A model generated the notes under the pieces. It did no database searches. It saw only the letters and a program-made list of their open reading frames with translations, and was not told the DNA's origin. A stretch of 18,841 bases of DNA, taken from contig JAWBTW010000013.1 in the NCBI GenBank assembly GCA_039000165.1, positions 1-18,841 on the forward strand. Direction: 5' to 3'. How positions within the stretch are numbered: position 1 is the first letter of the stretch; the number at the start of each line of letters is the position of its first letter. The stretch comes from Candidatus Aenigmatarchaeota archaeon. Lineage in GTDB: Archaea; Aenigmatarchaeota; Aenigmatarchaeia; CG10238-14; SCSR01. Shown piece after piece: positions 1 through 18,841 of this stretch. Both the position numbers and the translations under genes were made by a program.

Positions 1-479
1 CAAGAATAATAGAAGAGGGCTTTTCAAAAATTGCTCCTGTTTATACAAAAGAAATTCCAGAAGTTAAAGAAGGAAAGCAATGGATTTCCTTTGTTAGAAG
101 AAAAGTGGTTCAAGCTTACTATCCGTTTACTTATTCTGAAATAGTTTCTATGATGAAAGAAAAAGGTATAGGAAGACCTTCAACTTATGCTAAAATTTTG
201 GAAATTTTGAAGAAAAGAGAATATGTTAAAGAAATTAATAAAAGGCTTGTTTCAACTTTGCTTGGTGCAAAGGTTTACTTTTTCTTGAAGGAAAAATACG
301 GAAAATATCTGAACGAGGAATTGACAAAAGTTTTGGAAGAAAAGATGGATAAGGTTGAAATAGGCGAAGCCAAAGCTCAAGAAGTGATAAAAGAATTTTT
401 TACAGAAGTTAAGGAAATAATGAGAAATGCTATGCAAAAAGGTGTAAAGTACAACCCAAGCTTAAGGTTGCTTATTTAG
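1..479 (+). CDS. rgy: Reverse gyrase, C-terminal topoisomerase IA part (5'-truncated by window edge)
   Basis: Frame is open from position 3 (RIIEEGFSK...). MKEKGIGRPSTYAKILE..K.EYV, LVST.LG.KVY.FL and LNEELTK.LEEKMDKVE.G match the reverse-gyrase C-terminus, and there are no topoisomerase I zinc ribbons after it. Confidence 0.85.
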   Translation, partial: RIIEEGFSKIAPVYTKEIPEVKEGKQWISFVRRKVVQAYYPFTYSEIVSMMKEKGIGRPSTYAKILEILKKREYVKEINKRLVSTLLGAKVYFFLKEKYGKYLNEELTKVLEEKMDKVEIGEAKAQEVIKEFFTEVKEIMRNAMQKGVKYNPSLRLLI

Positions 480-517
480 AAAACTCTCTGGAAAAATTCT
501 CAAATTTTTAAAAAATT

Positions 518-1444
518 TTATTCCATATATAAGATCCTGAACAAACCCAAAGATAAGCCAGCTGCCGGCAATACCTTTCCACTATAAGTAATAGCTTTAT
601 AACTTCCGCCACCACCACATCCTACATTTTTAATGTAAACTTCATAAACCAATGAAGTGTAATACCTCAAGCCCCTAACTGTTCTGATATTAAATTCTAA
701 GTTTTTATCTCGAATTGTTTCTCTTAATTTTCGGTAAAATCTAAACAATTTTTCGACGCCGCTTATACCCAGGAAATTTTCTTTTAAAAAAAGTAACTTT
801 TTTTCGTTAGAATCTTTCATTTCTACCAGTTCAATTAATTCAGGGGATTTTTTCTTGACCACTTTTTTAAGTTCATTTATTCTTTCCTTGTCTAGAAAAA
901 GCATTATCTTATCCATATATTTCCTTCCAATTTTTTTTGATATTATTTCATGAATAACCTCTCTTGAATTAAACCTAAATATAAAATCTTTTATGCCAAC
1001 TTTTCTTAAGCATTCATTAACGATATCTAAACATGTGGCATCCATTTCTATTTCTTTACCCCCAACTATATCAACATCTGCTTGCCAAAATTCTCTCCAG
1101 CGGTTTGCTTCTATTTTTTTCTCGAATCTCCAAACCGGGCCAATCGCGTATCTCTTTAAAGGATATTTTAGATTTTTGTTGGTTCTAACAATTCTTAACA
1201 AGGAAATAGTATGGTCAAACCTTAAACATGTTCTTTTCCCTTCTATATCTTTGAAACAATAAAGCTCTTTAAAAACATTCGAACCAAGGAGATTTTTATC
1301 AAAAAGCATTTTTGGGTCCTCAAAAGCAGGAGTATAAAATGGTTTAAATCCTCTTTTTCGAGATACCTTAACAAATGTTGTAATTATTTTTTCCATTTTT
1401 TCGGCATTTTCCCCGATTATATCTTCAATACCAGGGTAAAACAC
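518..1444 (-). CDS. Histidyl-tRNA synthetase-like catalytic domain (HisRS/HisZ family) lacking the C-terminal anticodon-binding domain
   Basis: TPAFE (motif 1 region), LRFDHT, motif 2 YAIGPVWRFE...RWREFWQADVDIVG, VRGLRYYTSLVYE, GGGGSY, motif 3 PAAGLSLGLFRIL; stop 5 residues after the motif 3 Arg; GTG start. Confidence 0.8.
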   Translation of the reverse strand: MFYPGIEDIIGENAEKMEKIITTFVKVSRKRGFKPFYTPAFEDPKMLFDKNLLGSNVFKELYCFKDIEGKRTCLRFDHTISLLRIVRTNKNLKYPLKRYAIGPVWRFEKKIEANRWREFWQADVDIVGGKEIEMDATCLDIVNECLRKVGIKDFIFRFNSREVIHEIISKKIGRKYMDKIMLFLDKERINELKKVVKKKSPELIELVEMKDSNEKKLLFLKENFLGISGVEKLFRFYRKLRETIRDKNLEFNIRTVRGLRYYTSLVYEVYIKNVGCGGGGSYKAITYSGKVLPAAGLSLGLFRILYME

Positions 1445-1535
1445 ATAAAAGTTTTAAGGTTTTTGATATTTATCTTTATCAGGTCAACCTATTAACTACT
1501 TCTTTTCTTCCTTTAGGATTTTTTCACAAAGTAAA

Positions 1536-1620
1536 CGCCCAGGCTGGGATTTGAACCCAGAAGGGGCAAAGCCCCACCAGCTCTCCAGGCTGGCGCCCTA
1601 CCAGATTAGGCGACCTGGGC
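1536..1620 (-). tRNA. tRNA-Ser(GGA), long variable arm, no encoded CCA
   Basis: Reverse complement folds: acceptor GCCCAGG/CCTGGGC plus discriminator G, D stem GCC/GGC, anticodon stem CCAGC/GCTGG with loop CT-GGA-GA, variable arm GGGGC-TTT-GCCCC, T arm CTGGG-TTCAAAT-CCCAG. Confidence 0.97.
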
Positions 1621-1674
1621 ATCAATTTTTATTTCCTAATTAGAAATAAATTTTTCTACCTTTAAAAGTATAAC

Positions 1675-2829
1675 ATGCAAGTAGAGGAAGAAATTCTTGT
1701 AAGATATGGTGAAATTTTTCTCAAGTCAGAAATTGTTAGAAGGATTTATGAAAAAAAGCTTATAGAAAACATTGAAGCTAGCTTAAGAAAAGCTGGAATA
1801 GAGTTTGAAATTTATAGGATAAGAGGAAGAATTTTTATAAAAACTGAAAAAATCAAAAAAACTTGCGATGTTCTAAAAAAAGTTTTTGGCATAGTCTCTT
1901 TTTCCCCCTGCTTCCATTTAAAAACAAGCAAGAAAGAAGAAATAATAGAGTTTTTTAGGAAGAACTACTCAAAACTTATCAAACCAGGTAAAACTTTTGC
2001 TTTAGAAGTGAAAAGAATAGGGAAGCATGATTATTCAAGTCAAGAATTGGCTAGAGAAGCTGGAAAAGTTATCAAAAGGAAAGTTAACTTATCAAAACCT
2101 CAAGTCAAAATTTTCATCGAAGTTAGAGATCAAGATACTTATGTTTACACTAAAAAGATTAAAGGCTTGGGAGGAATGCCTGTTTCTAGCTCAGGAAAAG
2201 TTTTATCTTTAATATCAGGAGGAATAGATTCTCCTGTCTCAAGCTGGCTAGCTATGAAGCGAGGATGTAAAGTTGTTTTTGTTCATTTTCACTCCTTTCC
2301 TCTAGTTTCTAAGGTAAGTATGGAAAAAACAAGAGAACTGGTAAAACTCTTAAGCGAATATCAAGGAAAGAGCAGAGTATACTTTATTCCCTTTTCAGAA
2401 GTTCAAATGAAAATTAAAACTCTTGCTCAAGCAAAGTACAGAATAGTGCTTTACAGAAGAGCTATGATAAAAATAGCCGAAGAAATAGCAAAAAAAGAAA
2501 ATGCAAAAGCTTTAGTTACAGGAGAAAGCCTTGCTCAAGTTTCTTCCCAAACTTTGGATAATATGCTTGCAATAGAGGAAGCAACAAGCTTACCAATTCT
2601 AAGACCTTTGGTAGGAATGGACAAAAATGAAATAATCGAGCTTGCTAAAAAAATTAAAACTTACCAAATTTCCATCAAGCCACAAGAAGATTGTTGTACT
2701 TTATTTGTTCCTAAACATCCAACAACAAGGGCAAAGCTTGAAATTGTGAAAAAAATTGAAAAAAAGTTGAAACTTGAAAAAGAAATTAGAAAAGTTTTGA
2801 AAAAAACTGAGGTTGAAGAAATAGGTTAA
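1675..2829 (+). CDS. thiI: tRNA 4-thiouridine(8) synthase ThiI (THUMP + PP-loop, no rhodanese domain)
   Basis: N-terminal VRYGEIFLKS, THUMP domain, GLGGMP, PP-loop LISGGIDSPV, TGESLAQVSSQTL, LRPL.GMDK.EI, EDCC. Confidence 0.95.
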   Translation: MQVEEEILVRYGEIFLKSEIVRRIYEKKLIENIEASLRKAGIEFEIYRIRGRIFIKTEKIKKTCDVLKKVFGIVSFSPCFHLKTSKKEEIIEFFRKNYSKLIKPGKTFALEVKRIGKHDYSSQELAREAGKVIKRKVNLSKPQVKIFIEVRDQDTYVYTKKIKGLGGMPVSSSGKVLSLISGGIDSPVSSWLAMKRGCKVVFVHFHSFPLVSKVSMEKTRELVKLLSEYQGKSRVYFIPFSEVQMKIKTLAQAKYRIVLYRRAMIKIAEEIAKKENAKALVTGESLAQVSSQTLDNMLAIEEATSLPILRPLVGMDKNEIIELAKKIKTYQISIKPQEDCCTLFVPKHPTTRAKLEIVKKIEKKLKLEKEIRKVLKKTEVEEIG

Positions 2830-2832
2830 GAT

Positions 2833-3027
2833 TTACTTTTCACAAACAGGGCATCTTAAATATTCATAATATCCGTGAAGATAGTCTATGTAATAACCAT
2901 GTTTTGAACAATAGCTGTAAAAGTATTCGATAATTCCATAACCATAATAATCTGTTCTAAAGGCTGGATATTTTCCGAGTAGACGAATTAAAATCCTTTT
3001 CCACAAAGGAATTTTTCCTTTTTTCAC
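2833..3027 (-). CDS. Small putative zinc-binding protein (CxxH...CxxC)
   Basis: 64 aa, YCSKHG...DYLHGYYEYLRCPVCE; fills the gap between neighbours; GTG start uncertain. Confidence 0.6.
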   Translation of the reverse strand: MKKGKIPLWKRILIRLLGKYPAFRTDYYGYGIIEYFYSYCSKHGYYIDYLHGYYEYLRCPVCEK

Positions 3028-3130
3028 TATTCTACAAAGATGTGATATTTTTCTTCTTTTATCATCTTAAAATTAAAAATTTTTCGTTTAGAAAAAACAT
3101 TTAAATTAAGTTTTTCCCTTATTTTAACTG

Positions 3131-3538
3131 ATGGACGATAGAAAAATCCCTCCAGAGGATAAGGTTAAAGAAGCAATTCTGCAAGTTTTAAAGTCAAGAC
3201 TTAAAGTAGAGTCCCAAGAAGAATTAGCAAGGCTAGTTTTAAGGTTGCTTAGGAAAGAGGAAAAAAATTATACGCTTTCTCCTACAAGAGTGAAAAGAAT
3301 TGCTCTGCTTATTCCTGAAGTTGAGGTTAAGGCAAAAACTAAAAAAACTGTAAAGATGCAAAAAATTGAGAAGTGTCCAATTTGTGAGTCTGAAATAGAG
3401 GAAGTTAGAGTAAAAAATTTATTGAACAAAGAAATAGTTATTGGCTATAGATGTAAAAAATGTGCTTATCAAAGTGATTTGGAAGCTTTTATGCCGATGA
3501 AGTATATTTTTACTCTAAAACACAGATATTTAAAGTGA
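3131..3538 (+). CDS. Archaeal hypothetical protein with helical N-terminus and C-terminal zinc ribbon
   Basis: CPIC...CKKC pair; ATG start; Lys/Glu-rich composition like the rest of the window. Confidence 0.75.
   Translation: MDDRKIPPEDKVKEAILQVLKSRLKVESQEELARLVLRLLRKEEKNYTLSPTRVKRIALLIPEVEVKAKTKKTVKMQKIEKCPICESEIEEVRVKNLLNKEIVIGYRCKKCAYQSDLEAFMPMKYIFTLKHRYLK
3493..3520 (+). repeat. 28-bp direct repeat, copy 1 (attL-like; encodes PMKYIFTLK)
   Basis: GCCGATGAAGTATATTTTTACTCTAAAA; 26/28 identical to 4469..4496. Confidence 0.9.
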
Positions 3539-3622
3539 CGAGAGAAGAGATTTCAGTTTGTTTTAATTTTATTTGTAAGTTAGAACATCAAAAATAAATT
3601 TGTGAAGGTAGTTTATTAAACT

Positions 3623-4354
3623 ATGTCTTTTGAGTGGAAAATGCAGTATGTCGAGTGGGATTTAAATGAACATTTTAAAGATGGTATATTAGGGGCTCTT
3701 CGTAAGGCAGAAAGAAAAAAAGTACCTAAGAATTTAGAAATTTTGCCTTTGGCATTGGATAGGATGCTCCCTACTGAAACGTACACAATTCACCTAGGAG
3801 ATTATGTAAAATTAGTGGAAAAAATGGGTGACTTAGATAGATTTGCTTCTAACCATGATTTACCTTTAGATAAAGCTAAGAAACTTTTCATTCATATGAC
3901 TCAAAAAGGCTTTTTAAAACATGAAAGGAGAATGTTTTATGAGACTCTTATTTATGATGTTTTGATTCTATTTGCGCATGATGTATATCCATCTTCTATA
4001 TTTGGAGGAGATGATGTAGTAGGAGCTTTAGCAATAGATTCTTTTGAACCAAAAGAAATAGAAAATTATAGATTTCTCGGAAAGTTGTATGATAAATTAG
4101 AGTTAGACACAACAATTTTCTACAATTTACCCATGGACGGAAATGTTTGGAGTTTTACCTTAAGAAAGGTAAATCCATACAGAGATGTAGGATTTTGCTA
4201 TTCTTTTGAAAAATCTGGTAATCATCATTTTATTTCTCCAAATGAGCTTGAATTGGCGTTAAACAACATAGTAGAGATAAGAAACTTATGGATACAGCAC
4301 ATAAATAATTTCTATGTTAATGAAAGGGCATTTTTATCTTGGGCGAAAATTTAA
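3623..4354 (+). CDS. Hypothetical protein (243 aa, no recognised family)
   Basis: Long ATG-started ORF in AT-rich DNA; no motif recognised. Confidence 0.7.
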   Translation: MSFEWKMQYVEWDLNEHFKDGILGALRKAERKKVPKNLEILPLALDRMLPTETYTIHLGDYVKLVEKMGDLDRFASNHDLPLDKAKKLFIHMTQKGFLKHERRMFYETLIYDVLILFAHDVYPSSIFGGDDVVGALAIDSFEPKEIENYRFLGKLYDKLELDTTIFYNLPMDGNVWSFTLRKVNPYRDVGFCYSFEKSGNHHFISPNELELALNNIVEIRNLWIQHINNFYVNERAFLSWAKI

Positions 4355-4468
4355 ATAGGCATAATATGGTAGAAGAAATTTATTGTCAGGTAATTTAATT
4401 AATCCTTAAAATAAAATTATTGGAAAGAGAGACCATCTTCTTGAAATTGTTCAATATGATGAGCTATA

Positions 4469-4496
4469 GCCGATGAAGTATATCTTTACTCTTAAA
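4469..4496 (+). repeat. 28-bp direct repeat, copy 2 (attR-like; displaced gene end PMKYIFTLKST*)
   Basis: GCCGATGAAGTATATCTTTACTCTTAAA followed by TCT ACT TAG (stop 4503..4505). Confidence 0.9.
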
Positions 4497-4541
4497 TCTA
4501 CTTAGAAAATTCAAAGTTAGAAACCCAATTTTTTAATTTAT

Positions 4542-5834
4542 TCAAAGTAAATCATACAGCCTACAAATAGCAAAAGGTATTAACATTTCATCTTTACTTA
4601 ATCCTCCATGATGACCTAAAAGGTCCATTTTCCATCCTTTGAAGTATTCATACCAAAATGTGTTATTCTTGTAAGGAAGAATCAACAAATTTCCTACCCG
4701 TTCATAAAATTCTTTCTTAGGTTTGCCGATACCCAACAAACCTTCTCTTATAGCTTCCTCTGTCTTAACCACTTTTGCCTTTTCTTTTAACTTTTCTGAA
4801 AGAAAGTTGTAAGTTTCTTCTAGCTTACTTTCTTCAATATGTAAAAAAACATCGCGTGGACTGCCTGTTGGTAGTATAGGCTTGCCATTTTTACATCTTT
4901 GAAAGGAATTTACTAGTTTAGAGTATTTGTTTAAATAAACTGTATCTTTTGGTGAAACGTTCAATTGGCCATGATCAGAAGTTATTAAAATCAATGTTTC
5001 TTTTGCAGTTTTTCTATCTATTTTTTCAAGCAATTCTTTTTTAAGTAAAAATGAAAGCATCGAAAGTTCTGCATGATACTCTTCTGTACGAGGGCCATAC
5101 CTATGTTCTAACGCATCTATATCTCCAATATAAGCATAAAAATATGCAGGACCACTTTCTGCTTCCAACTGTTTTCTTAACCTAACCACAAGGTCTGAAC
5201 AATTGATAAAAGGTATCCTCACGCTTCCTTTGTGAACTACTTGAGAGTATGCACTCCAAGCATATTGTTCATTAATAAAAGTAAACGATTTAATGCCAGC
5301 TTTTTTGAGAGTTTGATGAATGGTCTTTCCTCTGAATAAAATTCTTGGATCTATTCCAAATTCTAAAAGCCTGTCTTGACCTTTAATACCTAAAGGTGTA
5401 AATTGTAGTGTACTGATTATCATATCAATTTCTTTAAAATAAAGAAACCATTCGAACAAAGCATGTTCTTGAGATGTTAAACCTGTATTTATTGTGGTAA
5501 GAGCAGCAGCAGTTGTTGAAGGAAATATGGTTGTAAGAGGAAAAACTACACCTCTTTTGGTAACTCTATCAAAAAATTTATGTTCTTTAAAGTAGTTTGT
5601 CCAATGGTGATACCCAAAACCGTCTAACAGAAAAAATACAATTTTATTTACATTTGTTTCAACTTTATCTTTATACACTTGAAGAGGAAGAGCAGGTCTT
5701 TTAGACTTAATCCCATATAACTCTAAAATCGTTGAAGGAATGTTCGAAAAACAGTATTTTTCGTAAAACGGATAAACAAATTCTCCTTTTTTCTTTTCTT
5801 TTTTGATTATATCTTCTATTTCCCTCAATATCAT
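4542..5834 (-). CDS. Alkaline phosphatase superfamily, type I phosphodiesterase/nucleotide pyrophosphatase
   Basis: Metal-binding motifs LLDGFG, FPSTTAAA (Thr nucleophile), IDALEH, TSDHGQ, GHHGG; no signal peptide. Confidence 0.9.
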   Translation of the reverse strand: MILREIEDIIKKEKKKGEFVYPFYEKYCFSNIPSTILELYGIKSKRPALPLQVYKDKVETNVNKIVFFLLDGFGYHHWTNYFKEHKFFDRVTKRGVVFPLTTIFPSTTAAALTTINTGLTSQEHALFEWFLYFKEIDMIISTLQFTPLGIKGQDRLLEFGIDPRILFRGKTIHQTLKKAGIKSFTFINEQYAWSAYSQVVHKGSVRIPFINCSDLVVRLRKQLEAESGPAYFYAYIGDIDALEHRYGPRTEEYHAELSMLSFLLKKELLEKIDRKTAKETLILITSDHGQLNVSPKDTVYLNKYSKLVNSFQRCKNGKPILPTGSPRDVFLHIEESKLEETYNFLSEKLKEKAKVVKTEEAIREGLLGIGKPKKEFYERVGNLLILPYKNNTFWYEYFKGWKMDLLGHHGGLSKDEMLIPFAICRLYDLL

Positions 5835-5968
5835 GGTTTAAATTAAGAAAAGTAAAAAATAAAAGATTATTTATTGTCAAAAATATGGATAAAACATTTT
5901 CTTGTTAAGAAAAGTTTAAGTAATTTCCCACAATTCTTCTTAAATTTTAAACTCCATATTATAGTAAA

Positions 5969-7207
5969 ATGGTCAACAATTACGTTACATTTCCAGACAG
6001 AAGGCCGCAAGCTTTTAAGGATAAAGGAGAAATAGATGAAATTCTCAGGAAATATGGCAAAAACCTGCCTTTTTCCCACACAGCAAACATATGCGGTGCA
6101 AAAATAAAGTTAATCACCAATTCAAAACATGTTTTTGATTTTTGGCAGTTAAACTGGTATGCCTCAAACTCTAATCATGCTGACGGTTTTGTCTATATTA
6201 TAACAGGAGTTGAAGGTTTTGAACCATGCTTATTCTACAACCTTGACAAAAAAATTGCCCTAGGAGTTAACACAGAATACTACGGGCTTGCAAAATCAAA
6301 AAGTGCTTTAGGTCTAGCAACAGAAATTCTGAAAGAAAAAGAAAAATATCCTATGCATGCTGCTTCTGTTTCAATCAAAAGAAATAACGAAGAGTTTGGA
6401 GTAGCAATTATCGCTCCTACAGGCACAGGGAAAACTACTCAATTTCACGAGCTTCTTTATAATGTTAGAAACAGCAAAGTTGTCGGTGACGATTATCTAT
6501 TCGTTTCTTTCGACGAAAAAGATAGAGTTAAAGCTGAGCAACCAGAAAATTGGCTTTACATGAGAACAGAGATAGCAGAAAATCATCCTACTTTTATCAA
6601 ATCTTTTGAAGGTTTACCGTTAGAAAATGTTGTAACAAAAAAGGAAAATTGCAGGCAAAAAAGCGATGACATAAACAAGATGGGTTCTTGTTACAGAAGT
6701 GTTTTGGAAGGAAGGAAGAAATGCGTCTTTGATGAAGGTTTTGATTGTTGCTATTGGTCTTACGCAAACTCGCGAGTAATGTTTCCAAGAGAAAGGTTTA
6801 CTATGCTAATAGCTGATGAGGAAGGAAATGTAAAAGAGGTTTTTAAAGGAAAAGAAAATGTAGCTAATGAAATGAACCTTAAGTATGTTTTACTTCTCAC
6901 AAGAGACGAGAGTAGCCCGATAATAAGAAAGATAGAGTGCGAGGAAGCGATTAAGATTTTGAAAGAAGGAAAGTTCAAAATTATGCCTGGTGGCGGCCCT
7001 CCAGAAAAATGGGGTCAATACGGAAACGAACCTTTTTACGATCCTTATCAATTAGAAATGGATTTGGAAAGACAGGAAAAATTTTTCAGAAAACTTTTTG
7101 ATTACGGTGTAACATTTTACCTTTTGAACACAGGTTCCTATAAAAATAGAAAAATAGAGATTCATCAAACTCATGCCTACATAAGGGCTGCATTGAGACT
7201 TAACTAA
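5969..7207 (+). CDS. PEP carboxykinase (ATP)-like / HPr-kinase-fold P-loop protein
   Basis: NTEYYGLAK, MHAAS, APTGTGKTT, VVGDD, LYMRTE, LENV, NSRVMFP and YLLNTG occur in the same order as PckA motifs (YxGEMKK, MHCSA, SGTGKTT, IGDD, YAKT, LENV, NTRxxYP, YLVNTG). Confidence 0.7.
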   Translation: MVNNYVTFPDRRPQAFKDKGEIDEILRKYGKNLPFSHTANICGAKIKLITNSKHVFDFWQLNWYASNSNHADGFVYIITGVEGFEPCLFYNLDKKIALGVNTEYYGLAKSKSALGLATEILKEKEKYPMHAASVSIKRNNEEFGVAIIAPTGTGKTTQFHELLYNVRNSKVVGDDYLFVSFDEKDRVKAEQPENWLYMRTEIAENHPTFIKSFEGLPLENVVTKKENCRQKSDDINKMGSCYRSVLEGRKKCVFDEGFDCCYWSYANSRVMFPRERFTMLIADEEGNVKEVFKGKENVANEMNLKYVLLLTRDESSPIIRKIECEEAIKILKEGKFKIMPGGGPPEKWGQYGNEPFYDPYQLEMDLERQEKFFRKLFDYGVTFYLLNTGSYKNRKIEIHQTHAYIRAALRLN

Positions 7208-7226
7208 AATTTTAATCTGCTTGATT

Positions 7227-8885
7227 TTATCCGAATTCTTCTGGTTTATTCCTTTTTCTCATCGTTCTTTTCATCAAAACCCAAGCTAATAAGCCAATCA
7301 AGACTAGCAAAATTAAAACCAGCAAAATTAAAAGATTTTGATCGGCTAGAAAAGCTAAACCAGTAAAAGAAACCTTTTCTTCACCTAAGCTTTCTTTCGG
7401 CTCAGGTAAGCATTCCCCATTTTTACACCCATAAGAACAATAATTAACATATCCCCAGCCTACTGAGCAGTCAGAATATTGATAAAGTTGCATTCTCCAA
7501 TTTCCATCGCACTTGAATTCTTCCAAAAATCTAGCAGTACATTTTGGTTCATCCCTTTTCTTGACTAAAAATGTCTCGGAATAAACAGTTTGAGTTTGGT
7601 TTAGCCAAGCATAAGAAACCTTAACCTTGTAACTTCCTTCTTCTCTTATGTTTGCATTACAGTTTAAAACATAAACACCCTTTCCCTGAACATAAACCCT
7701 AGGGTCAGTTGAATAATCGTTACAATTCATCAAATAACAATAATCTATATTGCAAACATAAGCGTCTAAATTAACATAGCATCCTTCATCCCCAGAATTT
7801 GTTAACCTGATTGTAGTTCTTACGGTTTCGTCAACAAAAACATTTTCAGGCTTGCTAACACTTACACTTATCTTACAAGGTTCTTTAGTTAAGCATCTTC
7901 CTTGCGAACAACCATAGCTACAATATTTCCAATTAATCCAATTGCTTGAACAATCAGAAAAAACATACTTTCTTTGAACCCAATTTCCATAGCATCTGTA
8001 TTCGTTTGTATAACCTTCTTCACAAGTTTTGACACAATAACCTTCTTCACAAGTATATCCAGAAGCACAATTCTCTATAACTGTTTCAAATCCACTTCCA
8101 TCGTTTTTACATCTTTCATAAGCAACTTGAGTTGGACATGCACAGTATCTATTTCTTATTTCTCCCGGAACACAAACTTGAGTTGGAGCTAACAAAATCT
8201 CTACTTTCTTTGTTTCATTACAAGAACAACTTACAATTTTGGCATCAGAATTATAACCAGACTTTTTTGCTAAAATCTTATGGGCTCCTACCGAAACTTC
8301 CTTTAAAAAATGAGAACCGTAACCTAAGTAATTTCCATCAACATAAACGTAAGCGTTAATAGGATTTCTTTTTAAATCTTTAACAGAAATATCAAGGTAG
8401 CAAGTTTGTGGTTGATAATACTCTATAACCTCAACTTCAGCTTCCCAACAAAAACAGGGGTCCTCCCTTTCAATTTCATAGCAATAGCTACTAACCCTTA
8501 CCTCAACCTCGCCTGTATATCCATAAGGAGCATACTTCTCTAAATCATACTCAACATAGCCTGAATAACCTGAAACAATTCTGTAGCCGCAATCATAACA
8601 ACTGGGAGCAGTTGATTTCCAAGCCTCTTGCCAATTCTCAGGCGAGTAAGGTAAACCATCTAAATTTATGTATTTCCCATCAGTTTTTATCCAGGCAGTG
8701 AAGCATCTAGCGTACAAATCGTTCATAGAATTGTAAACCGTTACCCTTATTTTCTTTGCATTCCTTACGTAGAAATAAGCCGATTTATACGTGTATGTTT
8801 GATAACTTAAATCACAAATTGCTAGAGTAATTTCTGGCAAAAATAGCAAAGGTACAAAAGCTATAATCAAAGCTTTAATTTTCAT
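7227..8885 (-). CDS. Secreted, C-terminally membrane-anchored Cys-rich surface protein (PEGA-like and Ig-like domains, 6-Cys repeats)
   Basis: Signal peptide MKIKALIIAFVPLLFLPEITLA; PEGA-like AYVYVDGNYLG...GAHKILAKKSGY; beta-rich Ig-like segment (IRLTNSG...GSYKVKV); TM LLILLVLILLVLIGLLAWVLM with a basic tail. Confidence 0.85.
   Translation of the reverse strand: MKIKALIIAFVPLLFLPEITLAICDLSYQTYTYKSAYFYVRNAKKIRVTVYNSMNDLYARCFTAWIKTDGKYINLDGLPYSPENWQEAWKSTAPSCYDCGYRIVSGYSGYVEYDLEKYAPYGYTGEVEVRVSSYCYEIEREDPCFCWEAEVEVIEYYQPQTCYLDISVKDLKRNPINAYVYVDGNYLGYGSHFLKEVSVGAHKILAKKSGYNSDAKIVSCSCNETKKVEILLAPTQVCVPGEIRNRYCACPTQVAYERCKNDGSGFETVIENCASGYTCEEGYCVKTCEEGYTNEYRCYGNWVQRKYVFSDCSSNWINWKYCSYGCSQGRCLTKEPCKISVSVSKPENVFVDETVRTTIRLTNSGDEGCYVNLDAYVCNIDYCYLMNCNDYSTDPRVYVQGKGVYVLNCNANIREEGSYKVKVSYAWLNQTQTVYSETFLVKKRDEPKCTARFLEEFKCDGNWRMQLYQYSDCSVGWGYVNYCSYGCKNGECLPEPKESLGEEKVSFTGLAFLADQNLLILLVLILLVLIGLLAWVLMKRTMRKRNKPEEFG
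8010..8054. repeat. 18-bp perfect direct repeat inside the CDS (TCEEGY x2, 27-bp period)
   Basis: ATAACCTTCTTCACAAGT at 8010..8027 and 8037..8054. Confidence 0.85.
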
Positions 8886-8977
8886 GATTAACCTAATAGA
8901 AAGAAAACTTTAAATCCTTAATTTCTTAAAGACAAAGATTTTTATTTAAAAATTGAAAATTAATATAAAGTGAGAAA

Positions 8978-9754
8978 TTGGTAAGAACCATAGCTATTGC
9001 TTCAGGGAAAGGTGGAGTTGGAAAAACAACCTTTGCTACAAACCTTGCTATAGCTTTAAATCAAATAGGCTATAGAGTTATAGTTGTTGATGCAAACCTA
9101 ACTACTCCTCATCTTTCCTATTACTTAGGTTTGCCAGAGTACTCTGTAACTATTAACGACATTCTAAGAGGAAGGGAAGATATAAGGTATGCAGTTGCAA
9201 GCTACAATGGAGTTATGTTTGTTCCAGCTTCGCTTAACCCTTCTGATATTATTGGAGTTGACATGAAAGATTTAAAATATTCTTTAAAAAGGCTTGATTT
9301 GCCCATGATAGATTTTATTTTTGTTGATTGTGCCCCAGGTTTAGGAAGAGAGGCAATTTGTGGAATGGAAGCTTGCGATGAAATAATTTTTGTTACTACC
9401 CCTACAATTCCGACCATGATGGATGTGAAAAGAACCATTGACATGATAGATTTAAGAGGAAAAAAACTTTGGCTCGTCTTAAACATGGTTGGTTTAGGAA
9501 AGTATGAGTTTAAAAGAGAGCAAGTTGAGGAACTCTTAGGCTTACCAATTTTAGGAGAAATTCCTTTTGATAAAAATGTTATCGATAGTGTGTCTTTTGG
9601 TGTTCCATTGATGAAATTCAACGCAAAATCTCCTGCAGCCCTGAGATTTTTACAAATTGCTCATCATCTTGTGGGTAAAGAATTTGAAATATATCCTTCT
9701 CTTTTTCATAAGATTGTTGCTAGTTTGAAGGAAAAAATTTTGAGGAGAAGTTAG
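8978..9754 (+). CDS. minD: MinD/ParA-family ATPase (archaeal MinD type)
   Basis: Deviant Walker A ASGKGGVGKTT, VVDANL, VDCAPG, VLNMV, GEIPFD; C-terminal amphipathic helix SLFHKIVASLKEKIL; TTG start. Confidence 0.85.
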   Translation: MVRTIAIASGKGGVGKTTFATNLAIALNQIGYRVIVVDANLTTPHLSYYLGLPEYSVTINDILRGREDIRYAVASYNGVMFVPASLNPSDIIGVDMKDLKYSLKRLDLPMIDFIFVDCAPGLGREAICGMEACDEIIFVTTPTIPTMMDVKRTIDMIDLRGKKLWLVLNMVGLGKYEFKREQVEELLGLPILGEIPFDKNVIDSVSFGVPLMKFNAKSPAALRFLQIAHHLVGKEFEIYPSLFHKIVASLKEKILRRS

Positions 9755-9853
9755 AAGAAATTTTTATATTTAGTGGTATATAGATTTAAATACAGAAATA
9801 GATATTTTAAAGTTAGCAACATTTGATTTTTGAAAAACTTAAAGGAAGAGAAG

Positions 9854-11947
9854 ATGAGCGAAACGAGCGAAATAAAAATTTCTAAAATAAGAAAAAGGGA
9901 CGGAAGAATTGTCGATTTTGACAAGAATAAGATAACAGAAGCTATATGGAAGGCTGCAAAAAGTGTTGGTGGAAAAGATAGGGCATTATCCGAAAAACTT
10001 GCAGATCAAGTTGTTGAACTTCTACAAAAACAACTTAAGCCAGGAGAAATCCCAAGCGTGGAGCAAGTTCAAGATTTGGTTGAAAAGGTTTTGATAGAAA
10101 ACGGACATGCAAAAACAGCAAAAGCTTTCATTCTTTACAGGCAAAAAAGGGCAGAAATAAGAAGAGCAAAAGCTTTGCTAGGCGTGCAAGATGATTTAAA
10201 ACTTCCTTTAAACTCGATAATAGTCTTAGAGAAAAGATATTTGAGAAAAGATGAAAATGGAAGAGTTATAGAAACTCCAAGGCAAATGTTTCAAAGAGTA
10301 GCGCATGCTATAGCTGAAGTTGAAAAGAATTACGGAAAAAGTGAGCAAGAAATTCAAGAATTGGAAAATCAGTTTTTCGATATGATGTCAAAACTTGAAT
10401 TTTTACCTAATTCTCCAACTCTTATGAATGCAGGAACAGGAACAAAACTCAACTTAAGCGCATGCTTCGTTATTCCGATAGAGGATTCTATAGAAAGTAT
10501 TTTTGAAGCTGTAAAAATAATGGCTATAGTTCAGAAGTCAGGTGGAGGCACAGGTTTTAGTTTTTCAAAGCTTAGACCAGCAGGTGATATAGTTCAATCA
10601 ACTAGCGGGGTAGCTTCTGGTCCAATAAGTTTTATGCAAGTTTTTGACGCAGCAACTGAAGTAATAAAGCAGGGAGGGAAAAGAAGAGGAGCTAACATGG
10701 GGATTTTAAGAGTTGACCATCCTGACATTCTTGATTTCATAGTTTGTAAAGAAAGAGAAGGCATACTACGAAACTTTAACATTTCTGTTGCAATAACTGA
10801 CAAGTTTATGGAAGCGGTAGAAAAAGATAAAGATTTTGAACTAATTAATCCAAGAACAAAAAAACCTGTCAAAAGAATTAAAGCAAGAGCAATCTGGAAT
10901 TTAATAGTTACCATGGCATGGAAAAATGGCGAGCCTGGAGTAATTTTTATCGATACAATTAATAGGCATAATCCCACTCCTCACATAGGAGAAATAGAAT
11001 CAACCAATCCCTGTGGAGAGCAGCCTCTATTGCCTTTTGAGTCTTGCAATTTAGGTTCAATTAACTTATCAAAATTTGTTGAAGATGGAAAAATTGACTG
11101 GGAAAGATTAAGAAAAATTGTTAGATTAGCAGTTCGTTTTCTCGATAATGTCATAGATGCAAACTATTATCCAGTTCCTCAAATAGAACAAATGACAAAA
11201 GCGAACAGAAAAATTGGTTTGGGTGTTATGGGATTTGCAGATATGCTTATCCAACTTGGCATACCTTACAACTCTGAAGAAGCCTTAAAAGTTGCAGAAG
11301 AAGTAATGAAATTCATTTCGGAAGAGGCAAGAAAAATGTCTGTTGAGCTAGGAGAAGAAAAAGGTTCTTTCCCTAACTTTAAGGGAAGTGTCTGGGAGAA
11401 AAAAGGTTATAAAGCTATGAGAAACGCGACAGTAACAACTATTGCGCCAACAGGAACCATAGGTGTAATAGCAGGTTGTTCTTCCGGTATAGAGCCTTTG
11501 TTTGCTATAGCTTACGTAAGAGAAGTTTCAGAAAGTTTGGGAGCAAGCTTGGTTGAAATCAATCCTTTGTTTGAAACCATAGCTATAAAAGAAGGATTTT
11601 ACACAGAGGAATTGATGAAGAAAATTTCCGGAAAAACTTCAATTCAAGACATTGAAGAAATTCCAGAGCATATAAGAAGAATTTTTGTCACTGCTCATGA
11701 TATTAGTCCAGAATGGCATGTTAGAATGCAGGCAGCTTTTCAGAAATATACTGATAATGCCGTAAGCAAAACAATAAACTTTCCATATCATGCAACTCCT
11801 CATGACGTGGAAAAAGCCTATTTATTAGCTTACAAGCTTGGTTGCAAAGGGTTAACAATCTACAGGCATGGGAGTAGGGAAGTTCAAGTTTTAAAACCTT
11901 TAAGTGAAGCTTCTTCAGTTTGTCCAACTTGCACTTTATACTCTTGA
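9854..11947 (+). CDS. nrdJ: Class II (adenosylcobalamin-dependent) ribonucleotide reductase with N-terminal ATP cone
   Basis: ATP cone IRKRDGRIVDFD; FLPNSPTLMNAG, LSACFV, TNPCGEQPL, CNLGSINL, TIAPTGT, C-terminal CPTC; no class I Tyr-Tyr pair and no beta-subunit gene nearby; no intein. ATG 9854 preferred over TTG 9830. Confidence 0.92.
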   Translation: MSETSEIKISKIRKRDGRIVDFDKNKITEAIWKAAKSVGGKDRALSEKLADQVVELLQKQLKPGEIPSVEQVQDLVEKVLIENGHAKTAKAFILYRQKRAEIRRAKALLGVQDDLKLPLNSIIVLEKRYLRKDENGRVIETPRQMFQRVAHAIAEVEKNYGKSEQEIQELENQFFDMMSKLEFLPNSPTLMNAGTGTKLNLSACFVIPIEDSIESIFEAVKIMAIVQKSGGGTGFSFSKLRPAGDIVQSTSGVASGPISFMQVFDAATEVIKQGGKRRGANMGILRVDHPDILDFIVCKEREGILRNFNISVAITDKFMEAVEKDKDFELINPRTKKPVKRIKARAIWNLIVTMAWKNGEPGVIFIDTINRHNPTPHIGEIESTNPCGEQPLLPFESCNLGSINLSKFVEDGKIDWERLRKIVRLAVRFLDNVIDANYYPVPQIEQMTKANRKIGLGVMGFADMLIQLGIPYNSEEALKVAEEVMKFISEEARKMSVELGEEKGSFPNFKGSVWEKKGYKAMRNATVTTIAPTGTIGVIAGCSSGIEPLFAIAYVREVSESLGASLVEINPLFETIAIKEGFYTEELMKKISGKTSIQDIEEIPEHIRRIFVTAHDISPEWHVRMQAAFQKYTDNAVSKTINFPYHATPHDVEKAYLLAYKLGCKGLTIYRHGSREVQVLKPLSEASSVCPTCTLYS

Positions 11948-11955
11948 GGTGGTGA
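11946..11955 (+). promoter_or_regulatory. Strong Shine-Dalgarno for ferredoxin, overlapping the nrdJ stop
   Basis: GAGGTGGTGA, 4 nt before ATG 11960. Confidence 0.75.
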
Positions 11956-11959
11956 TAAA

Positions 11960-12151
11960 ATGGTAATTCCAGTAGTAGATGAAGATAAATGTTTGGGTTG
12001 TGGCCTGTGTGCAAGCATCTGCCCAACTGTTTTTAAGTTGGGAGATGATGGGAAATCTCATGTGGTTAATCCAAAAGGATGTGATGAGTGCGATTGTAAA
12101 ACAGTAGCAGATTCTTGCCCAGCAGGAGCGATAAAATTGGTTAAAAAATAA
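11960..12151 (+). CDS. Small [4Fe-4S] ferredoxin
   Basis: 63 aa; VDEDKCLGCGLCASICP...CDECDC...SCPAGAI. Confidence 0.92.
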   Translation: MVIPVVDEDKCLGCGLCASICPTVFKLGDDGKSHVVNPKGCDECDCKTVADSCPAGAIKLVKK

Positions 12152-12152
12152 A

Positions 12153-12167
12153 TTTTTTCATTTTTTA
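12153..12167 (+). terminator. Possible oligo-T archaeal terminator after nrdJ-ferredoxin
   Basis: TTTTTTCATTTTTT immediately after the stop codon. Confidence 0.35.
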
Positions 12168-12178
12168 CATCATATTTA

Positions 12179-13027
12179 ATGCCTTTGCTTGTCACACCAA
12201 GCCTAAATCCAAAAGATAAAGAAATTATAGTGAATTATTTTAAGGCAAAGCCTCTATCCGAAGCTAACTTTTGGCCATCCAACTTTAAAAGTTATGATGA
12301 TGTTCCGTTAATAGCGAACAACTCATTTAAAGCTAAAGTTAGTGGTTATGAGTTGTTTATTTTAAATGTTGGTTATGGTGAGCAAGGAATAGAGTATGCT
12401 ATAGACGAGTATGAAAGAATTTTAAGAGAGAAAGATAAGCTTGTAGAAATCTACTTTATAGGTTCTTGTTATGCAACAAAACAATCTAAGCTAAAAGTTG
12501 GAGATTTGATAGTTCCCTATAAATCAGAAGTTGGTGGCGAGCATACAAAATTCTACGCTCAAAAATTATTGGAAAGAAATGTGAAAGAACCTACGAAATT
12601 TGATGAGGGACTGATAGAGAGAGTGAAAAGAATTGCAGAAAAACTAAAGCTAGAAATTCATCTTGGTAAAATTTTTTCAGCGCCTATAGATAAAGGTTAT
12701 CCGTGGGATGAATTTCATGAGTTTGGACACGAAAAGGGTTATTTGGCGGCAGAGCTTGAATCAGCTTGCGTGGCTGTTTTGGCAAATTATTTTAAAATTC
12801 CAGCAGTTGCTATTCTCAGAGTTAAAGATACAGGAAAGCCTGACAAGAGTTGGTCAAAAGACAAAAGGTATGAAGGTTCTACTGAGTATAAAGTCCTTTC
12901 AGAAGAAGAAAAGAGAAAAGTTCTCATAAACCAGTTGAGATTGGTTGAGCTTTCAATTAAGGAAGCAAATAATCATTTTCCAATTTTTTTGCACAAAGGT
13001 CCTTCAGGAGTATCTTCGATAGAGTAA
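12179..13027 (+). CDS. Nucleoside phosphorylase family 1 (PNP/UDP) protein, divergent
   Basis: FIGSCYA...LKVGDLIVP, IHLGKIFS, AAELESAC.AVLA...IPAVAIL.V.D. Confidence 0.75.
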   Translation: MPLLVTPSLNPKDKEIIVNYFKAKPLSEANFWPSNFKSYDDVPLIANNSFKAKVSGYELFILNVGYGEQGIEYAIDEYERILREKDKLVEIYFIGSCYATKQSKLKVGDLIVPYKSEVGGEHTKFYAQKLLERNVKEPTKFDEGLIERVKRIAEKLKLEIHLGKIFSAPIDKGYPWDEFHEFGHEKGYLAAELESACVAVLANYFKIPAVAILRVKDTGKPDKSWSKDKRYEGSTEYKVLSEEEKRKVLINQLRLVELSIKEANNHFPIFLHKGPSGVSSIE

Positions 13028-14385
13028 CCTAATTCTTTTATTTTTTCTCTTAGTTCGTCAGCAAGCTTCCAATCTTTTCTTTTTCTTGCCTCTTCTCTTT
13101 CCTTTAGAAGCTTTTGAACTTCTTCTGGTAGCTTTTCTTCTTTTATCGCTTCTTCTAAGTTTAACCCAAGAACTTTGTCAAAACTTAAAATCAAATCTAT
13201 AATTTCTTCAGAGTTCTTCTTTCCGATTTTGTTTTGTGAAATTAACTTGTTAACCTGGTTTACAAACTTAAACATAACAGCCAACGCATCATTTATCCTT
13301 AAGTTGTCATCCATTGCTTCTTCAAACTTTTTTCTAGTTTCTTTTATCATTTTTTTTACTTGCTTGTTTTCTTTCTCTCCTTTTATTTCTTTTAGCTTCC
13401 AAAGAAAGTTGATGAGTTTTTCTACTGTATTTTTTGCTGCCTCTAGCCCTTCAAAAGTGAAGTTGAGTTGTTGTTTATAATGAGTTGAAAGAAGCAAATA
13501 TCTTATTGCTCTTGGGTCATAACCTTTAGCGAGCAAGTCTCGTAAAGTGTAAAAATTTCCTAGCGATTTGGACATTTTTCTTCCTTCAACTATTAAATGT
13601 TCAGCATGTAACCAATAATTCACAAATTTTTTTCCTGTGGCTGCCTCGCTTTGAGCTATTTCATTCTCATGATGTGGAAAGATTAAGTCTACGCCGCCTG
13701 TGTGAATGTCAAAAGTTTCACCCAAATATTTCATAGACATGGCTGAACATTCTATATGCCATCCTGGCCTTCCTTTACCTATTTCAGTTTCAAAGAACAC
13801 TTCTCCATCCTCAGGATCCCAGGCTTTCCATAAAGCAAAATCATAGGCTTCTTCTTTCGTATAGCTGTCTGATTTGACTCTTGCACCAGGTTTTAGCTCT
13901 TTTATTTTAAGCTTAGAAAGTTTACCATAATCCTTAAACTTAGAAATGTCATAGTAAATTGAGCCATCCTCGCCTCTATAAGCGTAGCCTTTTTCTATAA
14001 GAATTTTTATAAGTTCAACAATCTCCTTTATATGTTCAGTTGCCCTTGGATAAACATCTGCAGGTAATAAGTTCAAAGTTTTTGAATCTTCAAAAAATGC
14101 TTTTATGTATTTTTCCGTAAATTCCCTTAAAGAGATTCCCTGTTCTCTTGCTCCTTTAATCGTTTTATCATCAATATCGGTTAAGTTCATCACATGCCTT
14201 ACTTTGAAACCTTTAAAAAGAAGCCATCTTTTCAGAAGGTCTTGCCAAACATAAGTTCTAAAGTTTCCTATATGGGCAAAATCATAAACTGTTGGACCAC
14301 AAGTATACATTCTTACCTCATTCTTTCTTATAGGTTTAAAAACTTCCTTTTTTCTTGTCAAAGTGTTAAAAAGTTTGAGCACCAT
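12973..14385 (-). CDS. cysS: Cysteinyl-tRNA synthetase
   Basis: LFNTLTRKKE, YTCGPTVYD, HIGN, NLTDIDDK, DFALWK, GRPGWHIECSAM, DLIFPHHENE, KMSKSLGN. ATG 14385 preferred; alternative TTG at 14394. Confidence 0.98.
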   Translation of the reverse strand: MVLKLFNTLTRKKEVFKPIRKNEVRMYTCGPTVYDFAHIGNFRTYVWQDLLKRWLLFKGFKVRHVMNLTDIDDKTIKGAREQGISLREFTEKYIKAFFEDSKTLNLLPADVYPRATEHIKEIVELIKILIEKGYAYRGEDGSIYYDISKFKDYGKLSKLKIKELKPGARVKSDSYTKEEAYDFALWKAWDPEDGEVFFETEIGKGRPGWHIECSAMSMKYLGETFDIHTGGVDLIFPHHENEIAQSEAATGKKFVNYWLHAEHLIVEGRKMSKSLGNFYTLRDLLAKGYDPRAIRYLLLSTHYKQQLNFTFEGLEAAKNTVEKLINFLWKLKEIKGEKENKQVKKMIKETRKKFEEAMDDNLRINDALAVMFKFVNQVNKLISQNKIGKKNSEEIIDLILSFDKVLGLNLEEAIKEEKLPEEVQKLLKEREEARKRKDWKLADELREKIKELGYSIEDTPEGPLCKKIGK

Positions 14386-14390
14386 TTTCT

Positions 14391-14727
14391 TCAACTTCCA
14401 ATTTTAAAAGAGCTCGGGGCGGGATTTGAACCCGCATGCGTCGGTCTCAACTTTTCATCTTTTTTCAAAAGACCAACTGCAGCCGACTGCCTAACCGGGT
14501 TCGGCCACCCGAGCTTTTTTACTTCTTCTTTATTTAATAAAAACATTTTTCTTCTTAAATCTCTAAGCATAAACATTTCTTTAACTAGTTTTTGTTTCTT
14601 AAGTTTGGATAAATTATACCTTAAAGTTCTTTCAGGGAGTTTTGTAATTTTTAAAAGTTGCTCTATAGTTTTTGGACTATTAGAAAGAGCTTTTTTAATG
14701 AGTTGAACAGCAAAGGCTATCGCCCAT
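14391..14727 (-). CDS. Small winged-helix-turn-helix (MarR/ArsR-like) regulator; needs a +1 frameshift after codon 5 (programmed, pseudogene or assembly error)
   Basis: The track ORF 14391..14576 extends upstream without stops to TAA 14732..14730, giving FAVQLIKKALSNSPKTIEQLLKITKLPERTLRYNLSKLKKQKLVKEMFMLRDLRRKMFLL, a wHTH pattern (LPERTxRY.L..L....LV......D.R). No in-frame ATG/GTG/TTG precedes the HTH; ATG 14727 is one base out of frame. Confidence 0.7.
14411..14514 (-). tRNA. tRNA-Cys(GCA) with a 31-nt intron at canonical 37/38 (intron ~14446..14476)
   Basis: Acceptor GCTCGGG/CCCGAGC with discriminator U73 (Cys identity element); D stem GCC/GGC; anticodon stem GTCGG/CCGAC; loop CT-GCA-G^A after removing TTGGTCTTTTGAAAAAAGATGAAAAGTTGAG; T arm GCGGG-TTCAAAT-CCCGC. 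Confidence 0.93.
14695..14727 (-). other. 10-codon leader ORF MGDSLCCSTH* with tandem Cys codons
   Basis: ATG GGC GAT AGC CTT TGC TGT TCA ACT CAT TAA; GGTG (14737..14734) lies 6 nt upstream of the ATG. Confidence 0.55.
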
Positions 14728-14788
14728 TCTTAGCACCAAATTAATTTATATAATTCAACTTAAAAAAGTTTTTGATAGAGGCAAATTT
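14728..14788. promoter_or_regulatory. Divergent promoter region between the wHTH/tRNA-Cys/cysS unit and cutA-btuR
   Basis: 61-bp AT-rich gap with TATA-like TTTATATA (+, 14745..14752) and AAAAAC-TTTTTTAAG (-, ~14773..14759). Confidence 0.45.
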
Positions 14789-15097
14789 ATGAGTATCGTT
14801 TTTGTTTATATAACAAACCCGAGCAAGAAACATGCAGAAAAGTTAGCTTTACACTTACTCAAAAAGAGATTAATAGCTTGCGCAAACATTTTTCCAATTA
14901 AAAGCTTTTATTGGTGGCAAGGAAAAATAGAGAAATCGAAAGAATATGTTTTGATAGCAAAAACTATAAAAGAAAATTTTGAGAAAATTAAAGAAGAAGT
15001 TAAAAAGATTCATGAGTATAAACTACCTTTAATAGCAAAGATAGAAGTTGAATCGAACAAGGAATATGAAGATTGGCTAAGAAAAGAAGTGGTATAA
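14789..15097 (+). CDS. cutA: Divalent-cation tolerance protein CutA
   Basis: VYITNPS...LIACANIFPIKSFYWWQGKIE..KE...KT...IHEYKLPLI...Y.DWL. Confidence 0.93.
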   Translation: MSIVFVYITNPSKKHAEKLALHLLKKRLIACANIFPIKSFYWWQGKIEKSKEYVLIAKTIKENFEKIKEEVKKIHEYKLPLIAKIEVESNKEYEDWLRKEVV

Positions 15098-15657
15098 TGG
15101 GTTATATTTACCTTTATACTGGAACAGGGGCAGGAAAAACAACTAACGCTCTAGGATTAGCTTTGCGTTCTGTAGGGCACAAGCATAAAGTTGTTATAAT
15201 TCAGTTTTTGAAATGGTGGAAAAATACAGGAGAATACAAAATAAGAGATAAGCTTAAGCCTTACTATGAGATTTACCAGTTCGGAAGGCCTGGCTGGTTT
15301 AAGCTTGATGGTTCGCCAAAAGTTTACCGTTTTGGAAAGAAGAAGTTTGTTGTTAGGAATTTGACAGATGCAGACAAGCTTTTTGCGAAAAAAGGGTTAG
15401 AATTTGCCAAAAAAATTGTTAAAGAGAAAAAGCCTCACTTGCTTGTTCTAGACGAAATAAATTTAGCCTTGCACTGGAAACTTTTGGATAAAAAAGAAGT
15501 TATAAAGTTTTTAAAGTCTTTGCCGAAAAGAACTGATGTGGTTTTAACAGGAAGGTTTGCCCCAAGAGAACTTTATAAGATTGCGCATTTTGTTAATGTT
15601 ATAAAAGATGTGAAGTTTCCAAAGAAAATACCAACAACAAAAGGAATTCAATATTAA
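15097..15657 (+). CDS. btuR: ATP:cob(I)alamin adenosyltransferase, CobA/BtuR family
   Basis: YLYTGTGAGKTTNALGLALRSVGH, IIQFLK, TGE, LVLDEIN.A, VVLTGRFAP, GIQY; ATG overlaps the cutA stop (TAATG). Confidence 0.88.
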   Translation: MGYIYLYTGTGAGKTTNALGLALRSVGHKHKVVIIQFLKWWKNTGEYKIRDKLKPYYEIYQFGRPGWFKLDGSPKVYRFGKKKFVVRNLTDADKLFAKKGLEFAKKIVKEKKPHLLVLDEINLALHWKLLDKKEVIKFLKSLPKRTDVVLTGRFAPRELYKIAHFVNVIKDVKFPKKIPTTKGIQY

Positions 15658-15760
15658 CTTCTCTTATACCTTCTAAACTTTCATTAGTTTACAAACTACT
15701 CACAAAATTGATTCAATTCCTTTAAAAAGAAATACATAGACTAGAATGTCCTTAAGTTGT

Positions 15761-16483
15761 TTAAATAAAAAACTCAGAAATCTCCTTTACTTCTATACCA
15801 TTAGCAACTTTTTTCAAATGAACATAACAAAGAGGACAAGCTGTAATGAGAATTTTAGCTTTAGTTTTATTCACTTGTTTTATTCTTTCTTTTGCTATTT
15901 CTTCTGCTAACTCAGGATAATTTCCAACAACTCCTCCCCCACCTCCGCAACAAAAAGAATTTTCTCTAGAAAATTCCATTTCAACAATTTCAAAACCTAA
16001 GAATTTAAGAATTTCTCTTGGCTCTTCATAAATTTTTGAATATCTTCCTAAGTGACAAGGGTCATGATAAGTTATTGTATTGTTAAATTTTTTGTTTAAT
16101 TTAAGCTTGCCTTCTTTTATAGCCTTAGCTATCGTTTGGGTAGTATGTTCAACTTCTATATCCCATTTATCCAAAAGTTTTGGATAATCTTGAGAAAAAA
16201 CTTTAAAACAAGCAGGACAAGAAGTTATTATTTTTCTTACAGAATGCTCCTTAAAAGTTTCTAAATTTTTTTGAGCAAGATTTTTTGCATCATTTCTATA
16301 ACCTGCGTTTAGAGCAGGTGAACCACAACAGACTTCCAAATCTTTAAGCTCGATAAAATCTATTCCTATTTTTCTTAAGATTTTCCTGTAATTTTCCCCC
16401 AAATCTTTAGCAACAAATTTTGTTAAGCAGCCAGGATAGTATAAAATATTTCCTCCTTTTAACTTTTCAAAAAATTTCATCAT
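15761..16483 (-). CDS. CCG-domain (Fe-S)-binding oxidoreductase subunit (LutA/GlpC/HdrB-like)
   Basis: Two CCG domains: YYPGC...EVCCGSP...TSCPAC and YHDPCHLGR...FCCGGGGG...TACPLC; ATGA overlap with the upstream gene (alternative start 16489). Confidence 0.9.
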   Translation of the reverse strand: MMKFFEKLKGGNILYYPGCLTKFVAKDLGENYRKILRKIGIDFIELKDLEVCCGSPALNAGYRNDAKNLAQKNLETFKEHSVRKIITSCPACFKVFSQDYPKLLDKWDIEVEHTTQTIAKAIKEGKLKLNKKFNNTITYHDPCHLGRYSKIYEEPREILKFLGFEIVEMEFSRENSFCCGGGGGVVGNYPELAEEIAKERIKQVNKTKAKILITACPLCYVHLKKVANGIEVKEISEFFI

Positions 16484-17274
16484 ATCCATCCCACAAAGAA
16501 AGCAATTCCAAAAGCAATTAAAATTATACCTGCAGTTAACCTCATATATTTTCTTAATTCAATTCTTTTCTTTTCTGCCTCTTCTACTTTCAGGAAACCA
16601 AAATAGAATATCAAAGTTAAAAGCAACAAAGGAACAACGAAGAAAATGTTGTACCAGACTAAGTAAAAAATAGCTTCTGTCCAGGATAAAGTTCCAGCAA
16701 AGATAGAATTGCTAAGAAAAGAAGTATAAAACAATGGAAAAGCTCCTGCACATGGAATTTCAACTAAACTAACTAAAAAGCCTAAAAGAATCGCAGAAGG
16801 TAAAGTTGCAGATTTAATTAATTTCTCTATTTTTGGTTTTGCAAACTTTGGAATTTCTAGAGAGAAACCTTTACCAGGGAAGAAAAAGTCTTTAGCTTCT
16901 ATTACTCCAAATACGGTAATTATTCCTCCCAAAACATATCTCATTATTTGAGTGTAGCCTACGTAATAATTTGTTAGAGAAATAGCGTTAAGTAGTAAGT
17001 ACATAAATGAAAAGTAAACTAGGAAAATTACAATTGAATAGGAAATTCCTATTATGAGTAGCTTTCTTCTTGAGCCTAAGGCTAGCATATAAGCTACCAT
17101 GAAAAAAAGAACAGATAAAGCACACGGATTAAAAATTCCGTCAACTAGACCAGCAAGAACTCCTATCAAGATTACAGGAAGTTTGCTCATATCTCCCAAA
17201 ATTGGATGATAAAACTCTTGAGCATGTGCTATTGGAATTAATAGTAAAGGAAGTAACAAAAGAATTTTTTTCAT
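16480..17274 (-). CDS. CcdA/DsbD-like transmembrane electron-transfer (cytochrome c biogenesis-type) protein
   Basis: About 6 TM helices with the Pro-Cys pair DGIFNPCA and LVEIPCAG; N-terminal signal-peptide-like segment; GGTGA SD at 17283..17279. Confidence 0.8.
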   Translation of the reverse strand: MKKILLLLPLLLIPIAHAQEFYHPILGDMSKLPVILIGVLAGLVDGIFNPCALSVLFFMVAYMLALGSRRKLLIIGISYSIVIFLVYFSFMYLLLNAISLTNYYVGYTQIMRYVLGGIITVFGVIEAKDFFFPGKGFSLEIPKFAKPKIEKLIKSATLPSAILLGFLVSLVEIPCAGAFPLFYTSFLSNSIFAGTLSWTEAIFYLVWYNIFFVVPLLLLTLIFYFGFLKVEEAEKKRIELRKYMRLTAGIILIAFGIAFFVGWI

Positions 17275-17846
17275 AACTTCACCTTTATTTTACACTTTTT
17301 CATAAATATGAGAATTATGGCTAAACCAAAGACACCGGCAAAAGTTAAAACTAAAATTGGAGTGGAAGGAAGAACAGAGTAAGATGTTGGTAATGACGAA
17401 GAATTGTAAAAGCCTCTGTTCATAAACCCTATGAAAACTTTTTCTCCTATAAAAGTCATTGGTACGCCAGAAGGTTGAGTATTACATTTTTCACAAACCT
17501 CCTTCCAAAATTTTGCATTTTCGGGATGGTAATAAACTTCAAAATCGTATACTTCTAAGTTAGGATACTTTTTCTTCAACTCATCAAGAAAAGGTTTTTC
17601 CTCAGCACAATGCGGGCAGCCTTGACCCCAAAAGAAGTATACACATATTTTTCCTGGAGATATAACTTTTCCGTCAGGACAAACATTACAAATAGTACAA
17701 TTTATTATTGCTTCTTCTATCTTGTCACTATAACCGATTTCTTGAGTATAATTCCTTTGAATTAAAGGTTTACTTACGGTAATTAAAATTCCAACGAAAG
17801 CAATTAAACCAATGATAGTCCCGACAATTATAAGGTTTTCTCTCAT
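17271..17846 (-). CDS. Membrane-anchored extracellular thioredoxin/glutaredoxin-like protein
   Basis: FFWGQGCPHC active site, GVP cis-Pro loop, N- and C-terminal TM helices; ATG 17846 preceded by GGTGA (17855..17851). Confidence 0.85.
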   Translation of the reverse strand: MRENLIIVGTIIGLIAFVGILITVSKPLIQRNYTQEIGYSDKIEEAIINCTICNVCPDGKVISPGKICVYFFWGQGCPHCAEEKPFLDELKKKYPNLEVYDFEVYYHPENAKFWKEVCEKCNTQPSGVPMTFIGEKVFIGFMNRGFYNSSSLPTSYSVLPSTPILVLTFAGVFGLAIILIFMKKCKIKVKL

Positions 17847-17854
17847 TTTTTCAC

Positions 17855-18841
17855 CTAACAGCAATACAATTCTTTTGGAATTTTTCCTTCCTCTATTTTT
17901 CCGAAAGGGTTACCATACTTTCTTATATTTTCAACCATCTTTTTATTTCCTTCTGTTTCAATTTTTTCACTTACTGAAATTTCTCTTAATTTTCTAATGA
18001 TTTCTGCGACATCAATTTCTAAAGGACAATTGACCTTGCAAGATTCGCAAGTAGTGCAATAATAGAGCCCTTTATCAAAAGCTTTCTTTAAATCATTAAT
18101 AAAAGCTGTTTTTGCTACCCCTATACCACCAAAATAATTATACCCGTAACTATCAAAAATTTGCTTGTAAACTGGGCAGAAATAAAGACAAGAGCCGCAA
18201 TTTATGCAGTAAAGAATTTCGGCTAAACCATTTTTTATCATCTTACTCCTACCGTTATCGATTAAAACCAAAAAAACTTCTTTTGGGCCATGCGCACCAT
18301 AAACAATTTCTTCCTTAATATCAGCAGTCTTGCTAGGCGAGCTAATAACATTTATGTAAGAAGGTAAAGAAGTTCCGGTTCCCCAAATAGCTAAAGCTTG
18401 GCAAATTGTTATAGCATCTTGAATAGAAGGTACTATTTTATCAATTCCAGCAACTATTATATGCTTTTCAACAAGTTTTGAAACTAATGAAATGTTACCT
18501 TCATTTTCTAGAATAAAAATTCCTCCGTCCGAGGAAATGGTATTTGCTCCTGTTAAACCGATTTTTGAACTTAAAATTTCTTTTCTCAGATATTCTCTTA
18601 TCCAGGCTACTATTTTTTCAGGAGATTTTTCAAGGTTTACCTTAAACTTTTCCTCTATTTTCTTCACTATTTTTTCTATTGGAATGTGTAAAGCAGGGGT
18701 TACAGGATGTATAGAACTTTCTTCACAAATTTCAATTAAAAAATCACCACAATCAGTTTCTATTACTTCATTTCTTTTTTCCAAGTATTTTTTTAATTCT
18801 ATTTCGCTGATTACATTCGATTTTGACTTAACCACTTTCCC
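17855..18841 (-). CDS. LUD-domain / LutB-like 2x[4Fe-4S] protein (5'-truncated by window edge)
   Basis: VVKSKS, ETD.GD, H...PALH, GLTGAN, NEGN, GAHGPKE...LIDNGRS, CINCGSCLYFCP and CTTCESCKVNCP; frame open to the window end. Confidence 0.88.
   Translation of the reverse strand, partial: GKVVKSKSNVISEIELKKYLEKRNEVIETDCGDFLIEICEESSIHPVTPALHIPIEKIVKKIEEKFKVNLEKSPEKIVAWIREYLRKEILSSKIGLTGANTISSDGGIFILENEGNISLVSKLVEKHIIVAGIDKIVPSIQDAITICQALAIWGTGTSLPSYINVISSPSKTADIKEEIVYGAHGPKEVFLVLIDNGRSKMIKNGLAEILYCINCGSCLYFCPVYKQIFDSYGYNYFGGIGVAKTAFINDLKKAFDKGLYYCTTCESCKVNCPLEIDVAEIIRKLREISVSEKIETEGNKKMVENIRKYGNPFGKIEEGKIPKELYCC

Follow-up and report, generated by a model that had tools for sequence, protein, structure and literature searches.

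Background

In the bacterial prfB message, a short 0-frame ORF leads to the sequence CUU UGA, at which the ribosome can slip with re-pairing on UUU, and release factor 2 (RF2) itself decides between decoding in the 0 frame and the slip. In yeast Ty1 (CUU AGG C), the P-site tRNA-Leu on CUU slips into the +1 frame when the A-site tRNA is scarce. Transfer RNAs also take part in control in T-box riboswitches and at the thrS operator, where the cognate tRNA or a mimic of it acts at the mRNA leader of an aminoacyl-tRNA synthetase (aaRS). PMC10798248 concerns the autoregulatory +1 programmed frameshift of prfB in bacteria, 'hungry' frameshifting is described in PMC8211752, and polycysteine leaderless short ORFs (sORFs) of mycobacteria are reported in bioRxiv 10.1101/834739. 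For archaea, the consulted sections of PMC8211752, a review of 2021, name only a -1 case in fucA1, viral cases and a suggested Mg-chelatase case. We found no description of a frameshift at Cys codons or in cysS in the literature searched, including the consulted parts of PMC8211752 and PMC5009743.

Here we analyze a locus in which a Cys-codon leader, a tRNA-Cys gene and cysS follow one another, and whose conserved layout suggests a cysteine-sensing translational switch of a kind not yet described in archaea. A sequence-only reading of this DNA had proposed that one RNA could serve either as mRNA or as pre-tRNA-Cys, and that a frameshift upstream would let low Cys-tRNA raise the output of cysteinyl-tRNA synthetase (CysRS); this interpretation now appears supported, the comparison of orthologs being for the most part favourable to it.

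Anatomy of the locus

The features below lie on the minus strand of the window, by which we mean the whole stretch of 18,841 nucleotides that was analyzed.

14759..14768 (-): TATA-like box CTTTTTTAAG, read from the sequence; the leader ATG follows at a distance of about 36 nt
14734..14737 (-): Shine-Dalgarno (SD) core GGTG, separated from the leader ATG by 6 nt
14695..14727 (-): short leader ORF in the 0 frame, ATG GGC GAT AGC CTT TGC TGT TCA ACT CAT TAA, encoding MGDSLCCSTH and a stop
14710..14715 (-): proposed +1 slip site CUU UGC, with a putative mechanism
14391..14714 (-): ORF in the +1 frame that opens at the slip site and ends with TGA after 107 codons, spanning the wHTH, the whole tRNA-Cys and a 17-nt trailer
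14515..14723 (-): small winged helix-turn-helix (wHTH) protein part, ArsR-like; Pfam HTH_5
14411..14514 (-): tRNA-Cys (GCA) gene; Rfam tRNA model and ARAGORN with introns allowed
14446..14476 (-): tRNA intron of 31 nt at the canonical 37/38 position; length and position from ARAGORN -i, exact coordinates read by eye
14391..14393 (-): TGA stop of the +1 ORF, overlapping TTG 14394..14392 and 5 nt before the cysS ATG
12973..14385 (-): cysS, CysRS of 470 aa; Pfam tRNA-synt_1e, E = 2.7e-119

The best explanation for this array is a compact cysteine-homeostasis operon, with a predicted promoter, an SD, the Cys-codon leader ORF, the wHTH, tRNA-Cys and cysS. The TATA-like box at 14759..14768(-) is a possible promoter, which would leave a 5' UTR of roughly 10 nt, and it lies in an AT-rich region; the cysS leaders of Korarchaeota show the same box geometry, with TTTATAAG or CTTTTTAAC about 34–38 nt before the ATG. 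The wHTH part matches Pfam HTH_5 marginally (E = 5.7e-5, 23.3 bits against a gathering cut-off of 22), and the cysS start at ATG 14385 (MVLKLFNTLT...) is common to the orthologs. Genome size (0.3–2.0 Mb across the phylum sample), a GC content of 33% and archaeal tRNA introns suggest a lineage that is DPANN-like, as we term it here.

Translation of 14756..14391(-) gave a single stop-free run from TAA 14732..14730 to TGA 14393..14391, in which the wHTH is followed by ...KKLGWPNPVRQSAAVGLLKKDEKLRPTHAGSNPAPSSFKIGS and the stop. This confirms the earlier claims that the wHTH frame stays open through all of the intron-bearing tRNA-Cys and that its TGA overlaps the TTG just before the cysS ATG. No ATG, GTG or TTG occurs in the +1 frame between the upstream stop at 14732..14730 and the slip site. 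The contigs of a second study match 14588..14800 without a difference or an indel, and the frame arrangement is therefore not an assembly error. Among RNA sequencing runs, a search for 13900..14800 turned up none with this sequence. The absence of GGTGA before the cysS ATG, also remarked on in the sequence-only reading, holds in the window and in its closest relative, but most of the loci with read-through of the tRNA (below) have GGTG(A) there, often containing the stop.

The Rfam tRNA model (RF00005) matches 14411..14514(-) with 45.7 bits against a gathering score of 29, and ARAGORN with introns allowed identifies it as tRNA-Cys (gca) with a 31-nt intron, the sole tRNA-Cys in the 783-kb assembly. 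Default ARAGORN miscalled it as tRNA-Phe, an identity that we rejected. Acceptor and T arms are visible in the predicted fold of the tRNA (z = -3.7 against shuffles). In the fold of 14545..14350 the cysS start is not sequestered, the only addition being five A-U pairs that lengthen the acceptor stem. An Rfam scan of 14200..14900 at an E-value threshold detected no T-box or other regulatory family, only the tRNA and one weak miRNA-like match. A TATA-like stretch 19–31 nt upstream of tRNA-Cys is placed as at other tRNA genes of this genome, and could be an internal promoter for tRNA-Cys and cysS independent of the leader.

A conserved leader with an invariant Cys codon

In relatives the leader has the consensus SD, 6 nt, ATG GGY GAN NGN YTT TGC, with a long ORF in the +1 frame. 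We collected 58 distinct leaders on criteria that included the length of the 0-frame ORF (6–26 codons) and of the +1 ORF (40 codons or more); the resulting layout is thus present in all 58, and it was also seen independently in loci anchored on cysS. The start codon is ATG in 49 leaders and GTG in 9, and the spacing from the GTG of the SD to the start is 6 nt in 39/58 and 5 nt in 9/58. We also picked 20 regions on the core sequence only, without asking for a start codon; 8 of them lie in the context of a cysteine gene or a wHTH, and each of these 8 has an ATG or GTG in the 0 frame, which is preserved even where one extra codon is inserted. Substitutions at leader codons 2–5, followed codon by codon, are compatible with coding in both frames. 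The +1 frame lacks an ATG, GTG or TTG start in 10/58 leaders, the window included, and these +1 ORFs are intact nonetheless; three wHTH orthologs without an in-frame start showed pairwise dN/dS of 0.30–0.39, indicating purifying selection.

The codon at the proposed slip site is CTT in 37 leaders, TTT in 16, GTT in 5 and ATT in none, and it is followed by TGC in 58/58. Its first base is never A, although A makes up 27% and C 18% at comparable synonymous third positions, and the bias exceeds what coding in the +1 frame explains. Most leaders have a GGTGA 4 nt ahead of the shift codon (GGCGA in the window). The same letters hold an in-frame GTG, 4 or 7 nt after the ATG, in 44/58. Beyond the invariant TGC, further Cys codons account for 29/323 of the 0-frame codons (9.0%), against 253/7667 (3.3%) in the same phase deeper in the ORFs (Fisher p = 3e-6 on related sequences; the loci are phylogenetically related, and p-values therefore overstate significance).

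The leader pattern occurs once in the window's genome. A scan at the order level gave 38 matches in 35 of 118 genomes, with 1 match in the reversed control, and elsewhere the leader precedes genes for cysteine synthase, a cystathionine gamma-synthase (CGS)-family protein, small wHTH proteins and, in a clade of Korarchaeota, CysRS. In L010 and L029 the +1 ORF encodes a cysteine synthase of the cysKM type (370 and 378 bits, respectively; cut-off 344), in L030 a CGS-family protein (530 bits; cut-off 513) and in Korarchaeota CysRS (tRNA-synt_1e, E = 1.6e-112). Viewed from cysS, one Korarchaeota clade has ATG GGT GAY NNN YTT TGC TGA with CysRS in the +1 frame at 17/17 loci; more distant cysS genes have a conventional start in 12/12. 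The stretch in which the sequence-only reading had placed a frameshift is a conserved leader, with one invariant Cys codon at a proposed prfB-like slip site and cysteine-related genes behind it in distant archaea. As in attenuators, codons for the regulated amino acid stand upstream of genes for that amino acid, here cysS, cysK, the CGS-family gene and tRNA-Cys.

A stricter exact-pattern scan of genome contigs returned at least 120 matches, mostly chance bacterial ones, and is unusable for counts; it pointed to the Korarchaeota and Bathyarchaeia cases. A class-level scan around a Bathyarchaeia genome showed no enrichment (17 matches, 16 in the control), and only three of its matches, L069 and L130 among them, look genuine by sequence.

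An open frame across tRNA-Cys

A scan of 20 loci at the Rfam gathering threshold missed most intron-bearing tRNA-Cys genes, for which reason we used ARAGORN -i and a simple custom finder, the latter with one doubtful call (L035, 141 nt). Read-through of the whole tRNA-Cys by the +1 ORF occurs in 19 distinct sequences, which come from 20 genomes. No internal stop interrupts the 1372 codons of this frame, against 230 in 2744 (8.4%) for the other two frames over the same intervals. From the stop of this ORF to the next start the distance is -20 to +11 nt across the 19 sequences, most commonly in the form 'TGA nnnn ATG', so that the stop lies near or overlaps the following start in the geometry of translational coupling, as with the 5-nt gap of the window. 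In 16/19 the gene that follows is cysS; L198 has cysK in this place, and L009/L039 a membrane ORF. At loci without a tRNA in between, the leader-gated ORF likewise adjoins cysS: the two overlap as ATGA in L013 and lie 5 nt apart in L030. In most read-through loci cysS is preceded by its own SD, and coupling may therefore not be required.

At loci with a short spacer, encoding no protein domain between leader and tRNA, read-through was found in 16/17, the exception being L011 with a stop in the D-loop intron. The spacer peptides of these loci are not alike, which argues that openness, rather than a protein, is kept. Where a real protein is encoded between leader and tRNA, read-through was found in 3/13, namely the window, L008 and L174; in L008 the frame is open across a tRNA-Cys with two introns. 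The comparison of orthologs that the sequence-only reading had called for thus bears it out in the 19 sequences, which have the open frame and the stop beside the next start, but not in all wHTH orthologs: the frame of L005 and L036 ends 7–8 nt short of the tRNA, and that of L018 within the D-loop, so that read-through is not obligatory where a real protein is encoded. The cysK stop falls before or just inside the tRNA in L010, L012 and L029. Intron length modulo 3, also singled out for comparison, is irrelevant, as the frame would be read on unspliced RNA.

It had been cautioned that about 40 stop-free codons can arise by chance. Within the window's own genome such openness is uncommon yet possible by chance: 25/129 sense frames are open across 43 ARAGORN tRNA calls, and among the 11 calls of at least 100 nt only tRNA-Cys has an open sense frame. 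Comparison with the relatives shows that selection, and not chance, has kept the +1 frame open as far as the following start. This selection, the anatomy, its conservation and the link to cysteine genes are what the loci themselves show.

A proposed Cys-tRNA switch and its alternatives

What we infer from these observations is a frameshift that depends on Cys-tRNA, together with coupling to cysS and a competition between translation and tRNA processing. We lean slightly towards a +1 frameshift of the prfB kind, set off by a hungry Cys codon, after which, in the window, ribosomes would pass through the pre-tRNA to reach cysS by translational coupling. Ribosomes would initiate at ATG 14727, for which the SD is suitably spaced, and would there enter a frame that closes after 10 codons. 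With abundant Cys-tRNA(Cys), UGC UGU would be read and translation would terminate, leaving the downstream RNA bare, so that the tRNA could fold and be excised by processing. With scarce Cys-tRNA(Cys), the ribosome would pause at UGC with peptidyl-tRNA-Leu on CUU and slip +1 onto UUU. The shifted ribosome would then translate the wHTH and the unspliced pre-tRNA-Cys as far as the TGA 5 nt before the cysS ATG, and re-initiation at cysS by translational coupling would yield more CysRS. A wider form of this proposal, which we advance tentatively and with a confidence just short of even, is that in at least two distant archaeal lineages (DPANN-like small genomes and Korarchaeota) such a hungry-Cys-codon, prfB-like +1 frameshift directly senses Cys-tRNA(Cys) and turns on the synthesis of CysRS, of cysteine synthase or of a small regulator with a wHTH. 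Where the genome is small, the ribosome would after its shift cross the only tRNA-Cys gene, and one transcript would be divided between tRNA maturation, when untranslated, and coupled CysRS synthesis, balancing tRNA against synthetase.

The same loci can be accounted for with no frameshift, if translation of the long ORF begins in frame, at a GTG or at some near-cognate codon (ATA 14720 in the window), and the out-of-frame ATG ORF is a decoy or a competing upstream ORF (uORF). Translation would then still run through tRNA-Cys and be coupled to cysS, but without sensing Cys. The GTG within GGTGA in 44/58 leaders means that the long ORF could start there without any frameshift, and L025, L027 and L041 have an ATG at the position equivalent to the ATA. 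This account is unlikely in our view: the 10/58 leaders without a canonical in-frame start, the window among them, have intact and constrained ORFs; the SD spacing suits the 0-frame ATG (6 nt, against 9–13 nt for GTG or ATA); the 0-frame start stays in frame despite the codon insertion; and the invariant TGC, the CTT bias and the lack of ATT would be left unexplained. A ribosome stalled on a uORF would, moreover, be expected to block the shared SD when Cys runs short, the opposite of what cysK and cysS would need.

The leader might instead gate transcription and not cysS translation, with +1 ribosomes trailing RNA polymerase and preventing premature termination or polarity, and with the stop near the cysS start reflecting ordinary operon packing. 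FttA-type polarity occurs in archaea, an ORF open up to the next gene fits this equally, and the SD that most cysS genes have of their own speaks for it; but inspection by eye revealed no conserved oligo-T terminator between leader stop and tRNA, and it would go unexplained why stop and start lie so very close together, even overlapping as ATGA or GTGA, so that we regard it as distinctly improbable. The window's 40-codon extension might also be accidental, the wHTH having lost its stop, the tRNA being open by luck, and tRNA-Cys and cysS being transcribed from an internal promoter only. The open sense frames of other tRNA calls in the genome, the TATA-like stretch upstream of the tRNA and the wHTH orthologs ending before or inside it speak for such an accident. 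That the design recurs in 19 distinct sequences without a stop, that the window's stop 5 nt before the ATG is exactly the common pattern, and that the frame of L008 is open across a two-intron tRNA make it very hard to credit.

If true, the frameshift reading would provide the first cellular +1 programmed frameshift in archaea, as far as the literature consulted in part goes, and a natural switch that reads the supply of one aminoacyl-tRNA by 'hungry' frameshifting at a sense codon and in this way controls the cognate synthetase. A functional tRNA gene would also be shown to lie inside a selected, translated frame, forcing a choice between the mRNA and pre-tRNA fates of the same RNA. Gene callers would miss or mis-start such genes, the window's wHTH having no callable start and CysRS and CysK being given GTG starts, and the short leader would be an easily searched marker of cysteine regulons in uncultured archaea.

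Comparison with known systems

As in leader-peptide attenuation (trpL, pheM-pheST) and the mycobacterial polycysteine sORFs, genes for an amino acid, or for its synthetase, are preceded by a short ORF that contains codons for that amino acid, and ribosome speed at these codons would be the signal. Unlike in attenuators, the short ORF and the regulated one overlap here in different frames, and the output would be a change of frame and not transcription read-through; no obvious terminator/antiterminator pair was seen in the inspected loci and fold. The cognate tRNA directly upstream of the synthetase gene recalls the T-box and thrS systems, but here it is the real, sole tRNA-Cys gene, neither a mimic nor a tRNA-binding RNA.

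The proposed slip of tRNA-Leu on CUU at a scarce A-site tRNA is shared with Ty1 and with hungry-codon shifts; in Ty1, though, a constitutively rare tRNA fixes the ratio of products, whereas a homeostatic sensor of one aminoacyl-tRNA is proposed here. The likeness to prfB consists in a short 0-frame and a long +1 ORF, a CUU followed by U that allows re-pairing on UUU, perhaps an SD-like stimulator in the GGTGA that most leaders have a few nt upstream (letters that in 44/58 also hold the in-frame GTG), and a feedback logic in which the system's own product decides the frame (RF2 in prfB and, as proposed here, Cys-tRNA made by CysRS). The differences are that the A site holds the Cys sense codon UGC (TGC in 58/58 leaders) and not the UGA stop of prfB, that the hosts are archaeal, that the device sits at codons 5–6 of the message and on several different genes, and that a tRNA gene lies in the path of the +1 frame where the genome is DPANN-like. 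Judged on these features, the leader works, in its predicted operation, like prfB, yet it is not a member of the prfB-type class.

An open reading frame across the tRNA-Cys gene

Translation of 14756..14391(-) recovered a single open frame extending from TAA 14732..14730 to TGA 14393..14391, which encompasses an ArsR-like winged helix-turn-helix (wHTH) domain, matching Pfam HTH_5 with 23.3 bits (cut-off 22), followed by 40 codons spanning the entire pre-tRNA and its trailer. The two ends of the arrangement are:

14727..14695, minus strand: leader ORF, ATG GGC GAT AGC CTT TGC TGT TCA ACT CAT TAA (MGDSLCCSTH*), preceded by GGTG and 6 nt and lying one base out of the wHTH frame
14393..14391, minus strand: TGA stop of the long frame, overlapping TTG 14394..14392, with the cysS ATG (14385) 5 nt downstream

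The tRNA at 14411..14514(-) scored 45.7 bits in Rfam against a gathering score of 29, and ARAGORN with introns allowed identified it as a tRNA-Cys(GCA) with a 31-nt intron, the sole tRNA-Cys detected in the whole archaeal assembly (783 kb, 33% GC), of which the window is contig C13. The tRNA-Phe identity given by default ARAGORN is a miscall. Rfam, ARAGORN and translation thus confirmed every element of the sequence-only reading's observation that the wHTH frame passes through an intron-containing tRNA-Cys to a TGA beside cysS; its further idea of a switch, by which one RNA would serve either as mRNA or as pre-tRNA, is a proposal. The window sequence is also present in hot-spring metagenome runs, and a look-up of 13900..14800 found it in no RNA run.

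Among the 43 ARAGORN tRNA calls of this genome, 25 of 129 sense frames are open, and tRNA-Cys alone has an open sense frame among the 11 calls of at least 100 nt. Taken alone, a stop-free tRNA in this genome is therefore uncommon, and chance is not impossible.

The UAAAAA 5' leader and UUUUA 3' trailer of the tRNA (14515..14522 and 14403..14410) are complementary, adding five A-U pairs to the acceptor stem in the predicted fold. Divergent from the upstream leader lie a CutA1 gene, 14789..15097(+), and a corrinoid adenosyltransferase gene of the CobA/CobO/BtuR family, 15073..15657(+), the two overlapping by 25 nt.

A conserved leader precedes the long frame

The wHTH frame lacks ATG, GTG or TTG from its upstream stop to residue 53. 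Contigs of a second study are identical to 14588..14800 without an indel, so the offset between leader and wHTH frame is not an assembly error; what the sequence-only reading had called a frameshift proved to be a conserved leader. Of 30 cysS loci obtained from relatives, 18 carry it ahead of cysS in the same orientation. Scans with a Shine-Dalgarno (SD) plus leader pattern, using the reversed pattern as control, gave one match in the window genome, 38 matches in 35 of 118 genomes of the order (control, 1), and 51 matches in 48 of 371 genomes of a phylum sample (control, 6). An Rfam scan of 14200..14900 found no T-box, so the leader is not one.

From all loci obtained we compiled 58 distinct leaders, admitting only those whose 0-frame ORF starts with ATG or GTG and does not exceed 30 codons and whose +1 ORF has 40 codons or more. 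Of the start codons, 49 are ATG and 9 GTG; the start follows the GTG of the SD by 6 nt (39/58) or 5 nt (9/58). TGC follows the putative slip codon in all 58, the latter being CTT (37), TTT (16) or GTT (5). Because these patterns themselves demanded a start codon, we rescanned the order for the core only. Of 20 regions with a leader-like core, 8 had a wHTH, cysK or cysS context, the other 12 resembling background; all 8 have a 0-frame ATG or GTG with an SD spaced to match, including 5 with one additional codon (ATG NNN GGT GA...), whose insertion leaves the start in the 0 frame.

Outside the phylum, a Korarchaeum metagenome-assembled genome (MAG; locus L109) encodes MGDRLC* in the 0 frame and a full-length CysRS in the +1 frame, and the pattern was found in 17 of 43 sampled Korarchaeota genomes with no control matches. 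A second view of Korarchaeota, anchored on cysS alone and hence unbiased for the leader, revealed ATG GGT GAY NNN YTT TGC TGA with CysRS in +1 in 17/17 loci of one clade, whose cysS genes share 63% identity or more with that of L109; 12 more distant cysS genes have a conventional start, and one locus is truncated by a contig end. The leader also precedes cysteine-synthase-like genes in two Bathyarchaeia MAGs, but was not enriched in a class-wide Bathyarchaeia scan (17 matches versus 16 for the control).

Genes behind the leader

In many loci the +1 frame encodes small wHTH proteins. Others encode cysteine synthase (TIGR01136, cut-off 344; 370 bits in L010, 378 bits in L029), further PALP proteins (L012, L069, L130, L172, L175, L193-L195), a member of the cystathionine gamma-synthase family whose frame stops 5 nt short of cysS (L030; NF005871, 530 bits versus 513), Amidohydrolase_2-like proteins adjoining cysS (L173, L190) or LAGLIDADG endonucleases (L003, L041). 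Profile comparison found no family match for the +1-frame proteins of L043 and L196. The remaining type is a short non-conserved spacer continuing through tRNA-Cys. Two genomes (L172, L193) carry two leaders per locus, before wHTH and before cysK.

LAGLIDADG homing-endonuclease ORFs lie between leader and tRNA-Cys in L002, L003 and L041, being fused in frame with the leader's +1 frame in the latter two. In one metagenome contig (run X5), 744 other letters replace 14520..14712, the wHTH body, which suggests a co-occurring strain with the same LAGLIDADG-type insertion. In loci with no intervening tRNA (L013, L176, L178, L030), the leader-gated ORF (wHTH or cystathionine gamma-synthase-family) still ends at the cysS start, with an ATGA overlap or a gap of a few nucleotides; in L013 the tRNA-Cys lies upstream of the leader. 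An archaeal SRP RNA gene occurs less than 1.5 kb from cysS in L017, L021 and L022.

Read-through of tRNA-Cys in relatives

A complete tRNA-Cys is crossed by the +1 ORF in 19 distinct sequences:

Read-through set: L001, L008, L009, L023, L025, L026, L027, L032 (second leader), L037, L038, L039, L040, L046 (= L047, L050), L048, L049, L051, L103, L174, L198

From slip site to final stop, these contain 0 stops in 1372 codons of the +1 frame, as against 230 in 2744 codons (8.4%) of the other two frames. Such comparative evidence lends the sequence-only reading's interpretation far greater support than one locus could give. Stops inside the tRNA were counted per frame in 12 sequences (11 short-spacer loci and the window), and +1 was the sole open frame in 8. 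The phase of the +1 frame relative to the tRNA varies between loci, all three occurring, and the crossed tRNAs have no, one or two introns. As in the window, stop and start lie close together: the distance from the final stop to the following start codon ranges between -20 and +11 nt; 'TGA nnnn ATG' is the commonest form, and ATGA, GTGA and TAAATG occur too. The gene that comes next is mostly cysS; L198 has cysK instead, and L009/L039 have a membrane ORF.

The expectation that orthologs keep the frame open across the tRNA held in these sequences but not in L005 and L036, where the wHTH stops 7-8 nt ahead of the tRNA, or L018, where it stops within the D-loop. L035 was scored as stopping just inside a tRNA whose call is doubtful. 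The cysK frame stops ahead of or just inside the tRNA in L010, L012 and L029, with L190, L043 and L041 similar, and the closest relative (cysS 98% identical) has a LAGLIDADG ORF instead of the wHTH, its frame ending at a TGA in the D stem. Read-through was thus seen in 16 of 17 cases in which the leader-tRNA interval lacks a protein domain, the exception being L011 (stop in a D-loop intron), versus 3 of 13 in which a real protein intervenes (the window, L008 and L174 only). Therefore, the frame is under strong selection to stay open where it alone connects leader and next gene, and its openness is optional where a protein is made between leader and tRNA.

Besides the 37/38 intron, the tRNA-Cys genes of L008 and L004 contain another insertion, located in the T-loop region, and in L008 the +1 frame is open through both. 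In genome G022, a unit of leader, tRNA-Cys and an ORF for a membrane protein of ~160 aa is present in two near-identical copies (contigs L009, L039); here the read-through frame stops 6 nt before the membrane ORF rather than before cysS.

Proposed mechanism and alternatives

The most likely scenario, which we infer as a whole from anatomy and comparison, is that ribosomes begin in the 0 frame and then shift by +1 at NUU-UGC. In its favor, the SD spacing fits the 0-frame start, the Cys codon is invariant at codon 6 (or 7), and the CUU-U slip codon is like that of prfB, whose shift sequence is CUU-UGA. Base usage at the first slip-codon position is also biased (C 64%, A 0/58; C 18% and A 27% at comparable synonymous positions). 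Furthermore, the +1 ORF remains intact without any start codon behind ten leaders, and comparison of the wHTH parts of such ORFs gives dN/dS values of 0.30-0.39. Cys codons are enriched after the invariant one (9.0%, versus 3.3% in the same phase deeper in the ORFs), as in MGERFCCACCKCVECKC (L029) and MGGRVCLCEGCC (L010), both before cysK. Under scarcity of Cys-tRNA(Cys), an empty A site would favor slippage and thereby turn on CysRS, cysteine synthase or a regulator, a homeostatic logic; in the window, the shifted ribosome would additionally unfold the pre-tRNA before reaching the cysS start. Folding of 14545..14350 did not reveal occlusion of that start.

The main rival to such a shift is direct initiation of the long ORF at an in-frame GTG within GGTGA. 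This GTG is available in 44 of 58 leaders, but such initiation is inapplicable to the window, and GGTGA might equally well stimulate the shift in the manner of the SD-like element of prfB. Independently of the leader, transcripts may arise from a TATA-like sequence that precedes the tRNA by 19-31 nt, a placement shared with other tRNA genes of this genome.

Relationship to known systems

No description of such a leader or frameshift was found in the literature searched, supplements aside. In passages of a review on recoding in archaea from 2021 (PMC8211752), the only examples are the -1 fucA1 shift, cases in viruses and a Mg-chelatase shift that has been suggested, and the first 300,000 characters of a 2016 survey lack 'cysteinyl', 'cysS' and 'UGC' (PMC5009743). 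Among short ORFs described as Cys-sensing, the nearest that we found are mycobacterial polycysteine sORFs, which are leaderless (10.1101/834739). In function, the leader element would resemble Cys-codon leader ORFs, hungry-codon shifting of the Ty1 type and prfB; the sense codon in its A site and its archaeal host, however, place it outside the prfB family.

What the first reader, a model, noticed from the sequence alone, without database searches (positions are those of the whole stretch)
14695..14737. Candidate Cys-tRNA-sensing +1 ribosomal frameshift (CUU-UGC-UGU) gating a wHTH regulator upstream of tRNA-Cys and cysS
Seen: on the minus strand, GGTG-6nt-ATG GGC GAT AGC CTT TGC TGT TCA ACT CAT TAA. 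The zero frame ends after 10 codons. The +1 frame (TTT GCT GTT CAA CTC...) is an intact wHTH with no start codon of its own, and joining the two gives a 111-aa product MGDSL-AVQLIKKAL... Established: CUU-U is the P-site slip in bacterial prfB (CUU UGA), and CUU is also the Ty1 slip codon (CUU AGG C); in both, slow A-site decoding drives the +1 shift. Here the A-site codon and the next one are the two Cys codons, both read by the tRNA-Cys(GCA) and charged by the CysRS encoded immediately downstream on the same strand. An SD-like GGCGAT (14724..14719) sits 3 nt before CUU (weak support). Inference: scarcity of Cys-tRNA stalls the ribosome at UGC and shifts it into the regulator frame, an amino-acid-sensing feedback switch I do not know to be described in archaea.
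Basis: partly seen in the sequence, partly recalled or inferred. Interest (0 to 1): 0.9.

Follow-up and report, generated by a model that had tools for sequence, protein, structure and literature searches.

The report
Amino-acid-sensing frameshift switch in archaea
A small DNA-binding regulator next to the cysteine tRNA and its charging enzyme can only be made if the ribosome slips one base forward at a cysteine codon, and sister genes in related archaea carry a lysine or tryptophan codon at the same spot beside the matching charging enzymes, which points to a built-in sensor of amino-acid supply not described before.

Summary
On the minus strand, GGTG-6 nt-ATG GGC GAT AGC CTT TGC TGT ... TAA stops after 10 codons. 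The +1 frame holds an ArsR/MarR-like winged helix with no ATG/GTG/TTG of its own, followed by tRNA-Cys(GCA) and cysS. Contigs of four runs from two studies show no indel.

It is a conserved cassette, not an error: start, 0-1 codon, GGNGAN (matches the organism's anti-Shine-Dalgarno), NNN, slippery codon, sensor codon, then the protein in +1.
- I found it before 63 homologous regulator genes in 57 Aenigmatarchaeota genomes, 22 further variants, and some in a second phylum.
- The sensor codon tracks the downstream synthetase. UGC/UGU goes with CysRS (39 of 44 loci), UGG with TrpRS (10 of 12, then 10 of 12 more), and AAG with class I LysRS (3 of 6). It is never a non-cognate one.
- The slippery codon is NUU before U-starting sensors and NAA before A-starting ones.
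- The same class-matched cassette also precedes cysteine synthase and other operon genes.

Best reading (about 0.7): a prfB-like programmed +1 frameshift in which a "hungry" sense codon reports the charged-tRNA level.

Main rival: an overlapping leader ORF with an in-frame GTG start, possible in 43 of 63 loci and impossible in at least 12.

No experiment exists. I found no description of this in the literature I searched.

The parts
14774..14784 (-). Upstream motif TTGCCTCTATC, a candidate operator lying directly 5' of the A/T-rich promoter box
   Evidence: Exact match. TTGCC[GA]NTAT[CG] is conserved at the same place in Cys, Lys and Arg-class loci; Trp-class loci have TTGCACCNAT. What binds it was not tested.
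14759..14773 (-). BRE/TATA-like box AAAAACTTTTTTAAG (inferred promoter)
   Evidence: Its position and A/T-rich box are conserved after the motif in the alignment of upstream regions. The promoter function is inferred.
14734..14737 (-). Shine-Dalgarno GGTG, 6 nt upstream of the ATG
   Evidence: An SD-like tetramer lies 4-14 nt upstream of the zero-frame start in most loci. The 16S 3' end of this genome is ...GGAUCACCUCCU.
14695..14727 (-). Zero-frame short ORF, MGDSLCCSTH*
   Evidence: ATG is the start in 59 of 63 cassettes, GTG in 3 and TTG in 1.
14719..14724 (-). Internal SD-like element GGCGAT (GGNGAN in the family, most often GGTGAA), 3 nt before the slippery codon
   Evidence: GGTGAA 32, GGTGGA 9, GGCGAT 5 of 63. 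Spacing to the slippery codon is fixed, while distance to the start codon varies by 0-1 codon. It is complementary to the anti-SD AUCACC.
14713..14715 (-). Slippery P-site codon CTT (Leu)
   Evidence: All 56 Cys and Trp cassettes have NTT here; 6 of 7 Lys and Arg cassettes have NAA. A tRNA-Leu(GAG) gene is present.
14710..14712 (-). Sensor codon TGC (Cys) in the A site. Its first base (14712) is the one skipped.
   Evidence: The codon is TGC or TGT in 44 of 44 cassettes of the Cys class as defined by it. The downstream synthetase is CysRS in 39 of those loci.
14515..14711 (-). +1-frame winged-helix body (AVQLIKKAL...KEEVK)
   Evidence: Pfam HTH_5. HMM scores reach 107 bits in relatives. The AF2 model has pLDDT 88 with a H-H-H-E-E fold. 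Foldseek matches MarR/ArsR winged helices at TM 0.85-0.89. dN/dS is 0.10-0.46 for pairs among nine of the ten loci compared; pairs with the truncated L099 are higher or failed.
14391..14514 (-). Continuation of the +1 frame across the tRNA gene as far as TGA. This is probably not part of the functional protein.
   Evidence: Relatives end before the tRNA (L049) or inside it (L056).
14410..14514 (-). tRNA-Cys(GCA) with a 31-nt intron. It is the only tRNA-Cys gene found in the genome.
12973..14394 (-). cysS (cysteinyl-tRNA synthetase)
   Evidence: Pfam tRNA-synt_1e at E 2.5e-119; ORF.

Best explanation
The window holds one member of a conserved translational switch.

**Shown from sequence**
- A short cassette sits at the 5' end of the gene: start codon, 0-1 codon, an SD-like GGNGAN, one codon, a slippery codon, then a 'sensor' sense codon.
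- The slippery codon is NUU before sensors that start with U, and NAA before sensors that start with A.
- Ribosomes that stay in frame terminate after a few codons.
- Ribosomes that shift +1 at the slippery codon read the real protein. CUU-U re-pairs as UUU, and the first base of the sensor codon is skipped.
- In the window that protein is a roughly 65-70 aa ArsR/MarR-like winged-helix regulator, encoded in front of tRNA-Cys and cysS.
- The frame break is conserved.
- The sensor codon names the amino acid of the operon: Cys, Trp or Lys, and possibly Arg.
- Some members have no other way to start the protein.

**Inferred**
- When the cognate charged tRNA is scarce the A site stays empty longer, so more ribosomes slip. 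This is the 'hungry codon' logic, with the prfB geometry but a sense codon in place of UGA.
- The regulator then acts on its own promoter or operon through the conserved TTGCC...AT motif just upstream of the BRE/TATA. An activator is the most likely role.
- Where enzymes carry the cassette, it gates them directly.
For: **1. The frame break is conserved.**
- 63 canonical cassettes lie before homologous wHTH genes in 57 genomes of the window's phylum.
- A second search added 12 more Trp-type loci.
- 4 loci carry a CTC-TGT variant.
- 6 loci lie in a second phylum: L127, L128, L129, L131, L043 and L045.
- The record titles show many independent assemblies.

**2. The sensor codon co-varies with the synthetase on the same strand downstream, within 4.5 kb.**

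| Sensor | Synthetase downstream |
|---|---|
| UGC/UGU | CysRS in 39 of 44 loci |
| UGG | TrpRS in 10 of 12 loci, then in 10 of 12 further loci |
| AAG | class I LysRS in 3 of 6 loci |

- None of the 63 canonical loci has a non-cognate CysRS, TrpRS or LysRS.
- The Trp prediction was made before the neighbours were looked at (note, result).
- tRNA-Cys sits in Cys operons. tRNA-Lys(UUU) follows the Lys-class gene in L015 and L044.

**3. The slip logic holds.** The P-site codon is NTT in 56 of 56 Cys and Trp cassettes and NAA in 6 of 7 Lys and Arg cassettes. The regex placed no constraint on that codon.

**4. Some members cannot start in the protein frame.**
- 12 of 63 have no ATG, GTG or TTG there.
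- 9 cassettes have a +1-frame stop immediately before the TTT slip codon.
- The wHTH bodies of such loci are under purifying selection: dN/dS is 0.10-0.46 for all computable pairs among nine of the ten loci compared. Pairs with L099, whose wHTH is truncated, gave 0.44-0.95 or failed.

**5. Stops pin the junction.** The +1 frame opens at the slip codon in L052-type loci, and the zero frame ends 1-2 codons after the sensor in L070 and L066.

**6. Zero-frame third positions vary.** Entropy is 1.04, 1.12 and 1.73 at the third positions of the three codons that precede the slippery codon. The first two positions of the Gly codon and the TT-TG of the slip site are invariant.

**7. The SD-like element fits.** GGNGAN lies at a fixed 3-4 nt from the slippery codon and is complementary to the genome's 16S 3' end GGAUCACCUCCU. 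L128 and L129 carry AGG GGT GGN CTT TGC.

**8. The cassette is portable.** With a class-matched sensor it also precedes other operon genes:
- cysteine synthase (L097, L100, L107);
- an Asp/Glu-type racemase (L118, L119, L125) and an unknown ORF (L101, L112) in Trp operons;
- unknown ORFs in Lys operons (L073, L079).

**9. It is not an assembly error.** Contigs of 4 runs from 2 studies are identical over the site.
Against: - There is no experimental or RNA/protein evidence. No RNA run holds the stretch.
- In 43 of 63 cassettes the +1 frame contains GTG four codons before the junction, inside GGTGAN. In GGCGAT loci such as the window it contains ATA, ATT or ATC. Gene callers use these as starts, so for those loci a frameshift is not strictly required.
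- In-frame CTT-TGC is not avoided in the long ORFs of this genome: 35 observed against 24 expected. The heptamer alone is therefore not strongly shifty.
- CGG (L079, L043, L045) and CUC (4 loci) in the P site cannot re-pair in +1.
- LysRS lies within 4.5 kb in only 3 of 6 Lys loci.
- The classes are protein subfamilies, so the codon-synthetase match amounts to about three independent events plus long retention, not 85.
- The read check used contigs, not raw reads.
- The direction of regulation and the binding site are inferred.
Confidence: 0.72

Rival explanations
1. Overlapping leader ORF without frameshifting. The protein starts at an in-frame GTG (inside GGTGAN) or at a near-cognate AUN. 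The ATG-initiated short ORF is a leader peptide. A ribosome stalled at its sensor codon, 15 nt from the starts, blocks or permits initiation of the main ORF. This would be amino-acid sensing by occlusion.
For: - GTG lies at -4 in the protein frame in 43 of 63 cassettes, and ATA/ATT/ATC at -3 in GGCGAT loci.
- Database proteins are called from such starts (P0005, P0008, P0018, P0015).
- This model would also explain a class-matched codon at a fixed place.
- Cys-rich leader ORFs that sense cysteine are reported in mycobacteria (bioRxiv 10.1101/834739; title and start of abstract seen).
Against: - 12 of 63 loci have no canonical start in the protein frame.
- 9 cassettes have a stop between the GTG and the body, yet such loci stay under purifying selection: dN/dS is 0.10-0.46 for pairs among nine of the ten loci compared, with the truncated L099 higher.
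- It does not explain why the codon before the sensor is always NUU with U-starting sensors and NAA with A-starting ones.
- It does not explain why the +1 frame opens exactly at the slip codon.
Confidence: 0.15
2. A real but constitutive +1 frameshift. It would be a fixed-efficiency recoding site, or a tolerated 'corrective' shift, with no sensing role for the A-site codon.
For: - The frame break and the slip site are conserved.
- Nothing here measures how shifting responds to amino acids.
Against: - A fixed-ratio site gives no reason for the A-site codon to be Cys, Trp or Lys in step with the downstream synthetase. There are no non-cognate cases among 63 loci.
- The same class-matched cassette is reused on enzymes of the same operon.
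Confidence: 0.08
3. Artefact or decay: a homopolymer indel error, or a pseudogene of an ordinary ArsR-like regulator.
For: - The break lies at a TTT run.
- The window's frame also lacks a stop before the tRNA.
Against: - The sequence is identical in contigs of 4 runs from 2 studies.
- The same extra base occurs in 63 and more loci from many assemblies.
- dN/dS is well below 1.
Confidence: 0.01
4. An RNA-level sensor. The 'sensor codon' would be a T-box-like specifier read by uncharged tRNA within a structured leader, or a downstream structure would drive the shift.
For: A codon that matches the synthetase is also the hallmark of T-box leaders (recalled).
Against: - RNAalifold on 21 diverse cassettes (-40 to +70) predicts 0 conserved pairs.
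- The codon lies 15 nt from the start codon, inside a translated ORF.
- A T-box would not explain the frame break.
Confidence: 0.01

Closest known systems
Bacterial prfB (release factor 2) programmed +1 frameshift, CUU UGA with an upstream SD-like element
   Same: - A short zero-frame ORF precedes the break.
- CUU-U is the slip site in the P site.
[quoted passage not shown]
- An SD-like sequence lies about 3 nt upstream.
- Its use is regulatory.

The prfB sequence details are recalled. [quoted passage not shown] The geometry here comes.
   Different: - The A-site codon is a sense codon (Cys, Trp or Lys), not a stop.
- The product is a DNA-binding regulator or an enzyme, not the factor that decodes the codon.
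- The cassette sits at codons 2-7 of the gene.
- It is archaeal.
- It is modular, occurring on several genes of one operon.
Yeast Ty1 (CUU AGG C) and other 'hungry codon' +1 frameshifts
   Same: P-site CUU slips onto UUN while the A site waits for a scarce tRNA. The Ty1 passage was read in PMC5009743. One locus here even uses AGG as the waiting codon (L072).
   Different: - In Ty1 the scarcity is a fixed property of a rare tRNA and sets a ratio of Gag to Gag-Pol.
- Here the codon identity changes with the operon's amino acid, which implies sensing.
- The review states that for starvation-specific trans-frame proteins 'no examples are known' (PMC5009743, passage read).
Leader-peptide attenuation (trpL or hisL type), and the polycysteine leaderless short ORFs of mycobacteria
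   Same: A short ORF at the 5' end of an amino-acid operon carries codons for that amino acid, and ribosome speed at them is the signal. The attenuation mechanism is recalled. For the mycobacterial case I saw the title and the start of the abstract of bioRxiv 10.1101/834739.
   Different: - The sensor is a single codon, not a run.
- No terminator or antiterminator structure is present.
- The output is a change of reading frame into the main protein, not transcription termination or coupled initiation.
T-box riboswitches upstream of bacterial aaRS genes
   Same: Synthetase and amino-acid operons are each controlled by a cis element whose one codon specifies the cognate tRNA (recalled).
   Different: - There is no structured leader.
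- The codon is read by a translating ribosome.
- It senses charged tRNA arriving in the A site, rather than uncharged tRNA binding to RNA.
ArsR/SmtB and MarR winged-helix regulators
   Same: - Pfam HTH_5 scores 23.3 bits against a cut-off of 22.
- Foldseek matches MarR and ArsR/SmtB winged-helix domains at TM 0.85-0.89 over 61-64 residues, for example 2yr2_B, 5yhx_M and 1smt_A.
   Different: - At about 65 aa the protein is roughly half the length of the matched chains (TM by target is about 0.4).
- It lacks their dimerisation helices and any evident ligand or metal site.
- Its level, not a ligand, would carry the signal.

Membership tests
prfB-type programmed +1 ribosomal frameshift | The zero-frame ORF ends early, and the conserved protein continues in the +1 frame with no start of its own. 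| tested here: met
   Shown for the window. 12 of 63 family members have no ATG, GTG or TTG in the +1 frame, and 9 have a +1 stop just before the slip codon.
prfB-type programmed +1 ribosomal frameshift | The P-site codon can re-pair one base forward (CUU U). | tested here: met
   NTT-T occurs in 56 of 56 Cys and Trp cassettes and NAA-A in 6 of 7 Lys and Arg cassettes. CCC-T occurs in L139 and L141. The exceptions are CGG and CUC.
prfB-type programmed +1 ribosomal frameshift | The A-site codon is the UGA stop decoded by the gene's own product. | tested here: not met
   The A-site codon is a sense codon (UGC/UGU, UGG or AAG). The product is a wHTH or an enzyme.
prfB-type programmed +1 ribosomal frameshift | An SD-like element about 3 nt upstream pairs with the 16S 3' end. 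| tested here: inconclusive
   GGNGAN lies at a fixed 3-4 nt from the slippery codon and is complementary to AUCACC of the genome's 16S 3' end. AGGGGU-3 nt-CUU occurs in L128 and L129. The window's GGCGAT has one mismatch. Pairing during elongation was not tested.
prfB-type programmed +1 ribosomal frameshift | The trans-frame product is demonstrated, and shifting efficiency responds to the sensed factor. | not testable with these tools
   No RNA holder was listed, and no proteomic data are available here.
ArsR/SmtB-MarR winged-helix DNA-binding proteins | A sequence match above the family threshold and a H-H-H-wing fold. | tested here: met
   Pfam HTH_5 scores 23.3 bits against a cut-off of 22. 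The AF2 model has pLDDT 88.1 with helices at 2-11, 16-23 and 27-39 and strands at 43-47 and 55-59. Foldseek gives TM 0.85-0.89.
ArsR/SmtB-MarR winged-helix DNA-binding proteins | A dimerisation module and a ligand or metal sensing site. | tested here: not met
   The 65-aa body covers only the wHTH core of chains that are 98-146 aa long (TM by target 0.38-0.56).
Leader-peptide transcription attenuation | Alternative RNA hairpins (terminator and antiterminator) coupled to the leader ORF. | tested here: not met
   RNAalifold on 21 sequences from -40 to +70 predicts 0 pairs.
T-box riboswitch | A structured leader with a specifier loop and a tRNA acceptor-binding bulge. | tested here: not met
   There is no Rfam match other than the tRNA in 14000-15000 at E<=1, apart from a weak miRNA hit. 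No conserved structure was found.

The most novel reading that the evidence does not exclude
A portable cassette of 6-7 codons (SD-like element, slippery codon, one sense codon) is a general archaeal device. It puts any gene, whether regulator or enzyme, under the control of the charging level of one chosen tRNA by means of a hungry-codon +1 frameshift. DPANN archaea would use it as their counterpart of T-boxes and attenuators for Cys, Trp and Lys, and probably for Arg and further amino acids. It would be the first natural case of amino-acid sensing by frameshifting, and the first regulatory +1 frameshift in cellular archaea.
Probability: 0.6. Interest if true: 0.95.

Novelty: new variant of a known kind. 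Interest (0 to 1): 0.9.

Why it matters
How archaea match synthetase, tRNA and amino-acid supply to demand is largely unknown. They lack T-boxes and classical attenuators.

**State of the literature I read**
- A 2021 review of archaeal recoding lists one proven -1 frameshift and only suggested +1 cases (PMC8211752, passages read).
- The 2016 frameshifting review says that for hungry-codon frameshifting producing starvation-specific proteins 'no examples are known' (PMC5009743).

**What it would mean if the reading holds**
- It would be a new regulatory principle, with a sense codon acting as a tunable frameshift sensor.
- The test is simple: swap the codon and see whether the response swaps.
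- Dozens of genes now annotated from doubtful starts would need to be re-annotated.
- It would offer a compact, programmable translational switch for synthetic biology.

Tried and rejected
- **Sequencing error or pseudogene.** Rejected.
- **RNA evidence.** No RNA holder was listed for the stretch, so expression could not be examined.
- **RNA structure or T-box.** RNAalifold gave 0 pairs, and Rfam gave only the tRNA.
- **Paralogues in the window's own genome.** The HMM over six frames found only the window's gene. A cassette scan gave 11 hits, and the other 10 look like chance.
- **Regulon search with the short upstream motif in the own genome.** There were 28 matches. Only the window's promoter has the motif next to a TATA-like box, so nothing could be concluded.
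- **Avoidance of in-frame CTT-TGC in the genome.** None was seen.
- **Codon-phase entropy downstream of the junction.** It was blurred by indels in the ungapped stack. The protein-level HMM matches serve instead.
- **Metagenome scan with the all-class alignment.** I did not repeat it.
- **Further wHTH hits.** L111, L117, L122, L124, L146-148 and L150-152 are other, longer wHTH proteins without the cassette. I left them out of all counts. L078, L084 and L094 are cut at the 5' end and were also left out.
- **Literature.** Seven searches (and the syntax-failed) found no description of this system. Subscription-only papers were not searched.
- **Earlier notes of this scan.** Searches found nothing on this cassette.
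Full report
**What is in the window**

On the minus strand an SD (GGTG, 14737-14734) is followed 6 nt later by ATG GGC GAT AGC CTT TGC TGT TCA ACT CAT TAA (14727-14695). The +1 frame opens just after a TAA at 14732-30. It encodes an ArsR-type winged helix (Pfam HTH_5, E 6e-5, 23.3 bits against a cut-off of 22). That frame has no ATG, GTG or TTG until a Met deep inside the domain.

The +1 frame has no stop before the next gene. It runs through tRNA-Cys(GCA), which lies at 14514-14410 and has a 31-nt intron (Rfam 45.7 bits; aragorn with introns). Default ARAGORN called it tRNA-Phe. The frame ends at the start of cysS (12973-14394; Pfam tRNA-synt_1e, E 2.5e-119). The genome is a 783-kb, 25-contig, 33% GC assembly. 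Titles of closely related records name Candidatus Aenigmatarchaeota.

**Not an error**

Contigs of four public runs from two studies cover 14588-14818 without a single difference or indel. These are contigs, not raw reads, and one study may be the source of the assembly. The comparative data are more telling.

**The frame break is a conserved cassette**

I searched 61 relatives, a species-level genome collection, and 371 genomes of the phylum. I fetched +-4.5 kb around each hit. Homologous small wHTH genes nearly always have their start codon one base out of frame with the protein.

In 63 loci of 57 genomes the layout is: start (ATG 59, GTG 3, TTG 1), 0-1 codon, GGNGAN (GGTGAA 32, GGTGGA 9, GGCGAT 5 and others), NNN, P-site codon, sensor codon, and then the protein in +1.

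Stops pin the junction. In L052-type loci the +1 frame opens at the slip codon itself. In L070 and L066 the zero frame ends one or two codons after the sensor. In a 24-sequence non-redundant stack, the third positions of the three zero-frame codons before the slippery codon are the variable ones (entropy 1.04, 1.12, 1.73). The TT-TG of the slip site is invariant.

**The sensor codon names the operon's amino acid**

This is the key result.

| Class | Sensor codon | Loci | Cognate synthetase, same strand downstream within 4.5 kb |
|---|---|---|---|
| Cys | UGC (36), UGU (8) | 44 | CysRS in 39, often after a PALP cysteine-synthase-like gene (14 loci) and a tRNA-Cys |
| Lys | AAG | 6 | class I LysRS in 3 |
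| Trp, first set | UGG | 12 | TrpRS in 10 |
| Trp, second search | UGG | 12 (10 canonical, 2 with CCC-UGG) | TrpRS in 10 |

- The three loci that first looked like exceptions carry AAG at the equivalent position, and all three have class I LysRS downstream. In two of them a tRNA-Lys(UUU) lies directly behind the regulator gene.
- I wrote down the prediction that a third group, with UGG, would sit by trpS. It held (NCBIfam equivalog hits).
- No locus of one class has the synthetase of another. MetRS merely follows TrpRS in some loci.
- Several genomes carry two classes: G133 has Cys and Lys, and G180, G108, G113 and G248 have Cys and Trp.
- One genome has AGG at the site in two genes, next to an ArgE/DapE/LysK-type deacylase. 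This makes Arg a candidate only.
- The classes are distinct protein subfamilies. The match therefore counts as roughly three independent events retained over long divergence, not dozens.

**The slip logic**

The codon before the sensor was not constrained in my search pattern. It is NTT in all 56 Cys and Trp cassettes (CTT 39, GTT 15, ATT 1, TTT 1). It is NAA in 6 of 7 Lys and Arg cassettes. The peptidyl-tRNA can therefore re-pair on UUU or AAA after moving one base forward, as in CUU-U of prfB (recalled) and Ty1 CUU AGG C (PMC5009743, passage read).

CCC-U occurs in two Trp loci. CGG (L079 and the two Micrarchaeota-titled loci) and CUC (four loci) do not allow re-pairing and remain unexplained.

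GGNGAN keeps a fixed distance of 3-4 nt from the slippery codon, while its distance from the start varies. It is complementary to AUCACC in this genome's 16S 3' end...GGAUCACCUCCU. Two loci of the second phylum read AGG GGT GGN CTT TGC. The genome has one tRNA-Cys(GCA) gene and a tRNA-Leu(GAG). There is no conserved RNA structure around the site (0 predicted pairs in 21 sequences).

**The cassette is portable**

With the class-matched sensor it also precedes other genes of the same operons:
- cysteine synthase in L097, L100 and L107 (TTT, CTT or GTT followed by TGC);
- an Asp/Glu-type racemase in L118, L119 and L125, and an unknown 291-aa ORF in L101 and L112 (both UGG);
- unknown 307- and 394-aa ORFs in the Lys operons L073 and L079 (CAA AAG);
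- a 288-aa ORF in L072 (CAA AGG).

**The protein**

The +1 body folds as a three-helix winged helix (AF2 pLDDT 88.1). It superposes on the wHTH cores of MarR and ArsR/SmtB proteins (TM 0.85-0.89 by query and about 0.4 by target). It is therefore a minimal DNA-binding module without a visible sensor domain.

Database homologues are named ArsR-family regulator or hypothetical, and are called from in-frame GTG, TTG or ATA starts. Unshifted homologues with an in-frame ATG exist in Cys operons (L104, L108) and in Trp operons (L116, L149).

A motif sits directly upstream of an A/T-rich BRE/TATA-like box, 45-70 nt before the start. It is TTGCC[GA]NTAT[CG] in the Cys, Lys and Arg classes and TTGCACCNAT in the Trp class. 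In the window it is TTGCCTCTATC at 14784-14774. A site just upstream of BRE is where archaeal activators are known to bind (recalled). That the wHTH binds it is inference.

**The main rival**

In 43 of 63 cassettes GGTGAN puts a GTG into the protein frame four codons before the junction. In GGCGAT loci such as the window it puts ATA, ATT or ATC there. A leader-ORF model, in which stalling at the sensor codon occludes a nearby in-frame start, would also explain a class-matched codon.

Three observations speak against it as the general mechanism:
- 12 of 63 loci have no canonical start in the protein frame.
- 9 cassettes have a stop between the GTG and the body.
- The wHTH bodies of such loci are under purifying selection. 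dN/dS is 0.10-0.46 for every computable pair among nine of the ten loci compared. Pairs with L099, whose wHTH is truncated, gave 0.44-0.95 or failed.

The rival also leaves the NUU/NAA rule unexplained. I give the frameshift model about 0.72 and this rival about 0.15.

Against a strong intrinsic shift site, in-frame CTT-TGC is not avoided in the genome's long ORFs (35 observed, 24 expected). Context must therefore matter.

**Mechanism proposed**

Shown: the conserved frame break, the slip-competent P site, an SD-like element at prfB-like spacing, and a sensor codon matched to the operon.

Inferred:
- When the cognate aminoacyl-tRNA is scarce the A site stays empty and more ribosomes shift.
- That produces the regulator, which probably activates its own operon of tRNA, synthetase and biosynthetic or salvage enzymes. 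Where enzymes carry the cassette, it produces them directly.
- When supply is good, ribosomes read on and terminate within 1-25 codons (median 9).

**Novelty**

- A 2021 review of archaeal recoding lists one demonstrated -1 frameshift (fucA1) and only suggested +1 cases (PMC8211752, passages read).
- The 2016 frameshifting review says of hungry-codon shifting that yields starvation-specific trans-frame proteins that 'no examples are known' (PMC5009743, passage read).
- My searches and the scan's earlier notes found no description of this system. Subscription-only literature was not covered.
- I file it as a new variant of programmed +1 frameshift regulation. It has prfB-like geometry with a sense-codon sensor, and it is used modularly in archaea.

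**Limits**

- There is no RNA, ribosome-profiling or protein evidence.
- The read check used contigs only.
- Flanks were limited to 4.5 kb, and many contigs are short.
- Synthetase typing was by tblastn with five reference proteins, plus Pfam/NCBIfam on ORFs of 170-290 aa or more. Small or distant neighbours may have been missed.
- The genomes are related to one another.

Noticed in passing
window 14391-14514 (minus): The regulator's reading frame has no stop codon before tRNA-Cys. It reads through the whole intron-containing tRNA gene to a TGA that overlaps the cysS start. Relatives stop before the tRNA (L049) or inside it (L056). If the tRNA is cut out of a co-transcript, the mRNA would lack a stop.
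   Followed up: partly
window 14410-14514: Default ARAGORN calls this tRNA Phe(GAA), but Rfam and aragorn with the intron option give Cys(GCA) with a 31-nt intron. Related tRNA-Cys and tRNA-Lys(UUU) genes carry two introns and escape both tools (L008, L012, L015, L044).
   Followed up: partly
L097:4682, L100, L107:2689, L118:3001, L119, L125:4673, L101, L112:4682, L073:2672, L079, L072: The same frameshift cassette, with the class-matched sensor codon, stands in front of enzymes and unknown ORFs of the operons: cysteine synthase, an Asp/Glu-type racemase, and ORFs of 291, 307, 394 and 288 aa.
   Followed up: partly
L089 (second cassette; +1 ORF at L089:829-1383, minus): The cassette ATG AAC GGT GGA CGC CTT TAT precedes a prephenate-dehydratase-like ORF (Pfam PDT, E 1.2e-5). 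It may be a Tyr-codon version beside an aromatic-pathway enzyme, but this is a single case.
   Followed up: no
L072 (G126:C61): Two regulator genes lie on one contig, one with CAA AGG (Arg?) and one with CAA AAG (Lys). An ArgE/DapE/LysK-type deacylase lies upstream, and a second AGG cassette precedes a 288-aa ORF.
   Followed up: partly
L104, L108, L116, L149: These homologous regulators have an ordinary in-frame ATG and no cassette. They sit in the same Cys (PALP-CysRS) or Trp (TrpRS) operons, so the frameshift gate has been gained or lost within the family.
   Followed up: partly
L113:4884-6062: An IS200/IS605-type TnpB gene is inserted between the Trp-class regulator and trpS.
   Followed up: no
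L073, L079, L083, L086 (Lys-class operons): The Lys operons share an unknown 307-394 aa ORF (weak GCS2 hit in L079) followed by a roughly 222-238 aa protein: glutamine-amidotransferase-like in L079, L083 and L086, and M23-peptidase-like in L073. Their function is unknown and may be lysine salvage.
   Followed up: no
window 14789-15097 (plus): A CutA1 gene starts 61 nt from the regulator's ATG on the opposite strand. The candidate operator lies in a very short divergent intergenic region. The CutA1 and CobA/BtuR neighbours are conserved in close relatives.
   Followed up: no
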